From positions 36,704,001 through 36,768,000 of the forward strand of contig NC_134482.1 of assembly GCF_964194025.1 (NCBI RefSeq): a DNA stretch of 64,000 nucleotides, given 5' to 3'. Both the position numbers and the translations under genes were made by a program. The DNA is from Convolutriloba macropyga. Lineage: Eukaryota. The notes beneath the pieces were generated by a model. That model made no database searches. It had not been told where the DNA came from and worked only from the letters and a program-made list of their open reading frames with translations. Positions 1 to 64,000 of the stretch are shown here, in pieces (positions within the stretch are counted from its first letter, which is position 1; every line of letters begins with the position of its first letter).

Positions 1-188
1 TTACATTACTAATTAAATCCCGAAGTACTTACTACGCGCTATTCCTTAATGCAATAATCGCTTTTAAAAAAAGTTATTTATGTTTTGAAACGAGGGCTAT
101 AAGTCTGATATGTACAATTACAATGGATTGCACGATTAAACATGATTTATAGAAGTATTAACAGACAGTTTTGTTCGTATTATTGTTA

Positions 189-4553
<4,365 letters not shown>

Positions 4554-6109
4554 TGGGAACTGAAATCATAAATATCAACAATCATACGAGAAATATACTG
4601 TGAACATATACTCCGAGTCAGATCTCTTCATGAACATTACCACACAGTTATCGCTATGGAGAAGTTATCAGGTGTTGAAAAACTTTGAGAGGGTGGATGA
4701 TAACAACCGCTTGGTAATGTTTTCAATAAACTTTCGTTGTCATTGCAAAAATTGCAAAACTAAAACCAATGTTGCCGCGACTAGACGACGAGTTTATCGC
4801 CACTGTTAATATATAATAATAGTGGTGATAAAAGAGTGGGATAAACTCATAGTCAAAACTAAACAGATTTCGTAGTGTTAATTGGACGTTTATGTGTTAT
4901 TTTCTCCTTTTGTTATGCAATTGTCGTTATCGCAACCAGAATTGATCAAAGACGATCAGAGCTCACTTTTAAAAAGTTTAAAAAATCTCGAAAGTTTTTA
5001 CGAACAATTTGGTTTCAACTGTACACGCTCGATAAAAAGTTCTTTAAATTGAGGCAGAAATGTGCATTGTAGAAGTTGTATGGGCCACAGGAGATCGCTA
5101 CCCATCCGATGAAAAATTCTGTCAGTAGTCAAAAGTCAAAGCATCGTAAATATAGCTTCTGTAGGAATATGAAAGGCAGTACAAGATTATTTTAAAATCG
5201 AAATACGAAAAACTTAACACAGATATAAGGTCTGTATAATAACCCACCAGCCTCATGGATACATGAAGTGTAGTATACCCCCTCATTATGGTAAACATAC
5301 CACAATGGAGGGCTAAAAAGTCGTGGGAGGGGGACTATATCAGGAAGAACCCCAAATTTGTCAACAAATTTTTATTTATGCAGATTTCTTGCGTTATTAC
5401 GTATAATTGTGCTGGCAGAACCCAGAGTACATAATAATAACCTTCACCTTCAGCAGTTCATTTGAACATCTGTTGGTTCTGGCAAAAAAATAGCTTCAGA
5501 GCAAAATTTCTGCGTTCTCGGCACGCTGAATAGTCCAATAGTTGATAAAATTGTGTTGAAAAAAATATTTTGCAATTCACTTTCAACCTCGGCTTGTTTA
5601 TTGATCAGTTTCCAAAGCTGCTCAATCTTCTGGTAGCAAACTTGTGAGAAAGAAACTCTGTACATCAGAAATATAATAGCGATTAGAAATAATCCATCTG
5701 AAAACTCTTGATTGAAACTTATCCAGTTTGCGCATATACGTTAATGAAGGCTGCCACATAACAACTGTAATGAAAGAGGTAGAGGATGAGGCTTTGGTAC
5801 TATCAAATTTTCCTCTTTGCTGAGGTCGTGAAAGGCACGTTTCGCTTTATGAGATAGAAAATATCTTTGCATTTAGCTATTTTTGAATATGTGTGACGCT
5901 GCCAGTTCAATTTACTAGAAATGGCAAATCCACGGTTTTTAATCAAGTCATTGTTATTCACTGCTATCCCAACAAGTTTTAATTTTTTGAACAGTCAAAA
6001 TTAAAAGGTAAAAATCTACATTTGGACGGCTGAAAAACTCAAGCAATTATAAACTGAACACTGATGTAAAGCAAAAACGTTTTGTTGAATAAGTTGTTAC
6101 TCATAGAAT

Positions 6110-6460
6110 GAGAAAATTGTTTTTATCAGCGCGCAGAAAATGAGATCCATGTAAAATTACATTTTCCTTATCTTCGATAAATATCGGATAAAAGAATTGG
6201 TCCGAGGACAAGGCCTGTGGTACACCAAATGTCACAATCCAGAACAGAATGAAGGAGTCATCCACTTTGACGCACTGTAGGCGATCAGATCGATAGGACT
6301 CGGGATACCAAAAAACTGGGATAGAAGCCAAGTATTTAAAGTTTAGACAACAACAGCTGACGAGGAACTGTGTCAGAGTTCTTCCTGATGCCAAAATAAT
6401 CTGAACGTGGAGAAAAGCTATTGTCTTGAGACTTATTATCAACATCTCACTTGACCATCA
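6110..6460 (-). mobile_element. Decayed non-LTR retrotransposon (LINE) reverse transcriptase fragment
   Basis: Frameshifted translation YFGIRKNSDTVPRQLLLSKL / SYRSDRLQCVKVDDS / VTFGVPQ / VLGPIL / FLRAD matches the LINE RT motifs D..KAFD.V.H..LL.KL, SYL.DR.Q.V, GVPQGS.LGP and YADD. Confidence 0.8.
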
Positions 6461-7934
6461 TCTGAATAACGTGCACCTTATTTTCATGAATCCGGGTTGC
6501 TGTTTGCAAATTAAATATTTCACTTTTTGATAAATATAATCAAACAAAGTACGTTTGAATAACAGAAAAAGTTTTTTGAAAAATTTACTGGGCCATATTT
6601 TTCTAACAAGTTAAGAGATCCGGTTTAATTTAAGTATATAATATATGATATCTTCCAACGCGAAGCCCTCTGGTAACCCAATAAAAATTTGTTGAACTGC
6701 TTAGATTAAAATAATCGCACATCAACGATTGAGGGGGTATTTCCACCACAAAAAATCTAGAACTATCAGAACACAATAATATTGTTCCTATCTTTGTTTC
6801 TGAAACCGTTAGGTTGTCTATACACAAATGCACAAAAACTCATAAGATACGGGTAGATCATATAAAATTTTGTGTCAAAAAAACGCATCCAAAAAGTGTA
6901 TTAAAACCGTTTGCGAACTCAGATCTAGAGATTGGAGAAATTCCGTTATTAGAGCAGGCAAGGACTTAATGAAGCTACAAGTCGGCAGCAGCTTAAAACA
7001 ATGAGATGCACAAGAAAAACGAATGTTTTAATGAAAGTTTGCTTGTCCTATTCAATCAACTCCTTAAGAGATTTATTAAGTTCTCCGTATTTCATTGAGA
7101 GCAAAAGTTTCCATTTTTTTGTTAGGTTGATTTCTTAATGATTGAAAAGTTGCTTGGTATGCGAGGAGAAAAAAAATTGGCGCAAAATTTTTTTTAGCAA
7201 TTGAATAAAAATTTCTCGCAGATAAGAATACCATTGCTCCCGATTATCTATATTCTTAACATTGCTGACACTCAGAAGTTTCAACAAGTCAAAAAGATAA
7301 AAGTTGAAATTTGAGCTTTGAATAAGGAGCATTGAAAACCTGATTTATTGTTAGCATCAATCAGATTGAAATTGCAAGAAAAAAAGATCGAGTAATGAGT
7401 GGAAAATGAGTTTAATTTCAATAGAAGAAATAATTGATCCACATTGGACAAGATAAGCACCAATGTGCTGTGATCCTATCGAGTTGGAACGCAAACAAAT
7501 TGGTTCAATTCATTTCAATAAGTTAAATTAAAAACAAGTATTTCTGTGAGTTAATCAATGTGAGCGTTCCCAATTGATACCAAGAAGATTAAAACCACTG
7601 AGTACATAAAACTTATCAGTTATCGTACGCACATATTTGCTGACTAAAGAATTGATTTTTGCAAGGTATTCGTTTAGGAAATCAATCGGCAATTTGACGT
7701 TAATGGGAAAAGGAGATCAGACTAGGGATTTGCATAGCAACATGAAAACCGACGGTATGCTATCCGAAAGACCGCACGCAACAGATGAAGAATATTACAG
7801 CAATCTAAGATCAATTGTTTGTGCTTCGATGAAATTAGCGGCAGCAATGAGAAAACCTGCCTGTTCCCATTAGCTGCAATTGGAACGTGCCCCAGCGTTG
7901 CATTTAGACCCGAATGAAACTTCGAAATCAGGTA

Positions 7935-8900
7935 TGCTTTAAAAGAGCCATAATTCAACTAAAAACTTTTTAAAAAATGATCCTGCTGTCATTATTCTAA
8001 TTAATTTTTGATGTTTAAACAAGCTGTAAATTGACTGACAATTGAGAAGCAACCATTTGGCTAGTGTTAGTAAATTACTGCTCATTTCAATATCACGACC
8101 TTGATGATAAGAATTCAAATTCGTTAACCGAAAGTCTTCTTTGTTTTTTCCTTCTTGATGAATCATTTGGTATCGTACCCGATGACATCTTTCTCCTTCT
8201 GTCTTTCACAGGACGTCAGAAATCTCTTTGTTTTAAAAAAAATTATCAGGTGGTCACTTCTAGCAAAGCAATTTTGAAGGAAAAGGAAGTTTTAGGTTTT
8301 GATAAGTATAGGAGGGTAGTTTCGCTTTTGTTTTCTCAAAAGATTGACTTTTTTGCCAAACTGCCTGGCACTTGGTACATTGTCTTTGCAAGCGAACCTC
8401 ATATGCGATATTATAATTTTGACATTCATCGAGTTTTTCTTAATTTTGTTCAAAAACCTGTCTTCAGATTGCCTAAGAACATCAATAATAAACTGCAGAT
8501 CAAGATTTTTGTTTTGAATGTTCGAGCGACTGAAGTGACGTCAGAGTAGGAAGGCAAGGTGTCACTAACAATTTTTTTGACATCATTGTATAAATTGAAC
8601 GCAATAGACTCATTAACATTCCAATGACTTAACTTTGCAATTAACGATGAAACTTGTTACTCAAAGAAATAGATAAACCGTTCAACCTAACTTTTTTTGA
8701 AAAAAAAAGAAAATTTTGTCATTATGCACGCGAGCAAAAAAAAGAATGCGCAGTTGCTTTGATCTTCAAGCAATTTTACCTATTCCTGGGAGCGGAAAGC
8801 ACCGGTACCATGAAACAAATTGACAATTTCCAAACACAATCACAAAAGCACCATCCCAATTGATTCTTTTCTTGCATTGACCGCATTTGACTGATGTCTT
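7935..8900 (-). mobile_element. Decayed LINE 5' half: PHD-finger ORF1 followed by the start of the ORF2 AP endonuclease (CR1/L2-like)
   Basis: Reading across the three copies: KCGQCKKRVKWDDTSVIGCKSCQ-W(F/I)HG...SQEKVKLLGDQSNC (PHD), then LPSYSDVT and LQFKIDGVRQSE (ORF1-type). Downstream of copy 1 come WLLLNCQSI and FLVELWL, resembling the APE motifs N.+SI and .ETWL. Stops and frameshifts throughout. Confidence 0.68.
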
Positions 8901-11512
8901 ACTAGAGCTACTTCTTTGATTCATTCATGACACTGTTCAAGCATACAATCAAACGAAACTATTTAATGCATCCCCGATTAGAAAACACCTCCCACTAAGT
9001 TAAAAATTGTGATGTAAAATCGCTTTCACTAAGCTCGAGTTTGGAACATAGAGAGAAGAACCAAAAAACCAATTACACTTAATTCAAATGGCTTTTGATG
9101 CGAGGTACTTGATACACTCAGAAGAAGACTCATGATTAAACAAGCAAAAGGTTCCGTTTGTTGAGCTTTCCAATTGTCTTGTAAATCACGTGCGTTTTTG
9201 GTTGTTTGAATTTTTCTCAGTGAATCGACAAAAATAATTGAAAAACAATATGGGACATAATGAACGTGGCCTGAAAATCAAATAGGAAACCTTGATGGGA
9301 AAAATTCTCAATAATTGCTTAAGAAACCTAAGAAGTTCAGAAAAGTTTTTTGGTGATCAATAGTTGTATTTTAGTAGTTTAGTAACAGACTGTACGGGAA
9401 ACTTTACAATCTCTGACTGACACTTGGTACACTGCCTTCGCAACGGAACTCCATATGCGATAATATAATTTTGACATTCATCGAGTCCTTCTTAGTTTTG
9501 TTCAAAAACATGTCTTCAGATTGCCTAACACCATCAATTTTAAACTGCAGATCAAGATTTTTGTTTTGAATGTTCGAGCGACTGAAGTGACGTCAGAGTA
9601 GGAAGGCAAGGTGACACTGACAGTTTTTTTGACACCATTGTATAGATGAAACGCAATAGATTCCTTAACAGTTCAAGGACTTAACTTTGCAATTAAATAT
9701 GAAACTTGTTACTTAAAGAAATAGATAAGCCGTACAACTTAACTTTTTTTGAAAAAAAGAAAATTTTGTCATTATGCACGAGAGCAAAAAAAGAATGCGC
9801 AGTTGCTTTGATCTCCAAGCAATTTTACCTATTCCTGGGAGCGGAAGGCACCGGTACCATGAAACCAAATTGACAGCTTTCGCACCCAATCTCAGAAGCA
9901 CCATCCCATTTGACTCTTTTCTTGCATTGACCGCATTTTACTGATGTCTTACTAGAGCTAAGTTTTTGATTCATTCATTACACTGTTCAAGCATACAATC
10001 AACGAAACTATTTAATGCATCCCCAATTAGAGAACACCCGCCATTATGTTAAAAACTGTGATGTAAAAATCGCTTGCACTAAACTCGAGTTTGAAACATA
10101 CTGAGAAGTTCCAAAAAACCAAAAACATTTAATTCAAATGGCGTTTGATACAAACTACTTAATACACTCTTTTAAAAACTCAAAAGAAGACTCATGATTA
10201 ATCAAGCAAAAGATTCCGTTTGTTGAGCTTTCCAATTGTCTTGTAAATGACGTGCGTTTTTTGGCAGTTTGGATTTTTCTCAGTGAATCGACAAAAAAAA
10301 TTGAAAAACAATATGGGACATAATGAACGTGGCCTGAAAATCAAATAGGAAACTTTGATGGGAAAAATTCTCAAAAATTGCTTAAGAAACCTAAGAAATT
10401 CAGAAAAGTTTTTTGGTGCTCAATAGTTGTATTTTAGTAGTTTAGTAACAGACTGTACGGGACACTTTACAATCTCTGACTGACACTAGGTACATTGCCT
10501 TCGCAACGGAACTCCATATGCGATATTATAATTTTGACATTAATCGAGTCCTTCTTAATTTTGTTCAAAAACCTGTCTTCAGATTGCCTAAAACGATTTA
10601 CAATAAACTGCAGATCAAGATTTTTGTTCTGAATGTTTGAGCGATAGAAGTAACGTCAGAGTAGGAAGGCAAGGTGACACTAACAATTTTTTTGACACCA
10701 TTGTATAGATGAAACGCAAAAGATTCCTTAACAGTTCAAGGACTCAACTCTGCAATTAACGATGAAACCTGTTACTTAATGAATTAGATGAGCCGTACAA
10801 CTTAATTTTTTTTAAGAAGTTAAGATGTTGTTATTATGCACACGAGCAATAAAAACAATACGCAGTTGCTTTGATCTCCAAGCAATTTTACTTTTTCCTG
10901 GGAGCGGCAAACACCGGTACCATGAATCCAATTTGACAACTTTTGCACCCAATCACAGAAGTATCATCCCATTTTACTCTTTTCTTGCATTGACCGCATT
11001 TGACTGATGTTTTAATTGAGCTAAATTTTTGACTCATTCATGACACTGTTCAAGCATACAATCAAACGAAACTATTTAATGTATCCTCAATTAGACAACA
11101 ACTGCCATAGAGTTAAAATTTGGGATGTAAAAATCGCCTGCACTAAGCTTCAGGTTGGAACATACAGAGCAGAACCAAAAAACCAATAACACTTATTCAA
11201 CTGGCGTTTGATACACCCAGAAGAAGACTCACGATTAAACAAGGAAAAGATTCCATTTGTTGAGCTTTCCAATTGTGTTGTAAATGACGTGCGTTTTTTG
11301 ATAGTTTGGATTTTTCTCAGTGAATCGACAAAAAATAATTTGAAAAACAATACGGGACATAATGAACGTGGCCTGAAAATCAGATCGGAAATTTGGACCA
11401 GAATAAATCTCAAAAATTGCGCAAGAAAACTAACCAGTTCAGAAAAAGTTTTTGGTGAGCAATAGTTGTATATTAGCAGTTTAGTAAAAGACTGTCAGGA
11501 AAACACACAATC
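8369..11512. repeat. Tandem triplication, unit about 1.05-1.06 kb (starts 8369, 9421, 10484), moderately diverged
   Basis: cac(t/a)ggtaca...catatgcgata...actgcagatcaagatttttgtt...ttttcttgcattgaccgcattt...gggacataatgaacgtggcctgaaaatca recur three times. Confidence 0.95.
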
Positions 11513-12481
11513 AGAGATGAAATAAAATACTGATGAGGAAGTTTCATAGTCGACGGTTTTGAAATACCAGATTTTCAACTGTGAGAACTACTTTCCTGGA
11601 ACAAAAATCTGCAAAGTTTTCAAAATTAAGATCTTCCTACAGGATAACGATAACATATAACTGGTGTTACAAATGAAAACTATTCTGAAAAGAAGTAGGT
11701 GAAAACGCCCTCAGAACTAAAATTTTTCCAATTGGTCCCAATGCAAAACTTAGAAGATTTTGAACTTTTTTAGCTTAAGAATATTGATGACTGTATAATG
11801 CTACCAATTTTCGTCTAACAATCCCATATGAGGTCACTAGGATTTTGGAATATTCCAGATACACGGAACCATATTAAAATATTTTTTTAGCAAAGCACGG
11901 TTAGGAAAAAGTCAACAATACGCTTAGAAATAGAAGTTTAGGCTTCTGATCTTGCTTGCTCCAGGATTTTAATCCTCTTTAGAGTCCAAATTATTGGTTT
12001 GTAAATAAAATGCAGCCACCGCATTTGCAGTATGCCCTCCGCTTCCTTTTTAGTGATTTTTTTATCTTGTAAAGATTTAGATTCCGGACAAGAACGTTTA
12101 CGTAGGTTGTGAAAAAGTTTCGCACGTCTGAAAAATTTGGCACCTGATCTATCTAGTCTAGTGTTTGAAAGATACTTTTCCCTTCTATTATATTGCTTTG
12201 TAATTTCAGAGTTAGACTGTTAAGTCATCCTGCGGCGTATTGAGGAAAGCAAGTAGAAATAGAACATCGTGCATTTCAGTGCAGAGTGGTAATAGATCTA
12301 ATTTCATTAGTCGTTGTTTATTACGCAAAACTGATCAAAATATTCTCTTTGCGGCTTGTTTTTAATCTTTTCCAATTTTTGTCATCTTTCTATTGCTGGC
12401 ATTCCAAGAATGCGATGCAATGTTTACTATGGGTACCACATATCTTGTACACGCGCTTAATTTACTGTAAAGCGAGCAGTT

Positions 12482-13016
12482 CCCAGGCTGAGGTGCCAGA
12501 CGGAAGCAAGTATGTCCAGACCGTCCCAGACGGAAAGTACCTATGTCCAGACCGACCCAGACGGAATTTGCCTATGTCCAGACTTTCGTGCGTTCGCCAC
12601 ACTTTCGTGCGTTCATGTCCAGAATTTCGTGCGTTCACCAGACTTTCGTGCGTTTATGTCCAGACTTTCGTGCGTTCACCAGACTTTCGTGCGTTCATGT
12701 CCAGACTTTAGTGCATTCACCAGACTTTCATGCGTTCACCAGACTTTCGTGCGTTCATGTCCAGACTTTCGTGCGTTCACCCAACTTTCGTGCGTTTAAC
12801 CATTTTTCGTGCGTTCATGTCCAGATTTTCGAGCGTTCATCAGACTTTGTGCGTTCATGTCCAGACTTTCGTGCGTTCACCTGCAGTATTATTTGCTTTC
12901 ACCAGGTTGATATTTTTTGATGTCTCCAGACTATGTATTTTTGAACGCACGACGCCGCCTCGTGCGTTCATCTTCGGTTTGGACATACTTGCTTCCGTCT
13001 GGGAACTCATCCTGGG
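12482..13016 (+). mobile_element. Non-autonomous TIR transposon (CCC...GGG ends, 41-bp TIRs, TT 2-bp TSD; CMC/EnSpm-like) carrying a 19/22-bp minisatellite
   Basis: Left TIR cccaggctgaggtgccagacggaagcaagtatgtccagacc matches the reverse complement of 12976-13016 with 4 mismatches. Internal array of (tgt)ccagactttcgtgcgttca at about 12574-12880. Superfamily inferred from termini and TSD only. Confidence 0.88.
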
Positions 13017-13019
13017 TTG

Positions 13020-14720
13020 GAGATTACAAAATTTTTGATTTGAAAAATTGATCCAATTGCTTTTGGAGATCTTTTTTTTGACGTCTTTTACAAATAATTG
13101 TTGATCTGTAATTTTGTTGAGGAGCAAATCATTTTGAGCTTTCATTTGCGCAAATTTTCTAACTTGCATTCTTGACTGTATTTTTTCTTGCTTAGAAGGT
13201 TTGATTTACGGCTTTATAGCATTTCGTACAAAGAAGAGTTGATTATGAAAATTGATCAATTTAAAACCATTGGTATAAATTGGAACATGCAAAAAACATT
13301 TTGGAAAATAGGAACTTACTTTTTTTGGATGATGAAGGAGATGCAAGGGGAATTTTTTTAATCCACTCGATTTAACTACGTCATCTTGTTGCAATTAGAA
13401 ATTTGGAAAGCTTAAACCTGTTTGGTATTTTAACCTAAAAATCTGATCTAATTTGTCTTTTTTTCCACCGATGGCAACAAATTCAAGAGTCGCTATTCAT
13501 CAAAAACTGACCGCGAGTGAAAAACTCTCCATTGAGAAGGCTCCTTAAAGAAGGCTTTGAAACGCATTTTGGCAATCAAACGAAACATGTCATTAATAGC
13601 TGAAAGGGCAATTCAGCTCAATTTACAGGGGTTTTGTTTTCTGTAGTAGTGTATTCGAAGCTTCCACTGGCGGGTCATAATCACGTTATTTTTGCTAATT
13701 TTTTCGTTTGCATATTCCTGCATATTGAAGCTTTGCATAAAGGATAGCCCTAAACAGACATTATAGTTTGGAGAAGTTAATGAAGTTGCTCAGCATTCGC
13801 GACAGGTAAGTATTTTAATTTTGTTCCTGTTATCCATGCTATCTGTTTTCTTTTGAAACTTTAAATTTTTTGGCGATCGAGAGATTGTTTTTGAACAGAG
13901 TCCAAAAGTCGCAGCAGAGGATTGATTTACAGAGAAAAAGAAAAGAATTCCTGTACGCTCTTCTTTATTGGGATAATTTTCAATTCAAAAGAGGAATTTC
14001 TTTGCCTTTTTTCAAATTTCAAGCAAGAGTTCCTTACCATCTCTCCAATCCTTGGTTCTATTTTTGTATTGAATTTGATCAGTGGGTAGAAGTATCCGCT
14101 TTCCCGTATAAAGAACTGAGAATACTTTCCTACTCCATCCAGTTTCGTTTTTGCCAACTCTTTTTTTGATAAGAATCATTCACATGAGCTTTTACCAATT
14201 GCAATTATTTTTTAGATCATCTGAAAAAACAAATAAATCAGAGAACACGACTTCTTCAGACAGGTTGCTGTTGAAAATACAGAAAAGTAGCGGGGCAATT
14301 AACAAATCGTGTTGGTCTGCACTTGTTACTTGGAGAGATTTTGAGATTGTTGTCTGCTATGACATATTTGAGTCGGCCATCAATGTAGTCAAGAGTACCT
14401 CGAATTTCTTCATCACTCAGTTTCTAGAGAAATTCCATTTCAAAGACTGATTTAAAAATTTACCAATAATTTTTTTACTAAAATTATAATTTGTTTCTTT
14501 TGATGTCTACAACGTGAATAGTCTCCGTATCTCGAAAAACTGAACCAAGTAACGTTTTCAAATTGAGCAAAATGATTTTAGAGACCCAGTTTGTGCATAA
14601 ACGTCAGTCACTTATCACTGTTTTGGGCAGGCCTTGTTGTGATGCTCAGACTTCCCTGGTGGTTGAACATTTGCTGGGTGTCTCATTTACCAAGAAAAGT
14701 TTATTGATATATTTTGCTGT
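13020..14720 (-). mobile_element. Possible further, highly decayed LINE ORF1/ORF2 relic
   Basis: Broken coding-like sequence with a faint PHD-like remnant (SKCSTT...VISD*RLCTNWVSKI near 14560-14690) and a KCRPTRFV segment; weak. Confidence 0.3.
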
Positions 14721-15880
14721 CGATTTAAGAGCCGTTAAAGGCAAAATTTTCAAGCAATAATACTCGGCATTTTTGGTAACTGGTTGATCTGTTTCCATTA
14801 TTGTATTTTACTTTGCTTCAGTAACCGCCAAGTGCTATTGTAATCAAACAAGGAATTTTGCAAAAAATTACAGATGCTCAAATATGTCCTTAGCCATATT
14901 GTCAAGATTCTTATGAAATGTGTCATTGTACCGTAACTTTTGGAATGCTTGATTGATATCAGGAGAATTGCATCAAATACCTAGAGAGAAGCTTTCTCCT
15001 TGTTGTGAGGACTCTAAGAAAAATTTCGCAGCTTGGGGTTAGGAAATAAACAAGTGCCAGCAAAAAATTATATTTTTTCGCCGACCTGGATTGAAAATTG
15101 TTGCTTAAACGCAACGTCTAAATTTTTCGCTTCGCAAATTGAAAATTTAACGCTTTGTCGAAACATGCTACCCTCGGGAGCATCGAATAATTTTTGGCAG
15201 CCACTTTATCAAAGTTTTGAAAGCTTTAAGAAAAGATGTTTTTTTACAACCAACCACTGCTGGGCGGGTTGTAGAATAAACTATTTAAATTCCTTTTCTT
15301 TGTGACTTCACAACATCAATAAGAAGTTATCTGTTGAATGTTTCACTTATCAGTGAAGACCTGACAGAAATGATAGAAATACAGAGTTTGATTGTGTCAT
15401 GGAAGTTGCTTATCAGCTCGGCAGACAGTGTACCCGGGTAACAAGAGTTCAAGAGTTAGGGTGACTCAACGTAATTGATGAGCCTTATTAAAAAACAAAA
15501 AAGAACATTGTGTTCCATTGAAATAACAGCATCTGCATCAATAAAAATTGATAAAACTTCTTGCGAGCAATTGAGGAAAATCAAATAATCTAGTAAGACA
15601 ACCGACGCTTTTCCACTGCCAACTCGTTGTTGCATAGTTCCAGTATATGAATCTATAAACCTTCTATCGATGTATTTGCAACATTCTGGTTTTTGCTAGT
15701 TTTGAGCTTTTTTTCTTTGATTCTTCCTTGCCGAGTGCAGATGAGAAAAACAACTTAATTTGGATATAGTTTGCTGTGCATCTTGCGTTTTTGTTTGGGT
15801 GCAGACGTTTTTCGTGTGCAGATGTCTTCATATTTTCCTCTCAGATACTTGGCTATAGATTTTCTGACCTTTTTCCTGAG

Positions 15881-18800
15881 ATGTTATTGTTAACGTGCTG
15901 TCTATCTATTTCTCCATAATTTCCGTTTCGTTTTGGATTCCAATTTTTCCACCCATTCTGGTACGTTAAAGCTCTCAGGTTGTTTCAAACCTATTTAACT
16001 TTGGTTCCATATGATTTCTTTAGGTTAAACTTTGCATTCATTGCCATTTTCTCCAATATCTCATTAGATACCGACGCCAGACCACTGCAGTTTAAAGTGC
16101 GCTTTGAGGTGTATGTCTGGATTGTAAGACGCTGAGATACGTTTTTTTTCTGGTTAAAGTTTTGAGCTTTCTATTTTTTAAAGTTTTTTGTTATTTTGGT
16201 TTGATGTACTAGAAAACTGAGAAAAAACATTTTTTGATATATTTTCCTCTACTTTTAGTTGTTTCTGTATCAATGCTTGTTTCAGATTTATGTCTCTAAG
16301 AAATTGTTAACACCGCTATCTCTGAGGATACTACGATTATCACCTAGCTTGTTAAACGTATTTCTGTTACCCCAATAAAAAAGATGGACTATTTTGAGCT
16401 TTTTTTTGCATTTTTCATTGACAGTGGAGGAGGCTACTTTATAGAGTTATTGCCCCCAACTGCCAAAGTTCTCTAAGGGGATAGGCAGGGTTTGCACTTC
16501 AAATTCGGAAGACTGGTGCAAGGTTATGTTGATTTGCATACAGGTTCTTTGTTGGCAATGAAATTGCATCTTTAATTTTCCAAATCAAGATTCTCTATCA
16601 TGAGGAGAACTAGCAACGACGATCAAACTTTTTGAGAAAAAGGGACACCACGTCTGCCAAAAAATCCATTTAAGCTAGAAATTATTTAATAAACATGGAA
16701 TTGCCGGATATTTGACGTACACGTCGCCACCTTGGCACCCGAACAAAACAGCCTTGAAACAGAACGAAAGGTTGCGGAAGACAACTATAAGACTGATCTT
16801 GATACTTAGTAAGGAGACTTACAAGACAACACACACAAATTGAATTTGCCGCCGGTAAGGCTTCAAAAGTAATGCATGTTGTACCTAAAACATCTTATAC
16901 AGGAAAATTATTACGTTAATGTGACCACAGTAAATACATTAAAATCGTGGATGTTGAACCAAGCAAACAACGTACCCGGGGCGAAATGGAAATTTAAAAA
17001 AATTTACATAATTTCACTTATATTCAATTTTGACTGACATCAAAAGGAGAAAGTGTTTTGCGACAACCATTTCATGTTTAAAAAACTAGATTGACTTGAG
17101 ATCTTAATGACCAAACTACAACAACATTTAAAAGTGCTCCTGGACCGTCCTCTGTTACTGTGAACACTTTAAACCGAAAGCAAAATTTTGATGAGAACTT
17201 AAATTTGATAGCCCCCAGACTCTTTCCTGGAAGCTTAGCCCATACATCCTACAAGTACGTTAATTACGCACGGCTATACAAGCTGCAATTATATCTTTCC
17301 TGTTAAATGAGAGAAGTAGATCACCTCTCACAATAACAACTAATCCTTTTTAGTTTTTTATATACAATGATCTGAAATTTGAAATTCATATTAGCTAGTG
17401 TATACAAAAACCTATAAACTGATGCATAAATAAAGAATAAATCTGTCAAATTAAAAAATTACTGAATTTGTGACGGATTAGCAGAACTGGTTCAACAACT
17501 AGAAATTCAAGCCAATCTTCTATACCAATGTATAATGGCGTATTCGCTGAAAATTCTAATGCTTATGTTCCCCATTGGAAATGAAACGCAATTGTTAAAT
17601 AAAATTGTAGGAGAAATCATTAATTTATCTAAAAAATAAAATGAACTTTTGCTGATAACTAGCAGCCTAACGCCGGCAGTAAAAATGTTGAGAAATGTAT
17701 AGCCAAGAACTTTTACAGCCATATTTCGGTAAACACGATAAGTAGTAAGCAAAGCTTTGTGAAAGAACGATAGGTTTGAACAAACTTGTTTTCGTTCCCG
17801 AATTGCGTAGACACAGTTTTTGAAGACAACCTGGGCTCAGACATCAATGCCTTCTCAAACAATTTTTCGATAAATTTAAGCTAAGTTACCCATTACGAAA
17901 TAGTCAGCAGAATTGAGAACGAAGAAGTAGGTGGTTGCCTTCTAGATGAAGAAAATCGGTATCCAGAGAACCAAAATACCAACTGTATGACAATGCAAGC
18001 TACGATAGAGTAATAATCACATCTAAGCTTCCGCAAGTATCCACTGATCCAAACCAGGCAATTTGTCCGTCTGTTTCTTTGGAAATGACCTGCTCAGTCT
18101 TTTGAGTTATGCTTTGTTTTCCTTTAATTCATCATAATCTCAACATTAACGGGATGTAAGATATAATGCAATGTTATTGTTAACGTGCTGTCTATCTATT
18201 TCTCCATAATTTCCGTTTCGTTTTGGATTCCAATTTTTCCACCCATTCTGGTACGTTAAAGCTCTCAGGTTGTTTCAAACCTATTTAACTTTGGTTCCAT
18301 ATGATTTCTTTAGGTTAAACTTTGCATTCATTGCCATTTTCTCCAATATCTCATTAGATACCGACGCCAGACCACTGCAGTTTAAAGTGCGCTTTGAGGT
18401 GTATGTCTGGATTGTAAGACGCTGAGATACGTTTTTTTTCTGGTTAAAGTTTTGAGCTTTCTATTTTTTAAAGTTTTTTGTTATTTTGGTTTGATGTACT
18501 AGAAAACTGAGAAAAAACATTTTTTGATATATTTTCCTCTACTTTTAGTTGTTTCTGTATCAATGCTTGTTTCAGATTTATGTCTCTAAGAAATTGTTAA
18601 CACCGCTATCTCTGAGGATACTACGATTATCACCTAGCTTGTTAAACGTATTTCTGTTACCCCAATAAAAAAGATGGACTATTTTGAGCTTTTTTTTGCA
18701 TTTTTCATTGACAGTGGAGGAGGCTACTTTATAGAGTTATTGCCCCCAACTGCCAAAGTTCTCTAAGGGGATAGGCAGGGTTTGCACTTCAAATTCGGAA

Positions 18801-20458
18801 GACTGGTGCAAGGTTATGTTGATTTGCATACAGGTTCTTTGTTGGCAATGAAATTGCATCTTTAATTTTCCAAATCAAGATTCTCTATCATGAGGAGAAC
18901 TAGCAACGACGATCAAACTTTTTGAGAAAGGGACAACACGTCTGCCAAAAAATCTATTTAAGCTAGAAATTATTTAATAAACATGGAATTGCCGGATATT
19001 TGACGTAGACGTCGCCACCTTGGCACCCGAACAAAACAGCCTTGAAACAGAACGAAAGGTTGCGGAAGACAACTATAAGACTGATCTCGATACTTAGTAA
19101 GGAGACTTACAAAACAACACACACAAATTGAATTTGCCGCCGGTAAGGCTTCAAAAGTAATGCATGTTGTACCTAAAACATCTTATACAGGAAAATTATT
19201 ACGTTAATGTGACCACAGTAAATACATTAAAATCGTGGATGTTGAACCAAGCAAACAACGTACCCGGGGCGAAATGGAAATTTAAAAAAATTTACATAAT
19301 TTCACTTATATTCAATTTTGACTGACATCAAAAGGAGAAAGTGTTTTGCGACAACCATTTCATGTTTAAAAAACTAGATTGACTTGAGATCTTAATGACC
19401 AAACTACAACAACATTTAAAAGTGCTCCTGGACCGTCCTCTGTTACTGTGAACACTTTAAACCGAAAGCAAAATTTTGATGAGAACTTAAATTTGATAGC
19501 CCCCAGACTCTTTCCTGGAAGCTTAGCCCATACATCCTACAAGTACGTTAATTACGCACGGCTATACAAGCTGCAATTATATCTTTCCTGTTAAATGAGA
19601 GAAGTAGATCACCTCTCACAATAACAACTAATCCTTTTTAGTTTTTTATATACAATGATCTGAAATTTGAAATTCATATTAGCTAGTGTATACAAAAACC
19701 TATAAACTGATGCATAAATAAAGAATAAATCTGTCAAATTAAAAAATTACTGAATTTGTGACGGATTAGCAGAACTGGTTCAACAACTAGAAATTCAAGC
19801 CAATCTTCTATACCAATGTATAATGGCGTATTCGCTGAAAATTCTAATGCTTATGTTCCCCATTGGAAATGAAACGCAATTGTTAAATAAAATTGTAGGA
19901 GAAATCATTAATTTATCTAAAAAATAAAATGAACTTTTGCTGATAACTAGCAGCCTAACGCCGGCAGTAAAAATGTTGAGAAATGTATAGCCAAGAACTT
20001 TTACAGCCATATTTCGGTAAACACGATAAGTAGTAAGCAAAGCTTTGTGAAAGAACGATAGGTTTGAACAAACTTGTTTTCGTTCCCGAATTGCGTAGAC
20101 ACAGTTTTTGAAGACAACCTGGGCTCAGACATCAATGCCTTCTCAAACAATTTTTCGATAAATTTAAGCTAAGTTACCCATTACGAAATAGTCAGCAGAA
20201 TTGAGAACGAAGAAGTAGGTGGTTGCCTTCTAGATGAAGAAAATCGGTATCCAGAGAACCAAAATACCAACTGTATGACAATGCAAGCTACGATAGAGTA
20301 ATAATCACATCTAAGCTTCCGCAAGTATCCACTGATCCAAACCAGGCAATTTGTCCGTCTGTTTCTTTGGAAATGACCTGCTCAGTCTTTTGAGTTATGC
20401 TTTGTTTTCCTTTAATTCATCATAATCTCAACATTAACGGGATGTAAGATATAATGCA
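15881..20458. repeat. Near-identical tandem duplication, unit about 2.29 kb (15881-18170, 18171-20458)
   Basis: atgttattgttaacgtgctgtctatc starts both copies; identical ORFs at 17507 and 19795 (offset 2288); ATG microhomology at the junction. Confidence 0.97.
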
Positions 20459-20460
20459 AT

Positions 20461-23400
20461 GATCCTTGATGGTCGTCAGTCACTTAAAAATTGAGAAGAG
20501 ATGATAAAATCTAATTAGCGTAGTTTAGAAAAAAGAATCCCGATTTTCAACTGATGGGGCAGTGTCTAGACATGTATACTTCACCTTGGAGGACCTAGGA
20601 ACAGTTGTTTCGGATTAGTTGTCAAAAAGTTTTTACAATGAGGAAAGATCGAAAAAACGTAATAAAATTTTTTGTTTGCTTGAGGGAAAGATTTCACTCA
20701 ATTGTAAAATAGTGATCTAATTAAGAATCAATACATGACTGATTTTGCATGCGATTTTGTAAAGAGTGAAATGCAATGCTAAAAACGAGGACAGTCCTGC
20801 AGCTGTGGGCAAAATTCTAGATTAAGGATGTTGAATGGATTACAGTAAACGATTCCGTAGAAGAATGACAACAGTTTTGACTTGTGAACTGTTTGTCCTT
20901 GCCAATGTCCAACTAGCTAAAAAAACTGCTAGTGATATCAAAAAATCCCAATGAAAACGATGGTTGTATAAAATTGACAAACCACAAAACTAAAAATAAA
21001 TGAGTGAAATTTTCCATTTAATGAGAACACGAGAAGCAAAAACTTAGAATTAAGCTAAATTTAAAACACGTCAATTAGTGAATTACATGGAAAAATTATC
21101 AATATCAGAGCACGAGTTAGATTAAAAAGTAGAAATAATAATATAATGTGGAAATATTTGATGAAAAAATATTTTTGAGCGAAACACTGATACTTGACAG
21201 ATATATTGTGGCTATGCAAGAATTGTAGTACTGAATGGACGTTTTTATGACCGAAATCAACTAAAAACCTTTGAATATAATCACAACAACAACATCATTA
21301 ATCACAGTTGACTTGAACGATTGTAGAGTAACGAAATGTAAATGTTAGCAGCAGAATATTTTGTTGCTTTTAAAATTGAGATTGGCTGCTGTTCATCTTC
21401 TGCGTCTCAGACTAACATTTCCTTGCTCATAATCTAGATAACTACATTCGATGAAAATACTTTGACGGACTGGAGATCTCTATATCTTCAAAGTGATGCG
21501 ATGGGGTGAATAGTTCCCGTTGGCGGTGTATGATTTCTAATAGGGATAACTGTTGTTTGCTTCGGTCCTGTTGGATTCAATTTTTTATTTTGTATGTGAA
21601 ACGTTCTCTCCCTTGTTGAAGCCGGTTACGATGTCAATGTTTGTTTTGTAGTAGGTGAACTCGGAGCTGGTATTACCGCTACTTTTTGTTGCTGCTTTCT
21701 AGGGTCAATTTTTTTTAAAAATTGCTGACTGCAATTGCCTGTAAAAGTAATAGTGTTTATCCGAAAAACAACCAAGGTTATTTTGCGCTGGGGTGGTTTA
21801 GCCCTGGTTTCATTTTTTAAAATGATGTCATGGTCTTGTTATGTTTATCTTTGTGGTTGTAGCGTAAGACAACGGTCCACAGAGAGCGTTCTTGAAAACA
21901 GTTTCCCTTATCAATAATTCTCGCTCTCACTGGACTTTTTCTGGCTCAATTATAATGAAGCTTGTTTGCAATAACTCTGTCAAAGTTTATTCAGGTTGCA
22001 GTACTTCAGAAAATCAGTTCTGCTAAGTGATTATTGCTGCTCTTGTGCGAAAAAAATTTTGTGTTAACTTGATGCTGAATTATTTAATCCAGGATATGGG
22101 GATCCTTGTTTTTGGTTAAACTCTGAACCGCAAAAGTGTTTTTCCAGTTTTATTGCGTCGTTCTCATCATTGAAGATTACTTTCTGGACGTCGCAATCAC
22201 TAATCCGTTTCTGATGGTATTGGTACCATTGCGTCATCTAACTAATGATCAACAGTTTTCCAAATGCTCAATTGTGATTACTCCTTCTTCATTAAACTAA
22301 TTTAGAATTGCATTCAATATTCTCCAACAATTTGTCTTGAAAAGTGTTGTTTGAAGTATTTTGGTTTACATACCTACACTTGGTAGAGAATCGACCTAAC
22401 TGCTGATTTTGTTCATTATTTCCCTCTATTAGATTTTTTCAAGCAGGCTTATCTTCAATTTATGATCTGCATCGTTTTGTCCATTAAACCAATTAGTGTG
22501 TGGTGACTGGTAGGCAAGTTGATAATGTTATTAATTAAACAGCAGTTTGTAGTTAGAAAAAAAGGAATACAATCTTTTGAAAATTTTTATAATTAGTTCC
22601 AATTCTCTTATAAACTTACCTGTCTTTACAAGCAAAAAAATGGTTTCGTTCCTTTTTTTCAAAAACAGCTTCAATTTCGTGTGTTTAAAACAGTTAGAAA
22701 AGGTTTTGTAAGCAGCTGACATAAGTTATACGTTCATCAGGTTTTCGCCCTCAACTGTTCATTATCTTGGTGCTGTGACGAACTTACGAATTGCGCTAAA
22801 TTTACAACTGTGTCCGTGGCTGGCGCTCTTTCACAAACTGTCCTTGACCTCATTAATGTGGCCAGCTCCAATGAAAGGGCACTGATTTCAGAGCTATTTT
22901 CATTTCTGCTTTGCTTGTAAAGTATGAACTCGATTAGCATTTTGCAAAGTATTTTAACAAAAGATTTACCTATGAATTGAATGAAGACAGCGATTCACAT
23001 TTACTCACTTCGGTACTTTGCAGAGCTCTCTTTTATAATGAAAATTTTCTGTAGAGTTTGTTATCTGTCTGCTTCTTTAGTAATGACCGGCCCAATGTTT
23101 TGAGTACTGCATTCAATTGATTTGATTTATTAGAATCACAACATTAGCAGAAGGAAACACTTAATGCGAGATGATCCCTGATGGTCTTCAATCACTTGAA
23201 AGTTGAGAAGAGGTGAAATAATTTAATTAGCATATATCAAATTTGTATCATTCAGTTTAGAAAACACAATCCCAATTTTCATCTGATGGTTACTATCTAG
23301 ACATGAATAAGTTCCAAAAACCTAGGATAACGTGTTTCGGACGATTTGTCAAGGAGATTTTACAATGACGAAATGTCTAAACAACGAAATAAAATTTACG

Positions 23401-26300
23401 TTTGCTTGAGAGAAAGATTTCACTCATTGTTAAAAAAACTTTGATCAAATTAGGAATTTATATGCGATTGACATTGCCTGCGCATTTGAACAGAGTAAAA
23501 TACAATACTAAAACGAGGATAGTGGTACTGGTCCTTGCGAAATTCCAGATTAATGTTGTCGGAAAGATTACAGTAAACGGTTCGTCGAAGAAGGAAGTCA
23601 GTTTTATTCTGAGAACTGTTTGCCCCTGGTAATGTTCAGTCATCTAAAAGAACTGCTAGTAAAAACATCCAAAAGTAAACGTTGGTTGTATACTATTCAC
23701 AAACCTCAAAGCGAAGAGCAATTGAACGAAATCATTCAGGTAATGGGAACACAAATTGTAAAAAGCGAAATTGTCATTCGGTGAACTACATGGAAAATCT
23801 TTTTAACATCAGAGAACAAGCTAGATTGAAAAAAAAGAACTTTTAATAGGACGTGGAAATATTTGGTGAGAAAAAATTCTTCTACACAAAACTAATACCT
23901 GGCAAATAATCTGTGATTGCAAAAAAATTAGAATTGATTTGACTTATTCTTAACCCTACTTAGGTAATTAGGTTAAATTTTATTGTCGGCCTCAGATCAA
24001 ATGTCATTTTCATAAAATGAAAATGTTTCTGTCTCCGTTGTAATTTCTCAACAACAACATTAAGCATAGTTTTATTGAGATGATATGAAAGATTATAGAG
24101 TAGCAACATCTGATATTTGGCAACAGAATATCTCGTTGCTTTTAAAGGTGAGTTTAGCAGCTGCTCAGTTTCGGCGTCTCTGACTAAAAAACAATTTGAG
24201 GGCCGTGAGGTCAAAAAATTTGGTCTCTACTTCTATAAAGGGAAGTGATGGGGTGTAATGTTCTTGCTGGCGTTGTTTGATTTCTAATAAGTATACTGTT
24301 GTTTGCTTTGGTGGTCCTTTCCTTCATTTCGATTTTTTAGATTTTCTTTGGTGTGTTGATTTTGTCCATATAGTTGTTAAAAAAGTTGTTCGTGACAGAT
24401 CATCTTCTGTAAACCCTCAAGTTTTGATATATTTCTACTGCTTTTTTGTCCCATGTTGGAGCCGATAACGATGTGGATGGTTACTTTGTAGTAGGTGATG
24501 GCCGAGTTGATATTTCCAAAGTGTCTTGTTTCTGCATTCTGTGGTCAATTTTTTCAAAAGTTTGCTGCATGCAATTGCCCGTAAAATTAATAGTGTTTAT
24601 CAGGAAAACAGCCAAGGTTGGTTTGCGCTGGCGTGGTTTAGCCCTCGTTTCATTTTTTTAAATGATGTCATGGTCTTGTTATGTTTATCTATTTGGATGT
24701 AGCTTAGGGCAACGGTCCACAAAAAGCGTTCGTGAAAACATTTTCCCTTATCAAAAATTCTCGCTTTCACTGAATTTTTGAGAATGGATCCAGCCTCCAT
24801 GAGAATGGATCTTGTTTGCAATAACTCTGTCAATGTTTATTCAGGTTGCAGTACTTCAGAAATCCAGTTCTGCCCCGTGATTTTTGCTTCCCTTGTGCGA
24901 AAAAAATTTTGTGCTAACTTGATGCTGAGGGATGTAATCCGAGTTATAGGCGTCCTTGTTTTTTTTATTATACTCTGAACCTCAAAAGTGTTTCTTCGGT
25001 TTAATTGTGTCTGATTTTTGAAGATTGCTTTCTGGACGTTGCGATCACTGTTTTCAGGTCTTGCTCATCCGTTTTTCCTAAAATATTCTTGCAAGGGTAC
25101 AATTTTGGCACCTAATTCCTGTTCAACACTTTTCAAATGCTCAAATACGAATAATACGTTATTCACAAACTTTACTTAGAATTGCATTCAATGCCTTCAA
25201 AAGTTTGTCTTGAAAACCATTATTTTTTTTTGATTTACGTATTTGCATTTGGTAGAAAAGTGACCTAACTGCAAATTTTGTTGATTATTCTTCACTACAG
25301 GGTTTCTTCAAGCAGGCTAATCTTCCATTTATGGTATGTAACAAATTACTTTGTAATTTTATAGACAAGTTAATAATGTTATTATTTACTAAGCATTTTG
25401 CTAGAAGATAACTGGCTTGACCTCAGCGAGTTCTTCTAGATACAAAAAAAATAAATACATCTTTTAGAAACAATTTTTCATTAGTTCCAACATTTTATTC
25501 AAAAATTTATAAATTTCAAAACGTGGCTGAATACGTGAAATTACATGCAAAATATAGGTTTTGGTTCCCTTTTCAAAAAAACCCACTTCAAAGCCTTTAT
25601 TTAGTTCCATATATGTTATACTAGAAAGCGATTTAACATGCAAGGAACATGTTCGAGAGGTCTTTTCAAAGTGTAGCTATATTTTAGGGCCGCCATAGAA
25701 ACTAAGATTTTCACATCATGTAGCAACTACCCAGGTGTGCGTTATGAAAATATTATATCACCGCTTCCTTAATCAATGGGAATAGCGGTGCAATGGTCCG
25801 CACATAAGCAGCTGACGAGGAGATCTCTTGAGAAGAAAAGGATGTAGAGACTGACATTCTGGCATCTCTCTTTATCTTCTTCTAGCAGTAAATCTCATGT
25901 TTTCTTCAGAATTGAATCTTTTTTCGTTAAGACCGCCAGAAAAAGATCTGTAAGTACCTGACATAGGTTACACTTTTTTTAAGTTAACGCCCTCATCTGT
26001 TCATCACCTTGGTGCGACATCGAACTTATGGTTTGCGATATATTTAAGCTTATGTCCGTAGCTGGCGCTGTTTGGCAAACTCCCCTTAGCCTCATAGTAG
26101 TTGCCAGCTAGGTTGTAATGGCATTAATACTAAATTTATTTTTACTTATTCTTCGTTAGTAAGGTATATACTCCCTTAGCGTTTGCAAAGCTCATTTTCA
26201 TCATATGAATGACTTATAACTTGAATGCAGATAGCAATTCACAATTACTCACTTTGCGGAGCTTTGTTTATTTTGTCTGTTTTCTGTAGCTTTCGTTATT
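20461..26300 (-). mobile_element. Two old, diverged, head-to-tail copies (about 20461-23170 and 23173-26300) of a probable LINE 5' half (zinc-knuckle-type ORF1 plus endonuclease relic)
   Basis: Collinear similarity, e.g. gatcc(t/c)tgatggtc at 20461/23173; aatgatgtcatggtcttgttatgtttatct at about 21821/24661; ctggcgct blocks at about 22820/26060. Minus-strand remnants KRGLNHASANQ..YGQLHAANF, ILVLVLY, NWDCVF and (E/D)DHQG loosely fit CCHC knuckles and APE motifs. The duplication is secure; the LINE identity is tentative. Confidence 0.55.
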
Positions 26301-29300
26301 TTTCCTGCAATTTTTTCTAATAGATTTTGATGACTACGGGTTCAAATAAATCTTTTAATTTTCTCTGCAAATGGTTGCGAATGATGGCGAGAATGCGCTA
26401 GATTGTAGGTAAGTTTATTCAAAATTTAAACGTTCTCGATAATTGATCTTATTTATTTTAAAATTTTAGGTGTTCGTACTCAAAGCTTATGTCTTCGTAT
26501 TCAGTTTTAAAGCTCTTCCAATGTGAAAGTTTGAAAACAACTGAAATGAGGTCTATTTCAGAAAAATGAATGTTTGAGATAACAACACAGAAATTACCAT
26601 TATATAAACTTTTCAGGTATGATCAAACAGTTTTGAATCAAGTTTTTCTACAGCCTCTACTCACTACTACATTATATTCGTAAAACAACCTCTTTTCTGG
26701 AATTTTTTTCGATAATTACCCTAAAACTTTGAGTTTGACAATAAGTTTGTCAGGACCTATATTTACTGAACGATGTTTATGGGTTTTGAGCCAGTCGTCC
26801 TTTTAATGAGTCCGTGTCCATTTCCAATGGAACTTTCATCAGAAGAGATTGTAAATTTATGATCCGACAATTTGTTACGCAATTGACCAATTTGAGACGC
26901 AATCCAAGGTAATCTGATCTGATTTTCTCTTCAATTGGACATGTTCGTTACTCCAACTTATAAACGGTGCTAAATTTTGGACAATGTTACAAAAAGAGGA
27001 CTTCCCTTGGAAACAAATTTCTTCCTCGCTGTACTCTGTGACCCTCGGTCGTCTTTTTCACAACTCGATCCGCTCTCCATTGGTTACTTTGAACAGATTA
27101 TTTTTTCCCAAAGTTTTATATTGCATGATTTAAGAGATTTTAGCAGTTTATCATTTGGTCGTCCAATCTTTATAAATGTTTTCGAAAGGCCAATATCTGA
27201 TTGGCTGTACTCTTGTATATAAGTGTACGAACATTGGTTTACTTTTGTCCGTTTTGTATTGAAAAAATTAGTTGTTCAATTTTAATTGAAATATCCTCAG
27301 TTAACAATTTGAACACTGATATTTCACAGAGAATGGATCCAGGCTCAGTGAGAATGGATCTTGTTTGCAATAACTCTGTCAATGTTTATTCAGGTTGCAG
27401 TACTTCAGAAATTCATTTCTGCCCCGTGATTTTTGCTTCCCTTGTGCGAAAAAAAATTTTGTGCTAACTTGATGCTGAGGGATGTAATCTGAGTTATAGG
27501 CGTCCTTGTTTTTTTTTATTATACTCTGAACCTCAAAAGTGTTTTTTCGGTTTAATTGTGTCTCATTTTTGAAGGTTGCTTTCTGGACGTTGCGATCACT
27601 GTTTTCAAGTCTTGCTCATCCGTTTTTCTTAAAATATTCTTGCAAAGGTACAATTTTGGCATCTAATTCCTGTTCAACACTTTTCAAATGCTCAAATAAG
27701 AGTAATACGTTATTCACAAACTTTACTTAGAATTGCATTCAATGCCTTCAAAAGTTTGTCTTGAAAAACATTTTTTGTATATTGATTTACGTATTTGCAG
27801 TTGGTAGAAAAGTGACCTAACTGCAAATTTCGTTGATTATTCTTCACTATAGGGTTTCTTCAAGCAGGCTAATCTTCCATTTATGGTATGTAACAAATAA
27901 CTTTGTTATTTTTATAGACAATTTAATAATGTTATTATTTACCAAGCATTTTGCTAGAAGATAACCTAGCGAGTTCTTCTAGATACAAGAAAAAATAAAT
28001 TTATCTTTTAGAAACAATTTTTCATTAGTTCCAACATTCTATTCAAAAAATTATAAATTTCAAAACGTGGCTGAATACTTGAAATTACATGCAAAAGATA
28101 GGTTTTGGTTCCCTTTTCAAAAAAACCCACTTCAATGCCTTTATTTCGTTCCATATATGTTATACTAGAAAGCGATTTAACATGCAAGGAACATGTTCGA
28201 GAGGTCTTTTCAAAGTGTAGCTATATTTCTAGGGCCGCCATAGAAACTGAGATTTTCACATCATGTAGCAACTACCCAGGTGTGCGTTATGGAAATATTA
28301 TATCACCGCTTCCTTAATCAATGGGAATAGCGGTGCAATGGTCCGCACATAAGCAGCTGACGAGGAGATCTCTTGAGAAGAAAAGGATGTAGAGACTGAC
28401 ATTCTGGCATCTCTCTTTATCTTCTTCTAGCAGTAAATCTCATGTTTTCTTCAGAATTGAATCTTTTTTCGTTAAGACCGCCAGAAAAAGATCTGTAAGT
28501 ACCTGACATAGGTTACACTTTTTTTAAGTTAACGCCCTCATCTGTTCATCATCTTGGTGCGACATCGAACTTATGGTTTGCGATATATTTAAGCTTATGT
28601 CCGTAGCTGGCGCTGTTTGGCAAACTCGCCTTAGCCTCATAGTAGTTGCCAGCTAGGTTGTAATGGCATTAATACTAAATTTATTTTTACTTATTCTTCG
28701 TTAGTAAGGTATATACTCCCTTAGCGTTTGCAAAGCTCATTTTCATCATATGAATGACTTATAACTTGAATGCAGATAGCAATTCACAATTACTCACTTT
28801 GCGGAGCTTTGTTTATTTTGTCTGTTTTCTGTAGCTTTCGTTGTTTTTCCTGCAATTTTTTCTAATAGATTTTGATGACTACGGGTTCAAATAAATCTTT
28901 TATTTTTCTCTGCAAATGGTTGCGAATGATGGCGAGAATGCGCTAGATTGTGGGTAAGTTTATTCAAAATTTAAACGTTCTCGATAATTGATCTTATTTT
29001 TTTAAAGATTTTAGGTGTTCGTACTCAAAGCTTATGTCTTCGTATTCAGTTTTAAAGCTCTTCCAATGTGAAAGTTTGGAAACAACTGAAATGAGGTCTA
29101 TTTCAGAAAAATGAATGTTTAGGATAACAACACAGAAATTACCATTATATGAACATTTCAGATATGATCAAACAGTTTTGAATCAATTTTTTCTACAGCC
29201 TCTACTCACTACTACATTATATTCGTAAAACAACCTCTTTTCTGGAATTTTTGTTGATAATTACCCTAAAACTTTGAGTTTGACAATAAGTTTGTCAGGA

Positions 29301-32300
29301 CCCATATTTACTGAACGATGTTTATGTGTTTTGAGCCGGTCGTCCTTTTAATGAGTCCGTGTCCATTTCCAATGGAACTTTCATCAGAAGAGATTGTAAA
29401 TTTATGATCCGACAATTTTTTACACAATTCACCAATTTGAGACGCAATCCAAGGTAATCTGATCTGATTTTCTCTTCAATTGGACATGTTCGTTACTCTA
29501 ACTTAAAAACGGTGCTAAATTTTGGACAATGTTACAAAAAGAGGCCTTCCCTTGGAAACAAATTTCTTCCTCGCTGTACTCTGTGACCCTCGGTCGTCTT
29601 TTTCACAACTCGATCCGCTGTCCATTGGTTACTTTGAACAGATTATATTTTCCCAAGGTTTTATGTTGCATGATTTAAGAGATTTTAGCTGTTTATCGTT
29701 TGGTCGTCCAATCTTTATAATTGTTTTCGAAAGGCCAATATCTGATTGGCTGTACTCTTGTATATAAATGTACGAACATTGGTTTACATTTGTCCGTTTT
29801 GTATTGAAAACATTAGTTGTTCAATTTTAACTGAAATATCCTCAGTTAACAATTTGAACACTGATATTTCACTGAGAATGGATCCAGGCTCAGTGAGAAT
29901 GGATCTTGTTTGCAATAACTCTGTCAATGTTTATTCAGGTTGCAGTACTTCAGAAATTCAGTTCTGCCCCGTGATTTTTGCTTCCCTTGTGCTAAAAAGA
30001 ATTTGTGCTAACTTGATGCTGAGGGATGTAATCCGAGTTATAGGCGTCCTTGTTTTTTTTATTATACTCTGAACCTCAAAAGTGTTTTTTCGGTTTAATT
30101 GTGTCTCATTTTTGAAGATTGCTTTCTGGACGTTGAGAACACTGTTTTCAAGTCTTGCTTATCCGTTTTTCTTAAAATATTCTTGCAAAGGTACAATTTT
30201 GGCATCTAATTCCTGTTCAACACGTTTCAAAAGCTCAAATAAGAATAATACGTTATTCACAAACTTTACTTAGAATTGCATTCAATGCCTTCAAAAGTTT
30301 GTCTTGAAAACCACTATTTTTATATTGATTTACGTATTTGCAGTTGGTAGAAAAGTGACCTAACTGCAAATTTTGTTGATTATTCTTCACTATAGGGTTT
30401 CTTCAAGCAGGTTAATCTTCCATTTATGGTATGTAACAAATTACTTTGTTATTTTTATAGACAAGTTAATAATGTTATTATTTACCAAGCATTTTGCTAG
30501 AAGATAACCTAGCGAGTTCTTCTAGATACAAAAAAAATAAATACATCTTTTAGAAACAATTTTTCATTAGTCCCAACATTCTATTCAAAAAATTATAAAC
30601 TTCAAAACGTGGCTGAATACTTGAAATTACATGCAAAAGATAGGTTTTGGTTCCCTTTTAAAAAAAACCCACTTCAATGCCTTTATTTCGTTCCATATAT
30701 GTTATACTAGAAAGCGATTTAACATGCAAGGAACATGTTCGAGAGGTCTTTTCAAAGTGTAGCTATATTTTTAGGGCCGCCATAGAATCTGAGATTTTCA
30801 CATCATGTAGCAACTACCCAGATGTGCGTTATGAAAATATTATATCACCGCTTCCCTATTCAATGGAAATAGCGGTGCAATGGTCCGCACATAAGCAGCT
30901 GACGAGGAGATCTCTTGAGAAGAAAAGGATGTAGAGACTGACATTCTGGCATCTGTCTTTATCTTCTTCTAGCAGTAAATCTCATGTTTTCTTCAGAATT
31001 GAATCTTTTTTCGTTAAGACCGCCAGAAAAATTTCTGTAAGTACCTGACATAGGTTACACTTTTTTAAGTTTGCGCCCTCATCTGTTCATCATCTTGGTG
31101 CGACATCGAACATATGGTTTGCGATATATTTAAGCTTATGTCCGTAGCTGGCGCTGTTTGGAAAACTCCCCTTAGCCTCATAGTAGTTGCCAGCTAGGTT
31201 GTAATGGCAATAATACTGAATTTATTTTTTACCTATTCTTCGTTAGTAAAGTATATACTCCCTTAGCGTTTGCAAAGCTCATTTTCATCATATGAATGAC
31301 TTATAATTTGAATGCAGATAGCAATTCACAATTACTCACTTTGCAGAGCTTTGTTTATTTTGTCTGTTTTCTGTAGCTTTCGTTATTTTTCCTGCATTTT
31401 TTTCTAATAGATTTTGAGGACTACGGGTTCAAATAAATCTTTTATTTTTCTCTGCAAATGGTTGCGAATGATGGCGAGAATGCGCTAGATTGTGGGTAAG
31501 TTTATTCAAAATTTAAACGTTCTCGATAATTGATCTTATTTATTTTAAGATTTTAGGTGTTCGTACTTAAAGCTTATGTCTTCGTATTCAGTTTTAAAGC
31601 TCTTCCAATGTGAAAGTTTGGAAACAACTGAAATGAGGTCTTTTTCAGAAAAATGAATGTTTGAGATAACAACACAGAGATTACCATTATATAAACTCTT
31701 CAGGTATGATCAAACAGTTTTGAATCAATTTTTTCTACAGCCTCTACTCACTACTACATTAAATTCGTAAAACAACCTCTTTTCTGGAATCTTTTTTGAT
31801 AATTACCCTAAAACTTTGAGTTTGACAATAAGTTTGTCAGGACCTATATTTACTGAACGATGTTTATGGGTTTTGATCCGGTCGTCCTTTTAATGAGTCC
31901 GTGTCCATTTCCAATGGAACTTTCATGAGAAGAGATTGTAAATTTATGATCCGACAATTTGTTACGCAATTCACCAATTTGAGACGCAATCCAAGGTAAT
32001 CTGATCTGATTTTCTCTTCAATTGGACATGTTCCTTACTCTAACTTATAAACGGTGCTAAATTTTAGACAATGTTACAAAAAGAGGCCTTCCCTTGGAAA
32101 CAAATTTTTTCCTCGCTGTACTCTGTGACCCTCGGTCGTCTTTTTCACAACTCGATCCGCTCTCCATTGGTTACTTTGAACAGATTATATTTTCCCAAAG
32201 TTTTATGTTGCATGATTTAAGAGATTTTAGCTGTTTATCATTTGGTCGTCCAATCTTTATAAATGTTTTCGAAAGGCCAATATCTGATTGGCTGTACTCT

Positions 32301-32413
32301 TGAATATAAATGTACCAACATTGGTTTACTTTTGTCCGTTTTGTATTGAAAAAATTAATTGTTCAATTTTAATTGAAAAATCCTCAGTTAACAATTTGAA
32401 CACTGATATTTCA
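24780..32413. repeat. Tandem triplication, unit about 2.545 kb (starts about 24780, 27329, 29874), high identity
   Basis: gagaatggatccag..gagaatggatcttgtttgcaataac opens each unit; recurring ORFs at 26977/29522/32094, 27539/30082 and 28105/30677. Confidence 0.97.
25600..25925 (+). mobile_element. LINE ORF2 post-RT fragment (copies also at about 28144-28469 and 30686-31011)
   Basis: YVILESDLTCKEHVREVFSKCS...YENIISPLP...QWSAHKQLTRRSLE resembles LG+.LD..L.W..H+..+.SK...LY..++.P.L.Y...W. It is absent from the older paralogous unit at about 22680. Confidence 0.65.
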
Positions 32414-32799
32414 TTCGATGAGGAGTGGTTAGTTTCGAGTTCTTGGCGATAGTTGTCAGATAAATGACTAATTATAATAGTTTTATTTGCGATTACCACC
32501 TAATTTTAAGAAGTTATTAGCATCACAAAGTTATTATAAAATTTTCTCAAACCGGAATTTTTTCTGTTATGTGATGTCCAATGAATTCTAAAAATATCAT
32601 AAAAAATATATTAGGACTAAATCATCTATTTAAATACATTAAAGACAAAATAAGTAACACTACAGAAAACAGATAATATAACATGAAGTTCCGCAAAGTA
32701 ACAAAATAATTGTAGATCTCTTACTCTCTTCAATTTATAAGCAAATCATTTTGGTAATATGAGCTCCGCCAACGCTAAGCGGGTACATCGCTCCAAACG

Positions 32800-33630
32800 C
32801 TAAACTATGTCCAATGGAGTCTGCCGCGGGGCAGAAATCGTGTTACAGTATTAATCTTCGTTCGCGATCGAAGTGTGTTGTATCATTTTGACTGTTGCGT
32901 GCTTCAGTTGTCGCATTGGTGTTCAGTTTAGATACCGTTTTGATATTAGGTGCTTATGCCAGTGCCCGATAGGGTTCTACAGTTTCTTTTAGAATCCGCG
33001 CTGTGTCTCGCTCTCTAGAATATTGGCTACAAGGATATCCCAACTGATGCAATGTTCCTGGCCTCTTTTATCGAAGTTTTCAGATGTTTTAGGTGACCAG
33101 AAATCTTTTCAATTGGTTCCTCTTTTAATATAGTGGAGAAAATGTATCTATCAAGGTTACATTCCGACTTTTAAAAATTTTATTCCGGAGTTCCCAGAAA
33201 TCCTTTGTTGTTGTTTCATCAGAAATAACATTTGACTGTTTCGAATTTAATTTGTGGTGGTCTTCCGTGCCTGTGTTCAGGTAGATACTCAAAAGGACAT
33301 CCAATGATATTAATTCTCGTGCTAAATTTGATAGATTCAAATAGATACGTAAATATGCCAATAACATAAGGGTTTCAAACGTTAAGTTTTCCAAGAAAGG
33401 TTTTATGCCTAGAAGGGCTTTTTGCGTCTTTGCGTGGCGGCCTCCCAAATTAAACTGTCGGGCATCAGTTTGATAACTGTAGGCGAATGAATCGACTAAC
33501 AAAGTAACTGGAAGGGCTGAGCGATGCAATTAAATCTTAGGTTCATCTTATTGCAAGGCAAACTCAATTAGGTTACGTTCATTGAACATTGAGAGAATTC
33601 AGACACAAATTCCTTTCCAAAATTAAAGTA
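32800..33630 (-). mobile_element. Decayed LINE RT / post-RT fragment
   Basis: FNFGKEFVS (about D+.KAFD), LVDSFAYSYQTDARQFNLGG..KTQKALLGI (about SYL.DR.Q.V...G+PQ), TLMLLAY, ISL*PI (about S++RP+LEY). Confidence 0.5.
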
Positions 33631-35105
33631 AAATCGTAACCAAATAACACAGACTACGAAAAACTAGTTTTAGGTCAATTAAAAAATCCAGATCTGATCA
33701 AACAACTGGTAGTATGAGTGAGAGAAGTAGAGGGTAAGGTAATTTAGTACTAATAGTCATTTGTTTTTGTACCACAGCTCAATAACAAGTACTAATAATC
33801 AATCGTTTGCGTAGTTTTCTTTTTCATAAATTGAAATCCGGACACGCTCTTAAAAAAGCAGTCCCCTCGAGGCTTAAATTTATCTTCTTTTTTGGGGACT
33901 GGTCAATGGTTTCGCTGAAATTCTGGGTTGTGGTCAGACGTCACAGACTCTGAAAAGCTTCGGATCTGACTGTGCAGACTCTTTGTGGGGATTACATCAG
34001 ACTTTGACAGGATTACCAGGATCCTATCACACAACTATTTAGAGCCTATAAAACGCTATGATTAGGCCACGAGAATGCGGGCAGGGTACCGATTGGATTT
34101 TCCAGACCATAGGTAGTACGTTGGCCACACTGTGCAGACTGTAGACGGGGCCGTTATCAGACCGTTGTTACTATTTTAAGACTCTCTGCTCGAGCTGTCG
34201 TTTACCCACCGTTCGCGACGTTGAACAATCTAGTCAGCGCTGGCTCGGATGCTCTACTTCATCCTTTGTTTCATTTGTAAGGCATTAGAACAAGGGCATT
34301 ATTTCCTTCACAACACTCACAACCGATTCACACTCATCCCAAGAAATGCGCGTCTGAAGCAATAATTAGGGATACCCAGGTTGAAGTCCTTCACCCCAAT
34401 AACACCAGTATCCCAATTAGCAATCAGACAAAGTGAGACCATTGAGTTTTATCAAGAACACTCATTCGATCAAGCTTTCCATGCGACTTTCATGCAACAC
34501 GAATTTTTTGTGCTAAATTTTTTGCAGCCAAAGCTCCCCTGATGAGACGAAATTTTTTACAATAATATTTGCATCCTATTGTAGTTTTGAACAGTTTTAG
34601 AGTTGAAAAGAAAATTTTTATAGTTAAGTTAAAGTTAGCATACAACTGATTGTTGAAACTATCAACAAACATTTGTCGAAGCAATTTTTGTGCCCTCCAA
34701 AATATTGTTATCAAACGGTCAGTTAAGTCTCTCCAATTAAGTTGTGTGTCGAACTATTTCCAGACTCTTGTCTCTGGTAGGATTTTGTTGCAAACATTTA
34801 ACAGATTTTTGTGCGACCATAGCAGATTTTAGAGCGTGTAATATGGAACGCACTATAACACCTATATTTTTTTTCGGAACGCACTCTATTTTTTTCTGAA
34901 AAGAATTGTCCTGGGTCAGTAATGTTAACTGGGATAGAATTGTAGTCTACTCACTCCAGTAGTAATCATTGGCAATTTTGCTCGACATTCCAAAAAGTTT
35001 TTGGCAACAAGAAGATGTGATTATCTTTGATTTTTTAGAAAGGAGAAAACTGTATAATTATCAAGAATATCAATTCAATCGCAGCGGCGTCGAAATATAA
35101 AGAAA

Positions 35106-36020
35106 AACCGTCCCAGAGAAAAGACCGTCCCAGACCCTCCAAGACAAAAGTGACCTCTAATCTGACCGACCCAAACTTAATTGACCTCTCATCAGAATTC
35201 GTGTGCGTCTTAAGTGCGCTCAAAAGCCTCCTCGGACGGGATTAATGTGCGCTCAAAAGTTATTCCTGATCAGAAAAGCATGAATTCAGTTCCTCCACTG
35301 ATCACACTAAAGTGCGCTCTTAATTGCTTCTGATTAGACTAAAGTGAGCCCAAAAATGCAAGAAAGTGAGCTCTAAACTACTTGATGGTTTTAAACATGG
35401 ACAAATCTCTTAGTCTCAATGTATATTTTTTTCACAAAAAATTATGTTTCCAGTAATGTATTGATAAAATTACAAAACAATTTAATAAAATTAATTCTAA
35501 GAGTAACGCTTAAAAAATTCTAAGTATCAAATTGTATAGCACATTTTATATAGCATGCGATTAAATCATGTTTTGACTTTGAACTTCGCAGTTTTGCATA
35601 GAAAACGTCCTCATCTACTATAAAATTACATCTAGTGGAGACCAGCAATTCCTCCTAGCTGGACCCTTTTTGTTCTAATCAGCGCCAACAGACTTTGATG
35701 ATTCTCTGATCAGAAGGTTTCTTTTAAGTTTCTATATTGGTGAAGTAATCTGTCACTATAAAATGCAAGAAATACTAGAAAGAAAAAAAATTGCGCTAAA
35801 ATTTGTTTCTGATCAGATTGAATTGCACTTGAAATTTTTTCTGGTCAGACTAGTGTGTGCTCAATTCCGCCTCAGATCAGACCGTCCCAGACCAAAGCAA
35901 CCTCTGAAGTGACTAGTTGCAGGCCAAAGATCAGACTAAAATGCGATCGAAGCCTTTTCCAGACCATCTAATTCGAGCGCACCGTGCGCATGTGTTTGCT
36001 CAAAGATGGTCTAATCAGAG
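35106..36020. repeat. Degenerate short-unit repeat patches (accgtcccagac; tgatcagactaaagtgcgctc-like units)
   Basis: accgtcccaga occurs at about 35107, 35123 and 35881, and also just inside the left TIR of the 12482 element; recurring gtgcgctc/tcagac words. Confidence 0.5.
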
Positions 36021-36943
36021 GTCACAATTTAAGCTGGATGAACAGTTTAAGTAAGACGTTTTTGCTCAAATCAATATACCAAAGCCATCGGGAGTTAACT
36101 GCAGAAATTTCAATGGCGCTTTTCATGTCTGGATCATAAGCATTTTTTTAGGTATCGTGTTTTCCTAAATCTGAGGAAGCTCGATTCTAGATCATGCATT
36201 TTGCAAGACTTCCTAGGTCTGTTCACAACGTGATCGTGCGTCATATTCAATTTTGTTTTGGATGGGTTTGTCACACGGAGTTTTAAAGGAGCACATGAAC
36301 ACACCAAAACATTGAACGAGCCAAAGTTTGAACCACAAGTTACTTGTTTTGAACATGGACCTCAACCTGAGTTGACATCAAAGAATCGGAACGAGTTTCG
36401 AACGACTATTTGGATTACTCTCTTCTCTCAAAAGATTTCAGCTGAAGTAATTTTGAGAAGGTATATCAAATTGGATCAAACTTCAACTTCCATTAACCAC
36501 ATACACAAACCTTTTTAAGATTTGAAATTTGTTCACACAATTGCGGATCTGAATTGAACAAACTAAACTTAGACGCATGATAACTTTAAGCCAGATTAAG
36601 TTGCAGAGGAATTAATTGTACATAAGTTGATATTTGATTCTAAAAAGGATATAAATTGACGCTCGGGTGACCAACCGGAACTTGTTCTTATGTATTTTGG
36701 ATTCCTTTGGAACATCTGTTGCTTTCACTGATGTCATTTATCAAAGCAAGACTATGATAATCCTTGCAATAAAATTTCAAAATTTCATGCTAAAAATGAA
36801 AATTTCTAAAATTTCATGAGTGGAAAACTTGTAAAAACTATTCTATTGAATATAAGTGCGCAACCAAGCTTAGCTGAAACTTACTGTGCTATTTTTCCTA
36901 TTTCTTTATCTTTCCAAAAATATTCTATACTGTAATCTACAAA

Positions 36944-38238
36944 ATGGCCAAACTGGTGGAGCATGTTTTGATCGGTGAGTTGTTTTTTTTAAGATTAATG
37001 CGATTAGCTCCGGGAATATTTTTCAGAGAATCACCTGAAATAACCTCAAGAATTTAACTTATTATTAAATTACTAAGTTATGAAAGCTTTTTGAAGGTTA
37101 AGGGGACAACCTGTAAATTTGAAGCGTTACAAATTTTGCAGAGAGCAAAAATAGGAAAGCTTTATTTTCACTTCAAAAACTTTTTTGTAAGTTGAATGTG
37201 ATGATTGAAGTAATTTTTGTTTTTTCATCCAACATCCTCCCCTTAGCTCACATAATTTAACTGCTATTCTCAACCAATTATAAACAATTTTCCGGTTAAA
37301 AAATCTCCGGTGATACCTCGGCCGGGGAAGCGATGAAACCTCGACCTAGTTTTCCGCTCCGAGTACTTTTGTAGACAAGATTATAATCTTTCTGTTCCTT
37401 AGTTTTCTAATTTTTTATTATATCTTTTTCTATTTGGGAAAAGAGGTTGCTTTGGGAATAAATATGCTTTTATTTATTTCCAGCGTCGGCGCTCATTTGC
37501 ATTTCGTGCGTGGTTGCCACATCGACTACTTTGAGTCCGAACGCGACAGATGCAAACGTGACAACCGCAGAACCCTTAGTCTTCGACGATGATATTCGGA
37601 AATCTACAAAAGCACTCGGATTTGAGGCGTACATGCTTTCGAAGGACACTTTGCGAGCATGCAACAAAATAAATTACGTCACAATGGAAATCGAAGAAGA
37701 ATCGGCCGATGGGAGCGATGAGGTGGGATCCGATAGCGAGGCCGCGAAGAAAGACTCAATGTTCTCTTACGGATTCATCGCGATTCAGGTCAGTGACCTT
37801 TATGACGTCATCAAAGAATGCAACGAGACCCTCTCCGATGGCGAAAATGACACCGACTCAATTTGGGACCTGACAGACCAGATTGTTGACATTATGGAAT
37901 CGGGTTCTGCTAACATCACCGATATCCTTTCGCTTTTCGAAATGGTAAAGAACGACACCGCTTTGTATGACTCGGCTATTTCCGAATGGTCGAAAAAGTT
38001 GACAAAGTTGGCAATGAATGTGATCACGGCGGCGCGGGACGCTTACAAAATGGTTCGGGACGATTCGGAAAGCGGAGCCGAGGCGGTTGACGACGCGAAA
38101 GACGCGATGACTGAGATCAAATACATGGCGGGTAAAATCAAACAACTTGCAAAAGAAATGGTCGATCACAAAGATGAGATCTACGAAGACATAATGGCTT
38201 ACCAAGAGACGGTTGAAAAAGAACTCGAGACTTACTGA
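36944..38238 (+). CDS. Orphan secreted acidic alpha-helical protein, 261 aa; exons 36944-36974 and 37484-38238
   Basis: aaaATGG start; donor G|GTGAGT; acceptor TTTCCAG|. The phase-1 join gives MAKLVEHVLIASALICISCVVATS (signal-peptide-like) in frame with ORF 37510..38238. GC content is raised relative to the flanks; six N-x-T sequons. Confidence 0.88.
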
Positions 38239-39589
38239 AAGTGGAATCGAGAACTTGGAACTTAGTTCTTGATTGAGTTCCATTTCTATGTTTGGTTAAG
38301 GGTTTCGATGAAATTCTTCTGCTTTTGATTCGTAAATTTTTTGTATATAATTCAGTATTTTTCGCATTCGTAACACCCTTGGAAATGCCTCTTGTAAAGT
38401 TTGGTACTGCCCCCCCCCCCCTGGTGAACAAAGTTTTTTAAATCCTTAACCTGTGTGAAAAAATCAGTGTTTTTGCAATCACAATGGTTTGCATAGCCTC
38501 ATAAGACATGAACTAGCTATGACGTTTAAAATATAACGTTAAAAAACGTGGCAAACAAACTAAAGGAAGTCATTTTAAACAAGGGCGGACTGTATGATAC
38601 CTACGTTTCGAAACCAACAAAACCACAAAACCGAAGCTTCTTATATTTAAAACTAACAAAAACCGGCGAAACAGAATAAAAATTAACGGCTTCGATCGAT
38701 GTGGCCAAATAGAATCGATGATCTTTTATGAAAAAAATCCCATCTAGGACAGACAGATTCGCATTCTTCTCTTGAGTTTTCATTGATCGTTCGAGTTGAC
38801 AAAATACAACCGAAACACAGCTGCAAACAAAATAAAAGCTTATAAATTTTTGAAAAAAACTACGCTTCCTATTTGATAAAAAAATTCCCAAGCATATTGT
38901 GTTTTGTGAATGATTTGTGTAACAAATCTTGATGTATGCATACCTTAATGGATGCATTTACTGGGGCAAATGTTGATAGTTATCTTATAAGAAGATACCA
39001 TTTTTATGCAAAAACAAACTTGCAAAGCCATGTTTCGTGTACAAAAGGCAAAAACTTGAACGATGACGGTTTAAGTCGGAGTGTAAACCTGTAAGATTCG
39101 CTTCGATCAAGTTTGTCTCTCTTTGGCTCTTTTCCATTTATTATCTTCACTTAATGCAAAATTAGACGAAAAAACATGCATGTTGAAAGCAATAATCCGT
39201 GAGTAAATTTCAAAAGAAAACCGAAGTGGCAACAAACATTGCTTAACTTCATTTTTTAAACGTGTTATAAGATATGAACTGCTTTTTTCTGCTCCCAATA
39301 CTTTGAAAGAGAAAACGTGGGAATTTCAAATTAACACCTTTTTTATTTCAAGCACATCTTGTCTTTTTGAGGGCATCAGTACGTGGCAGATGTCCAAAAA
39401 AACGAACGTGAAAACTTTGAAGAGTCCTAATCTTTCTTTGCTAATTTCCACGCCATAAAAAACTGGTGTTCACGGTATAAGTAACTCTTTCCAAATAATT
39501 AAGATAATCGCAATTAGACTGAAATGACTGAAGAATATCCAACTGGTGAACTGTTTCAGAAATTTCCCTCTCGATTCTTTTTTGCGGAT

Positions 39590-39880
39590 TGAGAAAATTA
39601 TTAGCAGTTTTGTGATTACACATATCATTGTTCACAAGAACGATTAGGTTTTCTAATTGGGTCTCAAAATGTGTGCATTTTAGGCTTTATTAATTGCACG
39701 TTCAATGTTGTGGAAATGGGTTTTGATAATCCAGGACTACTCGTGATAAAATGTAACCCATTCCACAATATAAGTGATTTATTCTGACGTTTTGCGTAGA
39801 AAAATGTGATGGCTAAAAGTGGCATATGGATTTTGTACAGGTGGACACGTTTTGAACACTCGCTTCCACAAAAAGTTTAC
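39590..39880. repeat. Old dispersed repeat; homolog at about 59070-59345
   Basis: attacacat.tcattgttcacaa.aac.attaggt, cacgttcaa.gttgtgga and ggacacgtttt..actcg.ttcca are shared and collinear. Confidence 0.7.
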
Positions 39881-41329
39881 TTTCTTTTGAAAATTTTATT
39901 GCATTAAGATTCAAGGTTTCTTCCGTAACGGTTCATTGTTGTGGCAGCCTTTCAATCTAATCTATCTGTACAAATAAAGCGTAAACTAATGAAGCTTCTA
40001 ATTTAATTGCTATGATTTTTTTCTCTTAAACGGTCCTAGTTACTCTGTTATTACTTATTTCAAATACATGTTGCATTGCTTTCCGTTTAGGGTAAAATTT
40101 CAGTAGTTTTCGACAATGTTTTAAATATTCGCCGTATTAAAACTCTAAAACATATAAGTTTTTATTCACATGGCCTTTTATTTTTATATGCTTGGGTTCA
40201 TTTGATCTCGATGAACAAGGAATTGTTAAATAAATCCGCCAGTTAAAGAAGTCCATAATTTCTTTCTTTTCACTTCATTAACGGTCACGTTATGCTGCCT
40301 GCCAAAGTGATCTTTCTTTTTTTGTGCCTTTGCCACTGTTTCAGCATTTTGCGGCAGATTGGTTTTGTCTTCTGCATTTGAGTATTTCTCAACACTTCTG
40401 CTCAAAAACATGAAGCAGAAAAAAAAGACTTTACTAGCTGACGAATTTCATTAACAATTCATCTTAAAAAAATCAAATTTTTTAACTGAATCAAAGTAGA
40501 TGAGCCAATTATTGTGAAAAAAATTTGCTTCAGCGTACTATATTGCTTCTTATGTGAAGCTAAAAATCAAGGCTACAAATAGGTAGATCAGAAAAAAACT
40601 GGTAAAAAACTGAAAAAAATAATATAGGTTCTTCTGTAGTTTTTTGTTTCACTTTTTTGAATATCAAGTTAGAGAATAAAAAGATTATAATGATACAATA
40701 CTTTTAAATTTTTCCGTTGAAATTTCTGAAATTTTGTTGCCCCAATAAGCTTCATGTGAAAGACAGCAGATCATGATAAAATAAACTTTGAATTGAGATT
40801 CAATAAAATTGACCATAAAGTTTTCGAAATTCATATAAACTCTTTAAAAGCATAAAGAGAGACTGGACGAACTGGCAAAGCAAAATCAAAAACGAAAAAT
40901 CGTCAAGAAAACATTGAAATGGAGACATAATTGATCCCTTTTTAATCATAACAATACTTTTTGCGTTTGTAGCTTTCGAAGAAACTAAGCGCAAGTAGAG
41001 AATTCCTTTTAACTGAAGGTTAATCGGCCATTTTCGGATCCACTGAACACTCAAATATTTTTTTTCTTCAAACTGCAGTTACAAACATTTGCATCTTTGC
41101 ACATTCAAATAAATTAACTGTTTTTCTGATATTTTTCTTTAGGCTAGATAGAATACTCAACTTGAGGTGAAAATGTCACTAAAAAATTTGTTGACGAGTT
41201 GATGCGGTATTTTGCATAAGATGTGGTTGACTCGTTAAAACTTTCAAGATTTAGGGCAACAAATTTGCAATGCAATGTATTGTTTCATAAGAACTTTCAT
41301 GAAACTTGCAAATTCTACCAACTTATAAT

Positions 41330-44027
41330 TAACATAACCGACTAACGTCGGGCGAACTGCCCTCAAACGACCGGCGAGCGGTTGGCTTTGTCAGTATCCA
41401 GCCACAATTTAGGTGAGGCCAGTTTTATCTTGATTCGACTCTGCATCTATTAGTTTTCTAGCCTTTTTAGTAAATAAATCAAATAAAAAACTGATATTTT
41501 AGAAAACTGCAAAATATTGCAAAATTTTAAAAAAGCTTCCAGAATTCGCAGACAAAAAGGGTTCCAAACTATTTTTTTCTAGATTTATGTCAAGTAACTC
41601 ATCTGCTTGACCTGGAAAGCTCCGTCAGCCAGTTGCCAATATTGGTCGTAGAAGGACAAAAACATTTAAAAATTTTAAAAATCGAAAATTTTATCAAAAT
41701 CTTGCTGAAATTCAATATATTAAAATCTTCAAAACGAATTTCATTGTCTCAAGAACAACGGTGAACGGTTGATTTCGTCAGTAGCCAGCCACGGTTACGT
41801 GAGGCTAGCTTTAGCTTGATTCGAAATCTTCTTCAACTTAGTTTTCTAGCCTCGTTATTAAATCAAATAAAAAACTGATTTTAAAAAATTGTAAAAAATT
41901 GCAAAATTTAAAAGAAAAGCTTCCAAAATTTTGCAGTGAAAATGTTGTAAACAATTTTCTGTCTCTTCAGTTATGTCATTTTTTGACGTTTTGACATCTG
42001 CACGTTTTGAAAAGCTTCGTTGGCCATTAATGATTGTTAAACTCAAAAAAGAAGACAAAATATTCAAAAACTTTGAAAACAATCGCAAATTTTAACAATA
42101 TCGTGCCAAAATAAAAAAAAATCTTCAAAACCAATTCTTGTCCAAAGAGACTATCCAGTATCCCTATTTCAAGCTTTAAATAGTTTCACTGGCTCATAAA
42201 ATCCGTAAACTGGGAAAACATAAATTTTCCTAAATTTTGACAAAAAATAAATTGCTAGAAAATTGTTCAAGCTGGAGTCAATGAAATATTGATAATCATT
42301 CCATTAACTCTAGAAACTGTGCACCAGCCTATTATCAAACCGTTAGGAGAACTAGGACCCTGGCGCCGGAAAAATGATTGACAAATTCAAAAAGATTCAA
42401 AAAGTTAAAAAAATTGCAAATGTTTTTCTAAAATTGATGATATTAAATTCTTGAAAAACATTCAATTACATTTAAAAGTACATGCAGTAAAAATCAAACG
42501 CTCGAGTAGACTCTCTGGCAATTCAGCTCGGAGAAACCTTAAAAATGACAAGTTTTCAAAAAAACTTGTGTAAAAATTGCAGATTTTGTCAAAAAAAATT
42601 GCTATAATTCGTGATGGTAAAATATTGAAAACCCATTCAATTACCATTAGAAAACATGCAGTAACCTATTATCAAACCCTGGTGGAGGTTCGGTGACATT
42701 TGAGGTTAGAGAAACCTAAAAGTGACAAAATATTTGAAAAATTTGAAAAAAAAATTTGAAAAATTTCATCAAAAAATTGCACAAAATTTGCGATGTTAAA
42801 CTGTTGAAAACCCTTCTATTAACGCTAAAAGCTATGCAGTAACCTATTATCAACTCCTGCAGGAGGTTCGATGGCCCTTGAGGTTGGAGAACCCTAAACT
42901 GACAAAAATTTCAAAAAAAATGAAAAAAAGTTCCAAGTTTTATCAAACTTTTGCTAAAATTTGTAATATTAAAATAAAGAAAACGAATCCATGGCCAATA
43001 AAATTTTTTAAAACCCTATTATCAAACGCTATTGGAGACTTCCCGGCTCCTGAGTCTCGGAAAACTTAGGTAATGACAATAAATTTTATAAATTTGAAAA
43101 AAAAATCGAAAGTTTCATAAAAAAAAGAAAAGTTCGTGATGTTAAAACGCCGAATACCATTCTAATACCACTAGAAGCAATTTAGTAACCTATTAGCAAA
43201 ACGTTCAGGAGGTTTGCTGGCTCTTGAGACCGGAAAAACCTAAAACAGACAAAAAAAATCAAAAAACATGAAAAAATGCAGGTTTTATCAAAAAAAATTG
43301 CTTAAATTTGTCATATTAAAAAATTGAAAGCTATTACATAGCAAATAAAATTTTTTTAATAACTTATCATCAAACCCTTAAGGAAATTTTCTGCCCTTAC
43401 GTCCTGAAAGACGTGAAAAAAGAAAAATGAATAAAAAAAATTGAAAAAAATTTGCGCGTTTTGTCAAATGCTAAAATTCGTGATGTTAAAATTGTTGAAA
43501 CAATTGCACTACCATTAGAAACTATGCAGTAACCTATTATAAAACCCTAGAGGAAGTTCCTTGACACCCAGGGCTGAAAGAACTCAAAATAGACGAAAAT
43601 TTTCAAAAAGCTTTAAAAAACTTCGAAAATTAGTATAAAATTGCGTGTTTTTAGAGCGATCGGTTGCTTGTCAGTAGCCACCGGCGGGGGGGGGGGGGGG
43701 GGGGGGGGGGTGCACTGGGAGCTGAAGGGGAGGGGGGATGGGCAACAGTGGGGTGGGGGCAACAGCGGTGGTGGGGGTGGGGGCAATGGTGGGGGTGGGG
43801 GTGTCTTCAACCTCTAAGAACCGCCCTTCACACCATAAGTGTAAGTCTCCAAAACAGTTTGAGCTGAAACAGAGCTGAAAGGCTCTAAGAGCTTTAAATG
43901 CCCGCTGGGCGCTACCTGTTTATCCCGTTTTGAAGGAGGAAAAGTCAAAAGCGTCAGACGAAAAATCGGTCAAGCTGAAAATCGCATTAAAAAAAGACCG
44001 ACAGGACTAATATAATTGCTACAAACT
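41330..44027. repeat. Composite repeat element with a degenerate tandem array of about 170-180 bp, a G-tract, and a terminal segment shared with 1476-1697
   Basis: aacctattatcaaa-like anchors at about 42327, 42663, 42841, 43014, 43187, 43361 and 43531. gtcagta.ccagccac..ttgattcga is duplicated at about 41390/41777. Small hairpin ccgac-taac-gtcgg at 41338. Confidence 0.65.
43683..43802 (+). other. G-rich tract with G-quadruplex potential
   Basis: A G run of more than 20 nt followed by many G3-G6 tracts, in an AT-rich background. Confidence 0.7.
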
Positions 44028-44596
44028 CCGGTGGGGCACATCATTAAAGTCATTGAAAAGTACGTTGAATTGTTACAGAACTTTTATCGAGATTATTCTT
44101 TAAAAAAAAATTAGAAATCTCCGTTCTTTAACAATGAACCAAAAAATAAGGGGCAAATTTCAGAGTTTCTGAGAAGATTGCCCTCTAAATTAGATGACCA
44201 GATAAGATTGAATGTCTAGAAAGCATTTTCTGATGACCAAAACTTCATTTTTTGACCATCGTTGATGTCTATCGCTTCTCATAGAAAAACTGAAGCAGTC
44301 AATTAAGCTATTGAAGCAATTTTTTTTCCGAATCTACAAAAAGAAACATCGGTTTCTGTTTACTGTTATAGAATTCGTTCAAACTAAATTTGGTCACAAA
44401 TGATAGCAAGAAATTTAGGGATATTATTTTGTTTTTAATAATGAGATAAATTTAAAACTTCTAGTTTACAAGCAAGCATGACGAATCTATACTTGGTAAC
44501 TATATTCGACATCTTTACTTGTCAGCATAAATATAACTACAATATTAATGCTGAAAATCTGTCTGTTTCAATCTGTTTTTATAAGTAGATGAGAAA

Positions 44597-44773
44597 CTAC
44601 TCGATGTTGAGAACTTCGAATGCGTTTGGAGCCAGTCTTAGTTTCTGGAGAGGGTAATCGTGGAACTCGTAAGTGACTCCTCTGAATCTGGGAGTCTCTC
44701 CTCTCTCGTATCTGGAGTGATGACCACTGTAGAGCATCTTGCCATCCTCTTCACGCATTGACGTCACTTCACC
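44597..44773 (-). CDS. Tudor-TIR gene terminal exon 6 (missed by the ORF track)
   Basis: Acceptor TTTCTAG|; GEVTSMREEDGKMLYSGHHSRYERGETPRFRGVTYEFHDYPLQKLRLAPNAFEVLNIE*; aligns with the exon 3/4 repeat. Confidence 0.9.
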   Translation of the reverse strand, partial: GEVTSMREEDGKMLYSGHHSRYERGETPRFRGVTYEFHDYPLQKLRLAPNAFEVLNIE

Positions 44774-47700
44774 CTAGAAACTAACCTGAATTAGAGTATT
44801 ACAGCTTATTGGCAGCATATAAGAGCAGTTTGAAAGAAAAGATCGATTGACCTCAATATCTGTCCCAGATATTCATTTAGTGTTGTAAAATTAACACTGC
44901 TGTTGAAACGAAATAAGTTCTTTTTTTTCTGTCTTTTTTAAGGAAAATTATGTTAAATGTAGATTTTCGTAGATTCGGACGCATTTTGAAATAATTTAAT
45001 TGCGTTCCGACCAAACATATATAAGATAATCAGCGTTATAGGAAAACATTATACAGCCCAAATGGTACCCTAACCATTTTTTTATACTCAAGAAAGAGTA
45101 CAAGCTAAGAAAACTACAAAAAAGTAGAGAAAATTTGCAAATGATTCCAAAATTTGGTTCCTTCAATTCGGAATACACGCAATGATCATTAAAGGTCGTT
45201 GCCTGATTGACATTAACCGCGTCATACCGTGAAGAAATGGATCTGAAAAGGCTTTTGCTGGTGAATGCCTTGTGCGTGGAAAAAAAGCAAAAAGAAATGC
45301 TGACCTGTATTATTTAGCGAGCAATTGTTTGTTAGGTGATGATAGAAAGAATAGAGTGTTGACACTAAGCAGTACTATCAGAACTCTAAGTGTTCATTTT
45401 TCAGGCGGCTCATCGGGTTGTGACAAAAACGATAATTTAAGAAACTGGAAATTTTACATGTGTACCCCTCCAGTTTAGTGGATGCTCCCAAAGTTAAACC
45501 CTAAATGAATGTGATAGGTTACAAAATACGGGTTTGCAATGAAAAAAACATGTGTTTCATATCTGTTTAGCTAAAAAATATCCGGTTTAATAAAAGAATA
45601 GAAAAACAAACCTGGAATTTTTTCAATAAAATTTTTCATGTTTTTTTCCTGACAAAAATCTTGTGATTTTGTCTGTATGCAAAATTGGGCCAATCGCACG
45701 TGGCTACTATTCTAGGATGTGCTGAATCTTTTTTGATTAGAAAAACGATGGATGCACAAGTGACGCTGATTTTACGCCGAAATTTCATCCAGTTTGTCTT
45801 ATTTTTGATCGAAACACTTTTGATGTGTAAAAGGGAGTTTATTTCCTCATCTTCTTTTAAAAGAAGTTTGAAGAAGATGTTTTTTGAATGCTTTGCTAAA
45901 TGTTATTGAAATTTTTGGCTAGTATAAACTCTTTTTCTGTTCAATTCTTCTTCAGGAGCTCAGATAAAATATATTTGTTTGTGAAAATCATTCGTTTGCA
46001 TATCCCTTGTATGTGGTCTAACGCAAATATATTTTTTTCCTCATTGATTGACTGTTCGAAAAGACCTAATGTTGATGTCGGTCAAAAATGTTTTTTTTTA
46101 TGAATGAAGTAGAAATCTAATCAAAACTTTTTTCAGTTGAATAACATAACCATTAAACCCTGGTCGAGACTGGAATGTTATCTTGCAGTAATCTTACCAC
46201 TGACAGATAGGTCGTTGATATCTTCCGAATTTGGCAAAAAAACTATAATCTTGCAAGATTCGGCCAGAAAACGTCTTATCTGGCAAAATGTGCCAGGAGA
46301 ATGGCTATCTTGCAAGATTCAGGCAGAAAAATGTTTATCTTTCAAGATTCAGTTAAAAAAGAAAGAGTTCGTTACGTTTGAGCTGCATCTCAAATGTTTA
46401 ATAATATGTATTCTGCTTAAATTGTTCTCTCAGAAAATCATTTCCAGGTACAGTTTTCCTGTCGATCCTATAAAAGTGCACTAAAAATTTTGCAAAAGAT
46501 AAAACAGTGCTTGATAAAAATTTACTAGATATGATGGTTTACTGATTTACTTTTCAAAATTGTAGTTTTGTTTATATTTCACGTAGAGTACATGATATAC
46601 TTATTGTGCCTCAATGAAATACAAATAACACAACAAACGCAATTTCTTATTTTAGCTGTTTTTCAAATATTTTTTATTAGTTATTGCGAGAATACATTAC
46701 AAGCTCAGTTTGCGTTTTGCTTTTGCTCAGTTAACTAAAATAAAAAAGTTCCCAGAAAAGAATCAGTTTCGAAGCTATTCCCAGAAATGTTTTTATATCA
46801 TAGGAACCTTACAAAAAATTGTTATCTTTCGACAATCTGACAGAAATTAGATATCTTGTGAGACTCAGGCACAAAAACGGTTATATTGTAGTAACCTGGT
46901 AGAAAACTGGTTGACCTTGTTCTAATCTGACAAAAAATGGCTATCTTGTAAGAATCGGGAAAAAATGATTGTTTTATAGTAATCGGGCAGAAAAATGATT
47001 TTCATGCAGGAATCTGGCAGAAAAATGGTTATCTTGCAGGAAGATGCCAGACATTTTTGGCAGAAGTAAGAATCTGCCAGAATAGGATAGATTCCTACAA
47101 GATAACTATCCTTTCTCGACTAAAGAATACTTAGGAAATCTTTGTGTCAATTTTGAAACTGAATTTTTTTTTCAGTTAAGTTATGCTTTTCCCATAGCTA
47201 TTAACTATGTATACCAGTAAATGATTTTTGTTGACCCTTCTCTCAAACATAGCAAATATTTTATTTAAAAAAATGTATGCATACTTGGTAGGCAATGTAT
47301 AGTTCAGTTATGAAGAAACGCTGGCATCAAACTTAAGAAAAATCTCACACATACACATACACACACACAGAGAAATACTGGGTAGAGCCAAAACTGGCTG
47401 CTGGTGTCATCTGTAAATTAATTTGCATCCTGAGGCAAATTAAGCCTAATAAGCACTGGAATTTTAAAAAATTAAATTATGACCGACTTATCCGCATGTC
47501 TATCATTAGAAGAATCAGTTAACATTGTTTCGGATAAATTTAGAAAGTCTAATAAAATGTTTTCAAAGTTGATTTTTTAAAACAATTTAAGCCTCCAAAA
47601 ACGGTGATAACCAAGTGTCGAAGAATAAACCGAAAAAAGGTCCCCTTTTGTTAGATAACATAAGGAAAGCGCTCGCTGTTGGTTAAAAGAAAACAACTGA

Positions 47701-50700
47701 GTAAAGCAAAGATACAAAATTCAAAAAATGTATTTTTCTTTTTTGAAAATAGAACAAAATTGTCAACAGTGTGGTATGAACATCATATGTTGTAGCTACC
47801 CTGACAGACTTCTAAAACTGCCTGTTTAAATTGTTATCTGCGAAAAAATTGGTCTTTTAATAAATTTTTTAGTCTTCTTTCTGAAAAAGTCCAAAATTGA
47901 ACGTTTTTAGCGTTATGTAATGATTTTAATTTGCCTTGATGAGCTGTGATGACCTTGAGCAGTAATTTAGAGCAATATTTGGAGATTATATCAATCATTG
48001 AGGGGATTTGTTTTTTTTGGCTCACTTTCTATACTGATTTGTTTTTTTTTAATCCATGTTTAATTTTTCGACGTACTATTTTATGAGGAAAAATTTTCAA
48101 TCTACCGATAATTGGTCTTTTTCAAATCTGTAAAGAAAGTGACTAGTAATTGATTTGGCATGTGAATTGCGGGAAAGTAACAATAACGTTAATCCTCTTA
48201 CAAAAAATGAATCCAAAAAAACCTTTGAGGGCAAAAATTGTTAGCTTTCTAATTTTTTCCAAGACTAGTACGGTGAATGCCTAAATTCATTACACCAAAG
48301 AGCGTGTTTTCCAAATATTTCTCCAACGAAGCAAAATTACGAAAAAGCTGACGTCACTTGCCTCGAAGTATCGGAACCCAGAATAGTTCTCATCTGCAGA
48401 GTTCAACTTGTACTGTCCCTGAGGGAATAGAACAGTTGTCCCTACAGCTACATCCCCCTCACCCTCCTCTAGAAGTTCATCTTTAGCAGTCTCATTGTAC
48501 TTTACCACTCTGCCTGTTGTGTCTCCGTCGTCCCAGTCAACAGTAAAACACATCGTATCCTGTGCAAACATCATCATACCCGTGTCGAGGTTTTTGTGTA
48601 AATTTTTGTAAGAAATGCGATGAATGCGGTGAATTATTGTAAGAATTGCGGTGATTGCGGTGAATGCGGTGAAAACAAATATTTCATCGCATTTCACCGC
48701 ATTTCTTACGAAAATTCACCGCCAAACCTCGACCCGGGTATTTCCGTATGTGAGCCAGTTTAGTGTGATATTTTTTAAATTATTGTTTTTTTTCTGTTTG
48801 TACCCCCCAGGCCGCAGATGAAGGGGGCACAAAAAAGAAAAGAGGAGAACGTCGATGTTCATATTTTGAAATGCTTTGCATAAAAGTCTCATGCTATTTC
48901 TTACGAGGTAGGCACCAGACTTAAAATCCGATATCCTTGTTAATTTTGAGACAATATATCCATTTACGCTCAGACCCAATTATTTCAAAATCAAATCGCG
49001 CGAGATCTAACGAAAAATTTTAAAAAATGACAGGCAAATTATATGTCTCCATAATCTCTGACACGCCAAAAATTCGGCCTTATGCAATGGGATTTTGTGA
49101 GAAACAATTCCAGTTTTCTGAATTATTAGCCGACCAAGCGCTTAAACAATCATTAAGTGTTTATTGTATCTGAGAGGTATATGACTAGTTCTCATTGAAG
49201 TTTACTTAGGACAATTTATTTTCTCTAAGAATGAACTCAATTTTTCTAGAGAAACAGTTATCTGTTAAAAAAACTAATAGAAGTTAACAAAAAGAAACGA
49301 AAGTAAAGCTGATTTGCTATTTTGCTGTGATTCGAAATGTACAGTTTTCTTGGAAGGAAAACAAAAATTAACGCAGCTTAAAATAGAGAAGAAATATAGA
49401 GAGTGCATTGAAACGTTACCAGACAGGTGGGTATATGATGTGAAGGAACTGTAAGAGTTCTCCGAAGAGAAATAAAAAAATTTTTGTGACAAAAAAACAC
49501 AAAAAATTGAGTTCAGACAAGCAACCACTTGTGTATTAGGGTACAATACAGTCAGAAGGACTATTAATGTGCAAAACAGTTGTTCCTTAAATCTTTAAAA
49601 AATGTAAAAGTTCTAAGTTACTTAACAATTTTGAAAAGCTACGGTGATAAATAGCATTTTAGAGTCGAAGTACGAAATAATTCTCCTGTGCGTAAGTAAA
49701 AGATTGTCAGCAATATCTACAATAGAAGTAGTGTGGTCTTCTTCTCATCCTCGGGACTCAGACTTTAGACCAGATCACAAAAAATGAAAATTTCAATCAA
49801 TCGACTTATGGACAGACATGCTACACCAATATAGCTTCCAGGCCACTTGTAAAAAATTTAGGGTTTCACCATCCATCTAAATATGTCTTATAAGACCTGA
49901 ATATAACACTCAAACCCTGTATCGCACTTAACCTCTCATTTGTGATTCAAATATTCGGATCTATTCTGTCCCCCCCCCCCCCCAGCTTATAATTTTTTTA
50001 TGACCCCCAAGCGCATGTGCTATTTTCTTACATAGTAACCTGCTATATAACAACATTTAATTAATTTGTAACTGGGGGTCATAAAAAACACTGGGGGGGG
50101 GGGACAGAATAGATCTGCAAAAATTATCTCAGTTACTTTTTTGTCTGCCGGCGTTCATTGAGTTAAGGTCGGGACGCTGTTGACACTGATAAAATGAGGT
50201 TATGAACGATTTGTAAGTACCTTGTCATAGGCCACGATAGTTGAGAAAAAGAACTGTCCCCCCTGCCAGTGAGAAATAACATGGTCGCCAATCTTAGGAG
50301 CTCGGCTCTTCGTCTCAACCTGCTCCCGTCTCTCGAACACTTGCCCAGTAACGTTGTATCTCGAAATTCTGTTACAAATTTCTGTAATTTTACTTTGATA
50401 GTTGTATTCGTCATCTATTTCACGCATTTCAATTCGTTCGCTTCTTTCATCTTTTGCTTCGATTTGCCCCAGAACCATACCGACTTGTCGCTGCACCCAA
50501 TCCGCAGAACCCCGTTCGCCGACTATGATGGGTACCGTAGGAATCTTCATCGTTTTGACCGCGTGGTTAAACTCCATGTTACAATTCTCACTTTTACTAT
50601 ATTCCGAACTTATGAAGGTCAAAATGACTTGGGCTCCGGCTAAACCCTCAGCAATTTGTTCAAACATACTTGAATTCCGGTCACTTTGATTTGACGTTCC

Positions 50701-53700
50701 AAGCTGTTCAATGTCAAGCCATAATTTTTGACCTTGAAGTTGCCTCTCAACGTCCTTTTTGACCTTCCTCGGATCCGAATAGACACCACCCGCAACTTTA
50801 CGGATTTCATTAGCTTCGAATGAAAGGTAAGAATTCGTCCAGCAGTAACTTACAAAAACTGGGCACGGTTCCTTTTTGGGTTGTTGGGCAACGGAGTTTT
50901 GCTGATCTTCGTGAGGGCCACTTAGCGACTTTTTCATAGATCGTTCTAGCTCTTGCAGTTTTTGAGAGTACACAGTTTCATCTTTGAAATGGATGTAAAG
51001 CTCACCAGCGATTAATAACCCAATAACGGTTCTGGTCCAATCAAAACCATTCCCGACCACAATCGGAATTACAGGCACAGCTTTGGTCTTTTTAGCGAAC
51101 TGGAATTGTTGCTGACAACTTTCATCAGCGGCAAATTCGTTAGAAATAAATGCCAGAACAACTTTGCATTTTTGAATCATGATAGCGACCTCTTCTAATG
51201 ACGGGTTTCGGAACTTCAAGTTTGTTTTGATTCCCAAACTTTCCTCGACATCTGAAATAATTCGCATTGGGTTGATTTCTTTCCCTGAAGTGTTTTTGTT
51301 AGAATAGCACACGAACACGTCAAGGTCGAAGAAACGACTGGCGTTGGAACTGGTAGTTTCGGAGATGGAGCCCTCGAAGGATTCCAGAGCATTTGGCGAA
51401 ACTCGGAGACGCTCGATTGTGAGAGCTGAGAATGTCTGTTCGAATCCCCGATATGTTACCCATTTCCCGTCCTCCTCTCCAAATACGTGCTCACCATCGT
51501 AGAGGAATTTACCTATTAAAAAAATTAGAGCAGTATTTTCAGAAGCTTTTAAATCCAGATGTCACTTTAAATCCCTATTATGGTACCCATTTGCCGTCTA
51601 ACTCCCCAAATGCGTGTTCGCCAGCGGAGAGAAATTTACTTGTTTAAAGGACCAAGAGCGCCATTTTTAAAAATGTTATATGCCAGAAAAACAGAAAAAA
51701 AATAAAATACAAAATGATGCTAAAAGCTTGATTGATAAACAGGTTTTTATCTGTTTGGGACGGCTTCCCTATTTCCAAACTGAAACTGTCTTACAGAATT
51801 CGAGACGCAACCAGAAATTCTAAAAAAATATAATTTATTAGACTAAATGTGAATTTGTACGTCAGTTTCAAAAATTTGACTTAAACCAACTTGTTCTTTG
51901 AAAATCAGCTTTCCGTGTTTTCTGTTTAAAAACTTATTGTCTTGGATCAAATTTTAGATAAATTTTCTTCGCTCTCATACAGCTACTAACTACCATTTAG
52001 GTAACTAGGTAACAGCTGGCAATTGTTCAGGTAAAAAGTAGCGACATTGAAACTGCCCCCCCCCCCCCACCCCGTGCAGAGATCTTGAACAATAATAGCC
52101 GGTCTAAAACGGGAACTAGTGCCCCGATCGGGCAAATTAAAAGGTTTCATTTGGTGCTCATTTCTTTTTTGTATAACGCATTATTTCGATCATCCGGCCA
52201 GATTCAAAACAGCCACTGTAACTAATCAATTAAGCGATATTGTTATAACAATCTAATTATCAACACCTCTACAACAAATAGCAGTAATTCGTAAGAATAC
52301 AACAACACATAAATCGAACTAATTCGACGATGACTGGCATCTTATACCGCTTTTGTACGCTATCGATTTCTTTAAAAACCCACACAAAATAATTTGCAAA
52401 ATTTTTGCAAGTTACCGAGCTTCTCAATCACTGAAAAAAACGCAGGTAACTCAAATATTCTAAGTTGAGAGTTGAAAGGCGTTTCCTAAATTGCTCTAGA
52501 AAATTAAATTTACAGAAGGCAGCGGCTGTCAACATCTCGCTCTCGCGTTAGATCAAAATAATTGCAGCAACGGTTAGCAACGATTACAAGTGCCTTTTCC
52601 TCTGTCTACAGCAATAGCATTTTCGGCCCTAAGATTGAATAACAACCTTATCATAGTAATAATTTTCTGCGACGAACTCATTGTTAAGCCACTTTCAATC
52701 CCAGCAAAGAATTTGCTTTTGCGCACAAAGAACCAACCGTCATTGTGGCACAGAGCCTTTTTAATTTCAATTATACCAGTTCCATCATTACGCCCTTAGT
52801 AAAATTTAGTCAAGATGGTCGACAAATGGATAATGAAACTTTAATTTCCGGACCAATTAAGCGTTTTGGGGTCTTTCTGGTGCCTGGAATTGATCGCATG
52901 GGTCCAGTAACTCATTCATGTAATCCAGTAGTTCATTATTGGCATCAAGACTGTGGTTGTGAACAAAAAGGGGGCGGACAGCTACTGGGTCTCAAATTGT
53001 CAAATTTTTGCACAGGCTTTTCGCACAAAACTTTATATTTATATTGGCTTGCCAGGGGAACCGGAAAACTATGGGAAAGCTATGCAGCAACGAAGATTCC
53101 TCGGTGCTGGCTATCTCTTCATTCTCAAAAACCTTTTTATCTCAGATTCTAGCCCACATGCCCTTCTTTCTCTTCTCCAGTTACAATTACTTTTAATTTA
53201 CTAACCCTTCGATAGTTATGCTCACTTTGACTTGTTAGTTATTCACAACTGATTCTAACGCAATTTAATTAAATATGGTGATCTCTAACCATGGTTCTAC
53301 TAAGTTGACCGCTAGTTGTGTTTGTTCATTAACAATCTATATTGACCCATTCTGGTTAGTTCAATTTTACAGTACAGAATGACCGTTCTTCTGTAATTGC
53401 GAATCCCACCTTTTATTTGGTAGTACAAGACATAACAAATGCTAAAACACTCATTTTTGTTTCACATAGTGATATGACAACAGAAAATTAGTTTTCCAAA
53501 AAAAAAATAAAAAAAAAAGAAACAGTCCCAGGTTGAGGTCCCAGACAGAAGCAAGTATGTCCAGACCAAGATGAACGCACGACGGGGACGCGTGCGTTCA
53601 AAATTACATAGTCTGGAAACATCAAAAAACGCACGAAAGTCTGAACATGAACGCACGAAAGTCTGTCGAACGCACGAAAGTCTGGACATGAACGCACGAA

Positions 53701-56700
53701 AGGTCTGTCGAACGCACGAAAGTCTGGACATGAACGCACGAAAGGTCTGATGAACGCACGAAAGTCTGGACATGAACGCACGAAAGTCTGAACATAGTCC
53801 TAAAGAACGCAATGTTTGATAAACAAACATTAGGAACGTTCCTAAAGTTTGTTTATCAAACATTGCATTCTTTAGGTCGATGAACCCCCCCCCGCTCACT
53901 GTAAACTCTCAACGGGTGGTTTTCATGTCTTTTATCTCTTAATATCAGAGAAAAATTCTGTTCAATTTTCTAAATTTGTTCACAGTACCATCGGGCGACT
54001 TTGATATGTTTGTGATGCGGCCCATGTGCCATCGAGTGCCCCCCGATCTGTCCCCACTGGCGCCATAGGAACCCTGTTGGAACAGGACATTGCTACCCAC
54101 TCCAATCTCTGCCACTCCTGGTACCTTGTCCAAGGCAACGTCTGTCACCTGAAACAATTACCCACCTGAAATTTTTCTCTGTTGAGCGTGTTTTCATAAT
54201 TCAAAATTTTTTTTTCGAAATTTTTACAATTTTTCATGATTTTGCTTTGAACATCATGGGAATCAAAACCAAGAATGCTCGCTCTATTTTCAGAAAAAAA
54301 GTATCTATGGGACTTGTACTGAACATCATGAGTAGGAAGATATTCTTAGGATACACTGATACAGTACTGGGCCGACGATATACAATTGGAATACAATGTT
54401 TCAGCACTGATTTACTACGGCACTAGGGTCCGGGAAGCCCGTGAGAACAAACGACAGCAAGTTATTATACGCCAGGAAATACCTAAATAGTTATTGCCCA
54501 AATAGTTACTTAAAATGCCTTATCAGAACTGGCATAAATTAGTAAGCGAATTTAAACCTTATAGCCGTTCCCGGGCCGAGGTATCACCATAAATCTACCT
54601 CACAATTACCAGGGTAAAGGGTGCATTAGTCAATACAGTCCTTATTATGAGTGAAAAAGTGTACTTTTGAAAAATTGCACTGGGTTTACACTTTTGTCAG
54701 TCAGTTTTCGTCGATTCGATTTATTCAAGGTGGAGATTGTGAGTGGTATCTTTAGAAATCTTGTCAAGCGTAGAATATCAAATTAATAATTTTTTCTTTA
54801 AAATTTCTCTTTCTCTAATGAATTACAAACGTTTGAAATGATATGAACATTAGGCTCACTTATGCTGCTTTGTTAAAGTTTTTCAAAATTTTCGCCAATT
54901 TTTTGACCAATTTTAATGAGAAAGTGCTAAAGTTTTAATGATATCCTCGTTTATTATTCGTTTAAAGACAAAAAAGAAATGCTTAACTGTTTGAACCAAC
55001 ACTTTTGGCTAAGATTTTGCCTAAAGTTTGGACAATTTAACAATATTTTCTCATTTTTCATGAAAAATGGCACCAAATATGATTCCTTAGTCCATTGAGA
55101 CCAAATTTAGCAACAATGCAGTACAAAACATTTCTGGAACGACCTTTGTTTAATAACACGAGGAATAATTGTACCTTCGGTTTCGAAGAAAATGCTCTGG
55201 ATCTAACATTTTGGCTGCGTTTCCCTGATTTATATCGATATTTAGCAAAACTGCATTAATTCTTTTTTGATATATTAAGAATCTTGTTAGCTAAAATCTA
55301 TACCGCAATAATTGGGAACAATGTTGTTTTTTGGCAGCCGCGCAGTGATAGCAAAGTCAGTTTTGGTCTCATCGTTGAGTTGCTCGACAAAAAGGATTTT
55401 GAAAAAGGTTTTTGAAAAGAAAAAGGTTTTTGTCTAACCTATTTACTATATTGTTTTTTAAGTTGCCTCTTTGTGGTGCGCCACTTTTCATTGTTTTCTG
55501 TCACCTTTAAGCGTAGTCTAAGTAAAGAAATTGTTAACGTCCTTTTTAAGTGAATTTGTAAAGTTGTAAATTTGTCTGCACTGCTGTTTTATCAATTATG
55601 GGATGATTTTTTTGGATTTGATCCTAAGAGTTTCATAATTTTTTGCCATTTTCGGATTTTTCCAAATTTTTGTATCTTTTTGCTGGGTTCTCCAGTCGTC
55701 AGATTCATAACAAATGAAACACCACACTAATGGAGTTGTAACAAGGTTTAATGGTTAAATTTAATGTTTATTTTTTGATCGGTTTTCTCACAAAATTTAA
55801 CTGACTTTTTGATCTTTGCCAGTCCGGCTTCTTTTTTAAGTTATATCTTGATCACGATAAAAATTTAGGTCTCGAGGGTTTCCTATGTAGGTAAAAATGA
55901 AACAAATTATTAATTTCAGTTGATGGATAATTCAAAGAAATTATTTGTTCTCAAAAGTATAAACGTTTTTTTCATCATTACCTTTTTTGTTTTTTTTTGT
56001 AATTGTCTACACGTTAATTTTGTTCAACAAAGACAGGTTTCATATTTTTGATGCTGAAATAAAATTCAATTTGTTTAGTTTTTATTTTATTTTCTGCTTT
56101 TGTGACTTTGTTATTAAGTTTTTTGTTAAAAAATAGATGAACAATGAGGTTTGGTCCTATTTAATACTTTTTCTTATCATTTGATTTTGTTGTTAGTGTT
56201 ATATCCAGGCTTATCTCCTTTAATGGCAAGTATCATCAGCCATTTAAGAGCCATTATTCATTTTGCTTAGTGGTTTGAGCTGAAAGCGATTTTTAACTTG
56301 AGACATCAATTATTTTCGAATAATGTAAGTTTTTTGAAAATTTCCTATCTCTTCCTCAATGGCAGACAATTAAGTCAAAAATGTGTTAGAGCTGTGTCGC
56401 AACATTATGTGCAGTCGAACATTACCGATGCCTCTTGTTTGTTAGAAATCTGTTTATGATACTATCTTGCAAGCGAATGCGTACGGGTTCTAAGATATTT
56501 GCAAGATTCTTTCGATTATTTCGACACGTTGGCACGAATGGAGCAAGCGTTTTGATTAATTTTGCAATCTTTCTTATTCATTTTCTAAGTCTTTTTTATT
56601 CATTTTGCAAAAATTTTTATTCATTTTTTGAGCTTTTTGATTGATCCTGCAAGTTATCTTAGAAGATGAATCGAAATGGTAGAAAAATTCTTGCAGGTGA

Positions 56701-57704
56701 ATTGAAAACCTCCGAGAATCTTCCATTCTTGCAACTTGATACTAGCATTCAATTGACCGACCATTTGGGTGAAAACCGTAAGTAAAACATGATCAGGTCA
56801 TCTTCGTGGATTCAAGAGGAAAGTCTGTGATCAAAATTATGTTGTCTGGATCTCCGTTCGATCGCACGAAAGTCTGTGCAATGGCCTTAAATGAGCCTGA
56901 ACAGAGGTCATTATTGCCTCGGTGGTAAGGTCACCTCGAATGATGTAATCATGGCACTTTAAGAGACTCTGACCTTAACTACCCGACCATCCGGATCATT
57001 GTCGTCCCAAGTGATGTGGAACTCCTGCTTATCCTTGTCCAGAGAGTCCACCCTGGCAGGGAAGTACTGGTGCTGGAAGTACTTGGCATATATCTTGTCT
57101 CCCACTTTTGGGAAGTTCGACTGGACCATTCGCTTCTGCATTTCCTGTCTGAGAATCTTCCATTTTTGAAGGTCAACTCCTGGACAAAATGAAAGAAAAT
57201 GGACTCGTTGCTAATTTTTTTAGCGTTATTTATGTTTTGAAATTACGCATCATCCTAACTTTTATTTTTATTGTCAATTGTGAATAAAAAACCATTCAAA
57301 TGAATGGTGTTCGCTGAATTTTTTGGTACGTGCTGTATCACCAATTCAACGATTGTCCAATAAAACGATTTAATTTTAATATAAAACGCAGAAAACGAAA
57401 ACAGAACTATCTCATCATTGATCGTGGAACCAACGTTTAAAGTTTGAACACTGAAACGAAATACGAAATTTAAAGTTAAGATATCTTAATCTCTTGTATA
57501 TTCAATCTCAAACCAGAACTTAAATTCACGAATATTAAACAAGTTTCTCTCGATGTTATGAATCTATGGGTTTAATAGACATATCTATTTTTCAAAATCA
57601 ATTTAGATAGTTAGTTATAACTAGGTTTATAACAAGTTATACTTACCAGCTACAGTTAGTTGGTTTTCGACTTCTTCGACTAATCTCTTAATTTCTGGGT
57701 CCAT
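44597..57704 (-). CDS. Tandem-Tudor-like / TIR / TIR / tandem-Tudor-like protein, 696 aa; exons 57704-57647, 57179-56974, 54148-53989, 51512-50221, 48559-48362, 44773-44597
   Basis: Exon lengths 58+206+160+1292+198+177 = 2091 nt, with phases 1,0,1,0,0 giving one open frame ending in TAG. Two TIR folds (DVFVCYS; PVFVSYCW..WLDIEQ..SEYSKSENCNMEF). The N- and C-terminal halves are internally homologous (PK(V/I)GD..WDD.D..GRVVK..VG..VLF.QG.Y..DGK.LY.G.H..RG..LR+.PNA.E). Confidence 0.9.
46158..47126. mobile_element. Degenerate TIR element with subrepeats of about 30 bp (gttatcttgcaagaatctggcagaaaaatg-like), in intron 5
   Basis: Left end gtcgagactggaatgttatcttgcag versus right end ctacaagataactatcctttctcgac; subrepeat clusters at 46170-46350 and 46830-47080. 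Confidence 0.6.
48362..48559 (-). CDS. Tudor-TIR gene exon 5, ending at a GC splice donor
   Basis: Acceptor GCACAG|; DTMCFTVDWDDGDTTGRVVK...GTTVLFPQGQY...FRYFE; donor GAG|GCAAGT. Confidence 0.88.
48579..48738. mobile_element. 160-bp foldback MITE, CCCG...CGGG, flanked by TA
   Basis: ta|cccgtgtcgaggttt ... aaacctcgacccggg|ta, with the internal inverted pair gtaagaaatgcg / cgcatttcttac and tgcggtga subrepeats. Confidence 0.85.
49956..50117. mobile_element. 162-bp MITE with poly-C/poly-G TIRs and an imperfect 8-bp TSD
   Basis: cggatctattctgt(C)nag..ttttttatgaccccca versus tgggggtcataaaaaa..ct(G)nacagaatagatctg; flanks caaatatt / caaaaatt. Confidence 0.82.
50221..51512 (-). CDS. Tudor-TIR gene exon 4 (end of Tudor 2, both TIR domains, start of Tudor 3)
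   Basis: Acceptor TTTTAATAG|; extends ORF 50200..51318 upstream by 64 codons (KFLYDGEH...LRVSPNALE...DLD); donor AAG|GTACTT. Confidence 0.94.
53527..53795 (-). mobile_element. Truncated second copy of the 12482-13016 minisatellite TIR element, in intron 3
   Basis: TIR cccaggttgaggtcccagacagaagcaagtatgtccagacc, internal hairpin and tgaacgcacgaaagtctgga units; the other TIR is missing. Confidence 0.88.
53799..53876. repeat. 78-bp spacerless palindrome
   Basis: cctaaagaacgcaatgtttgataaacaaacattaggaac|gttcctaaagtttgtttatcaaacattgcattctttagg; 2 mismatches in 39-bp arms. Confidence 0.92.
53989..54148 (-). CDS. Tudor-TIR gene exon 3 (Tudor-like domain 2, first part)
   Basis: Acceptor TTTCAG|; VTDVALDKVPGVAEIGVGSNVLFQQGSY..TRWHMGRITNISKSPD; donor ATG|GTACTG. 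Confidence 0.9.
56974..57179 (-). CDS. Tudor-TIR gene exon 2 (Tudor-like domain 1)
   Basis: Acceptor TTTTGTCCAG|; PKVGDKIYAKYFQHQYFPARVDSLDKDKQEFHITWDDNDPDGRVVK; donor AAG|GTCAGA. Confidence 0.9.
57647..57704 (-). CDS. Tudor-TIR gene exon 1
   Basis: aataATGG; MDPEIKRLVEEVENQLTVA; donor CTG|GTAAGT; phase matches exon 2. Confidence 0.72.
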
Positions 57705-60700
57705 TATTTCACTTACTCAAATTGAAACTATATCGAAATTCAAATTCGCATCATAATTTCATATAATGATATAAATCAAGTTCAATTAGTTAAACTAAAC
57801 CAAACTAAACAAGTATTGGTGTGTATTTGGTCGAATTGCGAATGACATTAGCTAAAATGTTTCATAAACTAGATCTGTTGGATCGATCTAACACCGTTTG
57901 CAAACAAAACAGCAAAACATAACAAAAAGCAAATTCAAAAGGCAAAAGGGCGAATGATTCGTCAGTCATAAAATTTACAAATTATAACTAGTCTTATTTA
58001 AATTTTAGCTAGTTCGAAAGAGCGGTCAACAAAAATGGAGGGGGGGGGGGGTGAAAATAGTGTTTAAATGTGAACGTTCAGGAATGGCTTACTCCACAAT
58101 GACTTTACATGATAGTTTATCACATGACAAACCATTTCGTTCCATAGCCCGATTAAAAATGGCCAAGTCAATTAGTCTTACATTTCAAAATCGATTAATA
58201 TACTTATTTACACTCTAACTCATCTCAGTTAGATGTCTGTATATGCTAAATGGTCTTTCTGGTAATTAAGAGAATGGTGAAAAATATTCTGTACTTTTTG
58301 GGTATTTTATCACATTGGGTAATTTGGCATTCGGTGTTTTCTCCTGACATATTACAAAGAGTCAGGAGACGAATCAGTTGATATTAGGCAAGGACGATGC
58401 TTTGGCCAGATTCCTCTTGGAACCAATCCGTACATCGTTGCAAAATTCTAAAATATACATATAAATTTTTTTACGATTCGCAATGTAGCCGTTGTCAAGA
58501 CTCTTTGCTTTGTTTTTGTTACTCAGCGATGATCTTTTATTATAACTGTACATTGATATCATAGTAAACAATCACTGAAGCATTCTAGACAATGAGCAAA
58601 ACAGAACCATACTAAACCAACTATAAGTCAAAATTTCTATCATTGCACAAAAAACTCCATAAAACTCATATTTTTATGCACACTGTACTACAATTGGACA
58701 TTATAGGTTACCATCAGTCCAGTCTCACCAAAAAAAACAAATTGACTCAAACGAGATGAAATGAACCAAATTATTTCTCATAAATAATTGGATTAAATTG
58801 AAGTTAGCCATAGGATCTGAAATTTAAAAGCTATTGTAATTATAGGACGCCAGTGAAACACAACACCAGGGTTTTATCGAATGACAAGCAGGTTAAATGC
58901 TTCAATTTGTATCACGGAATGGTCTTCACTTTGATAACTTGCAGGTTTCTACACTATAAGTAACTGTTTCCAGGTAACACAAATAGCGTTATTTAGACTG
59001 AAATGAAAAAAAGTCCATATGGTGATGATTTTCAATCTTGATATAAATTGCGGGCTATAAGGGCAATGGGCGATTTTGCTATTACACATTTCATTGTTCA
59101 CAAAAACAATTAGGTCTTTGAATTGGATCTCGAGTGATTGCAAATCAAATTTGGGCAATAATGTTATAGGCTAATGACACGTTCAAAGTTGTGGATATAC
59201 ACCTGAAAAAATGTAAACGATTTCCACGGTATGAGAATTTTGTTTCCAACCAACTTAGTACCGAAATTGAATCGTTAGAAGTTGTATATGAATCGTGAAA
59301 AGTGGGGACACGTTTTAATTTTGGTTACTCGATTCCAAAAAACGCAAAATTTATTGATATTTGCTTTCTCGGAAAGATGAAAAAATCTTTAAAGAATAGG
59401 AAAGATCAATACTTAATAGTTTGAGTCTCGCAATTAATTGATTATTAGTTCCAGGAGAACGGCGAAAAGAACAGAATTTTCTGGGATTCTAGCTTGCGTC
59501 ATTAAAACATAACAATCACCCGTTTTCTGACCAATTTTTCAAACCTCGAAAGTATACGAAATATTTCTAATTTATACCTTAATCAAAAGCATCCTAAACG
59601 CTACAGAACCCATTGCAAAGAAAATCTTAACGAGCGCTAAAAGACTGAAAATGTAAAAGGAAGCAAGCGACAAGATTCTTAAAAAAAGATTAATACTATT
59701 TTTCCCGGGTGAAGTGCTTTTCAGAAAGCCACACAATTTTGGTTGAAGATTTTGATGGTTTGTTCCCTTTCCACACTTGACGGAAAATTTCTGTGACTAA
59801 TTGCGATACTTCACTTATTTAATTGTATAAATATAAGCTTATATATTGTTTTTGCATAATTCTGTTGAGAAATTTAAAAATTATAGATTAATCTTCATAC
59901 AGAGTATTAAAAAAACAAACAAAATTTTGGCATCTGTGACAAATTAGAATGATGTAGATACTAGTAGCCATCCTATAGTTTAAGTATTCTAATTGTTCTT
60001 ACGTATGTAATGTCTGTTCAATGAAAAAATACTTTTGGTGTTTTTATACAAAGGTTTTGATGTTTACTGCATAAAACATCTTAAACATCCATTAAGGAGT
60101 TGTATTTCTCAGCTAAACGCACGATTGAAACTGAAAATGTGCATGGTATCACCCAGTGCTTCAAATGATAGATGTTGTCAATTAGAATCTCCCCTTTTGA
60201 TGAAATAGCTTAGCTAAATAACGTCATATAATATCTCAACATGTGTAAAATTTTGCGGGACAGAATTTATAGGGGGTAAGATTTGATTGATGATGCAGAA
60301 ATTTTTTGTGTAACTGATAAAACGTCCGAGGTTTTCTTCATGATTTATTTTATCTGAAAAATTCTGCAAAGAATAATTTCGAATACTTGCACGATAGTAC
60401 ACCTTTAGACTCCAGAACCCTTGGGCTTTTTGTTAATCTACGCAAAACGATTAATACAGCTTTGATCAAAAAACCATTAATTTTCATATCTCTGACCGTT
60501 TTCGAATTCCAAGTTAAATTCAGGAAGAATGATTATTCTTATACTTAAAAAAATAAATCCTGGTTGATAGAAGATCCTGGTTTTCAGACCCCGGACAATG
60601 AAAGACCAGAAGTTTTTAGTACCAAAAATGATGAAAAAAATTTTAGTTGAAAAATTTAACCTTAGCGCCTAATTTGATTCACTACAATTAAATTATTCAC

Positions 60701-63304
60701 AGCTGAAAGTAATTTTTCTGCAAGTGACCGTGCAAGAAATATTAAAATTTAAGCACCTGGAAATTATAATTATTGCTCTGAGATGATATCTTAGCTGCGT
60801 TATAAACGCTAAAACTATCAACTACCAGACCTCAAATTACTTTTAAACTTAATTCAAATAGTTGTTTTCATGTTCACATCGTTACAGTGGAAGTCAGTTT
60901 TATTGCAAAAAAAAACAATTTGAAATGTTTTGACCAGACAGAATGTGTTCTCGATTCAAACGTGACCAAGTCTACGGCTTTTTCTATAATTTTGCGAGTG
61001 AGTTTAACTATACTTTCTATGACTCATACACAGTTAATGGTACTACATGGCGGTTTAACTCGTATTCGACCCGTTCCACAATTTGGAGATCAGGCCTGAA
61101 TACAATTTGGGCTGAAATTTAGCTTATTGTTCACCTCCTAGCCTCTCATTCAAACTGTTTTCATGGAAAATCTTTCACTGCAATATCCTCCCAAAAACAT
61201 AGCATGTTTTTAATATTTTTGTAGATCAGGAGGTTAACTCCTGTTGGATATTATTTCGTACAAGATTAAAATCTTCCATCAAAACACGCACCTGCGATTT
61301 TCCAGTTTTAAAATGCCAAAAGCCTGCACTGTCCCAAGAGAAAAATGCCAGAAATTTCTTTATGCGTTGCCAGAAGTTGACCCTCCACGAGTTTTCGCAA
61401 TTCGCAAAATGCAAATTGCCTTTTTTAAGCAGAGTTACGTGACTCTGTAGAAATCTCGCAGCTTTCTGGCTGAATATGTGGACCGGAGCACGGTTCTCGA
61501 TGAACGCCAGAAGTGCATGTGACTGCAAGCAGAATTGCGTAACCTCTGCTTAATAGTTTCAACGGTTCCGGATTATTATTATTAAAAAGTCTCTCAAAGA
61601 GGCTTGGCAGAGTGCATTTGCACAAAATGTTCTGACCCCACTCATTCCAGATTCTTTGCTCAAAATCTACCAAATTAAATAAAACAGATAGAACGAAGTT
61701 CAAAATATTAGATCAAGCTATTAAAACCGAAAGTATTCCAAAAAACAGACATATCAAGGAAGATAACACCAGTCTGGTTATTTTTTTTCTCACTATAATG
61801 AACAGAGGCTCAAATGAGAGAACCATTTCATTATTAGTTGAAGAAAATCAACATTATATTTAAATCAAGCAGAAAAAACAAGCAGGAGATTTGGTAATTT
61901 ATACACTTAATTTCGTCAAACAACGAGAACTAAGTTCTGATAATAACTTCCATCGATTTCTCCGCTCAAAATCTTACCACATAAATTTTGTAAAATAAAA
62001 CAAATGTTTATGATTATTCAGCGTGATTAAATCCTATTTAGTTTGTTTAGATTTTTCATTCTCCAATAAGATTCCTTATTTGGGCTGGAACGCAAAAAAA
62101 TTAACTGAATTGAAAGTTGATAGCGTCAACGTTAAATAACACGCAATTTCTTGTTAAAACACTGAAAAAGTACAATAAAAAACCATTGATCACTTCTTGG
62201 TATTCAATAATTCAAAACTGTAACCATAGTTTCGCAATTGCGGTTATTGAAAAAGTGAATAAAGAAAAACAAGGCAGGTTATTACCAACAAATGAAGGAG
62301 AGATTTAAATACCGTTAACATTTTTCGAAAAAAATTCTGAACAACTAAGCCCTAGTTGCTTTAAAAAGATGAGAACTAATTTTCAGAATAAAAGACAAGC
62401 CATCAAAAAAAAACATTATTAAAACTTAAAATTGATGTAATAACTCAATTATTGTCTTGGTTTCAATTGTTTTTAGTGTTTTTATATTTCATCCAAAAAT
62501 TTTTACTTTATTTCTGCTGTTTTAACAAAAATTTGTCTGTTTTTAAATTTTGTCAATGTTTTTATTTTTTGTCTTGTTTTTTATTCTTGAGAAACAGGTT
62601 TTATCCGATTTCTAATGCAAATTTCGAGGTTCAGTCATTCCATTATTGTTGCTGAGAGCATTAATGTCTAAATTACGCAATGGGAAAAACTTTGTTTTTG
62701 ACAATTATTAATGATTTTTTTGTCCCGCCTTCATTTGTTGGTATTTAACTGCCTTGTTGTTATTTTCTCCCTTCGTCGACAAACGCAATTGTGAAATTAT
62801 GGTTGCAATTTAACCTATGGAGGCAGTTTTGATCCTATGTTTAAAAAGAGCGTTGCAGATTGGCTTGTTGTTACTTGAATGGTAATTGAAGCTTTTCAAA
62901 CTAATAAACTAGTCAAGAAGAAACTGATAAGAAGATGCAAAAATGCAAAGTTCAATTATTTTCTAAAAAGAAAACCAATTCGAAGTCATTAAATGCTTGA
63001 ACAGTATAAAAACTCAACAATAGTTCTCTAGAGTTGCGCAAGGGTGCTCTCAGTAGTGAGAACCAGTGCAGGGATAATACCACAAAAAACTCTAAAAGCC
63101 AAGTGACATGTGGCTTCTTTGTCTGAAAAAAACAGTCAGTCATCCAGTGAAAACGTTATTTAAAGCTATTGTAGAGAGTCAAAATAATATAGTTACATTG
63201 GGTTCACTTGATTGGATAAAAAAAGAACAACAATTATAAACTCAAAAATTCGGCAAAATTTTAGGAGACAAATCAAAATAAAAAAAAGCAAGCTGTTGAT
63301 AAAA

Positions 63305-63308
<4 letters not shown>

Positions 63309-63356
<48 letters not shown>
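63309..63356. repeat. (AT)n microsatellite
   Basis: Uninterrupted AT dinucleotide run of about 24 units. Confidence 0.97.
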
Positions 63357-63359
<3 letters not shown>

Positions 63360-64000
63360 ATGGATAAAAAGACCAGCATAACAAAAATTACTAGCAATAC
63401 GTTTAAAACTACAAAGACACAATTATTTCATTGATAATGAAAGTAAACATTCAAAAAAAATTCTGTCCGTTGGCCAATTCAACTATGCACCTTTAGAAAA
63501 CGTCTATCAGCTTCATTAGCAATTGCAAAAAATCAAGAGAAAAACAGCAAAACACTTTCTCCTTACAGTTTGAAAGCCAGTCAATTAAACTTTACGCTTT
63601 GAAACACTCATTCTTCTGCTCCCTTAACTGTTCCAGCGTTACCAAATCATTTTTTTGTTTTGACTTCTAATTGACTTTGTAAATAAAATTTGCAATTAAA
63701 TGTGACGGTCTTGCAAAAAATGGCTCCAAAGTATGATCCAAAATCTTTCGATTGTTAACACCAGAGGGATACTAACAAGAGCGTACTAGAAGATACTAAC
63801 TAGGAAATATATTTAAAATTTGTTTGAAAATTATGGTAAAAGTGAACAAAACTACGGTGAGTTATTCGCAGAGAAATTAAACTTCCATAACTCCTCGAAT
63901 AGATCGATGATTTAAATTTTTTTATAAACTACTCTACGCTTGATGGGATTTCGAATGATACCACTCATGTATTTCTACGTCAAACATATCGACCGGCCAA

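Follow-up and report, generated by a model that had tools for sequence, protein, structure and literature searches.

The gene and its six exons

The window, that is, the whole 64,000-nucleotide stretch of DNA of the acoel Convolutriloba macropyga that was analysed, carries on its minus strand six exons between 57704 and 44597 (Table 1), which join into a single frame of 2091 nt, or 696 codons and a stop, with no internal stop and no frameshift. Four of the five introns are GT-AG and one is GC-AG (GAG/GCAAGT at 48361). The joined frame is colinear from end to end, with gapless junctions, with two RefSeq proteins of the same species, LOC142340808 (698 aa, 75.7% identity) and LOC142338555 (697 aa, 60.8% identity), and both begin with the MDPEIK... 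start found in exon 1. Exon 3 is colinear with the orthologues, and the exon 5 junction, GFRYFE/GEVTSMR, is ungapped in both Convolutriloba proteins, the closer of which has exactly this sequence. The motif quoted in the preliminary description is present and straddles the junction of exons 4 and 5, with IGDHVISHWQGGQFFFSTIVAYDK on one side and DTMCFTVDWDDGD on the other. Apart from the gene itself, intron 3 contains a partial, degenerate copy of the beginning of exon 4, which reads KFLSAGEHAFGELDGKWVP followed by two stops and GF and has 65% identity over 26 residues (tblastn).

Table 1. Exons, predicted domains and one non-coding copy at the locus (window positions)
Feature	Coordinates	Strand	Residues	Content
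Exon 1	57647..57704	-	1-19 plus one base	Start codon at 57704; first helix of the N-terminal helical segment, probable coiled-coil; GT donor gtaagt
Exon 2	56974..57179	-	20-88	Remainder of the helical segment, then barrel 1 of the N-terminal Tudor module
Exon 3	53989..54148	-	89-142, last codon split	First part of the second barrel, N-terminal module
Exon 4	50221..51512	-	142-572	End of the N-terminal module (LRVSPNALE tail), TIR1, linker, TIR2, helical linker, start of the C-terminal module
Exon 5	48362..48559	-	573-638	C-terminal module: first barrel completed (WDDGD) and second begun; exon ends at the GC donor
Exon 6	44597..44773	-	639-696 plus stop	C-terminal module: end of the second barrel, LRLAPNAFE tail
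N-terminal tandem Tudor module	51367..57132	-	~36-190	Interrupted by introns 2 and 3
TIR1	50902..51351	-	~196-345	Catalytic-position codon CAA (Gln277), 51106-51108
TIR2	50407..50871	-	~356-510	Catalytic-position codon GAG (Glu455), 50572-50574
C-terminal tandem Tudor module	44600..50316	-	~541-696	Interrupted by introns 4 and 5
Decayed copy of exon 4 start	51560..51637	-		Within intron 3; non-coding

It could be argued that the 696-aa frame is an artefactual join of exons from separate genes or that the locus is a pseudogene, because the four sequencing runs found for the species are all genomic DNA with even depth across the introns, because one intron has a GC donor, and because the gene caller of another assembly fragmented the locus, giving a 356-aa product, P0001. 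We find this very hard to credit, since the two RefSeq proteins that align without gaps at the junctions were predicted independently, complete ORFs of the same architecture are found in de novo transcriptomes of several choanoflagellate species, and the frame stays open throughout. These alignments and transcriptome ORFs uphold the six-exon join put forward in the preliminary description, and it is near certain, as read from the sequence, that the locus is one intact gene coding for a soluble protein of 696 aa with the domain architecture given here.

The protein begins with a short helical segment, which is followed by one tandem Tudor module, then by TIR1 and TIR2, and finally by the other tandem Tudor module. 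As none of the 19-residue windows of the 696-aa protein has a Kyte-Doolittle mean above 1.34, it shows no sign of a TM segment or signal peptide. Neither the window pieces nor the orthologue gave a Pfam match to LRR, death, SAM, ARM or Roc-COR. Both results agree with what had been described before.

The flanking modules

The N- and C-terminal modules, each of about 150 aa, share 53 identities in 151 columns (35%), and their local alignment score is 237 as compared to 31 ± 5 (maximum 56) in 500 shuffles. The C-terminal module was included in the family alignment A2. In Pfam, the exon 2 piece of the window gave weak matches to Tudor_3 and PTM_DIR17_Tudor that were below the cut-off (E 0.0025-0.0065), and a scan of 8 homologues placed Tudor_3, Tudor_2 or PTM_DIR17_Tudor above the cut-off in 7. 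The family profile, when compared to PDB sequences, matched the Tudor domain of KDM4A (E 1.8e-6) and PHF20L1 (E 6e-5). An AF2 model of an orthologous N-terminal module, which is 63% identical to that of the window, is all-beta with a pLDDT of 92.3. This model matched SETDB1 with a Z of 11.9 and an rmsd of about 3 Å over about 120 residues, and the other solved tandem Tudor domains matched were UHRF1 (Z about 9) and SGF29 (Z 8.4). Foldseek gave a probability of 1.00 to 53BP1 and UHRF1, the top matches all being tandem Tudor domains, VIA-align likewise paired the model with tandem Tudor domains, and the TM scores to the capicua and SETDB1 clusters were 0.64-0.66. Tudor/Agenet relatives such as FMR1/FXR are also among its structural neighbours. 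It had been proposed that the first half of each module fits the Tudor/Agenet pattern and resembles the 53BP1-type tandem Tudor; the KDM4A profile match and the orthologue model bear this out, and the modelling supports the flanking modules being tandem Tudor folds, each with two consecutive SH3-like barrels.

Two SH3-like barrels in tandem are what the modules have in common with known tandem Tudor readers, namely, SETDB1 TD1-TD2, UHRF1 TTD, 53BP1, SGF29, KDM4A, and the capicua N-terminal domain, but the sequence identity to these is just 11-19%. Unlike the known readers, the second barrel of the family has its own insertion (DGKWVT) and an invariant LRxxPNA tail. None of these readers is known to carry a TIR domain. 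The alignment columns of the first barrel contain conserved aromatics, F/Y in 39 of 40 sequences at two positions and W/F in 40 of 40, and these adjoin the invariant Asp of WDDGD. From these columns we infer a putative aromatic cage in the first barrel, which might hold a methyl-ammonium or methyl-guanidinium group.

Distribution of the family

The same layout recurs from choanoflagellates to tunicates. More than 20 full-length proteins with the order module-TIR-TIR-module were found in choanoflagellates, the ctenophore Pleurobrachia, cnidarians, Lytechinus, Ciona, and acoels, and the sequences compared show the family to be older than animals. The preliminary description had called this a type not recognized as characterized. 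That holds in so far as our literature search found no description of a protein with Tudor and TIR domains, but its members are already in the databases, from choanoflagellates to tunicates, as 'uncharacterized protein'. In the papers examined that cite Gerdol et al. 2017 on the 'ecTIR-DC' families, no Tudor-bearing family is described. Our verdict is that the Tudor-TIR-TIR-Tudor protein is an undescribed variant of the TIR sensor-effector proteins.

It has been reported that acoels are without TLR, MyD88, IRAK, and NF-kB (PMC12849515) and that choanoflagellates are without MyD88 and IRAK (PMC6040629). The Tudor-TIR family is kept in both, and since lineages without TLR or MyD88 keep it we count this as support for its independence from Toll signalling.

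The two TIR domains

Pfam TIR_2 matched two stretches of exon 4 (E 1.4e-14), and TIR2 carries the family signature FVSYCWTNS ... DPR ... WLDIEQL ... SSEYSKSENCNMEF. In the orthologue model both TIR domains matched solved TIRs with Z values of 13-15 over 120-140 residues. Region 200-345, which is TIR1, matched the TIR of Hydra TRR-2 (Z 15.0) and RUN1/RPV1 (Z about 14), while region 357-530, which is TIR2, matched MyD88 (Z 14.8), SPARTA (14.3), and SARM1 (14.2). The earlier assignment of two TIR domains is confirmed by these matches, and by the models both are canonical, flavodoxin-like TIR folds that are unlike at the catalytic position. In the full-length orthologue model the helices at 2-18 and 23-38 are at low pLDDT, and with its pTM of 0.58 a contact between TIR1 and TIR2 is putative.

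Of 21 family members, 19 carry Glu in TIR2 at the catalytic position of helix alpha-C, and Glu455 of the window aligns with Cat1 and with the Glu in WTNYELD of AbTIR, an enzyme whose product is 2'cADPR. In TIR1 the same column is variable (E in 10, Q in 7, L in 2, H and V in one each of the 21), and the Glu of enzymatic TIRs is absent from TIR1 of the window, which has Gln277. The protein had been described as symmetric, and this is correct for the modules at both ends but not at the level of the TIR domains. Retention of Glu in TIR2 is a point for this domain being an enzyme, and so is the persistence of the gene in acoels, in which TLR and MyD88 are reported to be missing. Against it, the Trp that is found four residues before the catalytic Glu in AbTIR, SARM1, and plant TIRs (WCxxE in plants) is absent from TIR2, which has Asn451 instead, and this Asn is invariant (20 of 20 residues in the column).

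An alternative is that both TIRs are protein-protein surfaces like those of MyD88 and MAL, the Tudor modules tethering them to methylated partners (chromatin, Sm/PIWI-type), and that the protein is a scaffold that cleaves no nucleotide. The Gln of TIR1 and the invariant Asn opposite the AbTIR Trp fit this. In MyD88, likewise, no Glu aligns at the catalytic position (FQTKFAL opposite the family MELQFAL), the profiles of TIR1 and TIR2 both match MyD88, albeit weakly (E 0.02-0.07), and the best structural match of TIR2 is the MyD88 TIR; similarity to the adaptor TIRs of MyD88, TLR15, and Hydra TRR-2 is as high as it is to enzymes. The closest assayed domains, described below, are inactive. Yet the Glu of TIR2 is kept in nearly all members of the Tudor family and in all the Roc-COR cassettes whereas the TIR1 position drifts freely, which is the pattern expected of a catalytic residue and not of a generic interface, and the usual TIR partners, TLR and MyD88, are absent from lineages that keep the gene. 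We therefore consider the scaffold possible but somewhat doubtful.

Comparison with other TIR proteins

Like SARM1/TIR-1, the animal TIR NADase, the protein of the window is a soluble TIR protein from an animal and has Glu at the corresponding position. SARM1 has ARM and SAM domains, a single TIR and the Trp four residues before Glu, whereas the window protein is without ARM or SAM and has two TIRs with Asn at the Trp position. With the TIRs of plant TNLs (RPP1, RUN1, and the RPS4/RRS1 pair) the family shares the motif S..Y..S..C..E, and RPP1 is the best Foldseek TIR match of the full model. The notion that just one subunit of an asymmetric TIR pair is active derives from plant TNL systems, in which the pair consists of separate chains joined by the NB-LRR oligomer; unlike these, the window protein has both TIRs on one chain with Tudor modules on either side. 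With MyD88 and the TLR adaptors the TIR fold is shared, but the family occurs where TLR and MyD88 are reported to be absent, and Pfam found no death domain or other adaptor domain of the MyD88, MAL, TRIF or TRAM type.

The TIR1-TIR2 cassette is also found at the end of giant LRR-Roc-COR proteins of invertebrates, which are 1300-3300 aa long. The cassette is colinear in the two groups, with the signatures FISYCWxNS, DPR, WLDIE, and SDEYAxSxNCxMEF, and in both Glu is kept in TIR2 and the same position drifts in TIR1. The giant proteins carry LRR, Roc GTPase, and COR and are without tandem Tudor modules, and conversely Pfam found no LRR, Roc or COR ahead of the TIR pair, either in the pieces from the window or in the orthologues; only the cassette is in common. 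MBT repeats, which are methyl-lysine readers of the royal family, are present in 3 of the 9 LRR-Roc-COR-TIR-TIR proteins scanned. Since this cassette of a variable TIR1 and a TIR2 with Glu occurs in LRR-Roc-COR proteins too, it behaves as an effector unit that is coupled to different sensors. These giant (MBT)-LRR-Roc-COR-TIR-TIR proteins are probably the 'ecTIR-DC 14' class mentioned in PMC6321704.

Animal non-TLR TIRs with Glu can make cADPR, as reported in a preprint (10.64898/2026.04.20.719644), but isolated second TIRs of Dimorphilus and Rotaria Roc-COR proteins expressed in E. coli gave no cADPR isomers and no NAD+ depletion (Table S4 therein). The Dimorphilus domain is the nearest assayed relative (36% identical), and its failure to make cADPR in E. 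coli is a second point against the enzyme reading. This negative result would also fit an alternative in which TIR2 is an enzyme acting on a substrate other than free NAD+, such as NAD-capped RNA, or RNA or DNA, with the Tudor modules bringing it to ribonucleoprotein or chromatin substrates. Conservation of Glu with replacement of Trp and the presence of FMR1/FXR among the structural neighbours of the module are consistent with this. Plant TIRs are known to have 2',3'-cNMP synthetase activity on RNA and DNA. TIR proteins are reported to decap NAD-RNA (PMC10937652). However, Pfam detected no nucleic-acid-binding domain in the window pieces or the orthologues, and we regard such a substrate as quite improbable.

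Proposed mechanism

We propose tentatively, rating the mechanism as a whole at somewhat less than an even chance, that sensor and effector are united in this one protein, which would act without the Toll/MyD88 pathway. Ligands would be read by the two tandem Tudor modules. The likeliest are methylated Lys or Arg on proteins, for example, histone tails, and several molecules of the protein would be held together by a ligand that is multivalent. The TIR1-TIR2 cassette would be an in-built asymmetric TIR pair, with TIR1, in which the catalytic site of the window has Gln, as the partner that does not catalyse and TIR2, with its near-invariant Glu, as the active subunit. Once clustered, TIR2 would act on NAD+ or a related nucleotide and cleave it, and thereby a signal would be made or the pool depleted. 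In this manner asymmetric TIR pairs build the active sites of plant TNL resistosomes and of SARM1/AbTIR assemblies. The ligand-gated TIR enzyme of the preliminary description is retained here as a candidate.

A more far-reaching version, which we think unlikely but worth stating, is that of an ancient, pre-metazoan pathway with a TIR enzyme gated directly by protein-methylation readers, the marks read being those on histones or on Arg. Such a pathway would turn chromatin state, or methylated proteins of viral, transposon or germline origin, into an NAD+-derived signal or into local NAD+ depletion independently of Toll/MyD88. In the pair of 'pseudo-TIR' and catalytic TIR, the asymmetric dimer by which the TIR enzymes of plants and bacteria are activated would be realized within a single chain.

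Significance

In bacteria and plants, as well as in some proteins of animals, TIR domains are known to act as enzymes, and little is known about the triggers of the many 'orphan' TIR proteins of animals. In the family described here a conserved TIR cassette is joined to two copies of a domain type that reads methylated lysine or arginine, and a sister cassette is joined to MBT, which has this role too. Should the link prove functional, TIR signalling would be tied to the reading of epigenetic marks or of protein methylation. The family would also offer a tractable soluble model of about 700 aa, with experimentally accessible carriers in Salpingoeca rosetta, Ciona, sea urchins, and acoels. Lineages in which the Toll pathway has been lost still keep the family, so that it may be a route of immunity or stress response in use there.

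Gene model and transcripts

The preliminary description had joined ORF fragments and two unannotated exons into a single frame of 696 aa, and this was borne out because the joined coding sequence of 2091 nt gives exactly 696 codons and a stop. Four of the introns are GT-AG and the fifth has a GC donor in a good context, GAG|GCAAGT. Two RefSeq proteins of Convolutriloba macropyga, LOC142340808 (698 aa) and LOC142338555 (697 aa), match the frame from the first to the last residue with 75.7% and 60.8% identity, respectively, and in the alignments to both all five exon junctions are ungapped. At the GC-donor junction, the closer protein, LOC142340808, has exactly the same residues (GFRYFE|GEVTSMR). 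Complete ORFs with the same layout are found in de novo transcriptomes of choanoflagellates and thus the architecture is carried on single mRNAs in other species. Four public sequencing runs covered 48250-54200 at a depth of about 20-30x that was even over introns and exons and they contained no exon-exon joints, which shows that these runs are genomic DNA. The six predicted exons are one gene as judged by homology, which supports the join, and an artefact of the gene model is in our view very improbable. The protein was also described as having no transmembrane segment or signal peptide, and this agrees with the highest 19-residue Kyte-Doolittle mean, which is 1.34 and falls within a TIR beta strand.

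Features of the gene and of the surrounding window
Feature	Position	Strand	Remarks
Exon 1	57704-57647	-	frame-keeping splice sites placed on the ORF list and three-frame minus-strand translations
Exon 2	57179-56974	-	frame-keeping splice sites
Exon 3	54148-53989	-	frame-keeping splice sites
Exon 4	51512-50221	-	frame-keeping splice sites; encodes both TIRs
Exon 5	48559-48362	-	frame-keeping splice sites
Exon 6	44773-44597	-	frame-keeping splice sites
Gln277 codon (TIR1)	51106-51108	-	equivalent of the catalytic position
Glu455 codon (TIR2)	50572-50574	-	catalytic position
Partial duplicate of exon 4	51560-51637	-	intron 3; the real exon 4 begins about 50 bp downstream
High-depth stretch	48620-48740		intron
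High-depth stretch	49960-50100		intron
High-depth stretch	53424-53821		intron
Minisatellite-like repeat	53462-53899	-	intron 3
Minisatellite-like repeat	12286-12920	+	about 40 kb away, opposite strand
Protein kinase exon	3318-3680	-	neighbouring gene; Pfam Pkinase E 2.3e-22
Acidic ORF	37510-38238	+	242 aa

Several other features were observed in and around the gene. A copy of exon 4 that is 99% identical is present in another assembly (L001; ENA ERZ25071359, contig ctg30398_55x_l, 65889-69385), where it lies at the terminus of a contig of 69 kb and has been called as a stand-alone gene of 356 aa; automatic calling at this locus fragments the gene. The decayed partial duplicate in intron 3 corresponds to codons 1-26 of exon 4, with 65% identity and two in-frame stops, and seems to be a pseudo-exon left behind when a short segment was duplicated in tandem at this place. 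The three high-depth stretches, where the summed contig depth in the DNA runs is 10^4-10^5 as against about 25 elsewhere, are very high-copy repeats in the genome. The highest-depth stretch coincides with the minisatellite-like repeat of intron 3. The repeat at 12286-12920 on the opposite strand is the same one; when translated it reads ...RAFMSRLSCVHQTF... and gives rise to long spurious ORFs of 125-145 aa. The kinase exon has the motif HRDLKPSN and a TPY activation-loop motif, the signature of JNK-type MAP kinases. The acidic ORF, possibly a gene in one piece or else one large exon of a longer gene, had no significant Pfam match and only a sub-threshold NleF-like one (E 5e-4).

The flanking modules are tandem Tudor domains

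A module of about 150 aa had been noticed at both ends of the protein, and the alignment of the two copies confirms it: 53 identities over 151 aligned columns with a score of 237, compared to 31 +/- 5 for shuffled sequences, make this an internal repeat far beyond chance. Pfam gave only weak Tudor matches on the exon pieces of the window itself (E 0.0025); of eight homologues scanned, seven had matches to Tudor_3, Tudor_2, or PTM_DIR17_Tudor above the Pfam cut-offs at one or both ends. When a profile built from 40 N- and C-terminal modules was searched against PDB sequences, the Tudor domain of KDM4A was matched with E 1.8e-6, followed by PHF20L1, PHF20, KDM4C, SGF29, and 53BP1. When the module region of P0004, the Convolutriloba paralogue used for modeling, served as the query of a word-indexed search, only close acoel relatives were matched. 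Introns interrupt both modules of the window protein. The structure predicted for the N-terminal module of P0004, which is 63% identical to that of the window protein, is all-beta (pLDDT 92.3, pTM 0.85). Foldseek ranked 53BP1, UHRF1, and SETDB1 highest in the PDB, matching their tandem Tudor domains with a probability of 1.00, and VIA-align gave Z 11.9 for SETDB1 TD1-TD2 (rmsd about 3 A over about 120 residues), about 9 for UHRF1, 8.8 for SAWADEE, and 8.4 for SGF29. The capicua N-terminal domain and FMR1/FXR were found as well among Swiss-Prot models and in the ESM Atlas. The homologue, profile, and structural matches show that the Tudor-Tudor reading of the flanks was right.

In the family alignment, aromatic columns of the first barrel are conserved beside the invariant Asp residues of WDDGD. 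Highly conserved in the second barrel are the motifs QGxY, R-W/Y-H-x-G, and YxGxH; it also contains the insertion DGKWVT and a tail, LRxxPNA, that is invariant. This conservation is consistent with a ligand pocket, and the Tudor module may contain an aromatic cage. A tree of N and C modules did not resolve one ancient split and had 8 label changes, with three truncated proteins mislabelled N. The N modules of cnidarians and Ciona group together and so do their C modules. In three choanoflagellates both modules of one protein group together.

The TIR pair and its catalytic position

TIR1 and TIR2 of the window protein are 30% identical. Both TIRs are canonical in the model of full-length P0004 (pLDDT 80, pTM 0.58): TIR1 matches Hydra TRR-2 (Z 15.0) and RUN1/RPV1 (about 14), and TIR2 matches MyD88 (Z 14.8), TLR15, SPARTA (14.3), and SARM1 (14.2). 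Structural likeness was rejected as a way of telling enzyme from adaptor, since both kinds score Z 13-15 and the fold cannot separate them. A feature search of the ESM Atlas returned nothing above threshold, and only sub-threshold bacterial TIR clusters with a score of 0.89, which are no more than a lead.

The sequence tells more than the fold. TIR2 carries the motif S-x-E-Y-x-x-S-x-N-C-x-M-E, in which Glu455 aligns with the Glu of AbTIR WTNYELD and also with its counterpart in Cat1, a CRISPR-associated TIR. This position is Glu in 19 of the 21 family members. The equivalent in TIR1 is Gln277, and across the family it varies (E10, Q7, L2, H1, V1). Four residues before the Glu, AbTIR has Trp whereas TIR2 has an invariant Asn; SARM1 and plant TIRs also have Trp there. 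This substitution, as read from the alignment, argues against a canonical NADase in TIR2. Many eukaryotic TIR domains have been assayed in E. coli in a 2026 preprint (10.64898/2026.04.20.719644). Domain #137 of that study is identical to residues 1748-1864 of P0076, a Dimorphilus protein of 2178 aa, and is 36% identical to TIR2 of the window protein (E 6e-29). Both this domain and the related Rotaria domain #136 are listed as inactive, with neither cADPR isomers formed nor NAD+ depleted (10.64898/2026.04.20.719644). This is the only experiment that bears on the lineage and it may count weakly against a canonical NADase, because the domains were isolated second TIRs with neither the partner TIR1 nor clustering. 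A purely scaffolding role, to be set beside the invariant Asn and the inactive domains on the one hand and the retained Glu on the other, seems to us somewhat less likely than the mechanism proposed below, and catalysis with another substrate, on which the same observations bear, improbable.

Distribution of the family

The family was searched for with exon 4 as the query by word-indexed search and exhaustive HMMER, and the four parts of the window protein were then mapped onto all matches. The order module-TIR-TIR-module was found in more than 20 full-length proteins of 650-850 aa, from acoels (two paralogues in Convolutriloba macropyga), cnidarians (Actinia, Desmophyllum, Acropora, Stylophora), a ctenophore (Pleurobrachia), sea urchins (Lytechinus), a tunicate (Ciona intestinalis), and eight choanoflagellates, including Salpingoeca rosetta (PTSG_10079), Monosiga brevicollis (A9V6F2), S. 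infusionum, S. macrocollata, S. helianthica, Didymoeca costata, and Choanoeca flexa. Among the named matches, which are a minority of all matches, there was none from vertebrates, arthropods, or nematodes. The annotation of all members goes no further than uncharacterized, 'TIR domain-containing', or 'Tudor domain-containing'. Since the family is present in public databases and its domains are visible to automatic annotation, the window gene is not new as a sequence. In the papers searched, no Tudor-TIR protein is described or named, and no member is cited by its accession. Gerdol et al. 2017 (Dev Comp Immunol 70:145) is said to be a classification of invertebrate TIR proteins, and the family may already be numbered in it. 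We rate the family as TIR sensor-effector proteins with an undescribed type of sensor and not as categorically new.

According to a 2026 study, acoels have no TLRs, MyD88, IRAKs, or NF-kB (PMC12849515), and choanoflagellates have neither MyD88 nor IRAK (PMC6040629); the choanoflagellate TIR partners given in the latter study are Ank, Arm, and SH2, and Tudor is not mentioned. The Tudor-TIR family has been kept where the classical TIR partners are missing, in Convolutriloba as two paralogues, and this argues for a self-contained function rather than the role of an adaptor in Toll signaling.

Proposed mechanism and the TIR1-TIR2 cassette

Alongside the established domain order, tandem Tudor and TIR folds, and a conserved Glu in TIR2 only, we put forward the following mechanism as a tentative possibility, short of a probable one. 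The Tudor modules would bind methylated Lys/Arg ligands, and molecules would be gathered by multivalent ligands or by the short N-terminal helical segment. In the P0004 model this segment has helices at residues 2-18 and 23-38, and the N terminus of the Choanoeca flexa protein has weak coiled-coil Pfam matches that are below the cut-off. TIR1 would pair asymmetrically with TIR2 without being catalytic itself, and TIR2 would then cleave NAD+ or a related nucleotide.

The best matches outside the Tudor family are proteins of 1300-3300 aa in which TIR1 and TIR2 are matched colinearly in one stretch and whose Pfam layout is LRR-Roc-COR-A-COR-B-TIR-TIR. P0058, one such giant protein, has a PLAT domain upstream. 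When 18 cassettes from the giant proteins were aligned with that of the window, the same signatures were seen, with the Glu kept in TIR2 and the TIR1 position drifting. It follows that the TIR1-TIR2 pair is an evolutionary unit that has been combined with more than one kind of front end, and an effector module would be expected to behave in this way. MBT repeats were found in three of the nine LRR-Roc-COR-TIR-TIR proteins scanned (P0050, P0064, and P0065). The occurrence of royal-family methyl-lysine readers, Tudor and MBT, in both contexts is a modest, independent hint of a functional link to readers. That this cassette is coupled to methyl-lysine readers in two architectures with no relation to each other may merit a separate study.

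What the first reader, a model, noticed from the sequence alone, without database searches (positions are those of the whole stretch)
50356..51321. Asymmetric TIR pair: TIR2 keeps the catalytic Glu, TIR1 has Gln
Seen: TIR2 has SEYSKSENCNMEF (Glu codon GAG at 50574-50572) and an intact WLDIEQ beta-B/BB-loop motif. The aligned TIR1 segment reads NEFAADESCQQQF (CAA at 51108-51106) and lacks the W.D motif. Knowledge: the Glu in S..C..E of helix alpha-C is the catalytic residue of TIR NADases (SARM1 E642), and replacing it abolishes activity; TIR active sites form between adjacent TIRs. Inference: this is a built-in pseudo-enzyme/enzyme pair, where TIR1 acts as scaffold, allosteric partner or auto-inhibitor.
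Basis: partly seen in the sequence, partly recalled or inferred. Interest (0 to 1): 0.78.

Follow-up and report, generated by a model that had tools for sequence, protein, structure and literature searches.

The report
Acoel twin-TIR protein, one dead half
One exon of an acoel flatworm gene encodes two duplicated TIR domains: the second keeps every residue of a TIR NAD-cleaving pocket, while the first has lost them (Glu to Gln, two Asp to Asn) yet stays conserved. This points to a built-in dead-partner/enzyme pair, but the split is specific to acoels and no activity has been shown.

Summary
On the minus strand, GAG 50574-50572 is Glu455 of TIR2 and CAA 51108-51106 is Gln277 of TIR1. The gene is Convolutriloba macropyga LOC142354527 (696 aa): tandem Tudor, TIR1, TIR2, tandem Tudor.

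Both TIRs pass Pfam TIR_2 on their own and are internal duplicates (hhalign E 2e-44).

- **Family-wide asymmetry.** In 92 twin-TIR relatives, TIR2 has Glu in 91 and about 20 near-invariant positions. TIR1 has one such position, and its Glu site varies (E, Q, L, I, M, V, A).
- **TIR2 pocket.** Its invariant Asp408, Ser449 and Glu455 align with the mutationally defined Cat1 NADase residues D33, S68 and E74.
- **Acoel TIR1.** It carries Gln, Asn and Asn at the three acidic positions and lacks the W.D motif, yet it is as conserved as TIR2 among acoels.
- **Lineage limits.** 30 of 40 full-length orthologues (cnidarians, ctenophore, tunicates) have Glu in both TIRs. Every acoel copy is Q/E, including all four loci in this genome.
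- **No activity shown.** Two isolated TIR2-type domains from relatives showed no activity in a published E. coli screen.

TIR1 as a dead partner is likely. TIR2 as an enzyme is plausible but unproven.

The parts
50221..51512 (-). Exon 4 of LOC142354527. It encodes residues 143-572: the end of the N-terminal tandem Tudor module, TIR1, TIR2 and the start of the C-terminal Tudor module.
   Evidence: Acceptor AG at 51514-51513 and donor GT at 50220-50219. Exact match to XP_075262964.1.
50917..51339 (-). TIR1 (residues 200-340), the Glu-less copy.
   Evidence: Pfam TIR_2 29.9 bits against a cutoff of 28. In the AF2 model it aligns to Hydra TRR-2 TIR at Z 16.3, MyD88 at 15.1 and SARM1 at 14.4.
50437..50883 (-). 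TIR2 (residues 352-500), which has the complete pocket motifs.
   Evidence: Pfam TIR_2 33.0 bits. The profile hits Cat1 TIR at E 7e-6. About 20 positions are at least 90% conserved in 92 homologues.
51106..51108 (-). CAA = Gln277 of TIR1, at the alpha-C catalytic-Glu position.
50572..50574 (-). GAG = Glu455 of TIR2. It is Glu in 91 of 92 homologues.
   Evidence: It aligns with Cat1 E74 and with RPS4 ..VRELE...
50713..50721 (-). W406-L-D408 of TIR2 (beta-B). W and D are invariant in 92 sequences, and D408 aligns with Cat1 D33.
51220..51228 (-). K237-T-N239 of TIR1, the counterpart of W-L-D (Asp replaced by Asn).
51265..51273 (-). N222-P-M224 of TIR1, the counterpart of TIR2's invariant D388-P-R390. 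Acoel TIR1 also lacks the roughly 20-residue loop insert that precedes this motif in other orthologues.
50986..51021 (-). G306-F317 of TIR1 (GLLIAGELYIHF), the most conserved block of TIR1. TIR2 has no counterpart motif. It is a candidate surface for the partner role.
   Evidence: G306, L308 and G311 are invariant, and A310, Y314, I315 and F317 are at least 90% conserved in 40 orthologues. The partner role itself is inferred.
56971..57704 (-). Coding exons 1 (57704-57645) and 2 (57177-56971): N-terminal helices and the first Tudor barrel.
   Evidence: Pfam Tudor_3 and PTM_DIR17_Tudor hits are below threshold. Foldseek matches 53BP1 and UHRF1 tandem Tudor.
53987..54145 (-). Coding exon 3: second barrel of the N-terminal Tudor module.
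48362..48559 (-). Coding exon 5: C-terminal Tudor module.
44597..44773 (-). Coding exon 6, including the stop codon.

Best explanation
The stretch is the twin-TIR core of a 696-aa acoel protein (tandem Tudor, TIR1, TIR2, tandem Tudor). This family is conserved from choanoflagellates to tunicates. Its twin-TIR module also ends large LRR-Roc-COR proteins; those identified are from a scallop, an abalone and an annelid.

TIR1 and TIR2 arose by an old internal duplication and have divided their roles. TIR2 keeps a complete TIR-enzyme pocket (F.SYCW.NS, DPR, W.D, S..Y..S.NC..E). It is the only domain that could process NAD+ or a related nucleotide.

TIR1 never had the W.D strand or the pocket Ser. 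In acoels it has also replaced its remaining pocket acids with amides (Asp to Asn twice, Glu to Gln). It is therefore catalytically dead, but it is kept under selection. Its best-conserved part is the C-terminal beta-D to alpha-E block. I infer that this block docks on or positions TIR2, or builds the oligomer in which TIR2's site is completed.

Shown: the residues, the duplication, the asymmetric conservation, and the lineage distribution.
Inferred: that TIR2 is catalytic, and that TIR1 is its structural or regulatory partner.
For: - **Residues and motifs:**
- **Internal duplication:** hhalign probability 100, E 2e-44.
- **Asymmetric constraint:** in 92 twin-TIR pairs, TIR2 has about 20 positions at least 90% conserved (F361, S363, Y364, W366, N368, S369, D388, P389, R390, W406, D408, S443, Y446, S449, C452, E455, A459, P466, G473, W480). 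TIR1 has only W300.
- **Match to a known active site:** TIR2 D408, S449 and E455 align with Cat1 D33, S68 and E74. Those residues line the Cat1 NADase site and abolish function when changed to Ala. K121 and Y122 of the neighbouring TIR complete that site (PMC12162218).
- **Degenerate acoel TIR1:** D388N, D408N, E455Q, S449D, W406K, R390M/I and W366N/D equivalents, plus loss of the loop insert.
- **E-to-Q is the standard catalytic-dead substitution**.
- **Q/E is fixed in acoels:** it is present in all four loci of this genome, in Symsagittifera, and in six further acoel-like clusters of 53-75% identity.
- **TIR1 is maintained:** 63-65% identity among acoels, like TIR2.
- **Independent structure-based calls:** the published Table S3 gives the same asymmetry in relatives (A0A7I8VYT1_2 Leu; R7TDS1 Met/Glu; B3S091 Gln/Glu).
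Against: - 30 of 40 full-length orthologues keep Glu in both TIRs, so the dead/live split is not a family design.
- TIR1 of those species may still be active or may use the Glu for something else.
- Two isolated TIR2-type domains of the same twin-TIR family (Dimorphilus A0A7I8VYT1 = P0054, and a Rotaria protein) are listed with no activity in an E. coli lysate assay for cADPR isomers and NAD+ depletion.
- Only 12 of 61 Glu-bearing animal TIRs were active there. Dictyostelium TirB and TirD keep the Glu but do not cleave NAD+.
- No structural alignment of TIR2 to a solved TIR could be obtained, because TIR1 took every TIR row.
- No contact between TIR1 and TIR2 was shown.
- No RNA evidence for expression was found.
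Confidence: 0.5

Rival explanations
1. Neither TIR is an enzyme. The twin TIR is a signalling or assembly scaffold like MyD88 or MAL. TIR2's invariant residues (including the Glu) serve folding, partner binding or nucleotide binding without turnover. The Gln in TIR1 is just one more adaptor-type residue.
For: Isolated TIR2-type domains from two family members showed no activity. Most Glu-bearing animal TIRs tested were inactive. TirB and TirD keep the Glu without NADase activity. MyD88 itself has Gln at this column in the ungapped HMM alignment (..CDFQTKF..). The closest structural matches of TIR1 are the Hydra TRR-2, MyD88 and IL-1RAcP TIRs.
Against: A scaffold does not explain near-invariance of exactly the residues that line the Cat1 NADase pocket (Asp, Ser, Glu, AA-loop Ser/Asn) across 92 sequences from choanoflagellates to molluscs, while the sister domain varies freely at the same columns. 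The negative assays used isolated single domains in bacteria, without TIR1 or an activator, and looked for only a few products.
Confidence: 0.27
2. The Q/E split is neutral drift with no partner function. TIR1's pocket was already incomplete in the family ancestor (no W.D, Asp in place of the pocket Ser), so its Glu was dispensable and was lost by chance in acoels and elsewhere. On this reading TIR1 is kept only as a folding or spacer unit or for an unrelated interaction.
For: At least four independent E/non-E changes at the TIR1 site on the tree. All TIR1s lack W.D and the Ser. The LRR-Roc-COR twin-TIR branch has Leu, Ile, Met, Val or Ala there.
Against: Gln and its flanking CQQQFQ motif are invariant over acoel copies that are only 53-75% identical. 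All three acids became their isosteric amides rather than random residues. TIR1's C-terminal block is nearly invariant across the family. Together these point to a maintained, shape-preserving role.
Confidence: 0.15
3. TIR1 is still catalytic in acoels, using another acid (for example D271 or E272, just before the alpha-C helix) in place of the lost Glu.
For: D271 sits at the column of TIR2's pocket Ser449, and E272 follows it.
Against: E-to-Q at this column abolished activity in every TIR tested in the cited screen. TIR1 also lacks the beta-B Asp and the DPR Asp. No coordinates were available to check the pocket geometry.
Confidence: 0.04

Closest known systems
Cat1 (CRISPR-associated TIR 1; PDB 9mud), a filament-forming TIR NADase
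   Same: It is the best sequence match of both TIR profiles among solved structures (E 7e-6 for TIR2). TIR2's W.D, S and E align with Cat1 W31/D33, S68 and E74. The Cat1 site is completed by residues of a second TIR.
   Different: Cat1 is a bacterial CARF-TIR with a single TIR per chain, activated by cA4. Here two TIRs sit in one chain between Tudor modules, and no activity is known.
SARM1 TIR (E642 NADase)
   Same: Same fold (TIR1 against SARM1 TIR: Z 14.0-14.4, rmsd 2.4-2.5, 125 residues). By eye, TIR2's F.SY..NS and W/F-x-D-x-E-x-L motifs resemble the SARM1 sequence printed in Table S4. E642Q is the dead control there.
   Different: Sequence identity is about 10%. SARM1 has one TIR behind ARM-SAM domains and an octameric ring. 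There was no significant sequence hit to SARM1 in the PDB profile searches.
RPS4/RRS1 TIR heterodimer of plants (PDB 4c6t)
   Same: As a concept, it is a Glu-bearing TIR paired with a partner TIR that regulates it (own knowledge). RPS4's ..CVRELE.. aligns with the family's Glu column, and there is a structural match at Z 13.4.
   Different: The plant pair sits on two separate NLR proteins (in trans). Here the pair is in cis and arose by internal duplication. No interaction was shown here.
MyD88 TIR (non-enzymatic adaptor)
   Same: It has Gln at the catalytic-Glu column in an ungapped alignment to both profiles. It is the second-best structural match of TIR1 (Z 15.1).
   Different: The profile E-values are only about 0.04. 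MyD88 has a death domain and signals by filament assembly.
LRR-Roc-COR twin-TIR proteins (Pecten XP_033763307, Haliotis XP_067667740, Dimorphilus A0A7I8VYT1)
   Same: They carry the same twin-TIR module (E 1e-25 to 1e-40) with the same polarity: TIR1 has a non-Glu residue and TIR2 has Glu.
   Different: The sensor and regulator domains are different (ROCO instead of Tudor). TIR1 has hydrophobic residues rather than Gln. One TIR2 of this group was tested alone and is listed as inactive.

Membership tests
TIR domain (Pfam TIR_2, PF13676) | The profile score is above the curated gathering threshold for each domain on its own. | tested here: met
   TIR1 29.9 bits and TIR2 33.0 bits against a cutoff of 28.
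TIR domain (Pfam TIR_2, PF13676) | Flavodoxin-like TIR fold that matches solved TIR structures. | tested here: met
   TIR1: Z 16.3 (rmsd 2.1, 119 aa) to Hydra TRR-2, with dozens of TIRs at Z 13-15. TIR2: pLDDT about 90-96 with alternating strands and helices, but no TIR row was reported for it because TIR1 filled the lists. For TIR2 this feature therefore rests on Pfam and on the duplication.
Catalytic TIR (NAD+-processing: SARM1, plant TIR, Cat1, ThsB type) | Glu on helix alpha-C pointing into the pocket. | tested here: met
   Met for TIR2 only: Glu455, which is Glu in 91 of 92 homologues and aligns with Cat1 E74 and RPS4. Not met for TIR1: Gln277.
Catalytic TIR (NAD+-processing: SARM1, plant TIR, Cat1, ThsB type) | The other pocket-lining residues: beta-B Asp, the Ser before alpha-C, and the AA-loop Ser/Asn. 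| tested here: met
   TIR2: D408, S449, and S363/N368/S369 are invariant, and D408 and S449 align with Cat1 D33 and S68. TIR1 of acoels has N239, D271 and C210/T216 at these columns, so the feature is not met for TIR1. This is by sequence alignment only.
Catalytic TIR (NAD+-processing: SARM1, plant TIR, Cat1, ThsB type) | Measured, Glu-dependent cleavage or cyclisation of NAD+. | not testable with these tools
   The only experimental data are on relatives. Isolated TIR2-type domains of Dimorphilus A0A7I8VYT1 and Rotaria A0A818LFL5 have a blank 'Active' entry in Table S4 of 10.64898/2026.04.20.719644.
Enzyme/pseudo-enzyme TIR pair (RPS4/RRS1-like, here in cis) | One partner lacks the catalytic residues but is maintained by selection. 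| tested here: met
   Acoel TIR1 has Gln, Asn and Asn at the acid positions and is 63-65% identical among acoels, like TIR2. Q/E is fixed in all acoel copies.
Enzyme/pseudo-enzyme TIR pair (RPS4/RRS1-like, here in cis) | The split is a conserved property of the orthologous family. | tested here: not met
   30 of 40 full-length orthologues are E/E. At least four independent changes occurred at the TIR1 site.
Enzyme/pseudo-enzyme TIR pair (RPS4/RRS1-like, here in cis) | Direct contact between the two TIRs that changes the activity of the live one. | not testable with these tools
   Model coordinates and contacts are not returned. The pair model's pTM of 0.61 does not settle the orientation.

The most novel reading that the evidence does not exclude
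The twin TIR is a self-contained two-TIR active site. TIR1's near-invariant GLLIAGELYIHF surface plays the role of the 'second TIR' (like K121/Y122 of the neighbouring Cat1 subunit) for TIR2's BB-loop pocket. One chain would then carry a complete, normally latent NAD+-processing site that is switched on by what the two flanking 53BP1/UHRF1-like tandem Tudor modules bind. That would be a previously undescribed ligand-gated TIR enzyme, conserved from choanoflagellates to tunicates, with acoels showing the end state of the division of labour.
Probability: 0.15. Interest if true: 0.8.

Novelty: new variant of a known kind. Interest (0 to 1): 0.5.

Why it matters
TIR domains are now known to be enzymes in bacteria, plants and some animals. 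Which animal TIRs are catalytic, and how their two-subunit active sites are assembled and held in check, remains open.

This family offers a natural experiment. It is a duplicated TIR pair in one chain. One copy keeps every pocket residue over roughly a billion years. The other has repeatedly shed them, ending in acoels with the same E-to-Q change that experimenters use as a dead control.

If TIR2 is active only together with TIR1, that would explain why isolated TIR2-type domains scored negative in a large screen. It would also define a cis enzyme/pseudo-enzyme TIR module, shared by Tudor-flanked and ROCO-type proteins. If it is not active, the family shows that a fully conserved 'catalytic' pocket can serve another purpose, which would caution against reading activity from the Glu alone.

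Tried and rejected
- **Complex prediction, TIR2 with TIR1 as partner.** No verdict (score 0.00, controls not run, the alignments were not used). This is evidence neither for nor against binding.
- **Structural neighbours of TIR2.** Three fold searches on the pair model listed TIR chains only against TIR1 (residues 8-145). The only rows on TIR2 (163-310) were nucleoside 2'-deoxyribosyltransferases (Z 10.5 and 9.2), too weak and too few to interpret.
- **Model coordinates.** They are not exposed, so neither the pocket geometry of TIR1 (an alternative acid?) nor the TIR1-TIR2 interface could be inspected.
- **Expression.** The four runs that hold the exon are genomic contigs that span the introns. 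No RNA run was found, so expression is not shown.
- **Literature searches for a Tudor-TIR architecture.** None found a description. The library lacks most subscription journals, so this is not proof of absence.
- **Stylophora orthologue (A0A2B4R5J2).** It was not found in the stored, truncated parts of the Hurieva tables.
- **Assembly error or pseudogene.** I considered that the Gln might be either and rejected both. The exon's reading frame is open, with no stops, in all four loci of this genome, the residue is identical in all of them, and it is the same in another acoel genus.

Full report
**What is there**

The window is animal DNA (about 35% G+C, with introns). The finding lies in one long exon on the minus strand, 51512-50221. 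It has an AG acceptor at 51514-51513 and a GT donor at 50220-19.

An exact-sequence look-up identifies the product as residues 143-572 of XP_075262964.1, 'uncharacterized protein LOC142354527' of the acoel Convolutriloba macropyga, 696 aa. Mapping that protein back gives six coding exons between 57704 and 44597.

The architecture is:
- short N-terminal helices;
- a two-barrel Tudor module;
- TIR1 (200-340);
- a disordered linker of about 12 residues;
- TIR2 (352-500);
- a helical linker;
- a second two-barrel Tudor module.

The AF2 model has mean pLDDT 84.5. Its best PDB matches for the flanks are the 53BP1 and UHRF1 tandem Tudor domains.

**Checking the observation**

GAG at 50574-50572 is Glu455 in ..NCNMEF.. 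and CAA at 51108-51106 is Gln277 in ..CQQQF... W-L-D of TIR2 is at 50721-50713, and TIR1 has K-T-N at the aligned place.

Each TIR passes Pfam TIR_2 alone. The two are clear internal duplicates (hhalign probability 100, E 2e-44, 26% identity), so aligning Gln277 with Glu455 is sound.

Profile searches of solved structures put this column on Cat1 E74 and on the Glu of RPS4 ..CVRELE... Cat1 E74 lines the NADase site, and E74A abolishes function (PMC12162218).

Contigs from four genomic runs show both codons unchanged. The only variant in the exon is a synonymous G>A at 50518.

**Relatives**

An exhaustive HMMER search found 560 homologues, 44 of them below E 1e-30.

Full-length proteins with the same Tudor-TIR-TIR-Tudor layout occur in:
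- acoels (Convolutriloba, Symsagittifera);
- anthozoans (Nematostella, Actinia, Stylophora, Desmophyllum);
- a ctenophore (Bolinopsis);
- tunicates (Ciona, Clavelina, Styela);
- the choanoflagellate Salpingoeca infusionum.

The twin-TIR module alone also ends proteins of 2000-3300 aa. The two that I scanned, from Pecten and Haliotis, are LRR-Roc-COR proteins.

**The Glu column across relatives**

In 40 full-length orthologues the TIR1/TIR2 states are E/E 30, Q/E 6, L/E 2, V/V 1 and Q/A 1 (the last is a gappy sequence). The Q/E rows include the three acoel proteins and the choanoflagellate.

In 70 homologues that cover both domains, TIR2 is Glu in 69. TIR1 is L 18, E 14, I 10, Q 9, M 5, A 5, V 3 and others.

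On a maximum-likelihood tree of 92 pairs, the acoel clade is fully supported. At least four E/non-E changes are needed at the TIR1 site.

Every acoel-type sequence seen has CQQQFQ in TIR1 and Glu in TIR2. This covers six further clusters at 53-75% identity and all four twin-TIR loci of this genome. There is no E/E copy in C. macropyga.

The split is therefore old and fixed in acoels.

**The asymmetry is much larger than one residue**

Over 92 pairs, TIR2 has about 20 positions at least 90% conserved: F361, S363, Y364, W366, N368, S369, D388-P-R390, W406, D408, S443, Y446, S449, C452, E455, A459, P466, G473 and W480. TIR1 has one, W300.

D408, S449 and E455 align with Cat1 D33, S68 and E74. All three were shown by mutagenesis to be needed for Cat1 function in cells.

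In a joint alignment of all TIR1 and TIR2 domains, no TIR1 group conserves W.D or the Ser; TIR1 has Asp or Asn at the Ser column. Acoel TIR1 additionally has:
- N222 for D388;
- N239 for D408;
- Q277 for E455;
- M/I for R390;
- K for W406;
- a deletion of the roughly 20-residue loop that other orthologues keep before DPR.

All three conserved acids have become their amides. That is the pattern of a shape-preserving dead copy rather than of decay.

TIR1 is not decaying. It is 63-65% identical among acoels, like TIR2. Its C-terminal block G306-F317 (GLLIAGELYIHF) is nearly invariant in the whole family, and TIR2 has no such motif.

The conservation is thus complementary: the pocket half in TIR2, and the beta-D to alpha-E half in TIR1.

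**What the literature adds**

A 2026 preprint (Hurieva et al., 10.64898/2026.04.20.719644) uses E-to-Q as the dead control for SARM1, BdTIR and TLR4, and finds that activity always depends on this Glu.

It also shows that the Glu is not sufficient: 12 of 61 Glu-bearing animal TIRs were active.

Its Table S4 includes two TIR2-type domains of this very family. One is Dimorphilus A0A7I8VYT1, residues 1746-1890 with Glu1833, which is identical to my P0054. The other is from a 2825-aa Rotaria protein. Both were expressed alone in E. coli and both have an empty 'Active' field.

Its Table S3 gives structure-based calls of the catalytic position that reproduce the asymmetry in relatives:
- Leu for the other TIR of the Dimorphilus protein;
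- Met/Glu in Capitella R7TDS1;
- Gln/Glu in Trichoplax B3S091.

A second preprint shows that Dictyostelium TirB and TirD keep the Glu without cleaving NAD+.

I found no paper describing a Tudor-TIR architecture in the searchable library.

**Interpretation**

Three things are well supported:
- TIR1 of this protein cannot be a conventional TIR enzyme.
- TIR1 is nevertheless maintained by selection.
- TIR2 is the domain on which selection has preserved an enzyme-type pocket.

That TIR2 actually turns over NAD+ is an inference. I put it at about one half, lowered by the two negative single-domain assays and raised by the pocket-specific invariance.

That TIR1 acts as TIR2's partner is a further inference. 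The partner role could be supplying the second-subunit surface of a composite site as in Cat1, building the oligomer, or holding TIR2 off. It rests only on the complementary conservation pattern and the known two-TIR nature of such sites. I could not test contacts.

The main rival is that the whole module is a non-enzymatic assembly scaffold. TIR1's Gln matches MyD88's Gln at the same column, and its nearest structures are receptor and adaptor TIRs.

**Verdict**

This is a new variant of a known theme (a catalytic TIR paired with a non-catalytic TIR, known in trans for plant RPS4/RRS1), here in cis within an uncharacterised, ancient protein family. Interest is moderate (0.5). The family-wide polarity of the twin TIR is the more valuable result. 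The acoel Gln is its clearest natural 'dead-mutant' example, not a unique design.

Noticed in passing
window 51566-51638 (minus strand), about 55-125 bases upstream of the exon-4 acceptor: A decayed partial copy of the first 70 or so bases of exon 4. It reads ..KFLSAGEHAFGELDGKWVP**GFK.. against the exon's KFLYDGEHVFGEEDGKWVTYRGFE, and it contains two stop codons. This is a small tandem duplication of the exon start within the intron.
   Followed up: partly
window 53424-53821, and similar ORF-like repeats at 12286-12920: A tandem or dispersed repeat that gives long pseudo-ORFs (..FRAFMSRLSCV..). Summed contig depth is 10,000 to 300,000 against about 25 for the flanks in four genomic runs, so this is a very high-copy element inside an intron of the gene. 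Other high-copy stretches lie at 48449-48846 and 49842-50239, next to exons 5 and 4.
   Followed up: partly
window 3318-3680 (minus strand): An open frame with the kinase subdomain motifs HRDLKPSN and DFGLAR followed by ..T.P.. I read it by eye as an exon of a JNK/p38-like MAP kinase gene.
   Followed up: no
window 37510-38238 (plus strand): A 242-aa open frame rich in Asp, Glu and Ser, with no obvious domain. It was not examined.
   Followed up: no
G000 C6:13934754-13935680; C505:84549-85376; C4:57979001-57979828 (loci L002-L004): Three more intact twin-TIR exons in the same genome (81%, 67% and 67% identity), all Q/E. C505 and C4 have identical motifs and may be haplotigs or a recent duplicate. 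Two short TIR2-like fragments on C1 (L005, L006) look like remnants; L006 contains stop codons.
   Followed up: partly
window 50518: G>A in contigs of two of the four genomic runs. It is a synonymous change in the Gly473 codon of TIR2, probably an allele.
   Followed up: yes
Pair model m360559817b09, residues 163-310 (TIR2): In the search of PDB representatives, the only chains that aligned better to TIR2 than to TIR1 were nucleoside 2'-deoxyribosyltransferases (6evs_B at Z 10.5, 1s2d_A at Z 9.2). This enzyme fold is often compared with catalytic TIRs (own knowledge). The match is too weak to use.
   Followed up: no
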